A stretch of 64,000 nt of DNA from Planctomycetota bacterium (GTDB lineage Bacteria; Planctomycetota; GCA-002687715; CAIWVZ01), in contig JBGANV010000001.1 of the NCBI GenBank assembly GCA_044222185.1, positions 1,472,001 to 1,536,000 of the forward strand. Reading direction: 5' to 3'. Made by a program: the position numbers and the translations under genes. Positions 1 to 64,000 of the stretch are shown here, in pieces. Every line of letters begins with the position of its first letter. Positions within the stretch are counted from its first letter, which is position 1. The notes beneath the pieces were generated by a model, which saw only the letters and a list, made by a program, of their open reading frames with translations, ran no database searches and was not told the DNA's origin.

Positions 1-123
1 GTCACCCCGCACGATCGTGTTGAACCAGATCGAGGCTTCGGCTGCGACGGTGACGTCACCGAGAATCGTGCAGTTGTCGGCGAAGTAGGCGCCGTCCTTC
101 TCGATCAGGTGCGGAATCCGCAT
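1..123 (-). CDS. gamma-class carbonic anhydrase/YrdA-like hexapeptide protein, 5' part (runs off window)
   Basis: Manual translation from ATG at 123: MRIPHLIEKDGAYFADNCTILGDVTVAAEASIWFNTIVRGD, matching the family's xGDVxxxxxxSIWFxxxxRGD motif. Confidence 0.85.
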   Translation of the reverse strand, partial: MRIPHLIEKDGAYFADNCTILGDVTVAAEASIWFNTIVRGD

Positions 124-147
124 GAGGTGAGCCGTCCTTTGGAGCCG

Positions 148-966
148 TCAGGTATCGAGCGAAGCGAGCCAGCGCCTGCCGACCGTCTCCCATGCGATCA
201 CGACGAGGTTGTGGAGCCCGTGAACGAGGATCACGAGCCGCAACGAACCAGAGCGTGCGTAGAGCCAGCCGAGAAACACGGCCAGGGTGAAGACGGGCAG
301 GAGCGTGAACCACTCGTGGAGCAGCGAGAACGCCGCCGAGGCCACCCCGATCGCGAGGAAACGAGCCGACGCGGCATCGCGCGACCGAGCGAAGATCGCC
401 TCGAGGCCGTTCTGCATCATCCCGCGAAAGAGAGTCTCCTCGTAGATCGGAACTGCGATCACCACGGTCGCGACGAGCACCCAGAACTGGGGAGTCCCCG
501 GCGCGGAGAGCAACTCGGAGAGCGGCTGCTGAACGGCGTCGGTGCCCTCGGGCAGGGAGCGTTGGTTCACCCAGTGAACGGCAACCACGATCGGGAGGAA
601 CGACGCATAGGCGAGCGCCGCCAGCCCGGCCGTGCGAGCGAGCGGCGGCGCGCGAAGCCCGAGCGAATCACGCCCCGGCGTCAGCTGTCGGACGAAGGCG
701 ACGAGGAACGCGGCGGCGATCACGTGCGTGACGAGTTTCGACGCCGACCAGCCGACGCCTCCGACCGGCCGCGCCATGGCCCAATCCAACACCGCGAACA
801 CGAAGAACCCCAGGACCGCCCCCAGGATGACGCGGGCCCCCTGCGAGTCGGTGAAGCCCGTCGCCTCCAGGCGCGGACCGACGAGGCGCCGGAGGGCGAT
901 GAACCCCGCGACCATGACGGCGACGCCGACGAAGCATCCCGCGAGGACGACCCGGTCCACCGTCAT
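148..966 (-). CDS. CPBP (Abi/CAAX) intramembrane metalloprotease
   Basis: Multiple TM segments; [15 protein letters not shown] and HGLHN motifs; ATG at 966 overlaps the thiG stop (ATGA). Confidence 0.88.
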
Positions 967-1757
967 GGGCCCGGCTTCCCAACGACCCCCTCGACCGGCG
1001 ACGACGCCGACCCGTACGGCTTCCGCGGAATCCGCCCGGATAGAAACGCGTCGTGTCCGGCCTCGCATGCGAGCCGCATGGCGCGCGCCATGCGAACCGG
1101 GTCCTTCGCCAGCGCGACGCCCGTGTTCAACAGCACGCCGTCGACGCCAAGTTCCATGGCGATCGCCACGTCCGACGCGGTGCCGACTCCGGCGTCCACG
1201 ATCACGGGGACGGTCGTCGGGCGCAGTTCCTCGATGAATCGGATGGCGAGCGGGTTCAGCACGCCCATCCCCGAGCCGATCGGCGAGCCCGCCGGCATGA
1301 TCGCCGCAGCCCCCGCATCGCACAGGCGCCGCGCGAGGATCGGGTCGTCGGAGGTATACACCATCACGGTGAACCCCTCGCGCGCGAGTTGGCGCGTCGC
1401 TTCGAGCGTCCCCACGGGATCGGGCAGCAGCGTGCGCTCGTCACCGAGGACTTCGAGCTTCACCAGGTCGGTGCCCAGAGCTTCCCGCCCCAAGCGCGCC
1501 GTCCGCGTGGCGAGATCCGCGTCGTAGCAACCCGCCGTGTTCGGAAGCAGCGCGATACGCCTGCGGTCGATGAAGTCGAGCAACGTCGGACCAGACTTCC
1601 CGGTGAGATCGACGCGCCGCACGGCGATCGTCACGAGGTCGACGCCGCCCGCCTCGTGGCACGCTCGCATCTCTTCGTTGGTGCGGTACTTCCCCGTTCC
1701 GAGGATCAGGCGCGATCGGAACCGGTGCGCGCCGACAGATAGGGCGAACTCGGACAT
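963..1757 (-). CDS. thiG: thiazole synthase
   Basis: [34 protein letters not shown] motifs; start set at MSEFAL. Confidence 0.97.
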
Positions 1758-1758
1758 T

Positions 1759-1959
1759 TCAGCCTCCACCCACGAACGAGACGATCTCGACTTCGTCGCC
1801 CTCGCGCAGGGCGCGCGTGGCGAACTCGGCGCGCGGCACGACCTCGCGGTTGACCTCGACGGCGACGAGTCTTCGCACGAGGTCGAGCGTCTCGAGGAGT
1901 TGCGAGACGCTCAACTCGCCGGCCAGGTCGCGTCCTTCACCATTGACCACCAGTCTCAC
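1759..1959 (-). CDS. thiS: sulfur carrier protein ThiS
   Basis: 66 aa; [12 protein letters not shown] and C-terminal EIVSFVGGG; directly upstream of thiG. Confidence 0.97.
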
Positions 1960-3407
1960 GACGCGACTCCGTCGTGGGGCGCTGGCTCGTGCGTCGAATC
2001 ATCGTCCGCCGCGGGCACCGGCCCCTTGCGGATCTGCTCGACGCGATACTGGAGCGCGCGCCGCGTCAGCCCGAGCACACGTGCCGTACGGGAGAGGTTG
2101 CCTCCGCACCGCGCGAGGGCGCCCAGGATGATGTCCCGCTCGAGCTGATCGAGCGTGAGGTCGGTGTCGAACAACGTGTCGAGGGTCGACGACACCGTAC
2201 CGGCGGGCTTGCCGCCGCTGAGCACGACGTCCGCCGCCTCGATCTGCTCCCCGGGGGCGAGGACGACCGCGCGCTCGATGCAATTCTCCAACTCGCGAAC
2301 GTTGCCCGGCCACGAATAGGTCAGCAGCCTGTCGAGCGCGGCGCGGCTGAGCCCGCTGAAATGGCGGCCGTTCTGCTCGCAGAACCGAGTGAGGAAGTGC
2401 TGCGCGAGGACGGGCACGTCCTCCGCTCGCTCGCGAAGCGGCGGCATGACGATGGGGATGACGTTCAGCCGGTAGTAGAGGTCCTCCCGGAAGCGGCCCT
2501 CGCGGACCATCTCGGCGAGGTCGCGGTTCGTGGCCGCGAGCACCCGCACGTCCACTTGCTTCACGGCGTTCGACCCCAACGGCTCGATCTCGCGCTCCTG
2601 GAGCACGCGCAAGAGCTTGGGCTGGAGGTGCAGCGGGAGCTCACCGATCTCGTCCAGGAAGATCGTGCCTCCGTGGGCGGCCTCGAACTTGCCCTTGCGC
2701 TCACCGATGGCGCCAGTGAATGCCCCGCGCAGGTGGCCGAACAACTCGTCCTCGAGGAGGTTGTCCGGCATCGCGGCGCAGTTGACCTTCACGTAGGGTC
2801 CGTTCCGCCGCGGGCTCCGCACGTGGATGGTCCGCGCGACGAGTTCCTTGCCCGTGCCGGATTCGCCCATGATGAGTACGGTCGAGTGACTGTGGGCGAC
2901 CTGCTCGACCGCCGCCATCACGTCACGGATCCGCTTCGAGACTCCGATGACGGAGACTCGGTCTTGGAGGGCATCGACGGCCTCTCGCAGCCGCGTGTTC
3001 TCGTCCTCCAGCGACCGGAGGCGCATGGCCTTGCGGAGCTTCAGCACGAGTTCGTCGGTGTCTACGGGCTTCGTCACGAAGTCGAACACGCCGCGCCGCA
3101 TGGCCTCGACCGCCGTCTCGAGCGTGCCGAACGCCGTCGTGATGATGAACAGCGTCTCGCGTCGGATCTTCGTCACCTGCTCGTAGAGCTCGAGCCCGGT
3201 CATGCCCGGCATGCGGAAATCGGAGATGACGACCTCCGGGCGGAATCGGCGCACTTCTGCGAGGGCCTCGTTCGGAGAGAACACGGCGCGCGCGTCGAAG
3301 CCCTCGCCGGCGAGTACGTCGGCGAGAAGGCCCGCTTGGACGCGTTCGTCGTCCACGACGAGGACGCGAGGCTTGGAAGCAACCTGGCCCGCAGCGGCGG
3401 AAGTCAT
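1956..3407 (-). CDS. sigma54-dependent response regulator (NtrC family: REC-AAA+-Fis HTH)
   Basis: VLVVDDE receiver, GESGTGKE Walker [23 protein letters not shown]-terminal HTH. Confidence 0.96.
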
Positions 3408-3414
3408 CGAGCGG

Positions 3415-3423
3415 AGTGTATCA
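3415..3423 (-). promoter_or_regulatory. extended -10 (TGaTACACT) 7 nt before the response regulator ATG; probable leaderless promoter
   Basis: Minus strand reads gTGaTACACTccgctcgATG; no SD. Confidence 0.55.
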
Positions 3424-3432
3424 CCCGTGCCG

Positions 3433-4755
3433 TCAGACGAAGCTACGCGGGAGCGTGATCGTCACGACGCATCCGCCACCTTGGGCCGAGGCCGCGTCCA
3501 CGACGCCTCCGTGGCAGTCGACGTACGTCTTCGCGATGGTCAGCCCCAACCCGAGCGCGTGATCTCGCGCCGAGTAGTACGGCTCGAAGATGGAGCGTAG
3601 CCGTGCCTCGTCGAGGACTTCCCCCGTGTCGCGGATCGCGAGCCAGAGTTCGCTGCGCTTGCCCTGCAGCCTCACCGTGATCGCCCCGCCCGTCGTCCCC
3701 GTCATCGCATCGACGGCGTTCTGCAGCGTCGCGCTGACCACCTGGGCGATCTTCTCCCGATCGCCGCGCATGGTCGTCTGCCCGGAATGTTGCCAATCGA
3801 GGCGGATTCCCATGTCGGCCAGGAGCGGCGCGAACGACGCGAGGACCGTGTCGACCACCTCCTTCAAGTCGAAGGTGGTGACGGTGAGGTCACCCAGCCG
3901 TGCAAAACGGACGAAGTTGTCCACGACCTTCTTGATCTTCCCGATCTCTCCGTAGACACGTTCGAAATCGCGCGTGCGCATCCGGGCCTCGCCCACCTGC
4001 TCCTTCATCGCGCGTTCGATCAGTTGGACGGAGAGGTTCACCGAGTTCAGCGGATTGCGGAGCTCGTGGGCGATTCCGCCCGCGACTTCGCCGATCGCTT
4101 TCAGTCGCACACCCCGCTCCCGCTCTCGATGCGCCGACAGGACGCCCCGGCGGCTCACGAGGAATGCCAGGACGGCCAGCATGTAGATGACGAGGCCGAC
4201 GATGATGGTTCCTTCACGCAGGCGGCGCAGGAACGAGTCTTCGAGCCCGACGATGGCGGCGAACTGGAGGTGGACGTTCACCTTCGCGGCCTGGCTTCGA
4301 TCCACTCCGGTCGGCGGGACGACGAATGCGGCGACGGCACGCCGGTGGTCCGGCGCACCGGGCCCGAGGACGACGCGGATTCCGGCTCCGCCGGGCTCGA
4401 CGAACGGCACATCGGCAAGCTTGTAGTTGCCGATGACGGCGGCGGGCTGGCCGTCGGGAAGCCGGACCACGACCCCCACGAGATATGGAAGGGCGCGGAA
4501 GGCCTCCTCGAGCGGACTGTCGAGCTGGCTCCAGGTTTCCGCGCTGTCGGGCCTTCGTCCCTCGAGCGCGACCGTGAGTTTCTCCTGGTAGGCAGTCCCC
4601 GCATGGACGGCGCGCGCCCCGAAATTCACCTCGACAAGCTCGGCGACGGCGTCTCCGCTCCAGACGACGAAGTAGCTGAGGAGCACGCCACCAGCGATTG
4701 CAACCGCGATCGTGGCCCAGGCAAAGCGTCGGTGCGGATCGGGGGGGCGGTTCAT
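3433..4755 (-). CDS. membrane sensor histidine kinase
   Basis: Two TM helices, AHELRNPL H-box, NAVDA N-box, IFEPY and LGLGL G2 box; upstream of the response regulator. Confidence 0.93.
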   Translation of the reverse strand: MNRPPDPHRRFAWATIAVAIAGGVLLSYFVVWSGDAVAELVEVNFGARAVHAGTAYQEKLTVALEGRRPDSAETWSQLDSPLEEAFRALPYLVGVVVRLPDGQPAAVIGNYKLADVPFVEPGGAGIRVVLGPGAPDHRRAVAAFVVPPTGVDRSQAAKVNVHLQFAAIVGLEDSFLRRLREGTIIVGLVIYMLAVLAFLVSRRGVLSAHRERERGVRLKAIGEVAGGIAHELRNPLNSVNLSVQLIERAMKEQVGEARMRTRDFERVYGEIGKIKKVVDNFVRFARLGDLTVTTFDLKEVVDTVLASFAPLLADMGIRLDWQHSGQTTMRGDREKIAQVVSATLQNAVDAMTGTTGGAITVRLQGKRSELWLAIRDTGEVLDEARLRSIFEPYYSARDHALGLGLTIAKTYVDCHGGVVDAASAQGGGCVVTITLPRSFV

Positions 4756-4841
4756 CTGAAAGGGCGAAACGAAGGCCGGAATCCGGTGGTGCGCGACCTT
4801 CTGGCGTGGTCGACGGCGTGATTCAACGCCCGCGCGCCGCC

Positions 4842-4869
4842 TTGACGACGCGCGACAGCTGAGTAATCT
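4842..4869 (+). promoter_or_regulatory. sigma70-type promoter of the nusA operon
   Basis: TTGACG-N16-TAATCT. Confidence 0.55.
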
Positions 4870-4918
4870 ACCGTCGCTTCAACAGGTTGTGCGCCCGGAT
4901 CATTCCGAGCGGGGCCGG

Positions 4919-4947
4919 AAAGTGGGGTTACCCACTTTATTTTTTTT
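4919..4947 (+). promoter_or_regulatory. rimP-leader-like attenuator hairpin upstream of nusA
   Basis: AAAGTGGG-GTTA-CCCACTTT followed by ATTTTTTTT, between the promoter and nusA. Confidence 0.7.
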
Positions 4948-5016
4948 CGCGCGGCATCGGGTCGTGCGGCGGCCACGCCCGACCGAACCGGCAGCGACAC
5001 TTCCGAGGGACGCACC

Positions 5017-6117
5017 ATGGCCGGGAATCCCGAACTGCTCCGACTCGTGGACATGATCCATCGAGAGAAGGACATTTCGCCCGAGGTTCTGTTCGAGGCC
5101 CTGGAGTCGGCGGTCGCCGCTGCGGTCCACAAGCGGTACTCAGACCTCGACGAGGTCCGCGTCACGATCGATCGTCGAAGTGGCGAGATCCGCGGTTTCC
5201 GCAACGGCGTCGAAGTCCCTTCGCCGGAACTCGGCCGAATCGCAGCACAGACCGCAAAGCAAGTCATTATCCAGAAGATCCGCGAAGCGGAGCAGAACGC
5301 GATCCTCGGCGAATACGAGGCGCGCCGGCGCGAACTCGTGACCGGAACGATCATTCGGTTCGAGCGCGACGACGTCATCGTGACGGTCGGGAACGGCGAA
5401 GCCGTGCTCCCCCGCAGCGAGCGGGTGCGCGGCGAGAACTATCACATCGGAGATCGCATCCGCGCCATCATCACCGACGTGCGAAAGGTCGGTTCGCGGG
5501 TTCGGATCGTGTTGTCGCGGACTCACCCGGACCTCATCCGGCGGCTCTTCGAACTCGAAGTGCCGGAGATCGCTGACGGAATCATCGAGATCAAGCATCT
5601 GGCGCGAGAGCCTGGCTATCGCACCAAGATCGCGGTCTCGTCGAACGACGCGAAGATCGACTGCCTCGGAGCTTGTGTCGGCGTCCGCGGAAGCCGCATC
5701 CGCAACGTCATCGACGAGCTCAACAACGAGAAGGTCGACATCATCCGCTGGAACGACTCGGCGGAGGTTCTCATCATGAACGCCCTCAAGCCGGCGGAGA
5801 TCCAGAGCATCACTCTGTACGACGACACCGGCAAGGCCGAAGTGGTCGTCGCGGACGATCAGCTCTCGCTCGCGATCGGCAAGAAGGGGCAGAATGTCCG
5901 CCTGGCAGCCAAGCTGACGGGTTGGGACATCAACATCGTGTCGGCGTCGGATGCTTCGGTGCAGGCCTCGGCAGCAGCAGGCGAGGGCGGCGATGCTGCG
6001 CTGAGTCCGGCGGATGAAGCGGATGGTGCGTCCACCGACGAGGCTCCCGCGGGTGAGGAACCCGCGGCCGAGCCGCCGTCTGGTGATGTCGAGTCCGGGT
6101 CCACGCCCGCCGCCTGA
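5017..6117 (+). CDS. nusA: transcription termination/antitermination factor NusA
   Basis: GRIAAQTAKQVIIQKIREAE, S1 and KH domains, LSLAIGKKGQNVRLA; acidic low-complexity tail. Confidence 0.98.
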   Translation: MAGNPELLRLVDMIHREKDISPEVLFEALESAVAAAVHKRYSDLDEVRVTIDRRSGEIRGFRNGVEVPSPELGRIAAQTAKQVIIQKIREAEQNAILGEYEARRRELVTGTIIRFERDDVIVTVGNGEAVLPRSERVRGENYHIGDRIRAIITDVRKVGSRVRIVLSRTHPDLIRRLFELEVPEIADGIIEIKHLAREPGYRTKIAVSSNDAKIDCLGACVGVRGSRIRNVIDELNNEKVDIIRWNDSAEVLIMNALKPAEIQSITLYDDTGKAEVVVADDQLSLAIGKKGQNVRLAAKLTGWDINIVSASDASVQASAAAGEGGDAALSPADEADGASTDEAPAGEEPAAEPPSGDVESGSTPAA

Positions 6118-6185
6118 CCGGCGGGGTGCTGGCAATTCGAAAGGTTGAGTGCGGGAGGTCCCGCCTCGGAACGCAGCAGGAGCCT

Positions 6186-8981
6186 ATGCCGAAGATCAGG
6201 GTGCACCAGCTCGCCAAAGAGCTCGACATCGACTCGAAGGTCGTGATGGACATCGCGTACAAGCACGGCATCGAGGTGAAGAACCACATGTCGGCGCTCG
6301 ACACGAGCGACGAGTTCATGCTGCGTGCCTACCTGGAGAATCTACGGCCGAAGAAGCAGGCTCCGCCCCCTCCTCCAGAGGTGAAATCGATCGAGGCCGT
6401 GCTCACCGAGTCCCTGACATCGCTCGCCGGCGGCTCGCGGGACGACGGCGCCGGCACCGCAGTGGAGACTCGCCCCCAGGAGGCGCGTCCTGAGCGGCCC
6501 GTGGCGCGCGAGATCCGCGTGGTCCGGCCAGCCGCCTCGGCGCCGGCACCGGCGCCCGCCCCGGCCGAGGCCGAGGTGGAGGAGGTCGTCGAGCCGGAAC
6601 CGGCGGTCGCCGAGACCGTCGCCGAGCCCGCTGGGTGGGAAGAGCCCACCGTCGTCGACGAGCCCACGCCGCCGGTCGCCGCCCCCACCGAGGTGCCTCC
6701 GCACACGCCCGCCGCACCGCCGCCTCCCCCACCCCGCGCTCCTGCCCGCAGCGTCGTCGCCCGGCCGGCGGGTTCCCCCGTACAAGGCGAACCGGCCCGC
6801 CCGGCAGCCGCGTCGACCGAAGTCCCGACACGAGTCGTCACGCCGCCGCGGACCGTCACCGCAACGCCGGCACGGCCCGGCGACCCCAAGGTCGTCTCTC
6901 GAGAAGTCCCGACCCAGCGTCGCACGGGAGAGATCCTCGGTCGCCGCGAGCTTCCGCCGCCGCGCCCGCCGGCGGAAACGAGCGCCCCAGGCCGAAGCCA
7001 GGCCGGCGCAGGCGGCTCGGGGCTGATCGTCTCGCGCCAGGAAGGCTCGAAGCGCACGTTCATCATGACCGGCCGAGGCCGGCCACCGCAGCGATCCGGC
7101 GGCCCCGGCGGCCCACCGACGCAGCAGCGTCCCGGAACTCGCGGACCGGGCGGCCCCGGCGGTCGTGGCCCCGCGTCCCGGCAGGGCGAAGGCCCTCAAG
7201 AACCAGTCGGTCCGCGGAAGCTCGAAATCCAGATGCCCGTGACGGTCAAGGCGCTTTCCGAAGCGCTGGGCGTCAAGGCCAACGTGCTGATCCAGAAACT
7301 GTTCATGGATCACAGCATCGCCGCCAAGATCAACGACCAGTTGACCCAGGAGACGGTCGAGCTGCTGGGCATCGAGTTCAACTGCGAGATCAAGACGAAG
7401 GAGGCGGCGGACGTCGAGACGGAAGCCCTCCGCAAGCTCGAGTCCGATTGGGTCGACAGCCCGACAGATCTGATGGTCCGTGCACCGATCGTCACGTTCC
7501 TCGGCCACGTCGACCACGGCAAGACGTCGCTCCTCGACGCAATCCGTCGCACGAACATCGCGGCGAAGGAGCACGGTGGAATCACGCAGCACATCGGTGC
7601 GAGCCTCGTCCAGGTCGGACCGGGCAAGGCCGTCGTGTTCCTCGACACGCCGGGTCACAAGGCGTTCACGGAGATGCGTGCTCGCGGTGCCAACATCACG
7701 GACGTCGTCGTCCTCGTCGTCGCCGCCGACGACGGCGTGATGCCGCAGACGAAGGAAGCCATCGCCCACGCGAAGGCCGCGAAGGTGCCGATCGTCGTGG
7801 CGGTCAACAAGTGCGACCTCCCGGCGGCGAACCCACAGCGCGTCAGGCAGGAACTCACGAACGAAGGGCTCCAGCCCGAAGAGTGGGGCGGCACCACGTT
7901 CTTCGCAGACGTCTCGGCCCTCACCGGCAAGGGGCTTCCGGCACTCCTGGAGCGCCTGGCACTCGAGAGCGAGATGCTCGAGTTGCGCGCCAACCCCAAG
8001 CGCCCTGCAAGCGGAACCGTCATCGAAGCCGAGCAGAGCCGGGGCGAGGGCAACACGGCCCGGATCCTCATCGTCAACGGCACGCTCAAGAAGGGCGACG
8101 TCTTCGTTTGCGGTATCGCACACGGCCGCGTTCGCGCCCTGAAGAACGATACCGGCAGGTTCATCGCCGAGGCCGGCCCGGCGACCCCGATCGAGATCGC
8201 GGGCCTGAACGAGCTGCCGCGCGCCGGCGACAAGTTCTACGTCCTGGACGACGTCGCGAAGGCGAAAGAGATCGCGGACAAGCGCATGCAGCAGCTGCGT
8301 GAGCGTGAGCTCGCGCGCCAGGCCCACGTCTCCCTCGAGAAGCTGTTCGAGAAGCTCAAGGGCGACTCGCTCAAGATCATCCTCAAGACGGACGTGGACG
8401 GATCCCTCGAAGTGCTCAAGAAGGAGATCAAGGACCTCGCCCACCCGGAAATCCGGCCCGAGGTCATCCATGCCGCCGTCGGTGGGATCACGGAAACGGA
8501 CGTGGCGCTCGCCGATGCCTCGGATGCCATCATCCTCGGCTTCCACGTCTCCGCCGACCTCGCCTCTCGCCGCCTCGCGGAGGAGAAGAAGGTCGAGATC
8601 CGCATCTACCACATCATCTACAAGCTGGTGGAAGAGCTGAAGCTCGCCCTCGAAGGCCGGCTGCGCCCCGAAGAGAAGGAGAACATCACGGGTCGCGCCG
8701 AGGTGCGGCAGACGTGGAAGGTCTCCAAGATCGGGACGATCGCCGGCTGCTTCGTCGTCGATGGCACGATCAAGCGCGCGAGCAAGCTGCGCGTGTCGCG
8801 CGGCGGCATCGTCGTGCACGACGGCGAGATGGGATCGTTGCGCCGCCTGAAGGACGACGTCCGCGAAGTCACGCAAGGGTTCGAGTGTGGCATCGTCGTC
8901 GCCAAGTTCGACAACATCGAGGTCGGCGACACGATCGAGGCCTACGAGATCGAACAGATCCGCCGCACGCTGGACGGGTGA
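6186..8981 (+). CDS. infB: translation initiation factor IF-2
   Basis: N-terminal [28 protein letters not shown]; SD CAGGAG before ATG 6186; long Pro/Ala-rich linker. Confidence 0.98.
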
Positions 8982-9048
8982 TCGGAGTGGCTGCCCGAGC
9001 CCCGGCCTGGCCGTAACGCCAGCCGGGGCGACGGTCACGCGTGACACC

Positions 9049-9465
9049 ATGACCAACCCGCGCATCGCACGTCTTCAGGAGCTCATCCACGAGAAGATCG
9101 CCACCATGCTGTTGCGCGATCTCCAGGATCCGCGGTTGCAGCTGACCACGATCTCGAAGGTCGTGCTGTCGCCGGACGTGGAGTTCTGCAAGGTGTACTG
9201 GTCGACGCTGAAGGAAGGCGGCGCCAGGAGCGCGACGGAGTTCGCCCTCAGCTCTGCGCGCGCCTACATCCAGCGCGAAGTCGCCAGGACGCTCCGCACG
9301 CGGAAAGCCCCGCACCTGGAGTTCCATTACGATCCGTCCGTCGCTGGCGCGGCACGGATCCAGGAGCTGATTCGCAAGGTCCGCGCCGAGGACGACGCTC
9401 GCCACCGCCCGGCGGCCGATGCGGCCCCGCCTGCGGGCAATGCCCCCGAGAAGACCGACGCATGA
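9049..9465 (+). CDS. rbfA: ribosome-binding factor A
   Basis: DPRL and RKAPHLEFHYDPS motifs; follows infB. Confidence 0.93.
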   Translation: MTNPRIARLQELIHEKIATMLLRDLQDPRLQLTTISKVVLSPDVEFCKVYWSTLKEGGARSATEFALSSARAYIQREVARTLRTRKAPHLEFHYDPSVAGAARIQELIRKVRAEDDARHRPAADAAPPAGNAPEKTDA

Positions 9466-10532
9466 GCTCCCGGGAGGGCTTCGAGAACATCGGGATCATC
9501 CGACTCTCGTCGGTGGGCGACGTCATCATGGCGCTTCCCGCACTCGAAGCGCTGAAGCGGCGGCACCCCAACGCGCGGATCTCGTGGGTCGTGGAGAGCC
9601 GCGCGAAGAACATCCTCGAGGGGCATCCGCTCATCGACGAGTTGATCGAGTTCCCCAGGACACGCTGGCGGAACATGTGGAAGGAGCGGTTCGGCGTGCT
9701 CAGGAGCATCCCGGACATCGCACGCTTCTACCGCCTCCTCCGCTCGAAGAAGTTCGATCTCACGATCGACTTCCAAGGCAACCTCAAGAGCGCGGCGTGC
9801 ACGGTCTTCGCCGGAGCGCCGGTGAAGATCGGCTATGCGCATGAGGAGTGCCGCGAGCCGAATTGGCTCTTCACGAACAGGCGGCTCTCGGTCAGCGGCA
9901 ACGCGTTCCACCGCGTACATCGCGACCTCCTCCTCGCCGGTCTCGCGGACGCGCCGTTCGAATACACGCAGCCCCAGATCCACTACGCGGAGGCGGACAA
10001 GCTCGTAGCCGAGGAGTTCTTCGCGGCGCTGCCGGCGGGCGGCCCCATCGTCCTGATGCACCCGGGCACCAGCGACTTCATGCCGCACAAGCGGTGGCCC
10101 CTCCCCGACTATGCGGAGTTGGGCAAGCGCCTGGAGCGCGAGGTCGGAGCGCGCGTGATCGTGACGTGGGGCCCCGGCGAGGACGCGATGGCCTCGGCGC
10201 TCCGCGACCTCTCCGATGGGACGTTCACCGTCGCCCCGAAGACTCCGTCCATGAAGAGCCTCGGGTGGTTCCTGCGCAAGGCACGCCTCGTCATCGGGGG
10301 CGACACGGGCCCGGTCCACCTGGCCGTCATGCAGGGAATCGACGCCATCGTGATCCTGGGACCTGGCGATCCGCGGCACTACTACCCGCTCGGACACCCT
10401 GAGCGCGCGTTCTATCGCCGCGTCCCGTGTTCGCCATGCCGCAACCGCAGCTGCAAGGATCTCGTCTGTCTGACGGAGATCCGGCCCGCGGCAATCGGCG
10501 ACCGATGCCTCGAGATCCTCGGCGCGAGCTGA
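9462..10532 (+). CDS. glycosyltransferase family 9 (LPS heptosyltransferase-like)
   Basis: IIRLSSVGDVI, IDFQG, KRWP, GGDTGPVHLA. Confidence 0.93.
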   Translation: MSSREGFENIGIIRLSSVGDVIMALPALEALKRRHPNARISWVVESRAKNILEGHPLIDELIEFPRTRWRNMWKERFGVLRSIPDIARFYRLLRSKKFDLTIDFQGNLKSAACTVFAGAPVKIGYAHEECREPNWLFTNRRLSVSGNAFHRVHRDLLLAGLADAPFEYTQPQIHYAEADKLVAEEFFAALPAGGPIVLMHPGTSDFMPHKRWPLPDYAELGKRLEREVGARVIVTWGPGEDAMASALRDLSDGTFTVAPKTPSMKSLGWFLRKARLVIGGDTGPVHLAVMQGIDAIVILGPGDPRHYYPLGHPERAFYRRVPCSPCRNRSCKDLVCLTEIRPAAIGDRCLEILGAS

Positions 10533-10579
10533 ACCGCGCCGCGCGGCCGTCGCCAGACGTGCGTGATAAGCTCGGTGCC

Positions 10580-11734
10580 ATGGCACGCCTGCGGCTCCTC
10601 GCACTCACACTCCTCATCGCCGGCGGCTCGTCGCTCCGGCGCGGCGATGCGGATGCCGCAGCACGGACGCCCCTCTCGACACCCGTCGAGGTCGCGTCTG
10701 CGGTCGATGACGCCGAGATTGCCGCCGCGGTTTCCCGGGGTCTCGCGTTCCTGGCGTCGACCCAACACGCCAATGGATGCTGGACCGGTGACGTGGGTCA
10801 CAAGCAGATGGACGACTACCTCGTCTACGTCTCGAAGGAGATGCAGGACACCGCGGGCCAGGGGAACGTCGGAGTGACGGCGCTCGCGGGCCTCGCGTTC
10901 CTCGCCAACGGGCAGGTCCCAGGCCGAGGCCCCAAGAGCCGCATCGTCGAGAAGACGATCGGTTACGTGCTCGACCGGACGAGCCAGCACCACGGAGCCG
11001 AGGGCTACATCGCCGACAGCGACACGCGCATGTACGAACACGCGTTCGCAACGCTGTTCCTCTCTCAGGCATTCGGCATGACGCCCATGCGGCGGGCCGA
11101 CGTGGAACGGAAACTCAAGGCGGCCGTGGCACTCATCGTGGACTGTCAGAACCAGTTCGGCGCCTGGCGTTATGGGCCGTACACGAGCGAAGCAGACCTC
11201 TCGGTCACCGTCTGCCAGGTCCAGGCGCTTCGCGCCGCGCGCGACGCCGGCATCGCCGTCCCCAAGCGGTGCATCGATCGCGTTCTCGCCTACATCCAGG
11301 ACAGCCGGATCCCCAGCGGCTCCAGCCAGGGCTGCTTCTACTACAAGATTCGCGGCACGGCGGCATACACGAAGACGTCCTTTGCGATCAACGCGGCGGC
11401 AGCCACGGCGCTTCAGAGCGCGGGCATCTACGAGGAACGCGAGTACGCCCGTGCGCTCGACTTCATCGAGGCCGAGTACCCGACGACGAGTCGCTACTTC
11501 GGCACGCACTTCTACTTCTGGTACGGCAACTACTACGCCGCGCAGGCCATGCGCCTCGCCGGTGGCGAGAGATGGAATCGCTACTGGCCGCGCCTCGTCC
11601 GCGATCTCCTCGGCCGCCAGCTCGCAGACGGCCGCTGGAGGAACGACACGGGCCCGGGCGACGAATTCGCGACCGCCGTGGCGTGTCTGATCCTCCAGAT
11701 CCCGAACGCGTGGCTGCCGATCTTCCAGAAGTGA
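10580..11734 (+). CDS. secreted prenyltransferase/squalene-oxidase repeat (QW-like repeat) protein
   Basis: Signal peptide; repeats GLAFLASTQHANGCW, CQNQFGAWRY, QLADGRW; MYEHAFATL and YFWYGNYY. Confidence 0.82.
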   Translation: MARLRLLALTLLIAGGSSLRRGDADAAARTPLSTPVEVASAVDDAEIAAAVSRGLAFLASTQHANGCWTGDVGHKQMDDYLVYVSKEMQDTAGQGNVGVTALAGLAFLANGQVPGRGPKSRIVEKTIGYVLDRTSQHHGAEGYIADSDTRMYEHAFATLFLSQAFGMTPMRRADVERKLKAAVALIVDCQNQFGAWRYGPYTSEADLSVTVCQVQALRAARDAGIAVPKRCIDRVLAYIQDSRIPSGSSQGCFYYKIRGTAAYTKTSFAINAAAATALQSAGIYEEREYARALDFIEAEYPTTSRYFGTHFYFWYGNYYAAQAMRLAGGERWNRYWPRLVRDLLGRQLADGRWRNDTGPGDEFATAVACLILQIPNAWLPIFQK

Positions 11735-11800
11735 ACGTGCCGCCGAAACGGCGCCCGCGCCCGGAGGAGGGCGCTCGTCCGAGAGCCTCGCCAGACCCGC

Positions 11801-14800
11801 CTAGATGCTCGTGTTCACGAACCCCCACGTCAGCCTGAAACCCAAGGGGCTCGTCGGGTCCAGATACAACGTCTGAAGGGTGAAGTGCAAGCCCAGGGGC
11901 GGACTGGGATTCATCAGGCCCGGCAGGACGAACGCGCCGCCCGGTGGCGAGTTGCCTGGCGCGGTCGGAGACGTCACCGCCCAAGGAAGCGGCGGGCCGA
12001 ACGTCCCGATCCCGTCGAGGATGACGAAGAAGCCGGAGCCGACGGACAGAACCATGTCGGCAGCGGGCGTCGGCCAGCCGCCAACGGGCGCCGGCAGGCT
12101 CGCGTCGCCAAGCAGGAAGAAGGGCTGGCTCGGGGCGCAACCCTCGATGTTCACGGAGAACGGAATCCCCGGCGGCACCGGGTCGAGAAGCGGGACGTGA
12201 CCGACCGTGCCGTGATTCATGCCCCCTCCGACGACGACCTCGACGAAGTTGGACGTCACTCCGGCGGAGGTCTCGACCGCGATCCAGATTCCTCCCAGCG
12301 AACGCGTTTGCTGGATCGTCGCAGGCAGCTGGGCCGTGAGCTGGCCCGCGCTGACGAAGCTCGTCGTGAGCTGGACCCCGTTCGCGAACACCTTCGACGT
12401 GGCCACGTATCCCCCGCCGAACACCGAGAGCGTCGTCGGCGGCGAAACCAGCGTCTTGATGGTGATCGATGCGGGCGTGACAACCGCGATCGACGGCCCG
12501 ACGATGACGAATGGCAGCGACACCGAATCCCCACCGCCAGGGCCGGGGTTGTGCACCTGGACGTTCGCCGTGCCGGCACCAGCGACGAGCGAACCGGGGA
12601 TCGACGCCACGAGCTGCGTGCCATTGATGAACGCCGTCGCCTGCGCAACACCGTTCCATCGAATCTCGCTCTGCGTCGTGAAGCCGGAGCCGATCACGAG
12701 GACCGGGAACGTGGACGAGCCCGCCGGGATCGTCGTGGGACTGCTCGATACCACCGCCGGGACCGGGTTGTTGACCGTGAACGTCGACGGAGCCGACGTG
12801 CCCCCACCCGGTGCCGGGTTGACGACGCGCACCGTGCGAAGCCCTCCCACTGCGACGTTCGGCGCCGGGACGTTCGCCTGAAGCTGAGTCGCGCTGATGA
12901 ACGACGTCGTCAGGTTCGCGCCATCCCACGTCACGAGGCTCTGCGAGTTGAAGTTCATCCCAGTGACCGAGAGCGTGAAGGCCGCGCTTCCTGCGAGGGT
13001 CGAAGACGGGCCGATGGACGTCGCGGTCGGCACCGGGTTCGTGATGGCGAACGCGATCGAGCCCGAGAGACCGCCGCCCGGCGCTGGGTTGTCGACGGCA
13101 ACGTTCCGCGTGCCCGCCGTCGCGACGAGCGACGCTGCGATGGTCGCCGAGAGTTGCGTCGAGCCGATGAAGGTCGTCGGCTGCAACACTCCGTCGAACC
13201 GGATCTGGCTTTGCGCGTTGAAGTTCGTCCCGGTCACGTTGAGCGTGAACGCGGCGGAGGCCGCGGGCACGGAAGTCGGTGCCAACGAGGTCAGCGCTGG
13301 CTGGGGGTTGTTGACCGTGAACGTCGATGGGGCCGTCGTTCCGCCACCGGGCGCGGGGTTCACGACTCGTACGGCCTGAGCCCCGCCCGCGGCGAGATTG
13401 CCCGCGGGCACGGCGGCGTGGAGCTGCGTCGCGCTCACCAGCGAGGTGCTCAGGTTCGAGCCGTTCCACGTGACGAGGCTCTGTGAGTTGAAGTTCGTCC
13501 CAGTCACGACGAGCGTGAAGCCCCCGCTTCCCGCGGTCGTCGACGCAGGGCTGATCGACGCCGCCGTCGGAACGGGGTTGTTGACCGTGAGCGTCACGGG
13601 TGCCGAGGAGCCGCCCGCGGGCGTCGGGTTGAACACGGTCACGGCCCGCAGCCCCGCCGTCGCGACCAACGCCGACGGGATGCTCGCCGAAAGCTGCGTG
13701 GCACTGATGAACGTCGTCGGCTGAGCGACTCCGTCCCAGCGGATCGCGCTCTGCGCGTTGTAGTTCGTGCCGACCACGGTGAGCGTGAACGCTCCCGCGC
13801 CTGCAATGGCGGAAGTCGGGTTCGTCGACGTCAGCGTCGGAGCGGGGTTGTTCACGGTGAACGCCAGGCTCGCGGAAGTGCCGCCACCGGGCGTGGGGTT
13901 GACCGCGTTCACGTTCGCGACGGCGCCGACGACGACGTTCGCGGCCGGGACCGACGCCTGGACCTGCGTCGCGCTCAGGAACGTCGTCGATAGGTTCGCG
14001 CCGTTCCACGTCACGACGGTCTGGGAGTTGAAGTTCGTGCCGTTGACCGTGATCGAGAATGGACCGCTACCGGCCGCGATGGACGACGGGCTGCTCGAGG
14101 TCGCCGTCGGAACCGGGTTGTTGATCGTGAAGGTCGCTGCAGCCGAGTTGCCACCTCCAGGTGCCGGCGTGTTCACGCGCACCGACGCGCTGCCGGCGAC
14201 TGCGATGTTCGCTGCGGGCACCGTCGCCGTGAGCTGACTCGAGCTGACGACCGTCGTCGCGAGATTGGAACCGTTCCACTGGACCTGGCTCTGCAAAACG
14301 AAGCCCGAGCCGGTCGCCGTGAGGACGAACGACGCACCGCCCGCGGTTGCCGTCGTGGGGGCGATGGTCGTGAGTGCGGGGGCCGGATTCGTTGGTGACG
14401 CGTACACGCGCCAGTTGATCCCGGAAAGCGTCGGCACGTCGAACGTCGCGGAAACCGTCCCGAAGGACGCAGCCGAGGGTTGAGAGGTCAGAAGCAGCAC
14501 CGTACCCGGCGGGATCGCTCCGGTCGTGACCCCGGCCGTCGCCGGATCGATGTTGGGAACTCCGCTGATGTCGATCGCGACGCGCGCCACGTACCCATCC
14601 ACGCTCGGCGACGTCGACGTGACGGGCGGCGATGCGAACCACGTGACGTTCACCTCCGACGCCGTCGTGACGGCCGTCGCGCCCGTGGGGTCGTACCGCC
14701 CAGCGATTGCGACCTGTGCCGCGTTGAAGCGAGCGTCGGCATTGCGGGCCAGCGGCTTGCTCAAGCACGTGACGAACCGGTCCGCAGTGCTCGGGTTGAC

Positions 14801-15043
14801 CAACGCAGTCCCCGCGCCGTAAACGAGGACCGCCCCGTTGGACGTCGTCGCCCGCAGGCCCGCGGCAGTCCACGTGTCGGTCGCCGCGACGTCGGCGAAC
14901 ACGTCGATCACGATGCGGGACGCGGGCGCCGGCGCGCCGGGATCGACTCCGTCGAGGCGGTCGACGCTCAGTACGACCTGGGCCGGGCTCGAAACGGCCA
15001 CGAGGGCCAGGACGAACACGGCCGTGGAAGTCGCTCGCTTCAT
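11801..15043 (-). CDS. large secreted IPT/TIG (Ig-like) repeat surface protein, ~1080 aa
   Basis: Signal peptide MKRATSTAVFVLALVAVSSPA-Q; SD GGAG; eight ~90-aa repeats; distinct N- and C-terminal domains. Confidence 0.9.
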   Translation of the reverse strand: MKRATSTAVFVLALVAVSSPAQVVLSVDRLDGVDPGAPAPASRIVIDVFADVAATDTWTAAGLRATTSNGAVLVYGAGTALVNPSTADRFVTCLSKPLARNADARFNAAQVAIAGRYDPTGATAVTTASEVNVTWFASPPVTSTSPSVDGYVARVAIDISGVPNIDPATAGVTTGAIPPGTVLLLTSQPSAASFGTVSATFDVPTLSGINWRVYASPTNPAPALTTIAPTTATAGGASFVLTATGSGFVLQSQVQWNGSNLATTVVSSSQLTATVPAANIAVAGSASVRVNTPAPGGGNSAAATFTINNPVPTATSSSPSSIAAGSGPFSITVNGTNFNSQTVVTWNGANLSTTFLSATQVQASVPAANVVVGAVANVNAVNPTPGGGTSASLAFTVNNPAPTLTSTNPTSAIAGAGAFTLTVVGTNYNAQSAIRWDGVAQPTTFISATQLSASIPSALVATAGLRAVTVFNPTPAGGSSAPVTLTVNNPVPTAASISPASTTAGSGGFTLVVTGTNFNSQSLVTWNGSNLSTSLVSATQLHAAVPAGNLAAGGAQAVRVVNPAPGGGTTAPSTFTVNNPQPALTSLAPTSVPAASAAFTLNVTGTNFNAQSQIRFDGVLQPTTFIGSTQLSATIAASLVATAGTRNVAVDNPAPGGGLSGSIAFAITNPVPTATSIGPSSTLAGSAAFTLSVTGMNFNSQSLVTWDGANLTTSFISATQLQANVPAPNVAVGGLRTVRVVNPAPGGGTSAPSTFTVNNPVPAVVSSSPTTIPAGSSTFPVLVIGSGFTTQSEIRWNGVAQATAFINGTQLVASIPGSLVAGAGTANVQVHNPGPGGGDSVSLPFVIVGPSIAVVTPASITIKTLVSPPTTLSVFGGGYVATSKVFANGVQLTTSFVSAGQLTAQLPATIQQTRSLGGIWIAVETSAGVTSNFVEVVVGGGMNHGTVGHVPLLDPVPPGIPFSVNIEGCAPSQPFFLLGDASLPAPVGGWPTPAADMVLSVGSGFFVILDGIGTFGPPLPWAVTSPTAPGNSPPGGAFVLPGLMNPSPPLGLHFTLQTLYLDPTSPLGFRLTWGFVNTSI
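12225..14389 (-). repeat. eight tandem ~270-nt IPT/TIG repeat units
   Basis: NPxP..(S/T)..P...AG...F....G.NF..QS...W.G....T......QL...P.....G.......NP.PGGG.S recurs; ttgaccgtgaacgtcga occurs at 12771 and 13311. Confidence 0.9.
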
Positions 15044-15622
15044 GGGTGGTCTCCGACGACGAGCCGTGAAGGATCTCGTCGACACTCGAGGTGCCCGGCG
15101 GTTCGACCGTCGCTCACCCGCGGGGCAGTCTATACCGACAGGTCGCAGAGCGCGGCCACGTCCGCACGGTGAATGCGACGGACCACCGCCTTCGTGCGTC
15201 ACGAGCCTGCCCGAGAACGACGCGACTGCGGCATCGAAGCCAGGCTTCGGAGTTTGCCGATTCTCCGCGCTCTCGGGCCCTCGCGAAGGCCGCGACGCGC
15301 AGTGGGGCGCTGGAGTCCGTCGCAGCGGTGCATCCCGCGCCGCTCGCCGCCGATGGATGGCGTGCACTCGCGGCCCCACCGACGCTTGGGCGCTGACGGG
15401 GCCGCGGTCGGGTTACGGCGGCCACGGTCCGCGTACCTCCGGTGGATGCGCGTCGGCGACGTGGGAGCGTCGGGCAAGGATCGGCACCAAAGGCGGTGTG
15501 ACGAGGTTCGCCGGATCCGCCAACTCATCCTCGCGGTCGTACGCGTCGCCTCCACGACGGCTCGCCCTGGTGACTCCGCCCGTGTGAGTCGTCGACGCGC
15601 GCGTCGCGCGCCGTCGCCCGCT

Positions 15623-16408
15623 TCACCCTCCCCGCGCCGACGTCGCCAGGATCTCGCGGATTCGGTCGTGCAGCGTGGGATTGGCCGCGAGGACCCGCCC
15701 ACCGAAGAGCCAGTCGTTTCCGCCCTCGAAGTCCGTGACACGGCAGCCCGCCTCCATCGCGATCAGTCCGCCCGCAGCCACGTCCCACGGTGACAGGTGC
15801 AGTTCCCAAAAGCCGTCGTACCTGCCGTCGGCGGTGTAGCAGAGATCGAGCGCGGCCGATCCGAGGCGCCGCACGCCGCGCGCGCGAAGCGCCAGGTCGA
15901 CGAAGTGCTGGAGGTTGTTGTCAGGCAGTTGCTCGAGCCGGTAGTGGAAACCCGTCGTGAGAAGGGCCTCGCCGAGTTCGGGCTGGGTGTTGCACCGAAT
16001 CGGGGCTCCGTTGAGGAACGCACCACCTCCGACGACGCTCGTGTAGCACTCCTCGAGCTTCGGGTTGTAGACGCACGCGGCGATCGGCCGCCCGTTCTCC
16101 CAGAACGCGAACGAGACCGCGAAGTGCGGAATGCGGTGGACGAAGTTCGTCGTGCCGTCGAGCGGATCGAGCACCCACAACCGCGGGGCCATCTTCTGTC
16201 CCGAGAGCGTCTCCTCGGCGAGAATCGCGTCGCCGGGGAACGCATCGCGAATCCGGGCGATCACGTGCGCCTCCGACTCCCGATCGGCGACGGTGACGAG
16301 GTCGCGCCGCCCCTTCTTGTCCACCTGCGTGAGGCGCCCGTGGTGCCGCATCAGGATCGCACCCGCCTCGCGAGAAACCGTTTCGATGAACTTGCCGACG
16401 TCAGCCAT
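15623..16408 (-). CDS. suhB: inositol monophosphatase family protein
   Basis: DLVTVAD, AEE, WVLDPLDGTTNF, RRLGSAALDL, WDVAAG. Confidence 0.92.
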   Translation of the reverse strand: MADVGKFIETVSREAGAILMRHHGRLTQVDKKGRRDLVTVADRESEAHVIARIRDAFPGDAILAEETLSGQKMAPRLWVLDPLDGTTNFVHRIPHFAVSFAFWENGRPIAACVYNPKLEECYTSVVGGGAFLNGAPIRCNTQPELGEALLTTGFHYRLEQLPDNNLQHFVDLALRARGVRRLGSAALDLCYTADGRYDGFWELHLSPWDVAAGGLIAMEAGCRVTDFEGGNDWLFGGRVLAANPTLHDRIREILATSARGG

Positions 16409-17789
16409 GGGAATCTCCGGGTCGCGCCGCCGGGGGATCCGCCCCGCCGGCCGCGAGTTTCTTGCGCACGTCGTTCCACCAGGCGATCCGTCGCGCGATC
16501 TCCTTCTCGTGACCGAAGGACGAGGGGACGTACCACTCGCGTCCCGCGAGCGGCCCCGGAAGGAACTGCTGATCGACGACCGCTTCGTCGAAGTCGTGCG
16601 GATACTGGTAGCCGTCTCCCCAACCGAGGCGCTTCATCAGCGTCGTGGCCGCATTGCGCAGATACGTGGGGACGGCGTGCACCGCACCGCGCTTGATCTC
16701 TTCCTTCACCGCACCCCACGCCGAGTAGACGGAGTTGCTCTTCGGCGCCGTCGCGAGGTAGACGGCCGCCTCCGCGATGGCGAGCTCACCCTCGGGCGAG
16801 CCGAGGAAGCGGTAGGTCTCCGTCGCATCGAGCGCCACGCGAAGCGCGCCCGGATCCGCGAGGCCGATGTCCTCGGAGGCCATCCGAACCAGGCGCCGGC
16901 ACAGATAGAGCGGCTCCTCTCCCGCCTCCAGCATGCGCGCCAGGTAGTAGAGCGCCGCTTGCGGATCGCCGCCGCGGATCGATTTGTGCAACGCCGAAAT
17001 CAGGTCGTAGTGCTGGTCGCCCTTCTTGTCGTAGGCGAGCGGCTTGGTCTGGAGGAGCTGCGCCGCTTCCTTGCTGCCGATCTCCCGATTGCGACCGCGC
17101 CGCGCCGCCGCGAGGACGAGTCCTTCGAGGCGATTCAGGAGGCTGCGAGCATCCCCGTGGCTTCCCGCCACGAGCAGCTGCATGGCGTCCGAATCCAGGG
17201 TGATGCCGTGCGATGCGAGTCCCACGTCTCGGTCCTGGAGCGCCCGCGCGGCGATCTCTCGCAAGGCCGATTCGTCGAGCGGTTGGAAGACGAGCGTCGT
17301 GCACCGCGAGAGGAGTGCCGCATTCACGTGGAAGGACGGGTTCTCCGTCGTCGCGCCAATCAGCGTGACGGTGCCGTCCTCCACGTGCGGCAGGAGCGCG
17401 TCCTGCTGCGAGCGGTTGAAATGGTGGATCTCGTCGATGAAGAGGAGCGTGGCGCGGCCCGAGCGGGCCCGCCGTTGTCGCGCGTCGTCGATCACCTGCC
17501 GCAGTTCCTTCACGCCCTGCAGCACGGCGGAGAACGGCGCGAATGCGAGCCCGGTGCGCTCGGCGAGCAGCCGCGCGAGCGTCGTCTTGCCCGAACCCGG
17601 TGGTCCCCAGAAGAGAAGGGACGGCATTGCCTCCGCAGCGAGAAGCTCCGAGAGCAGTGACTCCGGCCCGACGACGTGCTGGCCCACCAGGTCCTCGATC
17701 CGCTGGGGCCGCATGCGATCTGCGAGAGGTGCCCCCTTCACCGGCGTCGGCCGCGTCACCGGCTCATCGGAGCCGAAGAGGTCAGGCAT
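16401..17789 (-). CDS. rarA: replication-associated recombination protein A (MgsA/RarA)
   Basis: PLADRMRP, GPPGSGKTT, FIDEIH, GATTENP, SALHKSIRG, SEDIGLADP, PKSN. Confidence 0.96.
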   Translation of the reverse strand: MPDLFGSDEPVTRPTPVKGAPLADRMRPQRIEDLVGQHVVGPESLLSELLAAEAMPSLLFWGPPGSGKTTLARLLAERTGLAFAPFSAVLQGVKELRQVIDDARQRRARSGRATLLFIDEIHHFNRSQQDALLPHVEDGTVTLIGATTENPSFHVNAALLSRCTTLVFQPLDESALREIAARALQDRDVGLASHGITLDSDAMQLLVAGSHGDARSLLNRLEGLVLAAARRGRNREIGSKEAAQLLQTKPLAYDKKGDQHYDLISALHKSIRGGDPQAALYYLARMLEAGEEPLYLCRRLVRMASEDIGLADPGALRVALDATETYRFLGSPEGELAIAEAAVYLATAPKSNSVYSAWGAVKEEIKRGAVHAVPTYLRNAATTLMKRLGWGDGYQYPHDFDEAVVDQQFLPGPLAGREWYVPSSFGHEKEIARRIAWWNDVRKKLAAGGADPPAARPGDSHG

Positions 17790-19248
17790 CGCCGTTCATC
17801 GCGGCGAGCGCTTCGACGACCTCGTCCTGGAGCTTCTTCATGACGGCGCGATTCTCCGTCCCGTTCATGAGCGCGGCGAAAGCGACCCATCGGCCGCCCG
17901 CCGACAACACGTATCCCGAAAGCGTGCTGACGCCGTTCAGAGTGCCCGTCTTCGCGAACAGCCGCCCTGCGAGCGCCGTGAGTCGTTTCTCGAGCGTTCC
18001 CGATTCGCCCGGCTCGGCCAGCGACTCGCGATAGGCCTCGCCCGCGTCGGTCTTCGAGATCTCGGAGAGGACGCCGAAGAGCGCACGCGCCGTCATGCGG
18101 TTCTTGCGCGAGAGCCCAGAGCCGTCCGCGACGACGAGCCCCTCGCGGGGGACGCCGATCTTCTCCAGAGCCCGGTCCACCGCTGCACCGCCGCCGGCGA
18201 ACGAGCCCGTGTTCCCGGTGGCGAACCCCAGGTGCTTGAACACCATTTCCGCGCGGTGGTTCTGACTCTCCTTGAGGAGGTAGGGGAAGATCCGTGACAA
18301 CGGCGTCCCGTAGCGGATGAGGACCGTTCCTCCCGTGCGCTCCTCCGGTTTCGACCTCCGAACCTCGCCCTTCACCGTGATGCCTCGGTGCTCGAGCGCC
18401 TGGCGGAATCCACGGCCGAAATGCAAGGCGGGATCATGAACCGCGACGAAATGCGACGTCGTGGATCCGCCACGGCGAACGGCGCCTACGGCCGTGACCT
18501 GGTTCGACCCCTCGTCGCGATCGAAACGGAACCCGGCGGGCTTCTTGCCGTCCGTGGTCGAGAGCGAGTTCTTCAGCGTGATGTGTCCCACGTCAGGAAC
18601 GACCGAGAGCGCCGGGGTCTTCCCGACGCCACCGGGAGTCACGACGACCCGGGCGCAGCCATCATCGAGCGAGAGGGCCGCAACTTGGGCGAGATACGGA
18701 GTCGTCCTCGGATCGCTCGTCGGCCAATCGGGCCCCACGAAGTCCTGATCGAAGGCAGAGTCGTCGACGAGCAGGTCGCCCGCGACCTGAGTCAACCCCT
18801 GCGCGCGAAGCCGGTCGGCGAAAAACTCGAGCTTGGCGAGCGTCTCTCCGTGGTCCTGCGCGCCGAAGGTGGGATCGCCCTCGCCGCGAACGCGGAGGTT
18901 GCCCGCGAGGACGCCGTTCGACACGTCGCCGTGGGCGATGACCTCCGTCCGGATCTCGTGGTCGAGCCCGAGCAGCAGGGCAGCGGACGCCGTCGTGAGG
19001 ATCTTCTCGTTCGAGGCGGGCGTCAGCGGCGTGGTTGCGTCGTGGGTGAAGAACGGCTCGCGCTCCCCGGCCATGCCGACCGCCACGCCCGCGGTGACCT
19101 TCGGCGCCTTGACGTCACGCAGGATCTTGCCGAGGCGATCGATCGTCGCGGCGCGCGAGGCGCCGCCCTGGGCGAAAACCCTCGGAGTGAGGGACGAGGA
19201 AAGCAACAGCACGCCGACGACGGCCAGAGCGAGAGGTTTTCCGCGCAT
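17782..19248 (-). CDS. dacB: D-Ala-D-Ala carboxypeptidase/endopeptidase (PBP4, peptidase S13)
   Basis: Signal peptide; PASNEK (SxxK), SQN (SxN), DGSGLSR, AKTGTL. Confidence 0.95.
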   Translation of the reverse strand: MRGKPLALAVVGVLLLSSSLTPRVFAQGGASRAATIDRLGKILRDVKAPKVTAGVAVGMAGEREPFFTHDATTPLTPASNEKILTTASAALLLGLDHEIRTEVIAHGDVSNGVLAGNLRVRGEGDPTFGAQDHGETLAKLEFFADRLRAQGLTQVAGDLLVDDSAFDQDFVGPDWPTSDPRTTPYLAQVAALSLDDGCARVVVTPGGVGKTPALSVVPDVGHITLKNSLSTTDGKKPAGFRFDRDEGSNQVTAVGAVRRGGSTTSHFVAVHDPALHFGRGFRQALEHRGITVKGEVRRSKPEERTGGTVLIRYGTPLSRIFPYLLKESQNHRAEMVFKHLGFATGNTGSFAGGGAAVDRALEKIGVPREGLVVADGSGLSRKNRMTARALFGVLSEISKTDAGEAYRESLAEPGESGTLEKRLTALAGRLFAKTGTLNGVSTLSGYVLSAGGRWVAFAALMNGTENRAVMKKLQDEVVEALAAMNGDA

Positions 19249-19330
19249 GGCGCGAGTATCGCTTGCGAGGGTCCGCGACCCAACCTCGCGAACCGGATCC
19301 CCCACCTCTCGGCCGGAATGGGCGCGGCGA

Positions 19331-20338
19331 TCAGCCCTGCTTGCGCCGGCCGTAGCCGTCCGGGTGGCCCTGGTGCCACTTCCATGCGGTCTCGAGGATC
19401 GTCGGAAGGTCACCGAACTTCTGGTGCCAGCCCAGCGTCTCGCGCGCACGGGTGCTGTTGCCGACGAGGCGGGCGGGATCACCGGCGCGGCGCGGCGCGA
19501 TGCGGAACGAGATCTTCTTCCCAGTGACCTTCTCGGCGGCTCGGATCACTTCCAGCACCGAGTAGCCGGCGCCGTTTCCAAGGTTGAATGCCGTGCTCTT
19601 TCCGCCGCGGTCCAGATAGTCGAGTCCGAGGCGGTGCGCCTCCGCCAGATCGAGGATGTGGATGTAGTCGCGGATGCAGGTCCCATCCGGCGTCGCGTAG
19701 TCGTTGCCGAAGACCTGGATGTCGGCCCGCTTGCCCAATGCCACCTGCAGGACGAGCGGGATCAGGTGCGTTTCGGGATCGTGGTCTTCGCCGATGGTGC
19801 CGTCGGGATGGGCGCCGGCCGCGTTGAAGTAGCGGAGCGCGACGTACTTCATCCCGTACGCCGCCGCGAAGTCCGCGAGCATCCGCTCGACCATGAGCTT
19901 GGACCAGCCGTAGGGATTGATCGGGCTCTGGGGATGAGACTCGTCCATCAGGTCCTGGACCGGGTTCCCGTACGTCGCACACGTGGACGAGAAGATGAAC
20001 GTGTCGACCTTCGCGCGGCGCATGGCCGAGAGCAGGGTCAGCGTCGTCGCGACGTTGTTCCGGTAGTACTTCTCCGGATCGGTGACGGACTCCCCCACGT
20101 AGCAGGACGCCGCGAAGTGGAAGACGGCCGAGACCTTTCGGTCGCGCATCGTCTTCTCGATCAGCGCGGCGTCGGCAAGATCACCCTGAACGAAGTCGGC
20201 GCCCGCAACCGACGCGCCGTGTCCCGTCGAGAGGTTGTCGAAGGCGAACGCGTCCAAGCCGGCTTCGCGGAGGTGACGCAGGCAATGGCTTCCGATGTAG
20301 CCGGCACCGCCGGCGACCATGATCGTTCCCGTTCGCAC
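19331..20338 (-). CDS. galE: UDP-glucose 4-epimerase
   Basis: GGAGYIGSH, SSTCATYG, YGWSK, LRYFNAAGA, DGTCIRDYIH; GTG start with GGAG SD. Confidence 0.96.
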   Translation of the reverse strand: MRTGTIMVAGGAGYIGSHCLRHLREAGLDAFAFDNLSTGHGASVAGADFVQGDLADAALIEKTMRDRKVSAVFHFAASCYVGESVTDPEKYYRNNVATTLTLLSAMRRAKVDTFIFSSTCATYGNPVQDLMDESHPQSPINPYGWSKLMVERMLADFAAAYGMKYVALRYFNAAGAHPDGTIGEDHDPETHLIPLVLQVALGKRADIQVFGNDYATPDGTCIRDYIHILDLAEAHRLGLDYLDRGGKSTAFNLGNGAGYSVLEVIRAAEKVTGKKISFRIAPRRAGDPARLVGNSTRARETLGWHQKFGDLPTILETAWKWHQGHPDGYGRRKQG

Positions 20339-20355
20339 GTGAGAGGCTCCTTGGG

Positions 20356-21879
20356 CTATTTCTTTTCGTACTTGCGGTAGCGGTCCACGTTCTGGTCGTA
20401 CCAGGCCTTCCAGGCCTTCTGCGTCGCTTCCATCGCGGCGGCGTCGAGCGGCGCCGGGAGAATCGCATCGACCGATGCGGGCGTGATCTTGAGCAGAGCC
20501 TCGTGGACCTCGGCAAAGACGTACGTGTCCCGGTCGCCGAGCGCCTTGATCAATGCGGGGACGGCGGCGTCGTGCCTGCTCATCCCCAGCACGTGTGCAG
20601 CCATGGCGCGCACCAGCGGATCCTTGTCGTCGGCGACGAACAGGGAAATCAGGGGCGTGAGGTCCTCGAGCTGGCCCTCCCACCGCTTGCCCATCTCCGC
20701 GATCGCGAGGACACGAACCGGGGCGAACTTGCACTTCACGGCCTGGACGTAGGCCTTGTAGATGTCGGGGTCGAAGCTCGGGTAGCTCGAGAGCACGCGC
20801 ATGGCCTCGAGGCAACGCTCCTGCTCCGTGCTGTTCTTCAGGATGTCGATCCACTCCTGCGGGCTCTTGGCGCGGGGATCGCGCTTCTCGGTCGGCGCCC
20901 GGCCCCGAAGCTCGGCGATCCGCTTGGTGAGTTCGGCGGACGAGATGTTCGCGTTGGGAGGCAGCACTTTCGATGCCGCCTCGAAGGCGTCAGCGGCCTC
21001 GTGGTTCTTGCCCATCATGAGGCGCGTCTCACCGAGCCCGAGCCAGGCCCCGAAGTCCGCCGGGTTCTTCTGCACCATGGCCTGGTATGCGGTTGCCGCC
21101 TCGGCGAGCTGCCCGCCCTTGCGGAGGTAGTAGGCGACCATCATCCTGGCCTCGGCGTTCGTGACGTCGAGCTCGGTGACCTTGCGGAACGCGGCGACGG
21201 CGTCGGCGAACCGCGTCCGCGCGCCGTTGAGCTTGCCCGTCGTCATCCACGCCTCGGTGTTCATCGGATCGAGTTCGAGCAATCGCTTCAGCGTGGCCTC
21301 CGCCTCGTCGTACCGCTCGAGCTTGATCAGGCACGCGGCCAGAGGCTCCATCGTTCGGGTCAGGCGCGGATTGAGCTCGATGGCCCGGCGGTAGACCTTC
21401 ACGGCGTCCTCGAACCGATCGCGTTTCGCGTAACAGGTGCCGAGCCCGTGGTAGGCCCAGGGGAAGAACGGATCCTGCTTGATGGCGGTCTCGAACTGGA
21501 CCTTCGCCTCCTCGAGGCGGTCCACGATCCCGAGCATGCGGCCGTAGAGGTAGAAAGCGACCGGCGTCTCCTGGACGCGGGCCCGATTCGCGAGCACCTC
21601 CAGGTGGTTTTGAACCTCGCTTCCGCCGGCAGCCACGACCTTCGCCTGGTCCGCGATTCCGGCCTCGATCTCCCGGTCGTACTGGGGCCAGCGGGCCCGC
21701 GACTTCGCCTCCGCCTCACCCGTCCCCACGTTCTCGCCTTGGAGTTCCCTGAGCGTGGATTCCCGCAGCTTTTCACGATCTCCCTGGGCGGGCAGGACGA
21801 GAACGACCACGGCGGCAGCGAATGCGAACCGCAGGCCACGGAGGCAGCAGTGGGACATGAGGACTTCTCCGATCGTCAC
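20356..21879 (-). CDS. exported TPR-repeat protein with C-terminal HEAT repeats
   Basis: Signal-like N-terminus; several TPR units (e.g. AYHGLGTCY...YRRAIELNP); HEAT-like LVRAMAAHVLG...AVPALIKALGD; start uncertain (21879 or 21858). Confidence 0.82.
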   Translation of the reverse strand: MTIGEVLMSHCCLRGLRFAFAAAVVVLVLPAQGDREKLRESTLRELQGENVGTGEAEAKSRARWPQYDREIEAGIADQAKVVAAGGSEVQNHLEVLANRARVQETPVAFYLYGRMLGIVDRLEEAKVQFETAIKQDPFFPWAYHGLGTCYAKRDRFEDAVKVYRRAIELNPRLTRTMEPLAACLIKLERYDEAEATLKRLLELDPMNTEAWMTTGKLNGARTRFADAVAAFRKVTELDVTNAEARMMVAYYLRKGGQLAEAATAYQAMVQKNPADFGAWLGLGETRLMMGKNHEAADAFEAASKVLPPNANISSAELTKRIAELRGRAPTEKRDPRAKSPQEWIDILKNSTEQERCLEAMRVLSSYPSFDPDIYKAYVQAVKCKFAPVRVLAIAEMGKRWEGQLEDLTPLISLFVADDKDPLVRAMAAHVLGMSRHDAAVPALIKALGDRDTYVFAEVHEALLKITPASVDAILPAPLDAAAMEATQKAWKAWYDQNVDRYRKYEKK

Positions 21880-22095
21880 AACCCGCAGGCGCAGACCGGG
21901 TTCGATGAACCCGCCGCAACGCGGAAAAACAGGCGGGCCAAAGTACCAGCCACGTGCATGTCGCTAAAGACATGCGCCCGCTCCCGTCGATAGGACGAAG
22001 GCGGCGACTGGGCAGCCGGAATCGGGTCCTCGATCGCGCGAACGCTCGCGCCTCGGCACGATCCCGCTCGTCTCCATTACGACGCGGAACGACTC

Positions 22096-22434
22096 ATGAT
22101 CCCTCAAGACCGACGGAGCACGTCGCGCCAGGAAACTGGCAACCTGGTGATCCATGCGAACGTGGGCACCAACAGCGGAACGCAGTGCCTCGGAATGGGC
22201 GTGACGCTCGACCTGAACGAGTTCGGCGTGCGCGTGCAGTACGTCGCCCCGTTCACCATCGGCGATCGCTACCGCTTCAGCATCGCGCTTGGCGACGAGC
22301 TGATCGAGGCCGTCGGGCGCGTCGTTCACGTCACACGCGCGCTGAATGGGACCTACGAGGCGGGGATCGAGTTCCTCGAGGTGACTGAGCACGCGGTGGA
22401 CATGATCCGCCAGCACAGTAGGCGCCCCCGCTGA
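22096..22434 (+). CDS. PilZ-domain protein
   Basis: RRSTSR (RxxxR) and DLNEFG (D/NxSxxG-like), GRVVH, GIEF. Confidence 0.75.
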   Translation: MIPQDRRSTSRQETGNLVIHANVGTNSGTQCLGMGVTLDLNEFGVRVQYVAPFTIGDRYRFSIALGDELIEAVGRVVHVTRALNGTYEAGIEFLEVTEHAVDMIRQHSRRPR

Positions 22435-22529
22435 CCTTCGTATAGTGCGCGCGTCGTCGACGGCCGCCGCGCACGCGTGAAGCACGGCGGAGTTCGTCCG
22501 TCGCGCGGATCACGAGCGAGGTCAAGAGA

Positions 22530-23441
22530 ATGCGCGCCGTCCAAAGCACTTCCCTCTCCGGGCTCGAGTTCCTTCACCGAGGCAAGGTCCGCGACCTCTA
22601 CAAGGTCGACGCCGATCACCTCCTCCTCATCGCCACCGACCGGATCTCGGCATTCGACCACGTCCTTCCCGACCCCATCCCGGGAAAGGGCATCGTGCTC
22701 ACGCAGCTTTCGCTCTTCTGGTTCGGTCTCGTCGGCGGCAAGGTCGAGCACCACGTCGTCGAGAGCGACGTCATGAAGATGCCCGCGGCCGTCCGCGCGC
22801 ACGCCGACGTCCTGCGCGGGCGCACACTGCTCGTGAAGAAGGCGGCCGTCTACCCGTTCGAGTGCATCGCGCGTGGCTACCTGCTCGGAAGCGGCTGGAA
22901 GGATTACCAGAAGACCGGAATGGTCTGCGGCATCAAGCTCGCACCCGGGCTGAAGAAGAACCACCGCTTCGACCCCGCGCTCTTCACTCCGTCGACGAAG
23001 GAGCAGACGGGCCACGACCAGAACATCTCCTTCGAAGTGATGGCGGAGAGCCTCGGACAGTCGACCGCTGCCGCGCTTCGCGATCGCACGCTGAACGTCT
23101 TCTCGACTTGCGGCGAGCACGCCCGCAGTCGCGGCGTGATCATCTGCGACACGAAATTCGAGTGGGGCCAGCGCGACGGCCGGATCGTGCTCGTCGACGA
23201 AGTGCTCACGCCGGACTCGAGCCGGTTCTGGAAGAAGGAGGAGGCGGACAAGGTCCTGCCGACCGGCGGCGACCCGCCCTCCTTCGACAAGCAGGTCGTT
23301 CGCGATTGGCTCGAGACGCAGCCGTGGGACAAGCAGTCGCCGCCACCGCGCCTGCCCGCCGAGGTCGCGAGCCTGGCTCGGAGCCGCTACATCGAGATCT
23401 ACGAACGCATCACCGGGCGCCCGGTCCCCGATCTCGCCTGA
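22530..23441 (+). CDS. purC: SAICAR synthetase
   Basis: GKVRDLY, TDRISAFD, FTPSTK, DTKFEWG, DEVLTPDSSRFW, SFDKQ. Confidence 0.97.
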   Translation: MRAVQSTSLSGLEFLHRGKVRDLYKVDADHLLLIATDRISAFDHVLPDPIPGKGIVLTQLSLFWFGLVGGKVEHHVVESDVMKMPAAVRAHADVLRGRTLLVKKAAVYPFECIARGYLLGSGWKDYQKTGMVCGIKLAPGLKKNHRFDPALFTPSTKEQTGHDQNISFEVMAESLGQSTAAALRDRTLNVFSTCGEHARSRGVIICDTKFEWGQRDGRIVLVDEVLTPDSSRFWKKEEADKVLPTGGDPPSFDKQVVRDWLETQPWDKQSPPPRLPAEVASLARSRYIEIYERITGRPVPDLA

Positions 23442-24505
23442 TGGACGCGAATCCGGACTCGAAGGTCGAGACGCTGGCGTGGCGTGGAGGGAGCGACGGC
23501 CACGTCGAAATCCTCGACCAGACAAGGCTCCCGGGCGAGGTCGCGGTGATCGCGACGGCCGACCCGGAGGTCGTCCGCGACGCGATCTGCCGCCTCGCGG
23601 TGCGCGGCGCGCCAGCCATCGGCGTGGCAGCGGCGTTCGGCTATTTCCTCACACTGCGCGCGGCCCCGAACGACCCCGCGGGTTTCGCGGCTGCGCGGCG
23701 CGCTGGCGCCGAGCGCCTGCGGAGCGCCCGCCCGACCGCCGTCAACCTCGCCTGGGCCATCGGCCGGGTCGATGCGGCCCTCGATCCCTCGACGGCCCCG
23801 GCCGAACAGCGCCGGGCCGCCTTCGACGCAGCGATGCGGATTCTCGGCGACGACAAGTCCGTCTGTCGCGCCCTGGCACGACACGGCTCGTCGTTGATCG
23901 ACCCGGGCGACGGCGTCCTCACCTACTGCAATACCGGCGCGCTGGCGACGGCCGGCGAGGGCACGGCCCTCGCGGGGATCCTCGCCGCGCATGCCGATGG
24001 CAAGCGTCCCGTCGTCTACGCCTGTGAGACGCGGCCCTTGTTGCAGGGCGCGCGACTCACCATGTGGGAGCTCGTGCGTGCCGGGGTGGATGCGACCCTC
24101 GTGTGCGACAACACGGCAGCCGTCGTTCTCCGCTCGGGCCGGGCGACGAAAGTGTTCGTCGGCGCGGACCGCATCGCACGGAACGGCGATACCGCCAACA
24201 AGATCGGCACCTATTCGCTCGCCGTGAACGCCCGCGCACATGGCGCTCGCTTCTACGTCGTCGCACCCAAGTCGACGTTCGACCTGTCGCTGGCCGACGG
24301 GGCCGGAATCCCCATCGAGGAGCGTCCCGGCGACGAGGTCACCATGCTCGCCGGCCGTCGCGTGGCACCCGCCGGCGCCCGCGTGTTCTCGCCGGCCTTC
24401 GACGTGACGCCGGCCGATCTCATCGCGGGAATCGTGACCGAGTTCGGCGTGATTTCGCCCGTCACCGCCGCGAACGTTCTCACCGTCCTCGACCGTTCGG
24501 GCTGA
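23441..24505 (+). CDS. mtnA: S-methyl-5-thioribose-1-phosphate isomerase
   Basis: LDQTRLP, VRGAPAIG, RPTAVNL, TYCNTGALAT, ETRPLLQGARLT, GADRI, NKIGTY; start overlaps the purC stop. Confidence 0.95.
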   Translation: MDANPDSKVETLAWRGGSDGHVEILDQTRLPGEVAVIATADPEVVRDAICRLAVRGAPAIGVAAAFGYFLTLRAAPNDPAGFAAARRAGAERLRSARPTAVNLAWAIGRVDAALDPSTAPAEQRRAAFDAAMRILGDDKSVCRALARHGSSLIDPGDGVLTYCNTGALATAGEGTALAGILAAHADGKRPVVYACETRPLLQGARLTMWELVRAGVDATLVCDNTAAVVLRSGRATKVFVGADRIARNGDTANKIGTYSLAVNARAHGARFYVVAPKSTFDLSLADGAGIPIEERPGDEVTMLAGRRVAPAGARVFSPAFDVTPADLIAGIVTEFGVISPVTAANVLTVLDRSG

Positions 24506-24621
24506 CGTTCGGCCGAGTTCCCAACACTCGCTGCCCCGCCTCGGCCGATACTGCGAGAGACCCCAGGTTTCGGGAGTGCGCCATCTCCGGACGCTCCCAT
24601 GGGTTCCCCTGGAGAGATTGA

Positions 24622-24861
24622 ATGGCGGCGAAGATGGCTGAGACAGGGAACGAACCACCCAAGACGAAGACCGAACGGATCACCCAGTTCAGCACGGCCG
24701 TCGACGACGAGGCACTGGAGTTCATCCGAGCGATCGAGAAATTCAAGTTCGACAAGGGACGGGCGTTTCCCTCGTGGACCGAGGTGCTCTCCATCGTGAA
24801 GGACCTGGGATACCGGAAGGTCGCTCCGCCCTCGGGAGCCCAGGATCACCCGATCTCCTGA
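24622..24861 (+). CDS. small hypothetical protein resembling a planctomycete-conserved family
   Basis: EFIRAIEKFK...GRAFPSWTEVLSIVKDLGYRK resembles a motif I recall from Planctomycetota small proteins; SD GGAG. Confidence 0.75.
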   Translation: MAAKMAETGNEPPKTKTERITQFSTAVDDEALEFIRAIEKFKFDKGRAFPSWTEVLSIVKDLGYRKVAPPSGAQDHPIS

Positions 24862-24937
24862 ACGGCCGTGGTGGCGGCGGCTCGGGGATTCGAGCGCGAG
24901 GCTTGACTCGCCTTCCCGCGACGGCGAACGTCGCAAC

Positions 24938-25351
24938 GTGCCGACCGCGTCATCCATCGCCCTCGCGGCGCTCACCGTCGCGACCCTGACGCTCTCCGCC
25001 TGCTCGGAGAAGCCCCCGACCGCGCCCATCGGAGCACCCCCACAGCCCGAGTCGAAGCCATCGGCAGATGCCCCGGTCTTGAGGACCGTCGTCGTCCGCG
25101 ATGGCGCCGGGTTGTTCGTGACCGTGGACGTCGAGCCCTCCACCCCCGAAGGCGCAATCGTGCGGACGCTGCGGCTCTCGACTCCGGCCGCCGCGGCGGA
25201 CGCCTCTCCGGCTCCCATGGCGCCATGGAGCATCGCGCTGCGACTTCCGACACCCGTCGACTGGATCGACGCGGAAGGCACGCTCTCCGACGGACGGAGC
25301 TTCCGTGTGCGCTGCGATACGACGCTCGACGTGCCGCTCCGTCGCCCCTGA
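24938..25351 (+). CDS. hypothetical lipoprotein
   Basis: Hydrophobic signal with lipobox LSAC. Confidence 0.65.
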   Translation: MPTASSIALAALTVATLTLSACSEKPPTAPIGAPPQPESKPSADAPVLRTVVVRDGAGLFVTVDVEPSTPEGAIVRTLRLSTPAAAADASPAPMAPWSIALRLPTPVDWIDAEGTLSDGRSFRVRCDTTLDVPLRRP

Positions 25352-25393
25352 CCCCCGCGCCCCGACACGCGCGGCGCCGCGTTATGATCGCCC

Positions 25394-25798
25394 ATGCCGC
25401 AGGGCCCCGCAGCGTCGCCGCGAACCGAAGCACGTCCGTCGCCACTGGACCGGATCGGCTTCACCTCCTGGGTCTTCGCGGCGGCAGTCGTCGTCGAGGT
25501 GGTCGTCCTCATCGTCGTTCGGGCGCCGTTCCGTTGGATCGCGCTCGCCCACGTGGCTGCGTTCTCCCTCATCACGTTCGCGCTGTTCGGCTGGGACAAG
25601 TGGCGGGCCATCCGCAACCGCCGACGAGTGAGCGAGAGCAACCTGCTCGCCCTCATGATCACGGGAGGAGCCCTGGGTGGTCTCTGCGCCATGAGCATGT
25701 TCCGGCACAAGACACACCGCCTCGCGTTCAAGATCACCGCCATCGTGTCGCTCTTCATCCACGTCGCCGTCGTCGGTTTCGTCTTTCTGAAATCCTGA
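25394..25798 (+). CDS. DUF1294 family membrane protein
   Basis: FGWDKWRA...RRVSESNL...GG..G....MSMFRHKT. Confidence 0.9.
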   Translation: MPQGPAASPRTEARPSPLDRIGFTSWVFAAAVVVEVVVLIVVRAPFRWIALAHVAAFSLITFALFGWDKWRAIRNRRRVSESNLLALMITGGALGGLCAMSMFRHKTHRLAFKITAIVSLFIHVAVVGFVFLKS

Positions 25799-25806
25799 GG
25801 ATTCCG

Positions 25807-26628
25807 GTGATCTCACGAGCCACGTCTGCCGTCCTCGTTGCGGTGCTCTGCGTCGCGTGCGGTCCGAACGACCAGGCCAAGCCCGACTCCGCCGCGCGCC
25901 CGTCGCCTGAGGAGTCCGCCTCACGAGGCCCATCGAAGCCGCCCGCCGAAACCGCCGTCGGTTCGATCCGCGTTCGAGTGACGTTCGACGGCGACGCGCC
26001 CGCGTCGCGTCCGATCACGCTTCCCGAAGACTGGAAGCTCCGGAATCCGGACGATGTGAGCTACTGCGCCAGCTGTGACGGCACGGTGAACTACGACGAG
26101 TCCCTCGTCGTCGATGCGGCCACGAAGGGCCTGCGCGACGTGGCCGTGTCCGTGAAGGACGTCTCCGCGGGAGCGCACGCTCCGCTCGCCCCGCTCGTCC
26201 TCGACAACCGTTGCTGCCGGTTTTCTCCCCACGTCGCGTTCGCTCCCGTCGGCAAGGCGATCACGATCACCAACTCGGACCGGATGTCTCACTCCGCGTC
26301 CGTCGCCACGCTGGCCGGAACGCCGCTCTTCAACACGCTCATCCCGACGCGCGATCGCGCCGTCAGCGGCGAAGTGATCGCGCCGGGCATTCTCGTCGTG
26401 ACCTGCCCGCTGCACGACTGGATGAAGGCCTTCATCATCGCGACGAATCATCCCCACGTGGGCGTCACGGCTGCGAACGGAACGGTGTCGCTCGATGGCG
26501 TCCCGGCCGGCAAACGCACGCTCGCCTTGTGGCACGAGAAACTGGGATCGGCAACCGCGGAGGTGACGGTGATCGCGAATCAAACCGCCGACGTCACGCT
26601 CGACTCGGCGGCCTTTCGCAGACGCTGA
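25807..26628 (+). CDS. lipoprotein with cupredoxin-like and carboxypeptidase-regulatory-like domains
   Basis: Lipobox VAC; LDNRCCRFSPHV, NSDRMSHS, CPLHDWM, and C-terminal VPAGKRTLALWHEKLG. Confidence 0.8.
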   Translation: MISRATSAVLVAVLCVACGPNDQAKPDSAARPSPEESASRGPSKPPAETAVGSIRVRVTFDGDAPASRPITLPEDWKLRNPDDVSYCASCDGTVNYDESLVVDAATKGLRDVAVSVKDVSAGAHAPLAPLVLDNRCCRFSPHVAFAPVGKAITITNSDRMSHSASVATLAGTPLFNTLIPTRDRAVSGEVIAPGILVVTCPLHDWMKAFIIATNHPHVGVTAANGTVSLDGVPAGKRTLALWHEKLGSATAEVTVIANQTADVTLDSAAFRRR

Positions 26629-26630
26629 CC

Positions 26631-29443
<2,813 letters not shown>

Positions 29444-29493
29444 TGCGCTGACCCGGGCCGCCCTCGCGGTGCGCCCGACGACATGGAGCCTCC

Positions 29494-32076
29494 TTGAGCG
29501 CGACGACACCTCCGGCACCGGCCGCGACCGCCAACCCCGAATGCCCGCGGCGCGGAGGCCTCGCCTCGATGCCGAAGGGGCACATGACGCCCTGCCTCGC
29601 CCTGCTGACGCTCATCCTCGTCCTCGACGTGTTGCTGATCGTCGGGCCCTTCTACCTGTTCCGCTTCACGGATGATCCCTGGGGCTCGCCCGAGCGCATG
29701 GGCTTCATCGCGCGGGGAATGGCCTCGGCGCTCGCGTTCGGACTCGTGGCAGCAATCGCAGCCGAGCGGCGGAATCATTCGCCGTGGATGTTCCTGCTCG
29801 GGCACGCCGGGTTCATCGTGACCCTCGCAGCCGCCGCGCTCGGTCTCGACAGGGACTGGCCTCGCGCCGCCTCCATCGGGAGCGTCGTCACCGGCTTCGC
29901 GGGCGCGGTCGCCGCGCTCCTGCTCACATCGCGCCCCAAGCCCCGGCTCGAGCTGCCGGGCGCGCTCCTGCGGTCGATCTGCCGCACGATGCATGCGCTG
30001 GGAAACATCTGGTTCGGGATGGTCCTCATGACCGCCATCGCCGTGCTGCTCTGGCACGGGATCGACGTCGAGAACGAGTTCGGCACCAAGGCCGCCCAGT
30101 ACCTCGTGTACCGCTCGTGGTGGTTCGGAACGATCTTCTTCACCGGCGGCGTCTCCATGCTTTGCGCGACGTTCCGCAAGTATCCGTTCCGTCTGGAGCA
30201 GGCGGGGTGGCTCACGGTCCACACCGGACTGGCACTCGTCGTCATCGGCTCGTTGATGTCGTTCATCTCGAGCAGCGAGGGCGAACTGCGCCTGAAGGAG
30301 GGCGAGTCGCGCGAGGAATTCACGCTCTCGACCCAGACGCGGGTCATCGTCGAGGAGTTCATCCGTCGTGCCAAGGGACAGCCGGTCCGCCAGACGGTCT
30401 TCCAGGCCGTCGCCGACTTCGACATCAACCCGACGGAGCGAGAACCGAACCGGAAATACCTGGTGGATCCCAAGAACGGCGACGCGCCGTTCACGTTGGT
30501 CGTCGATCGCTATTTCGCCAACTCGCGCGGTCGCGAGGTGTGGACGGACGATGGCTCCGAGCCGCTCCTCGGCGTGGAGCTCTCCCTCACCATGCGAGGC
30601 GGGGCGAAGGACCGGATCCGTCTCGACGAGTCGGAGAACAGCGAGGTCGAGCTGCCCTTCGGTGGTGGCAACGGTTTTCCGATCTCGCTTCGGAGCGGGA
30701 CGTCCCAGGCCCTGGCAGCCCTCGCACGCAAGGACGCCCACGTCGGCCACGGGCAGATCCTGATCTACGACGATACGGACAAGCAGGTGCTCGCGATCCC
30801 GGTCGAGCCATCTGCCTCCCCGCGTGCGGACGGTCAACCCGCGCCGATCCGTGGCGGCGGGCGGATCTCGGGCACCGAAATCGACGTGCAGGTGCGGAAC
30901 TATTTCGACAACTGGAGCCTGGGCGAGGACGGTCGGACGGAAGTGGACGTGACGCCCGGGCAGACGATCAACCCGACGGTGTCGATCGCGTTCAGCGGAC
31001 CGAAGGGCGAGGACGCCCAGCGTGTGTTCGCGTTCTTCCCAGCGCCGCGGCCAGCGGAGCGCAACCCGGCCGTCCCCGACAAGCGGAAGTACGGCTACTA
31101 CGCGCGCTACGACTTCACGCCCCAGCTTCCGATCGAGGGGCCGCACCTCTACCTCGTCGGAGTTCGCGACCGTGTTCACTGGGTGTACGTGCCGGCAGCC
31201 GGAGAGCGGAGCTCGGGTCCGCTCGTCGAAGGCGAACCCCTTCCCCTCCCCATGCCGGCCTTCCAGCTCACTCCCGCCGGAATCTTCCACAAGCTGAAGG
31301 TCGACCGCTTCTTCGAATTCCTCGACACGCACGTGGACGACCAGTCCGTGCGCATCCGCGTCGAGGGCGGCGCAGGATCGCCCGCCACCCCGCCCCAGGC
31401 GTGGCTTCGGCTCGGCCAGGCGGCGATCTTCGAGCACGGCGATCGTGAGTACATCCTCTCCTGGAAACCCACCTCGAAGAAGCTGGGGTTCTCCCTGAAG
31501 CTCAACGACTTTCACCGCGACTTCTATCCCGGGTCCACCGAGGAGCGGACGTTCGAGTCGTACTGCGAGCTCCGCCACCCCGAGAAGTTCAAGGACGGCG
31601 CGGACATCAAGATCGACATGAACCACCCCCTCCGACTCGACGGGTGGCGGCTCTTCCAGGCCAGGTTCGCCCGCGACGGCGAAACCACGTTCCTCCAGGT
31701 CAACCGAGATCCCGGCCTCGCGATCATCTACCCTGCGTGCGCCGTGGTTTTTCTTGGTTTGATCGTCGTCTTCTTCATGAAGCCCACCCTGCGGCTCATC
31801 CGTATCGACCTCGAGAGAAGAAACGCGGGTCATGCAGCCCACCTCTGGCAGGCAGCACGGGCGCTTGCAGCCGTGGCGGCCGGACCTGTGGTCTTCGGCA
31901 CCTACGCGGCGCTTCAGGGGTTGAAGCCTGAGTGGAACCTCCCCCTCCACGGATGGCCCGCCTTCGTCTTCGGTATGACCCTCCTGATCGCCGCTCCGAT
32001 CGCCGCCGTCTATTACTACCTCGGGCCGGTACGCCGCCGACTCGAGAAACCGTCGAACCATTCGGGAGTCGCGTGA
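29494..32076 (+). CDS. resB: cytochrome c biogenesis protein ResB/Ccs1-like (system II)
   Basis: VYRSWWF, GWLTVHTGL, large periplasmic domain, IDMNHPL, QVNRDPG; coupled to ccsA; start uncertain. Confidence 0.8.
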   Translation: MSATTPPAPAATANPECPRRGGLASMPKGHMTPCLALLTLILVLDVLLIVGPFYLFRFTDDPWGSPERMGFIARGMASALAFGLVAAIAAERRNHSPWMFLLGHAGFIVTLAAAALGLDRDWPRAASIGSVVTGFAGAVAALLLTSRPKPRLELPGALLRSICRTMHALGNIWFGMVLMTAIAVLLWHGIDVENEFGTKAAQYLVYRSWWFGTIFFTGGVSMLCATFRKYPFRLEQAGWLTVHTGLALVVIGSLMSFISSSEGELRLKEGESREEFTLSTQTRVIVEEFIRRAKGQPVRQTVFQAVADFDINPTEREPNRKYLVDPKNGDAPFTLVVDRYFANSRGREVWTDDGSEPLLGVELSLTMRGGAKDRIRLDESENSEVELPFGGGNGFPISLRSGTSQALAALARKDAHVGHGQILIYDDTDKQVLAIPVEPSASPRADGQPAPIRGGGRISGTEIDVQVRNYFDNWSLGEDGRTEVDVTPGQTINPTVSIAFSGPKGEDAQRVFAFFPAPRPAERNPAVPDKRKYGYYARYDFTPQLPIEGPHLYLVGVRDRVHWVYVPAAGERSSGPLVEGEPLPLPMPAFQLTPAGIFHKLKVDRFFEFLDTHVDDQSVRIRVEGGAGSPATPPQAWLRLGQAAIFEHGDREYILSWKPTSKKLGFSLKLNDFHRDFYPGSTEERTFESYCELRHPEKFKDGADIKIDMNHPLRLDGWRLFQARFARDGETTFLQVNRDPGLAIIYPACAVVFLGLIVVFFMKPTLRLIRIDLERRNAGHAAHLWQAARALAAVAAGPVVFGTYAALQGLKPEWNLPLHGWPAFVFGMTLLIAAPIAAVYYYLGPVRRRLEKPSNHSGVA

Positions 32077-33908
32077 TGAAGCCCATGTCTCTGGTCGTCG
32101 TGGCCGCCTTGTGCGCGATCGCCGGTGCGCAGGACGCGACGCAGTCGGCCCACATGACGATCGACGTCACGCGGCTACGTGGCATCCCCGTTCTCTCCGA
32201 CGGGCGCTACAAGCCGCTCGACGCGCACGCACGCCAGGCCGTCCGATCGATCTGCGGCACCGAGTCCCCGAAGCGCCTCACACCGGACCAGAAGGAGCAG
32301 GGCATCGACCCGCTCGTGCTCTTCCTCCAATGGGCGTTCGACCCGACGACCGAACGGACCGTTCGGCAGATCGCCGTGCCGGACGCCAAGATCCGCAAGC
32401 TCATCACGCCGGGTCGCAACGAAAAGGACACGCTGTACAGCTACGACGAGCTCTCGTTGAACGAGACGCTCGCGAAGGAGATGACTCGGATCGCAGGGCT
32501 CAGCCAGGAGGCGCGAAAGACGATCGACAACGACATCGCGCTGGTGATGTCCCGCGTGAACCAGTTCGGACTCCACTCCGGTGCTGCGCCGGATTGGGCC
32601 ACGGTCGCGGAGGACTTGCGCGGCGGCGCCCCCATCGTCCCGAACCCCGAAGCCCCGAAGGAGAACATCGAGTACCGATGGGGTTACGTCGGGACGGCTG
32701 AGCGGTTCGGCTATCCACCGGAGAAGGCTGGCGCGGTCACGGACGCTTGGAGGGCAGTGAAGCGCGCGTTCCTCGTCAACGACCAGGCCGCTCTCGACGC
32801 CGCCGCCGACAAACTTTCGACGGCCCTCGGAGCGCTGAATGCCCCTCGGACGTACGACCCTGCAAAAATCTCGCTGGAAGTCACCTACTGGCTCGCGGGA
32901 CGCCTCGCCAAGGCGCGTGGACTGCTCCTCGCCGCATTCTTCATCAGCGTCGTCTTTCTGTTCGTGAAGAACCGCTGGGTCGGCTTGCTGTCGGCGGCGC
33001 TCGCAGCGACGGGCCTCGTCTACCACGTCATCGATTCCGTGCAGCGAACCACGCTCTCAGGGCAGGCGCTCATCGGCAATCTCTACGAGTCGCTCGTGTT
33101 CATCGGAGGAATCGCCTCGGTGGCGGCACTCGTGTTCGAGATCAAGTTCCGATCCGGCTGGTTCCTCATGGTCGGGACGCTGCTGAGCGTCGTGGCGCTG
33201 TCGATCGCATTGGAATTCCCCCTCGATCTCGACCCCGGGATCCGTGGTCTGAAGCCGGTACTCATCAACAATTTCTGGATCCACATCCACGTCCCGACGA
33301 TGATGGCGTCCTACGCGACGTTGCTCCTCGCCACGTTGATGGCGAACGCCTGGCTCGTCATGCGCTTGTTCCGGTCCGAGAACCACCCGGCGATGAAGGC
33401 GCTCGCCTCGTTCTGCTACTGGATCCTCCCCCCGGGCGTGATCCTGCTTTTCGCCGGCATCATTCTCGGTGGGATCTGGGCGGACGCGTCCTGGGGACGA
33501 TTCTGGGGCTTCGACCCGAAGGAGAACGCCGCACTCGCGACGTGGCTCGTGTTCCTGGTCGTCGTCCACGCGCGATGGACCGGGTGGCTCCGCGACTTCG
33601 GCACGTCCATGGGCTGCGTCGCTGGCGGCCTCGCCATCGTCTACACCTACTACGGCGTCAACTTCTTGAAGAAGGGCTTGCACTCCTACGCGGGGGCCGC
33701 GAACGAATCCGCGGATCTCTCGAGCATCCCCAAGCCGCTCTGGATCTACCTCGGCGTGCAGCTGCTCATCGTGATCCTCGCCTCGATCAGGCGTGCGTCC
33801 ACCCGCACGATGGTCGTCGGCACCGACCGCAGCCATGACGAGGACATCGAAACGACCGTCGCCGAATCGCCCAAAACCGTATCGGAGCGCCTGGCACGTC
33901 CGTCCTGA
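32076..33908 (+). CDS. ccsA: cytochrome c biogenesis protein CcsA/ResC
   Basis: GRYKPLD, NLYESL, WIHIHV, WADASWGRFWGFDPKE (WWD domain), GLHSYA. Confidence 0.93.
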   Translation: MKPMSLVVVAALCAIAGAQDATQSAHMTIDVTRLRGIPVLSDGRYKPLDAHARQAVRSICGTESPKRLTPDQKEQGIDPLVLFLQWAFDPTTERTVRQIAVPDAKIRKLITPGRNEKDTLYSYDELSLNETLAKEMTRIAGLSQEARKTIDNDIALVMSRVNQFGLHSGAAPDWATVAEDLRGGAPIVPNPEAPKENIEYRWGYVGTAERFGYPPEKAGAVTDAWRAVKRAFLVNDQAALDAAADKLSTALGALNAPRTYDPAKISLEVTYWLAGRLAKARGLLLAAFFISVVFLFVKNRWVGLLSAALAATGLVYHVIDSVQRTTLSGQALIGNLYESLVFIGGIASVAALVFEIKFRSGWFLMVGTLLSVVALSIALEFPLDLDPGIRGLKPVLINNFWIHIHVPTMMASYATLLLATLMANAWLVMRLFRSENHPAMKALASFCYWILPPGVILLFAGIILGGIWADASWGRFWGFDPKENAALATWLVFLVVVHARWTGWLRDFGTSMGCVAGGLAIVYTYYGVNFLKKGLHSYAGAANESADLSSIPKPLWIYLGVQLLIVILASIRRASTRTMVVGTDRSHDEDIETTVAESPKTVSERLARPS

Positions 33909-33961
33909 TCCGCTTCGGACGTGCGGCTGACGGTTGTCGGAACCGCCGCATCCGACCATCC

Positions 33962-33989
33962 TTGACACGCGCGCGATCGCGCAGAGGAT
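33962..33989 (+). promoter_or_regulatory. sigma70-type promoter of folE
   Basis: TTGACA-N16-GAGGAT. Confidence 0.45.
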
Positions 33990-34029
33990 CGCGCTCGCTC
34001 CGCCACTGCGTTGGACCCGAGGAACCCCG

Positions 34030-34605
34030 ATGAATCCGCCCGAAATCGATACCGAGCTCGCTGCGACCGTCGAGAGGCAGCTACGCCTCATCGGCGAAGA
34101 CCCGACGCGAGAGGGCCTTCAGCGCACGCCGGCTCGTGTGGCACGCGCCCTCCAGTTCCTCACGTCAGGCTACAAGCTCGACATCGGCAAGCTCGTGAAT
34201 CAGGCGGTGTTCCAGGAGGACACGCAGGAGATGATCCTCGTGCGGGACATCGAGCTCTACAGCCTTTGCGAGCATCACGTGCTGCCATTCTTCGGGAAGG
34301 CGCACGTCGCCTACATTCCGAACGGCCGCATCATCGGGTTGTCGAAGATCCCGCGCCTCGTCGACGCGTTCGCACGACGCCTCCAGGTCCAGGAGCGGCT
34401 GACCGAACAGATCGCCGCCGCGCTCGAGTGCGCGCTCCAACCCCGTGGCGTGGGCGTGATCGTCGAGGCACGCCACCTCTGCATGATGATGCGCGGTGTC
34501 GAGAAACAGAATTCGTCCGCAACCACGAGCGCCATGCTCGGTCTCTTTCGGACGGATTCGAAAACCCGCGCCGAGTTCCTCGACCTGGTACGCGGCCGTG
34601 GATGA
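34030..34605 (+). CDS. folE: GTP cyclohydrolase I
   Basis: [37 protein letters not shown]. Confidence 0.97.
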
Positions 34606-34621
34606 TCTCCCCGATCGCGCC

Positions 34622-35026
34622 ATGGAGAAGTTCAACGTGACGACCGAGATCGTCACGCTGGAGGAAGCACGCCGCCGCCTGCCACGCGTCCGGGCGCATG
34701 CCCGCCAGATCATGGGCATCGTCGAGGAGGCGGCCTCGATCCAGCGATCGTTATCGGCGCTGGATGCGGCGGACGCGTCGCCAGATGCCCGCGCGGGTTA
34801 CGAGTCACGGCTCAAGGAGCTCGAACGCGCGATGATCGACGCCGTGCGCAGCCTGAACGACCTCGGGGGCTACTTGAAGGACGCATCGACGGGGTTGCTC
34901 GACTTCTACGCGTGGCGGAACGACGAGCTCGTGTTCCTGTGCTGGCAACACGGTGAGGACGAGATCCGATACTGGCACGGACTCGACGAGGGCTATCAGT
35001 CCCGCAAACCGCTGGACGACGCATGA
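34622..35026 (+). CDS. DUF2203 family protein
   Basis: TLEEARRRLP...LKD...GLLDF...VFLCWQHGE..I.YWH..DEGY..RKPL. Confidence 0.88.
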   Translation: MEKFNVTTEIVTLEEARRRLPRVRAHARQIMGIVEEAASIQRSLSALDAADASPDARAGYESRLKELERAMIDAVRSLNDLGGYLKDASTGLLDFYAWRNDELVFLCWQHGEDEIRYWHGLDEGYQSRKPLDDA

Positions 35027-35775
35027 ATCGAGCCCCCGCACGAAGCCACGAACGCCGCCAATCCAAGGCCGCTCCGGCGAAGACGTCGAAAGCCCCGGCC
35101 AATGGAGAGACCAGGGTGCGGAAACCGCCGCCTGCGACCGACCGGATGCCGGCAATCCTCGCCCGCCTCGGCGAGGCATACGGTGAAAGCACTTGCAGCC
35201 TGACGCACCGCAGCCCGTTCGAGCTTCTCGTCGCCACGATCCTGTCGGCGCAGTGCACGGACGCTCGCGTCAACATGGTGACCCCCGTACTGTTCGCCCG
35301 ATGTCCGGATCCGGCCGCGCTCGACGCCATTCCGATCGAGGAATTGGAGTCGATCATCAAGTCCACGGGCTTCTTCCACAACAAGGCGAGATCCCTGAAG
35401 GGCGCCGCGCACACGCTCGTCACCGAGTTCGGCGGGAACGTCCCAAAGACGATGGAAGAGCTGCTGCGGCTTCCCGGCGTGGCAAGAAAAACGGCCAATG
35501 TGGTGCTCGGAACGGGCTTCGGAATCGCTTCGGGCGTGGTCGTCGACACGCACGTCGGGAGGATCTCGGGCCGGCTTGGATTCACGCGCCACGAGGACCC
35601 GAAGAAGATCGAACAGGATCTCCTCCGACTCGTTCCCAGGTCCCACTGGATCAGCTTCTCGCACCAACTGATCGACCACGGCCGCGCCGTGTGCATGGCG
35701 CGATCACCGGCCTGCGACCGATGCTTCCTCCTGGCGGACTGTCCCTACGGACGGGCGCGCACGAAGAAACCATGA
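35023..35775 (+). CDS. nth: endonuclease III
   Basis: LSAQCTD, HhH LPGVARKTANVV, VDTH, C-x6-C-x2-C-x5-C Fe-S motif; true start may lie further downstream. Confidence 0.96.
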   Translation: MNRAPARSHERRQSKAAPAKTSKAPANGETRVRKPPPATDRMPAILARLGEAYGESTCSLTHRSPFELLVATILSAQCTDARVNMVTPVLFARCPDPAALDAIPIEELESIIKSTGFFHNKARSLKGAAHTLVTEFGGNVPKTMEELLRLPGVARKTANVVLGTGFGIASGVVVDTHVGRISGRLGFTRHEDPKKIEQDLLRLVPRSHWISFSHQLIDHGRAVCMARSPACDRCFLLADCPYGRARTKKP

Positions 35776-35856
35776 CGTAGGTTCCGGGTTTCGGAGAGAA
35801 CCGGACCAAACGTTCATCCCAGGCGTCTCCCCTGACGGCAATGCCAGGAGACTCGG

Positions 35857-36252
35857 ATGAACACTTTCAGCGTCGTGGTCGTGGCTTCTCTACTCTTCGC
35901 GTTCCCCGCGAGTGCGCCGGCTCAGGGGTCGGACGTCGACGTTTCGAAGGACGTCGCGCAGCGATTCGTCAAGACGAAGGGCGCCTCTCTCGTGGGCAGA
36001 CACATCCACTGGCACGTCCCGGCAAGGGCCCTGTCTGACGCCAAGAAGGCCCGGGGCGGCCAGTTGCTTTTCGTGTCGCAGGGGATCGGGATCATCGTCG
36101 CGCAGTACTCATCGTCGCTCGAGGAAGTCCGGCGTCGGGGAGGCGCAGCCTGTGTGCGGGGTCAGGTGGTCATGGTCCCGCCCAAGGAACGCACTCCTGG
36201 CGACCCTGAACACGTCGTCGTCGTGACGACGCTGTCACATCGCAAACACTGA
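35857..36252 (+). CDS. hypothetical exported protein
   Basis: Signal peptide ending APA-Q; SD GGAG. Confidence 0.7.
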   Translation: MNTFSVVVVASLLFAFPASAPAQGSDVDVSKDVAQRFVKTKGASLVGRHIHWHVPARALSDAKKARGGQLLFVSQGIGIIVAQYSSSLEEVRRRGGAACVRGQVVMVPPKERTPGDPEHVVVVTTLSHRKH

Positions 36253-36288
36253 ATCGCGGTGGCGTCGGCGCTGGACCGCCTGCTCCAG

Positions 36289-36445
36289 AAAAGGCGCGAG
36301 ACCGCCCGCACCTTGCGGCGCGAGCGGCCTCGTCGTGGGCCCGGGGGCTACGCCCCTCCAACACGGAGGAGGATTGGCGCCGACGAACTCGATGGAGCGA
36401 ACCTTGTATCGTCGGCGACCGGTCAACCGTCTCCCAACCGGACAC
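36289..36445 (-). ncRNA. candidate sigma54-dependent small RNA (~155 nt)
   Basis: Downstream of the sigma54 promoter; 9-bp stem 36378-36417, CU-rich segment, 15-16-bp GCAA-capped stem 36298-36331, then TTTT; no credible ORF. Confidence 0.6.
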
Positions 36446-36454
36446 GATCCCCTA

Positions 36455-36472
36455 TTGCATGGGGCGTGCCAA
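36455..36472 (-). promoter_or_regulatory. sigma54 (-24/-12) promoter
   Basis: Minus strand TTGGCACGCCCCATGCAA, exact GG-N10-GC spacing, one mismatch to TGGCACG-N4-TTGCW. Confidence 0.75.
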
Positions 36473-36612
36473 ACGCAGCACGGGCCGAACGACGGCGAAA
36501 AACGGGTGTTTTTCCGCGCGACCATCGCAGTGGACCGGCGCCGATCACGCCGAGGACGACGCGGTGAATGTCCCGTGAAGAGGACGCTCCACGTCCACGC
36601 CGAAGGTCGGAT

Positions 36613-37992
36613 TCAGACCTCCCGATCGAGGGGCAACCGGTCGACTTCAGGAAACCGGGCAAGCGCGTCGGTCAGAACGTCGCGTGCCCGAAGCAGGGCC
36701 GCGCGGTCAGCGGCCTCGAACCTGACCGTGAGGTTGGGAGTCGTATTGCTGGCACGGACGAGGAACCAGCCCCCGTCCACGCGCACCCGCGCGCCGTCGA
36801 TCGCTACGACGGGATATCGCGCGGCAAACTGGGACCTGAGTGCATCCACGACGGCGAACTTCCGTGCATCGGGGCACGGAACCTTGATCTCCGCCGTGGA
36901 CACGAGGTCGGGGATCCCGGAGAGCAGCCCGCTCGCCGGGCCGCCCGACTCGTCCATGAGCTTCAGGAACGACAACGCCGCGTAGAGCGAGTCGTCGATG
37001 GGGACGTAACCGCGGTTGAAGACGAGGTGACCGGAAAGCTCACCACCGAAGATCGCGTCCTCGGTCTTGATGTCGCGCTTCAGTAGCGAGTGCCCCGTCA
37101 CGCCCATCAGTGGCACGCCGCCGTGAGCCCGGATGTCGGACTCGAGGAAGTCGCTGCACTTCACGTCGTACCGGATCTTCCCCCCACCATGGCGTCGCAG
37201 GAGGTCGCGCGCGAACACGACGATGAGGTGATCGGCGGGAATCTTCCGGCCGCGCTCGTCGATCACCCCGACGCGGTCGCCGTCGCCGTCGAATCCGAGC
37301 CCGAGGTCGGCATGCTCCGTGAGGACTCGCTGCCGCATCACCTCCATGTAGGCCGGGACCTCGGGGTCCGGGATGTGGTTGGGGAAGTCTCCATCCGGCT
37401 CGCAGTAGAGCGCCGTGACGTCGACGCCGAGCTGCTTCATCGCCTCGAGCACGACGGGACCCATGACGCCGTTGCCGCAGTCGACGACGATGCGAAACCT
37501 CCGGCGGAACCGGAACCGCGGCAGAAGATCTGCGAAGTACTCGGCGAGGTACGCGCGCTGGCTGACGCGGCCCGGCCCGGACGCGAAGGCGCCACGCATG
37601 GCTTCGTCGCGCAACGATCGGATGCCGTCCCCCCAAACGCTGTCGGCACCCGCGCAGACCTTGAGCCCGTTGTCCGATTTCGGGTTGTGGCTCCCGGTCA
37701 CCATGATCCCGCCGCCGAGCGCCAGTCGATGGAGCGCGTGATAGAGGACCGGCGTCGGAACGACTCCCAGGTCGTGCACGTGAAGCCCGGTCGCCCGGAG
37801 GCCCTCCATTGCGGCTGCCGCCAGCGCCGGCGACGAATGCCGGACATCCCGCCCGACGGCGACCGTGGAGCCTTGGGCGTTGCGGATCCGCGTGCCGAGC
37901 GCGGCGCCGACGCCGCGCGCGACCTCGGGACTCAGGACTTCGGGAGCGCGTCCGCGGATGTCGTATTCACGAAAGATGGCCGGGTCGTACAT
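36613..37992 (-). CDS. phosphomannomutase/phosphoglucomutase (alpha-D-phosphohexomutase)
   Basis: IFREYDIRG, TGSHNP, FDGDGDR, GELSGH, VRASNT. Confidence 0.95.
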   Translation of the reverse strand: MYDPAIFREYDIRGRAPEVLSPEVARGVGAALGTRIRNAQGSTVAVGRDVRHSSPALAAAAMEGLRATGLHVHDLGVVPTPVLYHALHRLALGGGIMVTGSHNPKSDNGLKVCAGADSVWGDGIRSLRDEAMRGAFASGPGRVSQRAYLAEYFADLLPRFRFRRRFRIVVDCGNGVMGPVVLEAMKQLGVDVTALYCEPDGDFPNHIPDPEVPAYMEVMRQRVLTEHADLGLGFDGDGDRVGVIDERGRKIPADHLIVVFARDLLRRHGGGKIRYDVKCSDFLESDIRAHGGVPLMGVTGHSLLKRDIKTEDAIFGGELSGHLVFNRGYVPIDDSLYAALSFLKLMDESGGPASGLLSGIPDLVSTAEIKVPCPDARKFAVVDALRSQFAARYPVVAIDGARVRVDGGWFLVRASNTTPNLTVRFEAADRAALLRARDVLTDALARFPEVDRLPLDREV

Positions 37993-38096
37993 GCGGCCAT
38001 GGTACGGAGGCAGCGTTCATCCGTCGATTGCCCATGCCGATCTCCCCCGGCTACACTCCGGCCCACCACGTCGAGCAACGGACGCGGTCACAACCC

Positions 38097-39734
38097 ATGA
38101 TGCAAGCCTGCTTGAACCTCCGATCGGGTGTGCGCCAGACCCGGCCGCTCGCCCGAGCTCTCGGCCGATTCACACAGGGGTTGGCGCTCGCGATGGGCCT
38201 CGCGCTCGCGCTCGTCGGGCAGGAGAGCCGCCCGGCCACCGTGTCCCTCGTGATCCTTCACACGAACGACGTCCATGGGCAGCTCCACTCCGTGCCCGAC
38301 TCGAGGGGACGCGGGGCGGACCGAGGCCCCATGGGGGGGTACCAGGAGCTCGTCACCGCGATCGACGAGGAACGGTCCAAGGTCGCACACAGCGTGCTCG
38401 TGGACGCAGGTGATTGGTTCCAAGGCACTCCCGAGGGAACGCTCAGCCGGGGACGCTGCGCCGTCGAACTGATGAACGCGGCCGGGTATGACTTCGCGGC
38501 GATCGGAAACCACGACTTCGACTGCGGGCAGGACAACCTCGCCGACCTTCTCGAGCTGGCTCGTTTCCGGCCGTTCGCGCGCAACCTCTCGGTTGGGGGC
38601 GCTGCCGGCGACACGCCATCCCCCGCGACGCGACTGGGGGCGGTGCTCGACGGCAGAGTGCTCACTCCCCAACCGGTCGTGGTCGTCGACGGCTTCCGCG
38701 TCGCGTTCGACGGCCTGCTGTCGGAGGAGACGCCGCGCATCAGCTCGAAACGGGTGATGGAAGGACTCGGCGTCGGCGCTGAATCGGACGGCGCGACGCG
38801 CGCGGTGCTGATGACGAAGGGCGCCGGCAAGGCCGACGCCCTCGTCCTCGTCAATCACGTCGGCAAGGACAACAACGTCCAGATTGCGCGCGACCATCCC
38901 GAGATCGACGTCGTGATCGGCGGGCACAACCATCGAGACGTGCTCGAGTCGGGCGTCGTCGTCGAGAGCACGGGCGCACTCATCGCGCAGGCGGCAGCGA
39001 ATTCGCAGGCCCTGGGCATCGTGACGCTCGAGATCGACCCCGTCGCGAAGAAGATCGTCTCGAAGAAGGCCCGTCTCCGACACATCGCGGCGAACCCGGC
39101 CGTGGTGGTCCCCCGGATCGCTCCGATCATCGAGCGACACGAAAAGGCCGTCGCAGCGCTCATGGACGTTCCCGTGGCGAACGTGCCGGTCGCGTTGACG
39201 CGCGAGTGGACGCTCGAGAAACCCTCCCCGCTGGCGAGTTGGATGACGCAGGTCATGATCGACCGCACTCACGCCGACGTCGCGATCCACAACGCCGGTG
39301 GCATCCGCGCCGCGATCCCAGCCGGCGCCGCCCGCGTCCGGGAGCTGTTCCAGGTTTCGCCGTTCGGCAACCGCCTCGTCGTGATCGACGTCACGGCGAA
39401 GGACGTCCGTGAGGTTTGCGAGCGGAGTGCCAGGAACCCGTCGCGAGGGTGCCACATCCGCGGCATCGAGGTTCACTGGACGCAGACCGGCGAGGGTCCC
39501 GTACAGGTCACGAAGCTCGTGAGCAAAGGGAAGGTGCTATCCGACGGAGATCGCCTCCGCGTCGCGACGACGGACTTCCTCGCTGGCGGCGCCGACAACT
39601 TCCCGAGCTTGCGGAGCGCGGCCCCGGTCGAAGACCTGGGGATCACGCTCCTCGACGCGACGCTCGAGGCGGCGCGCTCACAAAAGACCGTCACCGCCCC
39701 GGACGGAAACGCCTGGGTCCGCGATACGAACTGA
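38097..39734 (+). CDS. exported 5'-nucleotidase (bifunctional metallophosphatase, UshA-like)
   Basis: LHTNDVHG, DAGD, GNHDFD, GGHNH, NAGGIR, PFGN, DFLAGGAD; signal-like segment; start uncertain. Confidence 0.92.
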   Translation: MMQACLNLRSGVRQTRPLARALGRFTQGLALAMGLALALVGQESRPATVSLVILHTNDVHGQLHSVPDSRGRGADRGPMGGYQELVTAIDEERSKVAHSVLVDAGDWFQGTPEGTLSRGRCAVELMNAAGYDFAAIGNHDFDCGQDNLADLLELARFRPFARNLSVGGAAGDTPSPATRLGAVLDGRVLTPQPVVVVDGFRVAFDGLLSEETPRISSKRVMEGLGVGAESDGATRAVLMTKGAGKADALVLVNHVGKDNNVQIARDHPEIDVVIGGHNHRDVLESGVVVESTGALIAQAAANSQALGIVTLEIDPVAKKIVSKKARLRHIAANPAVVVPRIAPIIERHEKAVAALMDVPVANVPVALTREWTLEKPSPLASWMTQVMIDRTHADVAIHNAGGIRAAIPAGAARVRELFQVSPFGNRLVVIDVTAKDVREVCERSARNPSRGCHIRGIEVHWTQTGEGPVQVTKLVSKGKVLSDGDRLRVATTDFLAGGADNFPSLRSAAPVEDLGITLLDATLEAARSQKTVTAPDGNAWVRDTN

Positions 39735-39748
39735 TCGGACGATTTCGC

Positions 39749-41029
39749 ATGGAACGAGTTCAGAGCGCGTTCGGCGTGTTCGCGATGATGGGGTTCGCCT
39801 GGCTGCTTTGCCCCGCCGACCGCCGCAAGCACGTGAATTGGCGGATGGTCGGCACGGGACTCCTGATCCTGATCGGGGTCGCGCTTCTCGTGCTCAAGAC
39901 GCCCGTGCGCAACGGCTTCAGCGGGGCCAGCGATGCCGTCGACACGTTGCTCCAATTCAGTGACGCGGGCGCCCAGTTCCTCTTCGGAAGCCTGGCGAAG
40001 ATCCAGGAACCCTGGGGAATGGTCTTCGCGTTCCGGGTACTTCCCACGATCATCTTCTTCGCGGCGCTGATGTCCCTCCTCTACTACGTCGGGTTGATGC
40101 CGCTCATCATCCGCGTCCTGGGCCGCATCCTCGCGAAGGTCCTGGGGACCAGCGGCGCCGAGAGCTTCTCCACCGTGGCCGACATCTTCGTCGGTCAAAC
40201 GGAGGCGCCCCTTGCGATCCGCCCCTACATCGCGACGCTCACGCAGTCCGAACTCCTCGCCTGCATGGTCGCTGGATTCGCGACCACGGCCGGGGGCGTG
40301 CTTGCGGCCTACGTGCAGATGCTCCACGACCTCGTCCCGGACGTCGCGGGGCACTTCATCGCGTGCAGCGTAATGTGCGCGCCCGCATCCCTCGTCGTGG
40401 CGAAACTCGCCATGCCGGAGACGGACAAGCCCAAGACGTCCGGAATGACCCAGATCACCGTCCCGCGCTCCGGCTCGAACGTCTTCGACGCGATCGCAGC
40501 CGGAACGACGGACGGCCTCCAGCTCGCGCTGAACGTCGGCGCGATGCTCATCGCGTTCGCGGCTCTCGTCGCCCTCCTCAACGCGCTCCTCGGCTGGATA
40601 GGCGGTCTGCTCACGACGTGGACGCATGGCGCGATCCCCTTCGGACCGGAACACCCCCTGGACCTCCAGACCGTGTTCGGTTGGATCTTCTACCCGATCG
40701 CATGGCTCCTCGGCGTCGACGGGAAGGACGCCTTCAAGGTCGCGGGGCTCCTCGGTGAAAAGACGGCCATGACGGAGTTCATGGCGTACCAGCGCATGAG
40801 TCTCGCGCTGAAGGCCGACCCCGCGTGGATCTCCGAGCGGTCGCGACTCGTGGCGTCCTATGCGCTGTGCGGGTTCGCGAATTTCGCCAGCATCGGCATC
40901 CAGATCGGCGGGTATGCCGCGCTGGCTCCCGAACGGCGAAGCGACCTTTCTCGCCTCGCGTTCCGCGCCATGATCGGCGGCTTCCTCGCCACGTGCATGG
41001 TGGCGTGTCTTGCCGGAGTCTTCCTGTGA
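39749..41029 (+). CDS. nupC: concentrative nucleoside transporter (CNT/NupC)
   Basis: FAFRVLPTIIFF, FVGQTEAPL, GFAT, YALCGFANFASIGIQIG. Confidence 0.95.
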   Translation: MERVQSAFGVFAMMGFAWLLCPADRRKHVNWRMVGTGLLILIGVALLVLKTPVRNGFSGASDAVDTLLQFSDAGAQFLFGSLAKIQEPWGMVFAFRVLPTIIFFAALMSLLYYVGLMPLIIRVLGRILAKVLGTSGAESFSTVADIFVGQTEAPLAIRPYIATLTQSELLACMVAGFATTAGGVLAAYVQMLHDLVPDVAGHFIACSVMCAPASLVVAKLAMPETDKPKTSGMTQITVPRSGSNVFDAIAAGTTDGLQLALNVGAMLIAFAALVALLNALLGWIGGLLTTWTHGAIPFGPEHPLDLQTVFGWIFYPIAWLLGVDGKDAFKVAGLLGEKTAMTEFMAYQRMSLALKADPAWISERSRLVASYALCGFANFASIGIQIGGYAALAPERRSDLSRLAFRAMIGGFLATCMVACLAGVFL

Positions 41030-41850
41030 ACCCAGCCCTTCGCGCCGTCATCGCCGTCGCTCGCCAGCTCCACGAAGAGTCCCACGCTCCCGCTCCGCGC
41101 GTGGGGTTCATCCTCGGCTCGGGCCTCGGCGGCCTGGCGGATCGGATCGAATCCAAGACCGTCGTATCGACGAAGAAGCTCCCCGGGTTCCCACAAAGCA
41201 CGACGCCTGGCCACGAGGGCAGTCTGATCTTCGGAATGCTGAACGGCGTTTCCGTCGCGGCGCTCAAAGGGCGAATCCACGTCTACGAGGGGCACTCTCT
41301 CGCAACCGCATCGCTCACGGCGCGAGCGCTGTGCGGTCTGGGCATCAGGACGCTCGTCGTCACCAACGCCGCGGGGGCCCTCCATGCCGACTGGCGTCCT
41401 GGCGAAGTCATGCTGATCCGGGACCATCTGAACCTGCTCGGCGGCTCGCCCCTCGAAGGCGCGAACGACGATGGCCTCGGCGCACGCTTCGTCGACATGT
41501 CGGCGTGTTACCCGCCGGCGCTCCGTGCGATCGCGAAGCAGCACGCGAGGGCCTGTGCGATCACGATGCACGAAGGTGTCTATGCCGCCGTGCGCGGACC
41601 GCAGTACGAGACACCGGCCGAGATCCGCATGCTCGGGCTGCTCGGTGCCGACACCGTCGGCATGTCGACCGTTCCGGAGGTCATCGTTGCCGCGCACATG
41701 GGTGTGCAGGTCCTGGGCCTCTCGGTCGTCACGAACGTCGCCGCCGGCCTCACGACAGCCAAGATCCACCACGAGGAAGTGATCGACACCGGCAACAAGG
41801 TGGCCTCGGGTCTCTCGGACCTCATGCATCGGATCGTGCCGGAACTCTGA
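41026..41850 (+). CDS. punA: purine nucleoside phosphorylase (trimeric type)
   Basis: ILGSGLG, GRIHVYEG, TNAAG, GPQYETPAE, VGMSTVPE, VTN; GTG start overlaps the nupC stop. Confidence 0.95.
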   Translation: MNPALRAVIAVARQLHEESHAPAPRVGFILGSGLGGLADRIESKTVVSTKKLPGFPQSTTPGHEGSLIFGMLNGVSVAALKGRIHVYEGHSLATASLTARALCGLGIRTLVVTNAAGALHADWRPGEVMLIRDHLNLLGGSPLEGANDDGLGARFVDMSACYPPALRAIAKQHARACAITMHEGVYAAVRGPQYETPAEIRMLGLLGADTVGMSTVPEVIVAAHMGVQVLGLSVVTNVAAGLTTAKIHHEEVIDTGNKVASGLSDLMHRIVPEL

Positions 41851-41881
41851 GAGGCTCACGGCCTCGCGAAGGACCCGCCCC

Positions 41882-42292
41882 ATGAACGTCGACGACCTGA
41901 TCGCCCTGGCCCGCAAGGCGCGCGCGCGCGCCCACGCGCCCTACTCGAAGTACAAGGTCGGGGCCGCGCTGCTCGGTCGCGACGGCCGCGTCTTCCTGGG
42001 CTGCAACGTCGAAAACGCGTCCTACGGCCTCACGGTCTGCGCCGAACGGAACGCCTACTTCCAGGCCGTTGCCGCCGGCTGCACGCAGTTCACGGATCTC
42101 GCGGTCGTGACGCGGGACGGGGCCTCCCTCTGTGGCGCCTGCCGGCAGGTGGCGCGAGAGTTCGGGACCGAACTTGCGATCCACCTCGCTCGGCCCACGG
42201 GTCGGGCTCACGGAACGACCCTCGCAAAGCTCCTGCCGGATTCCTTCGGCCCGCGCTTCACGCGCTGGCGCTCGCCCTCGAAGACCCGCTGA
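41882..42292 (+). CDS. cdd: cytidine deaminase (tetrameric type)
   Basis: APYSKYKVGAA, GCNVENASY, CAE, CGACRQ, LLPDSF. Confidence 0.96.
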   Translation: MNVDDLIALARKARARAHAPYSKYKVGAALLGRDGRVFLGCNVENASYGLTVCAERNAYFQAVAAGCTQFTDLAVVTRDGASLCGACRQVAREFGTELAIHLARPTGRAHGTTLAKLLPDSFGPRFTRWRSPSKTR

Positions 42293-42319
42293 GGCCATCG
42301 GAGGTCCGATCCGCCGGGT

Positions 42320-43102
42320 TCAGCCCTTGACCGCGTAGCCGATCAACGGGCTCGTGAGCCCCAGGCCCGTCCGCGCGCCGACGAGAGCGGGCGGCTCGAT
42401 GCCGAGCTCTCGCTTCCACCATTCCGCGTCCGTGAACACGGCGACCACGGGTTCGCGATCGATGTCGTGAAGGAACACGCGTGTTCCGGGGGCGAGTGCG
42501 CCCCAAAGCGCGCGGATGCACGAGCGGAAGCTCTCCTGCAGATCGACGTCCCAGAACGCAGCGGCGATCGGCGTGGCAGAGAGCTGGGGGAGCGACTGAT
42601 CGAACCAACCCTTCACGAAGCGCGTGCGGTCGATACGCCCGAACCGCTTCACGGTCGTCGTGACGAGGTCCAGACGCCCCTGGTACTCGCCCTTCTCGAA
42701 GTCCTTCTTCTTCTCCCAGTGATCCGAATCGGCGACGTCCGGAAGCCCCTCGAACGAATCGCACACGACGAGCTCACGCCCTGCAAAGGCGGCCGCGTGT
42801 CCGAGCTTGGCGCTGCTGCCGCCGAGGAACGCGCCGCATTCGATCACGACGCCGGGTTGCGCGGGCGACAGCTCGATCACTGACTCCATCACGTGGAGCA
42901 GTTCGGCTGGATTGTGACCGCATTCGACGCGCAGGTGGATCCAGATCGCCCGGGCCGCGAGCGCGACCCGCGTGCCGACACCGGCGCGTCGTCCAACGAG
43001 ACCACGAGCCACGAACGCGACGTGCGCCGGGAGCGCGACGAGGACCGCACCAAGCTGCCAGCGGAGGAAGTAGAGGGCACGGTGGAGAGGCGTACGGCTC
43101 AT
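42320..43102 (-). CDS. TylF/MycF/NovP-like O-methyltransferase
   Basis: IECGAFLGGS, DSFEGLP, VKGWFDQSL, DVDL. Confidence 0.85.
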   Translation of the reverse strand: MSRTPLHRALYFLRWQLGAVLVALPAHVAFVARGLVGRRAGVGTRVALAARAIWIHLRVECGHNPAELLHVMESVIELSPAQPGVVIECGAFLGGSSAKLGHAAAFAGRELVVCDSFEGLPDVADSDHWEKKKDFEKGEYQGRLDLVTTTVKRFGRIDRTRFVKGWFDQSLPQLSATPIAAAFWDVDLQESFRSCIRALWGALAPGTRVFLHDIDREPVVAVFTDAEWWKRELGIEPPALVGARTGLGLTSPLIGYAVKG

Positions 43103-43229
43103 GCGTGCCGGCAGGCTAACGCGTCACGGCCAGGAAACTCCGCGAGGCCGGCGCCGCGCCAGTTCGCGAAGCGGCGGTGGGCCATAGGCGCGGAGTCTCA
43201 GATCACTGCGTGCGCACTGGCGTGAGATC

Positions 43230-44831
43230 TCAGGGCAGCGGCCATCCCTGCGGCTTGTTGCGGTACCGGACCGTGAGGTACGTCGACCGGTATGCGGCCA
43301 TCGGGACGCCGGGCGCCGTGAGATAGGTAACGAGTACGAACATCTCGTCGTGAGGCGTCGCGCTCCCCGCGAGCGGGATCGTCAGGTTGTTGAACGTCGG
43401 CTGGCGCTGTCCGAGCGTGTAGCCATGGGGAAACGCCGCCGGGTCCAGTGCCACAGTGCCGATGATCGCCTCGTACCCGGGCGTGGCGAGGGCGTTCGAG
43501 ACGAACGCAATCGGGCCATCGGTGGTGTACGTGCCGGGTGCGAACGGGACCGGGGTGTTGTACTGCCAGCTAGCGCTGTTGAATGTGGCGAGCCCACCTT
43601 GCGCTCGAAAGAGTCCCCAGCCGTTCGGGACGAATATGCCGTTCTGGTCGAGCTTGATGTGACAATTGAAGTTGGTGTTGGTGTACACGTCGACGACCGA
43701 GAAAACGCCACCGTCCAGCTCATTGATGGAGAGCGAGCGCTTCGAGACGTAGTTGTTCCCCCAAACCGTCCTGCGGAGCGGGATCGTCTCCGTGAGCTGC
43801 AGCGTCTCAGCCGGATCGTGAATGCGGATGTCGCCGCGGCGATCGGACGAATTCGGCGGTGGGTTGCCGCTGATCTGCGGCAGATTGATTTGGGCTGCGG
43901 TCGCCCATACGTTCAGTCCGTCGAAGTGGAACCCCGTCGGCGGGTTCGGAACCGATCCGAACAGGATCTGCGGAACGAAGCTGTACAGCGTGTTCGCGGT
44001 GATCTGCATCGGGTAGCCGCAGTTCGAGATGTCGTTGCCGCTGACGACGCACGGGGACCCCGCCGCAACACCGATGACGGCAGCGCCGTCCGATCGAACG
44101 GAGATTGCGTTCAGGACGTCACCATTGCCGAAGCCCCAGAACGAACCCGGGATGGCGATCATCACGTTCGACGGGCCGTTGCTCCAGAGCACGTCGCACG
44201 AGTTGAAACCGGCCAGCGCCCCCCCCATGCTTCGGATCGCCGACACGGACGTGGCGCTCACCGTGAACAACACCGGCAGAGCGGGTGACATCTCCCACGA
44301 CAATCCCTCGAGGTCATCGGAAGTCGACGCCCCCAGAGCCGCAGTCACCTCGAACGGACCGACCGTTGTCATCTGTGCCACCGGCGTCATCCCCGCCGTC
44401 GCTGGATAGGCGGTGCCCGTACTCATTCCGGAGCTCCAGTCCCAGCCGTACACGCGGTGCTTCTTGTAGATGCTCGGGCTGGTCGTCATCGGGTCGACCG
44501 TCATCTCCAAGCGGTGATGCCTCCCGCCGACGCCGCTCTGAAGGACGCTCCATTCTCCGAAGACGTCGTTCGCATAGGAGATCGCCACGATCTCCACGCC
44601 CGACGGAAGTCCGAGCGCGGCCGGCGTGAGCTGGACCTGGGTCGCCGCCGACGCGGCCGCTCTCGCGAGCTTGCACGCGGTGTCCGGGGCGGTCACCGAC
44701 GGTGAGCCGGCCTTCATCGTGCCCTGGAAGTAGAACCCGGTGTCGTCCGCCGGATCTGGCACGAACTGACCCACGGCAAGGGAGGATAGAGAGGCGATCA
44801 GCGCGCAAATGGCCGCAAAGTGATTTCGCAT
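43230..44831 (-). CDS. secreted protein of unrecognised family, paralogue A
   Basis: Signal peptide ending AVG-Q; colinear similarity with 50913..52562; alternative GTG start at 44843. Confidence 0.85.
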   Translation of the reverse strand: MRNHFAAICALIASLSSLAVGQFVPDPADDTGFYFQGTMKAGSPSVTAPDTACKLARAAASAATQVQLTPAALGLPSGVEIVAISYANDVFGEWSVLQSGVGGRHHRLEMTVDPMTTSPSIYKKHRVYGWDWSSGMSTGTAYPATAGMTPVAQMTTVGPFEVTAALGASTSDDLEGLSWEMSPALPVLFTVSATSVSAIRSMGGALAGFNSCDVLWSNGPSNVMIAIPGSFWGFGNGDVLNAISVRSDGAAVIGVAAGSPCVVSGNDISNCGYPMQITANTLYSFVPQILFGSVPNPPTGFHFDGLNVWATAAQINLPQISGNPPPNSSDRRGDIRIHDPAETLQLTETIPLRRTVWGNNYVSKRSLSINELDGGVFSVVDVYTNTNFNCHIKLDQNGIFVPNGWGLFRAQGGLATFNSASWQYNTPVPFAPGTYTTDGPIAFVSNALATPGYEAIIGTVALDPAAFPHGYTLGQRQPTFNNLTIPLAGSATPHDEMFVLVTYLTAPGVPMAAYRSTYLTVRYRNKPQGWPLP

Positions 44832-44938
44832 GCTCTGACTCACGTCGAACGGAAGATTGGCGGATTGACGGTCATGGGTGTGGCCCAGGCGAACCGCAGC
44901 GCAGGACCAGACCGGGACAGGAAGCAGGGTTTCACCAT

Positions 44939-44966
44939 TACTTGGGAGCCCGTCAAAAATCCGGAC
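44939..44966 (-). promoter_or_regulatory. putative ECF promoter GTCCG-N16-CCAAGTA (copy A)
   Basis: Same motif and spacing upstream of paralogue B. Confidence 0.7.
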
Positions 44967-44981
44967 TCGAAAACGCGGAGT

Positions 44982-47501
44982 CTACTCGAGGGGCCTCGCC
45001 GGACGGACACCCACGTCCCGAGCCGTGTCCGTTTCCATCTGGAAATTGCGGCAACTGCTCCGTGAATCGACCACGTCGGAATGCATGGACCCGCCCCGGA
45101 CGATCCGCAACCGCTCGGAGACCGCGGGTGTCCGCAGGCCATCGCCGCGGCGGGGTGCAGCCGCGGCGTAGCTGCGGACGAGATCGTCCTCGCACCATTC
45201 CGCCACATTTCCGTGGCAATCGAACAAACCGATCGGGTTCGGTCGGAACGAGCCCACGGGTGCGTGGAGGTGACGGTGGTCGTCGAACGGCGCGGGGCGA
45301 ATCACAGTCCAATAGGAGGGTCCCATCTCCACCCCCGCGATGTTGGCGAAGCCCTCGGTGTCCGCCGGCTGTCGGCCGCAAGACCACGGCGTCGACGTCC
45401 CACCGCGACACGCCATCTCCCATTGCGCCTCGGTCGGCAGCGCCATCCCGGCATGGGTGATCCGCGTCTTCGCCTCCGTCCATGCGATGAACTCCACCGG
45501 GTGCAAGAGCGTCACGGAACGGCCCTCGTCCGTTCCGGACCCATGCAGGGTTCCGGGCGGGTAGTAGGACGGGTTCCGCCCCTCGTCGAGACGGGCCCAT
45601 TGATCCTGCGTCAGCTCGTACTTCGAGATGAAGTAGGGGTCCAACGTGACCTCCCCCCCGGGCGCCTCGAATGCCATGTCGGCCCATTGGTCATCCTCGG
45701 ACGCGCCCAACTCGAAGTTCCCGCCTGGAAGCAGGACCAGAACGATGCCGGCCCCCAGGGCGGCGACTCCCCCGCGCTGAGGGTCGAACGGAGGTCGCGC
45801 GCCGCTCTCCACGTGCCAGAACTCGTACAGCCCCGTCGACTCGTTCAGACCCAATGGGATCAAACCCAACTGAGGCCGGACCTCGAGCCCGTGGTACTTC
45901 GGGGAGGTTCGGATTGCCTGGATGCATCGAGCCCAATCGCTCGCAGCGTCATGACGCAGCGTGCGCTCCTGTAGCGTGGACGCACGCTGCCGTCGCTCGG
46001 CGACCATCGCCCGTCGGTCGCGCAGCCGACCAAGTCCCGCCAGGAGCTCCGACAGGACGTCGTCGAAGTAGGCATCCGTTTCCAGAGCATAGTGCCGGGA
46101 CTCGGGTCCGTCGGGGATCGCTCCGTCGCGCAAGCGGGAGCGGGCCGACTCGTGAAGCGTCTGGCGCGCGAGCTTGGCGTCCGCTTCACGAAGCCACTGA
46201 TCGCAGGGCTCGACGAGCGCCGGCCCGACGGGCCACAGCCTCACCTCCCGATCGAGCAGGTCCCGAACGTGACGGATGTCCGCAACTTGATCGCGTTCCT
46301 CGATCGTTTGCGCCTGACGCGCGTTCATGTAGGCGAAGCTGCAGAGGCCGGCGGCGAGCACGACGATGAGGGCGGACGAGGCCGCGGCCATTCCCGGCTC
46401 CCGCCGGGCCCAGGAAAACAGCCGTACGAGGGGTCCCGCCGGCTTCGCGTGCACGGGCTCGAACTCGCACACGCGCCGGAGGTCGTCTGCGAGATCGAGC
46501 GCGGTGCGGTAGCGAAGACGGAGATCCGGGGCGAGCGCCGTCGCGATCACGACATCCAGAGACCGGCTCGTCGCCGGGTTCAGGCGCCGTGCGGAGGTTG
46601 GCGACGACATCGCCGATGCGCGCAGGGCCTCGAACGTCGGGCCCTCGCGCGGGAGCCGTCCCGTCACGAGCTGATAGAGGATCACGCCGAGGGCGTAGAC
46701 GTCGACGCGGCGATCGATGCCGGGTTGCCCCAGGATCTGCTCCGGCGCCATGTAGGGCGGCGTTCCGAACACGGCTCCCGACGCGGTGAGCGTCGCGCCA
46801 TCCGACACCTCGTCGCGTGCGAGCCCGAAGTCCAGCACGACGGGATGTCCGTCCCGCCCGACGATGATGTTGGACGGCTTGAGGTCCCGGTGGATCACGC
46901 CGGCCTCGTGCACGACGTGTACCGCCCGCGCAACCTCTTCGATGAACCGGGCGTGCCCGTGAAGGTCGGCCCGAGTCGCCCGCGGCAGGCCCGAATCAGC
47001 GAGTCGCGCCGACAGCGGCGCCCCTTCCACGTACCGCATCGCCATCCACGCCCGTCCGCGGTCTCGACCGACCTCGAACACGGTGCAGACACCGGGGTGA
47101 TCCACGCGCGACGCAGTCTCGGCTTCACGTCGGAATCGCAGCAGCGCGTCGTCAGCGGACGCGAATCCGCGATGAAGGATCTTCAATGCGACCTGCCGCT
47201 TCAGCCGCGTGTCATCGGCGAGCCACACTTCGCCTTGCCCGCCGCGACCGATGGGGCGAAGCAGCCGATATGCGCCGACGCGCAAGGGATCGTCTGCCGG
47301 CGGTGGCGATTCAGCTGTCGTACCATCCGGGTGCTTCGACCCGCTGGTGACGGCATCCCGAGCCCGCTGCGCAGCCGCGGTCCGCGCCGGATCCCCGTCG
47401 CCGAACGTCGACAAGTCGTCCGTGCGGCCGTCAGCCTTGGCCGCGAGCAACCGCTCCAACGCCTCGATCTCCAGTCTCTCGTCCCGGTCCTTCGGATCCA
47501 T
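44982..47501 (-). CDS. membrane Ser/Thr kinase with C-terminal FGE-sulfatase (SUMF1) domain, A
   Basis: GRGGQGEV, VALKIL, HRDLKPSN, DFGLA, GTPPYMAPE; TM; LPTEAQWE, PNPIGLFDCHGNVAEW, RGGS. Confidence 0.95.
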   Translation of the reverse strand: MDPKDRDERLEIEALERLLAAKADGRTDDLSTFGDGDPARTAAAQRARDAVTSGSKHPDGTTAESPPPADDPLRVGAYRLLRPIGRGGQGEVWLADDTRLKRQVALKILHRGFASADDALLRFRREAETASRVDHPGVCTVFEVGRDRGRAWMAMRYVEGAPLSARLADSGLPRATRADLHGHARFIEEVARAVHVVHEAGVIHRDLKPSNIIVGRDGHPVVLDFGLARDEVSDGATLTASGAVFGTPPYMAPEQILGQPGIDRRVDVYALGVILYQLVTGRLPREGPTFEALRASAMSSPTSARRLNPATSRSLDVVIATALAPDLRLRYRTALDLADDLRRVCEFEPVHAKPAGPLVRLFSWARREPGMAAASSALIVVLAAGLCSFAYMNARQAQTIEERDQVADIRHVRDLLDREVRLWPVGPALVEPCDQWLREADAKLARQTLHESARSRLRDGAIPDGPESRHYALETDAYFDDVLSELLAGLGRLRDRRAMVAERRQRASTLQERTLRHDAASDWARCIQAIRTSPKYHGLEVRPQLGLIPLGLNESTGLYEFWHVESGARPPFDPQRGGVAALGAGIVLVLLPGGNFELGASEDDQWADMAFEAPGGEVTLDPYFISKYELTQDQWARLDEGRNPSYYPPGTLHGSGTDEGRSVTLLHPVEFIAWTEAKTRITHAGMALPTEAQWEMACRGGTSTPWSCGRQPADTEGFANIAGVEMGPSYWTVIRPAPFDDHRHLHAPVGSFRPNPIGLFDCHGNVAEWCEDDLVRSYAAAAPRRGDGLRTPAVSERLRIVRGGSMHSDVVDSRSSCRNFQMETDTARDVGVRPARPLE

Positions 47502-47578
47502 CGCGCTTCCGCCCTCCCGACGGTTTCCCTTCGACGATCGCTCCCCGCTCACTCCCGCGGATCAGGTCCGTGCGTCGA

Positions 47579-48163
47579 TCACGCGAAGAGGTCCGTGGGT
47601 GGACGCCAGTCCTGGATCTTCCGCACGAGCCTCTGCCATCGCTTTTCCACGGCATCCCGCGTGACGCCGAGAACTTCGGCGGTCTCCGAATGGCCGAGCC
47701 CCTCGAGCCCCCGATAGATGAGGAGCATTCGGTCGTCGTCATCCAATTCGTCGAGCTTCGTGACGAAACCTCGCAGGCCTTCGTCGCGGGCAAACCGGCG
47801 ACTCACACTGGTGACGTCGTCTGGCAGTTGATCCAGCAGGTCACGACTCGACACGTCGAGGTGGGCGGGCTTGGCACCCGGCCGGGCGGCGCTGGCGAGA
47901 ATCTCGCGCAGGACGTTGTTCGCGACTCCGAACACCCACCGCCGGAAGGCACCACGCGAAGGATCGAAGGTGTGGAACCTCTCGTAGGCGCGGCAGCAGA
48001 CCTCCTGCACGAGGTCCTCCGGGTCGATGAAACCGCGTAGGGCGCGCCTCACGCGGAGCGAGGCCCAGGCCACGAGGGTCGGTGCGCACTCCGTGTAGAG
48101 CGCGGCAAAACTCGGCTGCTTCGTCGTCGGACCGGGTGACGATCCCGCGTCGGGTGGCGGCAT
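47579..48163 (-). CDS. ECF RNA polymerase sigma factor
   Basis: Sigma2 (DPEDLVQE...FRRWVFGVANN) and sigma4 (EGLGHSETAEVLG...AVEKRWQR). Confidence 0.93.
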   Translation of the reverse strand: MPPPDAGSSPGPTTKQPSFAALYTECAPTLVAWASLRVRRALRGFIDPEDLVQEVCCRAYERFHTFDPSRGAFRRWVFGVANNVLREILASAARPGAKPAHLDVSSRDLLDQLPDDVTSVSRRFARDEGLRGFVTKLDELDDDDRMLLIYRGLEGLGHSETAEVLGVTRDAVEKRWQRLVRKIQDWRPPTDLFA

Positions 48164-48247
48164 GGGCGACAGACTATCAGAAGCGCCGCGTCCGCCGATA
48201 CCTTCGCCAGAGCGCGGACTCGCCGCTGCCGATAGGATGCTCCGCCT

Positions 48248-50776
48248 ATGGACCCCACCGAACGCGACATCGCACTCGACATCGAAGCCCTCGAGCTCGT
48301 GCTTTCAGCTCGGGCCCAAGGCAGGCACGAGGATCTCGTCGAGTTCGCCGCTCGCGACGAAGCCCATGCGGCCGCAGCCGCGCGGACGCGCGCGGCGCTC
48401 GCGAACGGCTCCACCAGACCCGAGCAATCGCCGACCTGGAGTGCGGACCCGCTCACGCTCGGCGCCGCTACGTTCGGGCCCTACAGGCCGATCCAATCAC
48501 TCGGCCGGGGCGGCCAGGGCGAGGTCTGGCTGGCCGAGGACACCCGGCTCAAGCGCCACGTCGCGCTCAAGATCCTCCATCACGGGCTCGCCATGGCGGA
48601 CGACGCACTCCTGCGGTTTCGCCGAGAAGCCGAGGTTGCGTCGCGACTGGATCACCCCGGGCTGTGTACGGTGTTCGAGGTGGGCCGCGAGGGCGGACGC
48701 GCGTGGATGGCCATGCGATACGTCGAAGGCGAATCCCTCGCCCGCCTCATCAGCGCACACCCGGAGCCACCGTCGAACCGTGCGGACATGAACGGCTGGC
48801 TCAAGCTCGTGGAGGAAATCGCACGGGCCATGCACGCCGCCCACGAAGGCGGGGTGATCCACCGCGACCTGAAGCCGTCCAACGTCATCGTCGGGCGCGA
48901 CGGTCATCCCGTCGTCCTCGACTTCGGACTTGCGCGAGACGAGGTCTCCACCGGATCGACGCTGACCGCCACGGGCGCGGTGTTCGGCACGCCCTGGTTC
49001 ATGGCTCCGGAGCAGCTCCTCGGCCAGTCGACCGTGGACCGGCGCGTCGACGTGTACGCCCTGGGCGCGATCCTTCATCTCGCGTTGACGGGCCATTATC
49101 CCCGCGAGGGGCCGACGTTCGAGGCCATTCGGGCGCTGGCCCACGCTCCCATCACGCCGCCGCGGAGCCTGAACGCGGCGATCGGACGCCCGCTGGAAAT
49201 CGTCATCCAGACGGCACTCGCCGTGGATCTCGGACTGAGGTACCGCACGGCACTCGACCTCGCCGAGGATCTCCGTCGTGTCCGCGAACTCGAGCCGATC
49301 CTGGCGCGACCCGCCAGTGCACTGACCAGGCTCGCATTCTGGGCCCGGCGAAATCGCGCGCTTTCCACGTCGCTGGCTGCGCTGTTCCTCGTCCTCGTCG
49401 CGGGCCTCGCGGCCGTCACGTACTACGCGGTGTTGCAGCAGCGCACGCTGAACGAACGCGACCAGGTCTCCGACATCCGAAGCGTCAACGCGCTGCTGGA
49501 ACGGGAGGGCGACCTCTTCCCCATCGGTCCCACCATCGTCGCAGCCGGCGAGACGTGGCTCCGCGACACGGACCGCTACCTCTCTCGCGAGGAGATGCAC
49601 CGCGCGTCACGCGAGCGCCTGCGGACGCAGGCGCTCGGCACCGGACCCGACAACAGGCCCAGATACGCGGACGAGGTTCGCGCGTACACGGACGACGTGC
49701 TGTCGGACCTGATCACGTCGCTGGAGCGGCTCCGCGCACGCCGTACCGTGGTCGCGGAGCGCATCGATCGCTCGCGCACGCTCGAGGCGCGGACCATCGG
49801 CCCGGAAATTCAGGGCGCATGGAACGAGTGCATCGCAACCATTCGGTCATCACCGAAGTACGCCGGGCTGGAACTGAAACCGCAACTCGGACTGGTCCCC
49901 CTGGGTGTGAACCCTCAGTCCGGCCTCTACGAGTTCTGGCACGTGGAGACCGGGTCCCGGCCAGTGTTCGACGCTGCACGCGGAGGCGCCGTCCCAGGTC
50001 CCGGCATGGGCGTGACGATGGTCCTCCTGCCAGCCAGCACGTTCGTCATGGGCGCCTCGCCCGACGATGAGTTCGCCGACACACGTTTCGAGGTTCCGAC
50101 GCAGAACGTCACGCTCGGTGCGTTCTTCATCTCGAAGTTCGAGTTGACGCAGGATCAGTGGTCGCGCGTCGACGGGGGGCGGAACCCGTCCTATTACTTC
50201 CCGGGAACGGACCGAGGCAGCAGCACCAAGGAGGGGTTGTCCGTGACTCTGCTCCACCCGGTCGAATCGGTGTCGTGGCTCGAGTCCGTGCGCGTCCTTG
50301 GTCGGGTCGGCCTCGCCCTGCCCACGGAATCCCAGTGGGAATACGCGGCGCGCGGAGGAACGACCACGCGGTGGACCCCCGGCGACCGTCCAGAGGAACT
50401 GGAGGGGTTTGCGAACGTCGCCGGGCTCGAGCGGGACCCGTCGTTCTGGGTCACGATCAAGCACCCCCCCTTCAACGATGGCCGCGTCCTTCATGCCCCT
50501 GTCGGGACCTACAAGCCGAATCCGTTCGGTCTCTTTGACTGCTGCGGGAACGTCTGCGAATGGTGTGCGGACATGCTCGTTCGAAGCTACCCGAGCGTGC
50601 GGCCGCGCTCGGTCGACGGCCTGCGCACACCGGAAAAGCCGGACCACAACCGGATGATGCGGGGCGGATCGGCCCAATTGGAGATCGCACTCACGCGTTC
50701 CTCGCAGCGCTTCTGGCAACTCGAAAACTCCACCGCCAGGGATCTGGGCCTGCGCCCCGCGCGCCCCGTCGACTGA
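48248..50776 (+). CDS. membrane Ser/Thr kinase with C-terminal FGE-sulfatase (SUMF1) domain, B
   Basis: Same kinase motifs (HRDLKPSN, DFGLA, GTPWFMAPE); TM; LPTESQWEYA, PNPFGLFDCCGNVCEW, RGGS. Confidence 0.95.
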   Translation: MDPTERDIALDIEALELVLSARAQGRHEDLVEFAARDEAHAAAAARTRAALANGSTRPEQSPTWSADPLTLGAATFGPYRPIQSLGRGGQGEVWLAEDTRLKRHVALKILHHGLAMADDALLRFRREAEVASRLDHPGLCTVFEVGREGGRAWMAMRYVEGESLARLISAHPEPPSNRADMNGWLKLVEEIARAMHAAHEGGVIHRDLKPSNVIVGRDGHPVVLDFGLARDEVSTGSTLTATGAVFGTPWFMAPEQLLGQSTVDRRVDVYALGAILHLALTGHYPREGPTFEAIRALAHAPITPPRSLNAAIGRPLEIVIQTALAVDLGLRYRTALDLAEDLRRVRELEPILARPASALTRLAFWARRNRALSTSLAALFLVLVAGLAAVTYYAVLQQRTLNERDQVSDIRSVNALLEREGDLFPIGPTIVAAGETWLRDTDRYLSREEMHRASRERLRTQALGTGPDNRPRYADEVRAYTDDVLSDLITSLERLRARRTVVAERIDRSRTLEARTIGPEIQGAWNECIATIRSSPKYAGLELKPQLGLVPLGVNPQSGLYEFWHVETGSRPVFDAARGGAVPGPGMGVTMVLLPASTFVMGASPDDEFADTRFEVPTQNVTLGAFFISKFELTQDQWSRVDGGRNPSYYFPGTDRGSSTKEGLSVTLLHPVESVSWLESVRVLGRVGLALPTESQWEYAARGGTTTRWTPGDRPEELEGFANVAGLERDPSFWVTIKHPPFNDGRVLHAPVGTYKPNPFGLFDCCGNVCEWCADMLVRSYPSVRPRSVDGLRTPEKPDHNRMMRGGSAQLEIALTRSSQRFWQLENSTARDLGLRPARPVD

Positions 50777-50791
50777 TCCCGCCATTTTTTT

Positions 50792-50819
50792 GTCCGACCT
50801 CGCGCGCGATCGCCAAGTA
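50792..50819 (+). promoter_or_regulatory. putative ECF promoter GTCCG-N16-CCAAGTA (copy B)
   Basis: Same motif and spacing upstream of paralogue A. Confidence 0.7.
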
Positions 50820-50912
50820 GCCAAATCGGCTCACGTGGATGTGTTGCGCAACGACGGTGCTGCGGACACGATTGGGCCGACCGCCTCCAACCACTACAGC
50901 AAGAACTTCATC

Positions 50913-52562
50913 ATGACGCCCAAGCTTCCTCCGATCCTTCTCCTTCTCCTTCTCTCCAGCGGCGCGCTCGTCGCGCAAACGTTCGTGTCGGACCCGGCGG
51001 CCGATACGGGCTTCTATTTCCACGGCACGCTCAAGAACGGCTCGCCCACGTTCCCCGGATCCGACACGGCGGCGAAGCTGGTGCGGACGGGTGCGCCCAC
51101 CACGCCGTCACAGGTACAGCTGTCACCCGCGGCGCTGGGTCTGCCCGTGACCGTCGAGATCCTGGCCGTCACACACGGCGATGACGAATTCGGCGAGTGG
51201 AACATCCGACAGGGCGGCGTCAACGGTCGCCACCACCGGATCGAGTACACGGTGAACCCGAGCGCGACGGGAAGCGGATACAAGAAGTACAAAGTCTACG
51301 GATACGACTACGTGATGGGCTGCAACGACCCGGCGGCGCCGGGCGTAGCCTCGGTCTGCCCGCCACCACCGCAAGGCGGCCTCAGCATCACGGGCCCGTT
51401 CGTCGTCGACGCGGCGACCGCCCCTTCGACGTCGGACGACTACGAGGGCCTCGCACACGACCAATGGGCGTTGCTTCCGGTCTATTACACCGTGAGGCCC
51501 TCATCCGTGACTGCGATCCGGAACATGGGCGGCGCGCTCGCGGGGTTCAACTCCTGCGACATCCTCACGTCGTACGTGGATTCGAACGGCCAGCTCGCCG
51601 TCGCCATCGCACTGGTGGGAAGCGCTCTCGGTTTGAATGCGAACGACTCGATCGATTCGCTCGCGGCCATGTGGAACGGCGCTGGAATCATCGGTCTCGC
51701 ACCGGACTCCTATTCCGTCGTGAACGGGCTCCAGATCGGAGTCGCGCCTCACACGACGCTCGCGCTGGGGAATTACCTCTACAGCTTCGTGTCGAGCGGA
51801 TCGCTCCCGTATTGCACCTCTCCCCCGCCCGGTGCTTACCACTTCGACACGCTCAACATCTGGGCGACGGCCGCGGATCTCGGCCTCCCGCCCATCGGCG
51901 TGGGCTCGAACCCGGTCAACTCCGACTGCCGTGGCGACGTGCGTGTAGCCGATCCGTCCGAAGCCTTGCAGGTGACGGAGTCCCTGCCTCTCCGCCAGTC
52001 CGCGCCATGGGGCAACGACTATGTCTCGAAGCGGTCGCTCTGCATGAACAACCTCGACGGCTCCGTGTTTGGTGCTGTTCAGGTCGCGCTCCAGTCCGCG
52101 GCAACGCTCCGCGTCAACCTCGCGGGGTCCACGACGTACCGATCGATCAGCTGGGCACTTTTCCGGGCACCGGGAGCGCTCGATGCTGTCCCACCCTCGA
52201 TGTGGAACGCCACGGAGACGGTTCCGTTCGCGCCACCGCCGCACGCGAGCGCAACCCAGGTTGGCTGTCCGCTGCACCTCTCGGAGACGTACCTCGGCGC
52301 CCCGACCGGTACGAGCGCCATCATCGGCAACGTCACGCTCGACCCGATCAAGTTCCCGAGCGGTTACGCCCTGGGCCAGCTCTCATCGACGACGCAAGCT
52401 GCGGCGATTCCGTTCACTGCGCCCGCAGTCCGGTCGGATGAGATGTACGTGGTCGTCGCGTACGTGACGCCCCCGGGGAGCAACATCCCCGTGCCGAAGC
52501 GCACCATCGTGATGACCGTGAAGTACCGGAACCGGCCGGCAGGCGCCTGGCCGGCGCCGTGA
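50913..52562 (+). CDS. secreted protein of unrecognised family, paralogue B
   Basis: Signal peptide MTPKLPPILLLLLLSSGALVA-Q; colinear similarity with 43230..44831. Confidence 0.85.
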   Translation: MTPKLPPILLLLLLSSGALVAQTFVSDPAADTGFYFHGTLKNGSPTFPGSDTAAKLVRTGAPTTPSQVQLSPAALGLPVTVEILAVTHGDDEFGEWNIRQGGVNGRHHRIEYTVNPSATGSGYKKYKVYGYDYVMGCNDPAAPGVASVCPPPPQGGLSITGPFVVDAATAPSTSDDYEGLAHDQWALLPVYYTVRPSSVTAIRNMGGALAGFNSCDILTSYVDSNGQLAVAIALVGSALGLNANDSIDSLAAMWNGAGIIGLAPDSYSVVNGLQIGVAPHTTLALGNYLYSFVSSGSLPYCTSPPPGAYHFDTLNIWATAADLGLPPIGVGSNPVNSDCRGDVRVADPSEALQVTESLPLRQSAPWGNDYVSKRSLCMNNLDGSVFGAVQVALQSAATLRVNLAGSTTYRSISWALFRAPGALDAVPPSMWNATETVPFAPPPHASATQVGCPLHLSETYLGAPTGTSAIIGNVTLDPIKFPSGYALGQLSSTTQAAAIPFTAPAVRSDEMYVVVAYVTPPGSNIPVPKRTIVMTVKYRNRPAGAWPAP

Positions 52563-52592
52563 CTTCAGCGGTGACCCGCGACCCCGCCGACG

Positions 52593-54062
52593 TCACAACC
52601 CTATGGTTGCGGTCGTCGCCGGCGAGTTGGCCAGAAACGCACCGAACCCCGCGCCCGCCGTGAACGCGAGCGACACGACGTCGAAGGTGAGCGTCGGGCC
52701 GGTGCCAGTCGTCGGAAACGTGAGCGAGTAATTACCTCCGGCGTCCGCGAGCACGTGAAGCGGCGCCGTCCCGAGCGGGAGCGAGATCTGGCCCAGGATG
52801 TCGCCCGCTCCGGGCCCGACGGCGAGCCCGAAGAGTGGCCCGGTTCCCGTCGGCACCGCCGGAAGGAACGAGACGACGTTGAACAACTCGCTCCCTGGCG
52901 GCGCGTTCGTCACGGCGACGGTCACCGACTGACCCGGTCCGGCTTGAGTCACCGTGATCGCGTAGAGACACAGCGCGCGGATCTGCGCCGAGAACCCGGG
53001 ATGGAGGATCGAGGTCCCCGCATTCGCGCCTCCTGTCGAAGTGCACCCACCATGCGTGTGGACGCCCACGACGGATTGCGTCGCCTCGTGAATCACGAGC
53101 GCGCCGGAACTCCCCCCGGTGGTGTCGACGGCGTGAAGGATCGAGTTGGGCCCGGCGCCATTCAAGGATGTGACGGTCGCCAGGTGCGTCTGGTTCGTTT
53201 GATTCAGCGCGCCGGTCGCAGTGCCGAAGCCCGTCACGCGCACGGCGCTCGCCAGTTGAGGCCCGGTCGTCGACAACGGATAGAAGCCCTGCACCTGCGC
53301 CGCGGAGAGCCCCGTGGTCGTGTTGGCGAACAGTCGGCCAACGGCCCAGTCGTCGCCCACGCCTGCGTCGGCGAACGACAGGCTCGACATATCCATCGGG
53401 TACTGGTCCTGCGGCGACGGATGGACGACGGAGCCATTGGCGTTGGAGGGCGGACAGTTGAACTCGACCGTCACCTGGGCGCCACCGCTCACGCAGTGCC
53501 CCGCGGTGGCGAAGCACGAGGAGATGCTGACGAGGCCGCCTGAACAGATCGCCGTGCCGCCGCCACCGCCGACCAGAAGCCTTCCGACGCGCGGCTCGGT
53601 GGACGGTACGCGGTCGTCAGTCGGACCGCAGATGGAATCGATCGCCGCTGGTGCGGGAAACCCCGCGTCATAGCCAGAGAGGTTGACTGAAGCCGTTGCA
53701 AACGGAGCGACGAGCAGTTCCACGCTCACCGTATCGCCGTTGAAGAACGCGGAGGCGTGGGCCCAGCGATCGAGGGTCTGGGAATCGAGGACCTGGCTCA
53801 CGTCGTCGCGAAGGCCATGGATGCGGATCGCGCATCCGGCCGGAAGCGTGGGCTCGTCGAACCACACGCGCATCCACGCGGCACCAGGATGCGAGACGAA
53901 GATCGGCGGCGCGGACACCACCGCCGCACTCCCGTTCGTGACGTTCCCCGTGCCCGCGGTAGCCGGCACGAAGATGCCGGCGGGAACGGGGTCCGATTGG
54001 GATCGGCCGGTCCCGACGGCGGCGGCACACAGGAGTACGACGAGGCATGGACGGTTGATCAT
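52593..54062 (-). CDS. secreted trypsin-like (S1, lysyl-endopeptidase-like) serine protease
   Basis: Signal peptide, pro-domain, SICGPTDDR, TAGHC, DDWA, DTTGGSSG; C-terminal accessory domain. Confidence 0.9.
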   Translation of the reverse strand: MINRPCLVVLLCAAAVGTGRSQSDPVPAGIFVPATAGTGNVTNGSAAVVSAPPIFVSHPGAAWMRVWFDEPTLPAGCAIRIHGLRDDVSQVLDSQTLDRWAHASAFFNGDTVSVELLVAPFATASVNLSGYDAGFPAPAAIDSICGPTDDRVPSTEPRVGRLLVGGGGGTAICSGGLVSISSCFATAGHCVSGGAQVTVEFNCPPSNANGSVVHPSPQDQYPMDMSSLSFADAGVGDDWAVGRLFANTTTGLSAAQVQGFYPLSTTGPQLASAVRVTGFGTATGALNQTNQTHLATVTSLNGAGPNSILHAVDTTGGSSGALVIHEATQSVVGVHTHGGCTSTGGANAGTSILHPGFSAQIRALCLYAITVTQAGPGQSVTVAVTNAPPGSELFNVVSFLPAVPTGTGPLFGLAVGPGAGDILGQISLPLGTAPLHVLADAGGNYSLTFPTTGTGPTLTFDVVSLAFTAGAGFGAFLANSPATTATIGL

Positions 54063-54229
54063 CGTGAGGACTCGAGGGCGTCGCGGGCTGAATGCGGCCC
54101 GCGTCCAAGGATACCCCAGCCGGTGCGCAGCCCGGTGTCACCACCCTTTCCAGCTTCCGAGCGCCGCTTCAGTCCTACCCTGCGAACGTCCCCGTTGCCG
54201 AGCGGACGTTGCGGTGTAGGGTCTCGGCC

Positions 54230-55918
54230 ATGGAGGTCCAGAACGCGCCGAGGCCTGTCGCAGGAAGGGTGGTGGCGGCATTGGCCGTCGCCGTCTTGCG
54301 GATCGCAGCAGGACAGGCGGCATCGCGCCCCGCGGACGTCTCCTGCGAGATTCTCATCGTCGGCGGGAGCCTGGGCGGTGTCGCCGCGGCGATCGGCGCA
54401 ACCGGTCATGACGTGCATGTCGTCGAGGATTCGGATTGGATCGGTGGCCAGGTCACGTCTCAGGGCGTCTCCGCGCTCGACGAGCACCGCACCATCGAGA
54501 CCTTCGGTGGCACGAGGTCCTACTCGGATTTCCGTCGCGCGGTGCGCAGCGAGTCCGGCGGAGCCATGAATCCGGGCGGCGGCTGGGTCAGCCGGCTCTG
54601 CTTCGAACCGCGCGTCGGCTTGAAGGTCCTTCACGGCATGGTCGCGAAGTCGGGCGCGAAGGTCATGCTCGAGTCCCGGGTCACGGCGGCCGAGGTCGTC
54701 GCAGACCGCGTCACGTCCGTCACCGTCGCCCGGAAGGATGGATCGACGGTTCGCTTCGTGCCGCGCTTCGTCCTCGACGCGACCGACCTGGGAGACCTCC
54801 TGCCCGTCGCCGGAGTCGAACACCACGTCGGAACGGACGCGCGGAGCGATACCAACGAGCTGCACGCCGCGAAGGTCCGCGACGAACGGCGTCTGCAAAG
54901 CTGCACGTACACGTTTGCCGTCGAGTTCCGCAAGGGCGAGAGCCACGTCATCGAGAAGCCGGCGGGCTACGAACGCTTCCGCGACACGCAGCCGTTCACG
55001 CTCGCCATCGGTGGGATCGGGGAAAGCCGCCCGGCCTACCGGTTCTTCGAACATGCCAAGGGGACGAATGGCCCGTTCTGGACCTATCGACGGATCGCAC
55101 CCAACGTCGCCATGATCAACTGGCCCGGGAACGACTACCGCGGCAGCTCGTCGCTGGCGCTCGACCACGACGAGGCGAAGCGTCTCAGCCTGTCGTTCCT
55201 CTATTGGCTCCAGACCGAGTGCCCGCGAGATGATGGCGGCCGCGGCTACCCCGAGCTTCTCCTGCGTCGCGACGTCATGGGTACCGACGACGGCCTGTCC
55301 AAGCGCCCCTACATCCGTGAGGGCCGGCGTCTCGCCGCGTTGCGCACGATCGTCGAGTCGGATCTGGTGACGCCAACCGCGCGCGGCGTCCAGTTCGAGG
55401 ACTCCGTCGGTATCGGTTCATACATGATCGACCTCCATTCCTGCTCGGGCGACCCACCAGGCGAATTCGGCGCTGGAATCCCGACCAAGCCCTTCGGGAT
55501 CCCGCTCGGCGCACTCGTCCCGCGTCGCGTGAAGAACGTCCTCGCCGCCGGGAAATGCCTCGGGGTCACGCACGTGACCAACGGCGCGTACCGGCTTCAT
55601 CCCGTCGAGTGGAACGTCGGAGAGTCAGCGGGACACACGGCGGCCTTCTGCCTCGAGCACGGGATCGATCCTGGGCAGCTCGCCGCGAACCCGGCGCGCG
55701 TGCGGGAACTCCAGAAGCGATTGGTGCGCGCGGGCATCCCGATCTTCTGGGCGACGGACGTTCCCATCGGCGACCCGGCCTTCGAGGTCGTGCAGCTTGC
55801 GTGCGCATGGCGAGCCATCCCCGTCGATCCGGGCTCGTTGGCGTTCGGAGCGACGGCGGAGCGCGTCGAGGCAGCGCGCCGTGCGTGTGTCGAGGCTGAA
55901 GGTGCGTCGAATCGCTGA
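54230..55918 (+). CDS. exported FAD-dependent oxidoreductase (PF12831-like)
   Basis: IVGGSLGGVAAA, WIGGQVTSQG, DATDLGDL, PYIREGRR, NGAYRLHPVEWNVGE. Confidence 0.85.
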   Translation: MEVQNAPRPVAGRVVAALAVAVLRIAAGQAASRPADVSCEILIVGGSLGGVAAAIGATGHDVHVVEDSDWIGGQVTSQGVSALDEHRTIETFGGTRSYSDFRRAVRSESGGAMNPGGGWVSRLCFEPRVGLKVLHGMVAKSGAKVMLESRVTAAEVVADRVTSVTVARKDGSTVRFVPRFVLDATDLGDLLPVAGVEHHVGTDARSDTNELHAAKVRDERRLQSCTYTFAVEFRKGESHVIEKPAGYERFRDTQPFTLAIGGIGESRPAYRFFEHAKGTNGPFWTYRRIAPNVAMINWPGNDYRGSSSLALDHDEAKRLSLSFLYWLQTECPRDDGGRGYPELLLRRDVMGTDDGLSKRPYIREGRRLAALRTIVESDLVTPTARGVQFEDSVGIGSYMIDLHSCSGDPPGEFGAGIPTKPFGIPLGALVPRRVKNVLAAGKCLGVTHVTNGAYRLHPVEWNVGESAGHTAAFCLEHGIDPGQLAANPARVRELQKRLVRAGIPIFWATDVPIGDPAFEVVQLACAWRAIPVDPGSLAFGATAERVEAARRACVEAEGASNR

Positions 55919-55938
55919 CGCGCGGTCCGCTGGCGGCG

Positions 55939-56763
55939 TCACACCGTGAACCAGGGCTTCGAGCCGCGCGTCCGGTCCATCTCGGCGAGGACCTCCAGCG
56001 CGCCCATCCCCACGGCGATCACGTGCCGCTCCGCGAGGTGCTTGGACGTTTCGTCCACGAAGGCGTTTCGGGGCCGATTCGCGTAGGCGCCGCAGACGGC
56101 GCCCGCGCGCAGGCCGCGGAGCGACGCGAGGACGAAGAGCGTGCTCGCCTCCATCTCGAAGTTCTTCACGCCGATGGAGCGCAGCCGATCGGGCAGGTCG
56201 GGGTACCGCGGCTCGATCACCTGGGGCGTTCGTCCCTGCCATCCGTAGAACCCGGCCGCGGTTGCCGTCATTCCCACGTGGAACGGAACGCCAGCACGCG
56301 CTGCCGCCGTCGTGAGTGCGAGCACCATTTCGTGCGACGCGATCGCGGGGTACGACTCCTCGACGAATCCCGCGGACGTCGATTCGAGCCGCATCGCCCC
56401 CGTGGAAATCACCACGTCCCCCAGCTCGATTTCCGGTTGGAGCGCGCCGCAGGATCCCACGCGCACGAAGTCCGGCCGATCGACGATCGCCAGGAGCTCC
56501 ATCACGGCGATCTCGGTGTTGTCGCACCCCATGCCCGTCGCCATCACCGTGACGTCCAGGGATTTCCAGCGACCGGTGTAGGTGATGTATTCCCGTGACC
56601 GCTTGGGGAATCCCGCGTTGATCGAGTCGAAACGGCCAGCGATGACCTCCGCACGCGCCAGGTCCCCGCACAGGATGATGGAACGAGCCACATCCCCACG
56701 CGCCAGACCGATGTGGTACTGGCGCCCCAACGAATCCTCGGGGCGATTGGCAGCTCGTGTCAC
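55939..56763 (-). CDS. udp: uridine phosphorylase (NP-I family)
   Basis: QYHIGL, REY, TGMG, RVGSCG, GFYGWQGR, NFEMEAS. Confidence 0.88.
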   Translation of the reverse strand: MTRAANRPEDSLGRQYHIGLARGDVARSIILCGDLARAEVIAGRFDSINAGFPKRSREYITYTGRWKSLDVTVMATGMGCDNTEIAVMELLAIVDRPDFVRVGSCGALQPEIELGDVVISTGAMRLESTSAGFVEESYPAIASHEMVLALTTAAARAGVPFHVGMTATAAGFYGWQGRTPQVIEPRYPDLPDRLRSIGVKNFEMEASTLFVLASLRGLRAGAVCGAYANRPRNAFVDETSKHLAERHVIAVGMGALEVLAEMDRTRGSKPWFTV

Positions 56764-56767
56764 GAGG

Positions 56768-57628
56768 TCACCCTCCGCGAACGATCTTCACTCCCGCGCT
56801 CGCGCCGATGCGCGTGGCGCCGGCAGCGACCATCTTGTCGAGCGTGGCTCGATCCTTGACCCCGCCCGACGCCTTCACGCCGACCGAAGGCCCGACCTCG
56901 GCGCGCATGAGGGCCACGTCGCCGACGGTGGCGCCGCCCGTCGAGAACCCGGTGGAGGTCTTCACGTAGTGCGCGCCGGCCCGCACCGCGAGGCGACATG
57001 CAACCCGCTTCTCGTCGTCCGTGAGCAGGCAGGTCTCCAGGATCACTTTGCAGACGACGCCGGGGTTCAACGCGCCGACGACCGCCGCGATGTCCTTCTC
57101 GACGTCGTCGTGACGCCCCGACTTCAGGAGGCCGACGGAGATCACCATGTCGATCTCCTCCGCGCCCAGGTCCTGAGCGATGCGTGTCTCGGCGCGCTTG
57201 ACCTCCGAGAGCGTTGCGCCGAGCGGGAAACCCACGACGGTGCAGACCTTCACTCGGCTCCCCGCGAGCTGTTTCGCGCACCGCGGAACCCAGACCGGGT
57301 TGACGCACACGGACGCGAACTCGTGCTCCCGCGCTTCGGCGCAGAGCTGATCGATCTCCTTTTCCGTCGCGTCCGGCTTCAGGATCGTGTGGTCGATGAG
57401 ACCGGCGACACCTTCCGCGGTCTTTTTCGTTCCCGGAGTGGCGGAGATCCGGCAGGCTCCGGCCTCCAGGAAGTCGCCCATCTTGAACGCACAGCGCTGA
57501 GCGCAGTTCCCCGTGCAGTCGCTGCAGGCCTGATCGCGGACGTTCCGCACCGGCTTGTTCAGTCGTTCGTAGATCTCGTCGGTGATCGACTCGATGAGGC
57601 GGTCCAGCTCCTGCGGTGCGATGCTCAC
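56768..57628 (-). CDS. deoC: deoxyribose-phosphate aldolase with N-terminal putative BMC encapsulation peptide
   Basis: [51 protein letters not shown]; N-terminal helix [17 protein letters not shown]. Confidence 0.95.
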
Positions 57629-57906
57629 GTCGCGTCCTCCGAGAGTTCCACGTTGTCGACCACTGCGATGATGACGGCCTGAACCGGCGTCTCCTCGTTG
57701 CCGTAGAGCAGGCGGGCGCCGCCGCCTTCCTTGTTGACGAGGACCAGATCGCCGATGCCGGCGTCGACGCGGTCGAGTGCGACGAGCGGCCGCCCCAGGA
57801 GCGAGCCATCGAGGCCGATGGCCTGGGTCAGGAGGAGGCGCTCGCCCTCGAGGGGCGCATCCTTCACGGTCGCGTGTATCGAACCGATGACGCGGGAGAG
57901 GATCAT
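57625..57906 (-). CDS. BMC vertex (pentamer) protein, EutN/CcmL family
   Basis: [15 protein letters not shown]...[15 protein letters not shown]...EGGGAR...[10 protein letters not shown]. Confidence 0.93.
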
Positions 57907-58196
57907 CGGCCGTTCCCTGCCGCGTCGATCCGATCGACGATTCCCACGATCGCGGCGTCCAGCCCGGCCATGACCATGCCTGAATGGCGTCGCTTCCAGG
58001 GAATCACCGCCTCGTACGCGGTCGTGTAGAACACGATCTCGCCCTCGCCCGCGCCGACGGTGTCGACGGCCGACAGCGGCATGCCCACGGCATTTCGCGC
58101 CGCGTCGATGGGCTGAACGAGGAGCATGCGGCCGCCGTCGAGGTTCGGGTCCTTCCGCGTGGCCCAGATCGTGCCGATGACGCGGCCAAGCTCCAT
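57903..58196 (-). CDS. BMC vertex (pentamer) protein, EutN/CcmL family
   Basis: [16 protein letters not shown]...[11 protein letters not shown]...AYEA...DAAIVGIVD (ATG 58196 within the 57903..58796 ORF). Confidence 0.93.
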
Positions 58197-59047
58197 CACG
58201 TCACCTCGATCTTCTGAACGCGACGGAGGTGGCGCCCTCCGCCGAATGCGGTGCCGAGGAAGACCCGCACGATCGCGCGCGCCGCATCCTCGCCCAGGTG
58301 TCGACCGCCGAGGCAGAGAACGTTGGCGTCGTTGTGCTCGCGAGTCGAGACCGCCTCGAGGATCGTCGAACAGGGGGCCGCGCGAACGCCGGCGTGGCGG
58401 TTCGCCGCCATGGCCGAGCCCAGACCGGCTGCGTCGACGATCACGGCACGGTCGACTTCGCCGCGCTCGATCATGCCTGCGGCGCGATGGGCGAAATCCG
58501 GGTAGTCCACCGCCTCCGTCGAGTTGGTTCCCAGATCGACGACGGAGTAGCCCAGCTCGCTCTGAAGCCACTTCTGCAGGGATTGCTTCAAGGGGAAGCC
58601 CCCGTGATCCGACGCGATCGCGAGGCGCAGCGGCTGCGAAACGCCCTGGGGCGCAGCGACCCGAGCCGCCGCGGGACTCGCCGGAGATTTCACCGACGGC
58701 GCCGGAGAGGCCCCGGGCCCCGCGGTCGTCGCAGGAGCCGGCGGACGCGTCGGTGTCGGCGCTTCTGCCGTCACCTCGACTCCGAAGCGCTGACACGCCT
58801 CCCGCGCGAGCGGCGTCATGATGGCGCCCGGTGGAACGACGAGCGGCCTGGCAGCGGCACGCGCGCGAAGGACGTCGTCTTCCGAGATCAGCGCGCGATT
58901 GCGGTAGTCGACTGCATCGTCGAACCGCTTCCAGGCTGGTGTCGCGACCGCCGGAACGGGGGCCTTCTCCGAGGGAACCGAAGCGCCCAGCGCCAGGCGC
59001 TTCAGGAGGACCTCCCTCACGTGGCTGCGGATCGCGTCACGTTCCAT
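58196..59047 (-). CDS. rpiB: RpiB/LacA/LacB sugar-phosphate isomerase with N-terminal putative encapsulation peptide and BMC-associated domain
   Basis: IASDHGG, DYPDFA, HNDANVL, FGGGRH..RV; N-terminal [15 protein letters not shown] and ISEDDV...IMTPLARE. Confidence 0.9.
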
Positions 59048-59366
59048 GGCGTGACACGACGTCCGAGACCGTCATGGCATCGAACGACTCCCAGTCGCGC
59101 TTGACCGCCTCCAGGTCGTCGACGATGGCGACGATGACGGCGTCCACGGGCTTGTTCGCCGTGAGCTCGGTCTGACGCGCGCTGCTGCCCTGCGTCACGA
59201 GCACCATCTCGCCGACACCGGCGCCCACCGCATCGACGGCGACGACGATCGCATCGGCAGGCGTCCGATCGAGTTTGATCGACCGGACGACGAGCCACTT
59301 CATGCCCGTGACCTTCGGGTCCTTGCGTGTCGCCCACACCGTGCCAACCACACGTCCGAGAAGCAT
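59037..59366 (-). CDS. BMC vertex (pentamer) protein, EutN/CcmL family
   Basis: [16 protein letters not shown]...[12 protein letters not shown]...QGSSAR...[10 protein letters not shown]. Confidence 0.95.
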
Positions 59367-59440
59367 CGAGTGCCTTTTTCCGGCGCCGGGGGGATCGTGG
59401 ACGACCTCCGGTATGAGGTGCCGGAATCGCGATCCGCCGC

Positions 59441-60394
59441 TTGCGCGTCAATGAGGGTCAGGGTACAGCAACCGCCTTGTTCATCAAGCCTTCGGACGAT
59501 TCACGGTCGACCTCCTGGACCGCGCGAGACTTCCATCGCGCGGCGTTCGTGTGCCTGTTCGGTGGCGTCCTCCTCGGCTGCATCCTCGTGCGGGGCGGCC
59601 GAGCGGCGACGGCCGCACTCCTCCACTGGGACGTGGCGCCGCTTCGCTGGCTCGAGTCCGCAGGAGGGAGGACGGAAGGAATCCTGGCTTCGGCCATCTC
59701 GCTCGCTGCGACGCTCACGGCCGCCAGCGGAGCGTGGCTCCTCGCGAGGTCGACGCTGATCCGGCGCGTCGCGGCCGTCGTGTGCCTCGCCACGTCCGTG
59801 GGTTTCGCCATCGCGTACCACCGGGCGCTGCTCGGTGATCGCGAACTCGCCCTGGTCGCGTACGCAGCCGCGTTGCCGCTCGTCCTGCGCCGACCGTCGC
59901 GCGACTGGCCCGTCGTCCTCGTCCCCCTCGCGCCGGCCCTCAACGCCGTCTGGTCCTGGCAGGTCGCGCGTGCCGGAGCCGCGGTGCCAGCGCTCGAGAC
60001 CGCGTCCGAGGTGGCCTGGCTACTCGCGACGATCCTCGTCGCCGCGTCACGCTGGCGCGCAACCCGCTTCGGCCCGTGGCGCCTGGGGACGGCTGCGACC
60101 TTGGCCGTCGGGCTCCTCGTCGCCGGGCTCATCGACGGAAGGAGCGTCCGACACGTCAGCATCAGCGTGTTCGAGGTCGGGTACGGGAACCTTCCCGACA
60201 CGGTGCTCGCAGCGGGGATCGGGCTCGTGCTCGCGGGCATGGTCCTGCTGTCCGCTTGCGGGCGACTCGGGGCCGGAGTGATCGCCGCGACGCTCTGCAC
60301 CCCACAGCCGCTGGCACCCGGCGTCGCCGCGCTCTCGGCCGCGTTCATCGCGATCGCGGCCACGAACGACGAGCGGAACGGCGACGCAGTCTAG
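59441..60394 (+). CDS. hypothetical multi-pass membrane protein
   Basis: About 9 hydrophobic segments; fills the gap between genes; start uncertain. Confidence 0.6.
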
Positions 60395-60957
60395 GGCTCC
60401 GACTCGTCGTCGTCCTCCTCGACCTCATCGTCTTCGTCCCCGAGGTCGGGCTCATCCGCCTCGCCGGCCTCCGGGAAGACCTCGGGTGCTGGTTGCGCTT
60501 CCTCGAGGGACTTGAGCCGATCCGTCGCATCCTCCGCCATCTCGAAGGCGCGGCGCGTCATGAGCAGCGGCACCTTCGCCTTGAGGTGGAGCACGATCGA
60601 ATCGGACGCGCGGGCGTCGATGCGTACCTCGTGACTTGCCGCACTCCCGTCATCAGCGGGCCGCACGAGGATCACCGTTGCGCAGTAGACGTTGTTGACG
60701 ATCGCCGAGATCACCACGCTCCGGACCTCGATGTCGAAGCCCTTCATCACGTAGTCCAGAAGGTCGTGGGTGGAGGGACGCTCGGCGCGGGCGTCCCGAA
60801 GTTCTCGATCGATCGCCGCGCCCTCGGCGGGCCCGACGAAGATCAGCATCTTCTTCTCGGGGTGCGAGACCACGACCCCGACGCCGGTGCCCTCGGGAAC
60901 GGAAAATGCCCGTTCCACCGTCACTTCGAGCAGCTCGAGGCCCCGGTCTTTCGACAT
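60391..60957 (-). CDS. bifunctional nuclease (DUF151/BFN) family protein
   Basis: IFVGPAEGAAI...RPSTHDLL...IDARASDSI; acidic tail. Confidence 0.9.
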   Translation of the reverse strand: MSKDRGLELLEVTVERAFSVPEGTGVGVVVSHPEKKMLIFVGPAEGAAIDRELRDARAERPSTHDLLDYVMKGFDIEVRSVVISAIVNNVYCATVILVRPADDGSAASHEVRIDARASDSIVLHLKAKVPLLMTRRAFEMAEDATDRLKSLEEAQPAPEVFPEAGEADEPDLGDEDDEVEEDDDESEP

Positions 60958-61017
60958 GAGGGTCCCATCCTTCCGCCCCGGGAGCGCGCCATCAACATGC
61001 GCGACCGCGAAGCGCCG

Positions 61018-61647
61018 TCACGAATCGCGGATGGTGACCGGGGTCCCCACCGGAACGGCATCGTAAAGCTCGTTCACGTCGGCGTTCGAGAGAGCCACGC
61101 TTCCGTCCGTGAAGTGACGATCGCGGAAGAAGAAGTAGTTTCCCTGGATCCCGAGCGCTCCGCCGAGATCCGTGTCTGCCGGCGGTGCCCTGCCGAGGTC
61201 GTGTGCGTCGAGGATCCGGCGGAACGCGGCATCGTCGATGGCGCCGCAGTTGCGAGCGGCCCTCGCATTGTCGCGATTCGGGAAGTCGAGAAGCATGAAG
61301 CGCGACCCGTGATCGAGCGGACCACGCCGCATGGCCTTCTCGATGATCTTGAACTCGCCAGTCGGAGTGCTCTGGTAGGCCTTCCCGATCCGACCGGCGA
61401 CGGGAGACTTTCCGAACGCTGCCTCGTATCGGCGCACCAGCGTCTCACCGTCCCAGAGCTCGAGCGCCCCTCGACCGACGACGATCTCGATGTGAGGCTC
61501 GGCGAGCGGATAGGTGAGATTGAGCTCCCGCGCCTGCGCCGGAATCCCACGCGGTGCCCACTCCTGGAGGTAGGCCCCCATCACCAGAACGGCGATGGAA
61601 CTCGAGAGCCAGAACGCTCGCTGAGCCCATTTCCAGAGTGCCATCAT
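61018..61647 (-). CDS. L,D-transpeptidase (YkuD)-like protein, catalytic His and Cys replaced
   Basis: N-terminal TM; TPTGEF, LDFPN, LGGALGIQG...FTDGSVAL...VPVGTPVTI. Confidence 0.85.
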   Translation of the reverse strand: MMALWKWAQRAFWLSSSIAVLVMGAYLQEWAPRGIPAQARELNLTYPLAEPHIEIVVGRGALELWDGETLVRRYEAAFGKSPVAGRIGKAYQSTPTGEFKIIEKAMRRGPLDHGSRFMLLDFPNRDNARAARNCGAIDDAAFRRILDAHDLGRAPPADTDLGGALGIQGNYFFFRDRHFTDGSVALSNADVNELYDAVPVGTPVTIRDS

Positions 61648-61784
61648 GTGAGACCGCCCGCGAGCGTCGTCCACCGGGACGAACGGCGCGCCTGCGTCCT
61701 GGATCGACGCACCGGCCGTCGCACCTCAACTCCCGCGACAAAAAAACCGACAGCCCCGACACAGCGAGCGACCGTGCGGAACGT

Positions 61785-62948
61785 CTACGCGCGGTGAGCT
61801 TTGGCGGGATCGAGGTCGCGCAGGTATCGCGCGCCAGCGCGAACGATCCGCAGCGCCTCGTCGACCTCGTCGATGGTGTTCGACTCGCAACACGAGAATC
61901 GAACGGCACCATGAAGCCACTCGTAGGTGAGCCCCATGGCTTCGAGAACGTGGCTACCTCCGAATTGCGCCGCGCTGCACGCCGACCCTGCGGACACACA
62001 AAGTCCGTCGCGCGCGACGGTGAGAACGACGGCCGAACCTTCGATGCCTCGGAACGAGACGTTCACGGTTCCGGGGATGCGCCCGTTCGGGGCGCCGTTC
62101 AATCGGGTGCCATCGATCGAAAGCAACCCCGCCTGAAGGTGGTCGCCAAGCCGCTGAAGGTGCGCGCGGCGGTCGGCGATCCCGTGCATGACGTGGCGCG
62201 CTGCAGCGGCCATTCCCAGGATCCCAGGCGTGTTCTCCGTCCCTGCGCGTCGCCCACCCTCGTGGGGCGCGCCGACGAGGAACTTGCGGAAGCGTGCGTT
62301 ACGCCGGACGTAGAGCAGGCCGACGCCTTTGGGTCCATGAAACTTGTGCGCCGACAGCGAAAGGAAGTCGCAGTTGAGCGCATCGACGTCGATCTCCGCC
62401 TTTCCGATCGCCTGCGTCGCGTCGACGTGGAACGGGATGCCGCGTTCTCTGCAGAGCGCGCCGAGTTCGACCACAGGCAGGAGCACGCCCGTCTCGTTGT
62501 TCGAGAACATCGCCGAGCAGATCGTCACGCCCGGCGTGAGGACGCGCCTCGCCTGTTCCATGTCGAGTGCGCCATCGCCATCGACGCCGATCACGTCGAC
62601 GCGCGCACCCAGAGACTTGAGGTGGGCCGCCACTTCGATCGTGGCCTCGTGCTCCACGGCCGTGGTGACGATTCGGGCCGGTGTTTCGCGCGCCGCCACG
62701 AACGCCCCGCGAAGCGCCGTGTTCGTGGCTTCCGTAGCACCTGCCGTGAAGACGATCTCGGTCGGACGCGCGTGGATGAGCTCGGCCATCACCGCTCGCG
62801 CCGCATCGACCTCGCGGCGTGCCGCCTCGCCCGGCCCGTGGTGGGACGATGGGTTTCCCCAGGCGTCCGTCAGCGCGCGCGTCACCGCCTCGACGACCGA
62901 TGGAAGCGGTTTCGTCGTCGCGTTGTTGTCGAAGTAGAGCGTCCTCAT
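61785..62948 (-). CDS. cysteine desulfurase (NifS/IscS)
   Basis: YFDNNATT, WGNPSS, NNETG, HVDATQ, SAHKFHGPKG, RAGTEN, SAGSAC. Confidence 0.95.
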   Translation of the reverse strand: MRTLYFDNNATTKPLPSVVEAVTRALTDAWGNPSSHHGPGEAARREVDAARAVMAELIHARPTEIVFTAGATEATNTALRGAFVAARETPARIVTTAVEHEATIEVAAHLKSLGARVDVIGVDGDGALDMEQARRVLTPGVTICSAMFSNNETGVLLPVVELGALCRERGIPFHVDATQAIGKAEIDVDALNCDFLSLSAHKFHGPKGVGLLYVRRNARFRKFLVGAPHEGGRRAGTENTPGILGMAAAARHVMHGIADRRAHLQRLGDHLQAGLLSIDGTRLNGAPNGRIPGTVNVSFRGIEGSAVVLTVARDGLCVSAGSACSAAQFGGSHVLEAMGLTYEWLHGAVRFSCCESNTIDEVDEALRIVRAGARYLRDLDPAKAHRA

Positions 62949-63202
62949 CGGTCGCGTCCTTTCCGCGAAAACAGTCGCCAGAGGAAGCGCAACGGACCAC
63001 GAGCGCGACGCGCGTCGCGCTCCTGCCTCATGATCACTTCGATGTCCGGAAGACATGACCGGCAGCCAGTCCCGGCGCGGCACGCGACGCCGATGTCGCG
63101 AGGGTCTCGCGGTGCAGTCGCGCGCACAACCTCCCGCACACGGCCGGCGGTGACGTTGTGACAGAAACAGAGCGTTTGATCGTCCTTGCGCCAATCGTTC
63201 AT
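62945..63202 (-). CDS. BFD-like [2Fe-2S] protein
   Basis: LCFCHNVT...AGTGCRSC; 4-nt overlaps with both neighbours. Confidence 0.88.
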   Translation of the reverse strand: MNDWRKDDQTLCFCHNVTAGRVREVVRATAPRDPRDIGVACRAGTGCRSCLPDIEVIMRQERDARRARGPLRFLWRLFSRKGRDR

Positions 63203-64000
63203 CGGCGGCGCTCCGCCTCCGCGACGGCGACGATCAGCATGGCGGCAAGCCTCGCGGCCATCGTCGCATTCGACGGCTCGACCATCACCGTACGCTCGGC
63301 CGTATCCAACGACGTTCCCGACACGGGGCAGCAGTCGAGGACCGGAGCTCCCGGGGCGGACTCCGTCGGTGTCTTGCGGGTGTCGCTCGGATTCGAGTCT
63401 GCGCCGCGACGGCATCGACCGAACCCGGAGCACAACAGCAGGCCCGTCCCGCGCGGGCTGTCGTCGAACCAGTTCGACTGGGGCTCGACGGCGAGTGTTT
63501 CGAACTCGGGCCAGAATCCGCGCCGGCCCCGGAAGCGAGACAAGAGCTTCGCGGCCACGGCGCCCGTCGGGGACTCGGTCGGGCCCGTGGCGCCGATCGC
63601 GTAGAGACATTCCCGTTGAGCGCCCAGACCAAGACGTCCGAATGCCAGCCGAAATCGCTTTCCCGCGGCAGGCGGTTCGTTCTGCGTCCGGGGAGACCAG
63701 CTTCCGCGAAACTCGAGCGTGAGCGCGATGGGCCACGGCTCCTTTGCGGCCACGAGGAGCCTCGCCACTTCGAGCAACGCGGCAACCCCCGCGGCGGACT
63801 CGTCGGCGCCAGGCCCGCCGGATTGCGTCGCGAGGCAAGCGATCAACCGGATCTCCGGTCGGCCGACGGCGTCGTTCATCGCCACGACGACGTCCTCGAC
63901 CGCGGCGAGCCGCTTCTTCGTGCGGACCTCGGCGATCACACGCGGTGGCGGGTCGATCGCGAGCGCTGATTGCAGGCGCGCTGCGTCGTCGGCCGTCACG
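63199..64000 (-). CDS. peptidase M28-like protein, 3' part (begins outside window)
   Basis: PGADESAAGVAALLEVAR resembles M28 GADDNASGxAxLLExAR. Confidence 0.55.
   Translation of the reverse strand, partial: VTADDAARLQSALAIDPPPRVIAEVRTKKRLAAVEDVVVAMNDAVGRPEIRLIACLATQSGGPGADESAAGVAALLEVARLLVAAKEPWPIALTLEFRGSWSPRTQNEPPAAGKRFRLAFGRLGLGAQRECLYAIGATGPTESPTGAVAAKLLSRFRGRRGFWPEFETLAVEPQSNWFDDSPRGTGLLLCSGFGRCRRGADSNPSDTRKTPTESAPGAPVLDCCPVSGTSLDTAERTVMVEPSNATMAARLAAMLIVAVAEAERRR

Follow-up and report, generated by a model that had tools for sequence, protein, structure and literature searches.

A probable sigma-54-driven structured small RNA conserved in a class of Planctomycetota

Within the window, by which we mean the whole 64,000-nt stretch of planctomycete DNA that was analysed (G000:C1:1472001-1536000), we find on the minus strand, from position 36445 to about position 36287, what we hold with a probability of roughly 0.8 to be a gene that is transcribed on its own and yields a structured non-coding RNA some 159 nt long. 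This RNA represents a new family within an established class of regulators, the sRNAs driven by sigma-54. A reading made from the sequence only had proposed a self-contained unit of sigma-54 promoter, structured RNA and terminator at this place, and such a unit proves to be conserved, with covariation, in related genomes. Its standing above chance rests on this comparison, because the promoter count and the fold of the RNA body are both weak when the single genome is considered. The assembly to which the window belongs amounts to 7.08 Mb in 16 contigs with a G+C content of 67.5%, and DNA near-identical to the window is present in bioreactor and activated-sludge runs.

The locus and the predicted RNA

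The RNA lies in an intergenic gap of 360 nt (36253-36612) between two convergent genes. One of these, on the minus strand, encodes a phosphohexomutase of the PGM/PMM family (36613-37992) with four Pfam domains, which falls under every NCBIfam equivalog cut-off and scores 181 bits against the GlmM model TIGR01455, for which the cut-off is 447. The other, on the plus strand, is a 131-aa ORF with a signal peptide (35857-36252), for which no family match was found; beyond it lies nth (endonuclease III). When positions 35700-37000 were scanned, a hairpin at 36332-36297 was the sole terminator-like site, the scan giving none on the plus strand for the 131-aa ORF and none from the stop codon of the phosphomutase (36613) to the -24/-12 promoter described below. 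Since no terminator separates the two, transcripts reading through from the mutase gene probably include the RNA too, and the RNA may additionally occur as a 3' UTR of the mutase mRNA.

The promoter is of the sigma-54 type, TGGCAC-GCCCC-ATGCA (36456-36471, minus strand; TTGGCACGCCCCATGCAA at 36472-36455), with GG at -25/-24 (36470/36469) and GC at -13/-12 (36458/36457). It departs from TGGCAC-N5-TTGCA at one position, and its GG and GC are exactly 10 nt apart. This minus-strand GG-N10-GC element in the gap between convergent genes had been located correctly in the sequence-only reading, together with a stem, an anti-SD-like run, a small hairpin and a GCAA hairpin followed by a U-tract, all of them present on the minus strand where they had been placed. 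The genome contains rpoN (PF04552 match, 193.7 bits) and has 14 strong matches to the enhancer-binding-protein domain Sigma54_activat (PF00158), all above 217 bits. One of these 14 is the NtrC-type gene at 1956-3407, which had been put forward as a possible activator; nothing links this gene to the promoter.

Across the 7.08-Mb genome, exact matches to TGGCAC-N5-WTGCW number six, compared with about nine expected from the G+C content of 67.5%, and the -24/-12 motif is thus not commoner than base composition predicts. Allowing at most one mismatch to TGGCAC-N5-TTGCA gives 56 sites, 19 of which (34%) are intergenic, as compared with an intergenic fraction of 14.8% taken from a crude gene map. 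This enrichment of about 2.3-fold implies that the genome has a sigma-54 regulon following the standard consensus; any single -24/-12 site in the genome could nevertheless be due to chance.

The ends of the RNA (36445 and about 36287) are predicted from the promoter geometry and from the U-tract, respectively. In minimum free energy (MFE) folds, a long closing helix, P1, is formed by a 5' arm at 36428-36443 and a 3' arm at 36339-36352, the latter being also defined by the alignment A7 described below. P1 is followed by the hairpin P2 (36376-36420), in which 36409-36420 pairs with 36376-36386 around a loop at 36387-36408; its core stem, CGCCGACGA/TCGTCGGCG at 36417-36409 and 36386-36378, is complementary at nine of nine positions. 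The P2 loop carries an 11-nt motif, CGCUCCAUCGA (36389-36399), which is invariant among homologs and is likely, judging from its conservation, to be the functional single strand. The hairpin P3, CUCCUCC-GUGUU-GGAGGGG (36353-36371), has SD/anti-SD-like arms of 7 bp, and its 5' arm overlaps the CU-rich run CCAAUCCUCCUCC (36377-36365).

The RNA ends in an intrinsic terminator (36287-36332) consisting of a 16-bp stem with a GCAA loop (36332-36297), CGCC and then UUUUCU (36292-36287). Twelve of the 16 pairs are G-C and the U-tract is short and offset by 2-4 nt; when the arms were paired by hand, the remainder came to one A-U and three G-U pairs. On the plus strand these three G-U pairs would turn into C-A mismatches, which makes the hairpin specific to the minus strand, as had been argued. 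The fold of the minus strand is 14 kcal/mol more stable than that of the plus strand (-87 against -73 kcal/mol). For the whole RNA the fold has a z score of -3.79, equalled by none of 200 shuffled sequences; for the RNA body without the terminator, z is -2.04 and six of 200 shuffles equal it.

The Rfam search that the sequence-only reading had suggested returned, with Rfam 15, no match at gathering scores across the whole window, and a permissive search of 36200-36660 gave at best 12.5-15.8 bits with E values of 7-9. The RNA is single-copy in its own genome, in which the recurring pieces are terminator-like only. Contigs of one metatranscriptome, X20, and of three DNA runs were compared with the region. 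X20, the only RNA-library run with part of it and available as contigs only, has one contig on 35930-36278 and none on the RNA; the DNA contigs listed for the runs X2 and X7 likewise leave the hairpin region uncovered, and the gap in X20 therefore speaks neither for nor against expression.

Homologs, covariation and the upstream region

A covariance model built from the single RNA sequence, with the promoter left out (R1), found a full-length match of 29.9 bits in G002 (C278:361-514), a genome of the same family, just downstream of the C-terminus of the orthologous phosphomutase. Reading the DNA past the mutase gene of G009 disclosed a further unit of promoter and RNA. The pattern GGCAC-N6-TGC-N{50,80}-CGCTCCATC then matched nine of the 23 genomes of the class, the reversed control matching one, and in seven of the nine (G000, G002, G009, G021, G015, G019 and G013) the matched sequence is the RNA; inspection of the sequences showed that the matches in G020 and G022 are not. 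Finally, a model of seven sequences (R3), applied with filters off to 12 additional genomes, in each case to the roughly 4.7 kb that follow the phosphomutase gene, identified three divergent copies, in G005 (29.7 bits), G008 (21.0 bits) and G007 (17.0 bits). Among 23 genomes from this Planctomycetota class, at least ten thus carry the RNA, namely two of five genomes of family f1, five of eight of f3, two of nine of f2 and the one genome of f4. In eight of the ten, the RNA shares contig and strand with the phosphomutase gene and is found 0.2-4.4 kb downstream of it.

The sensitivity of these searches is limited: the whole-genome search with model R2 missed the known copy in G009, and in the whole-genome searches with R1, R2 and R3 just 123-129 or so candidates were scored per genome. 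Weak whole-genome matches to the models proved to be tRNAs, terminators or coding sequence and were rejected. When the gap was compared by BLAST with 40 relatives, two short chance matches only were obtained, one inside a P-loop ATPase gene of G008 and a weak one in G020, and a search with the phosphomutase protein of the genome and metagenome contigs yielded no ortholog above 64% identity. At the loci L018, L019 and L095, nth is directly convergent with the mutase gene and no RNA was found between them. Outside the class, the pattern of promoter and motif matched 11 times in 383 genomes, which is the level of chance, the reversed control matching 32 times over all 401; a looser pattern, CGCTCCATC-N{8,35}-TCCTCC, matched 217 of the 401 genomes and was discarded as too unspecific.

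Folding the seven clearest members separately by MFE produced one architecture throughout: P1, P2, P3 and terminator, with the structure starting no more than 3 nt from the inferred +1. In all seven, P2 has a loop of 20-29 nt that carries the motif CGCUCCAUC(G/A)A, and in P3 the 5' arm is of the CUCC type and the 3' arm of the GGAG type. The P2 stems differ from genome to genome and are complementary all the same (CGCCGACGA, CGCGGGAC, CGUCA, CGGGUUGCG, GGGUCGC and CACCGCG), and the motif loop is framed within a three-way junction. An extra short 5' hairpin with a GNRA loop is present in the f3 members alone. The copies in G005 and G008, whose folds are broadly similar, are longer (208-218 nt), and a strong hairpin with a U-rich tract terminates nine of the ten homologs, G007 having no clear one. 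The motif CGCUCCAUC(G/A)A is identical in all ten homologs, although it was part of the search pattern for four of them and weighs heavily in R3 for three more.

Covariation among relatives had been named as a check on the RNA, and it is extensive. In an alignment of the seven sequences with 51 pairs (A7), 25 pairs are changed on both sides, including ten of the 18 pairs of P1 and four of the seven pairs of P3 (helix 4), where 87.8% of cells are paired. Overall, 78.9% of 332 cells pair, as compared with 47-55.5% when the partners are slid, and none of 500 shuffles reaches the covariation score of A7; these shuffle statistics overstate the case, because the structure guided the fitting of A7 and because G009, G015, G019 and G021 are closely related. 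P2 is poorly aligned in A7 for two f1 members, leaving one to three unpaired cells at each of its seven pairs. An alignment made with MAFFT only, and thus not fitted to structure, still has compensatory changes in 20 of 33 predicted pairs.

The promoter is conserved along with the RNA. GG(C/T)AC-N6-TG stands upstream of all ten homologs at constant spacing, and its position puts the inferred +1 of every one at the opening base pairs of the RNA structure. The promoters of G002, G009, G005, G008 and G007 played no part in finding those copies, whereas those of G021, G015, G019 and G013 are not independent evidence, these copies having been found by a pattern that requires the promoter. In G002, the promoter CGGCAC-GGTCG-ATGCA is located about 135 nt after the mutase stop, shares the unusual A at -15, and has the RNA starting 25 nt past its GG; G009 has TGGCAC-GGTGC-CTGCT. 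The upstream elements of the divergent copies read GGTAC-N5-TTGTT (G005), GGTAC-N5-TTGAT (G008) and GGCAC-N5-TTGTT (G007). Thus position -13/-12 is GC in seven of the ten homologs and GT or GA in the other three, which are the f2 and f4 copies; the replacement of the near-invariant C at -12 should weaken these promoters or alter their behaviour. The five spacer bases vary freely across the homologs while GG and TG are constant, which argues that the element is a site bound by protein and not a feature of the RNA.

Farther upstream, at -110 to -151 (36554-36596, minus strand), is a candidate enhancer region with the half-sites GGACG, CGTCC, GGACA and CGTCC, which cluster at -113 to -151. Four or more half-sites of the form GGAC(A/G)/(C/T)GTCC per 50-nt window occur at a frequency of 2.8e-4 in random windows of the genome, the motif having been chosen post hoc; between -30 and -230 of the ten homologs there are 31 such half-sites, compared with 13.8 expected, again for a motif chosen after the data had been viewed. 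Dyads of half-sites (e.g. GAGGACA...TGTCCTC...GAGGACA) are found at -138 to -175 in G009, G019, G013 and G021 and at -160 to -173 in G008. The motif is weak in G002 and G005 (one half-site each), and in G015 there is no half-site within the 102 nt up to the contig end. Among 457 GGCA(C/T)-N6-TGC sites of the genome, just one more has four half-sites; it lies inside a ribosomal-protein operon and was dismissed as chance, so that no regulon defined by the enhancer motif was retained. We regard the half-site cluster as a lead towards an enhancer and not as proof of one. Between this candidate enhancer and the promoter, at -52 to -70 (36497-36515, minus strand), is an A/T-tract palindrome, GGAAAAAC-ACCC-GTTTTTC, which may be a DNA bend; by reading, akin A-tracts are seen upstream in G002, G009 and G019 (GGGAAAC, GAGAAAAC and GGGAAACCGGAAATC, respectively).

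On this model, RNA polymerase with sigma-54 would remain closed on TGGCAC-N5-ATGCA until an enhancer-binding protein, which would bind the half-sites at -110 to -151, opened the promoter, perhaps aided by a bend of the A-tracts at -52 to -70. The RNA would thus be made only upon a specific signal, and its transcript would end at the hairpin and U-tract.

Other readings of the locus

Our reading of the unit as a gene of its own has to be weighed against others in which the mutase transcript is the primary one. The RNA might mainly be the processed 3' end of an upstream mRNA, to which the -24/-12 element contributes little; the stretch free of terminator-like sites between the phosphomutase stop and the promoter would allow this, as would the position of the RNA directly after the phosphomutase gene in G000, G002 and G009. 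In G019, G013, G005, G008 and G007, however, the RNA and its own promoter lie 2.2-4.4 kb from the phosphomutase gene with other coding sequence between, and although the gene upstream is thus a different one, the promoter spacing is exact. Together with the constant GG/TG around a free N5 spacer and the onset of structure at the inferred +1, this makes a processed 3' end very unlikely. Simpler still would be that there is no separate gene, that the hairpin merely terminates the phosphomutase mRNA and that the -24/-12 match is a coincidence, a reading close to the outcome that had been named beforehand as speaking against an sRNA. In its favour are the lack of genome-wide enrichment of the motif and the body z score of only -2.0; the co-conservation of promoter, invariant motif, covarying structure and terminator in ten genomes, every one of which keeps the -24/-12 element, and the distance of kilobases between unit and phosphomutase gene in five of them contradict it, and we consider it extremely unlikely.

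The convergent gene offers another possibility, in which the unit acts in cis on the 131-aa secreted protein, through colliding transcription or a shared terminator, and no diffusible RNA is involved. An orthologous small gene with a signal peptide does end 5-35 nt from the 3' end of the RNA in five genomes (G000, G009, G021, G019 and G013), and the small gene is without a plus-strand terminator-like site of its own. Nevertheless, the convergent neighbour in G015 is nth instead, G003 has the small gene and no RNA, and interference in cis has no need of an invariant loop or of covarying helices. Nor does the loop single out this gene as a target: for its 5' region, in four genomes, a fraction of 0.20-0.61 of shuffled targets pairs with the loop equally well or better. 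Action in cis is, in our view, highly improbable. That the region instead encodes a small protein is extremely unlikely: the frame with CGC-TCC-ATC is open over the examined span in all seven members, but at a G+C content of 62-69% such openness is to be expected, with 13 of the 21 frames nearly fully open, and indels of 1, 2, 2, 3 and 1 nt between G000 and G002 break the frame, the hand-translated peptides of these two being unrelated beyond RSIE. Moreover, no start codon with a ribosome-binding site was found past the promoter, and the frame traverses the terminator.

Function and relation to known RNAs

We tentatively suggest, at somewhat less than even odds, that the independently transcribed RNA acts in trans, its invariant P2 loop pairing with mRNAs. 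The complement of the loop motif, GAUGGAGCG, contains both a GGAG ribosome-binding core and AUG, and pairing at translation starts is therefore plausible. The sequence-only reading had likewise expected ribosome-binding sites to be targeted, through the CU-rich seed CCUCCUCC within CCAAUCCUCCUCC. That seed, however, is base-paired within P3, whose 5' arm it forms, and its sequence varies (UUCCC in G013), and the loop motif CGCUCCAUC(G/A)A, which had not been singled out before, appears on grounds of conservation to be the better seed candidate. No hfq (PF17209) and no CsrA gene (PF02599) was matched in the genome, which is 93.8% complete; the RNA is therefore taken to be neither an Hfq client nor a CsrA sponge, and pairing of the P2 loop would proceed without Hfq.

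Our target searches, in which no conserved target was found, leave ribosome-binding-site targeting at the level of plausibility. In the RNA's own genome, GATGGAGCG occurs at 190 sites, mostly as in-frame Met-Glu-Arg codons. Five candidates are start-proximal, including two DUF5122/Rax2 beta-propeller proteins, one of which was rejected since its site is internal to a longer frame. At the other of the two, C2:73385, an 11-nt complement spans the start codon, but a search of five other genomes with the RNA gave no match to the gene at E <= 1e-40, and it was set aside. In the f3 genomes, TGATGGAGCGG gave 54 matches compared with 43 for the control, and nearly all of 30 examined sites lie inside long ORFs.

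The RNA might also be real and driven by sigma-54 without base pairing at all, by binding or sequestering a protein or by contacting the translation apparatus, the loop and the SD/anti-SD-like hairpin being the parts involved. The failure to detect Hfq or to find a conserved complementary mRNA site fits this, and a motif in a large loop framed by a three-way junction could serve recognition by a protein no less than pairing. On the other hand, CsrA was not detected either, the RNA has a single GGA-bearing hairpin where RNAs of the CsrB/RsmZ class have repeated GGA loops, no candidate partner gene is linked to the RNA, and pairing sRNAs independent of Hfq are known in number. We judge such a mode of action somewhat unlikely. 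More speculative, and distinctly unlikely, is that the RNA controls translation by mimicry in a signal-gated manner, its CGCUCCAUC loop and CCUCCU/GGAGG hairpin engaging ribosome-binding sites or the ribosomal anti-SD, or else that it captures a novel RNA-binding protein. P3 does pair a CCUCCU arm resembling the 16S tail with a GGAGG arm. If mimicry or protein capture were true, the RNA would be a global switch under sigma-54 control, of a kind not described in Planctomycetota.

Trans-acting or not, the RNA belongs with the sRNAs of other bacteria that are transcribed with sigma-54, among them Pxr of Myxococcus and, as Kazakov et al. reportedly showed in 2015, ncRNAs of Desulfovibrio, and it is unlike the known ones in sequence or structure. 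The closest parallels in layout are GlmY and GlmZ of Enterobacteriaceae, sRNAs controlled by sigma-54 and the activator GlrR (PMC3045617). As in these, the sRNA gene stands by itself behind a sigma-54 promoter, activator sites (here candidates) lie upstream and are separated from the promoter by an A/T-rich region, and the structured RNA has an intrinsic terminator; the adjoining phosphohexomutase gene is a loose echo of their amino-sugar theme. The planctomycete RNA differs in that it comes from another phylum in whose genome Hfq was not detected, matches no Rfam model in sequence or structure, and neighbours a mutase that falls under the GlmM cut-offs.

The Qrr RNAs are about 100 nt long, Hfq-dependent, often present in several copies and usually encoded beside luxO. 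In Vibrio, Qrr1-5 are under the control of sigma-54 and LuxO (PMC10162802). Our RNA resembles them in its orphan -24/-12 promoter, its short terminated transcript and its conserved single-stranded pyrimidine-rich seed (here a candidate), and differs from them in being single-copy, about 160 nt long and built around a three-way junction, with no adjacent activator gene and no Hfq detected. With the RpoN-dependent sRNAs NrsZ and CrcZ of Pseudomonas and CJnc230 of Campylobacter jejuni (PMC4253122, PMC5175159 and PMC11187230) it would share signal-gated sigma-54 transcription of a regulatory RNA, while sequences and architectures are unrelated; CrcZ, moreover, titrates Hfq, which was not detected in the planctomycete genome. 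On planctomycete sRNAs themselves, a literature search gave no paper among the matches listed, and a study of the protein-coding sigma-54 regulons of Planctomycetia contains the terms 'sRNA', 'small RNA' and 'non-coding' 0 times (PMC12316311).

The finding reveals no new principle. Regulatory RNAs have hardly been explored in Planctomycetota, and for a lineage of which we know of no cultured member it supplies a defined, conserved RNA family that is absent from Rfam, an on-switch in the form of a sigma-54 promoter with candidate enhancer sites, and an 11-nt invariant loop as a base for experiments. It thereby offers a handle on signal-dependent post-transcriptional control where the usual sRNA chaperones seem to be missing.

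Terminator and promoter forms

Terminator hairpins of a recurring form were observed in four stretches of DNA from relatives' genomes (L158, L159, L160 and L162) and in the window itself, at positions 36297-36332 of the minus strand. The form that recurs in the class consists of CCGCCCGC, a GNRA-type loop and GCGGGCGG, followed by a short U-tract, and because it recurs across the class, models built from a single sequence match many unrelated terminators. Upstream of the 5' end, the copies of the RNA from families f2 and f4 (loci L311, L312 and L319) retain GG(C/T)AC at -24 and carry TTGTT or TTGAT at -12 in place of the usual GC; these represent either a tolerated variant of the sigma-54 promoter or a change of promoter type in these lineages.

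Genes beside the RNA and the mutase gene

The next same-strand gene after the RNA in the relative G002 encodes a PAS-domain histidine kinase (L161:694-2013, plus strand), whose translation contains an H-box-like ASHDLQEPL; no such kinase was seen beside the RNA in the remaining genomes read. Upstream of the phosphohexomutase gene, long open reading frames overlap on opposite strands of the window, 37809-39734 on the plus strand versus 38088-39476 on the minus strand, and the crude gene map calls neither. The translation of the plus-strand frame, with its NDVHG and GNHDFD motifs, reads like a metallophosphoesterase or 5'-nucleotidase.

A convergent gene for a small secreted protein

A small secreted-protein frame with a signal peptide and shared motifs lies at window positions 35857-36252 (plus strand), and relatives carry counterparts at L250:974-1384, L248:1021-1398, L252:1013-1399 and L251 (frame end at 1369). 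The proteins are 125-136 residues long, bear a signal peptide and have in common the motifs W-x-I/V-P, EIRRRGG and GDP; searches of Pfam and NCBIfam returned no match. The gene is kept convergent to the RNA in five genomes, its end lying 5-35 nt from the RNA 3' end, and in a further relative, G003, it directly adjoins the mutase gene, with the RNA absent from between them. A 349-nt contig from a biofilm metatranscriptome (run X20) matches window positions 35930-36278 with one difference, spanning most of the small frame and ending 19 nt short of the terminator hairpin; it may derive from either strand, and DNA carry-over is a possible source.

Beta-propeller paralogs and the RNA's loop

Beta-propeller proteins of the DUF5122/Rax2 type form a large paralogous family in the source genome, with members at C2:73385-75904 and at least 20 other loci. 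One member, which has no match at E <= 1e-40 in five other RNA-bearing genomes, has its start codon spanned by an 11-nt perfect complement to the large P2 hairpin loop of the RNA.
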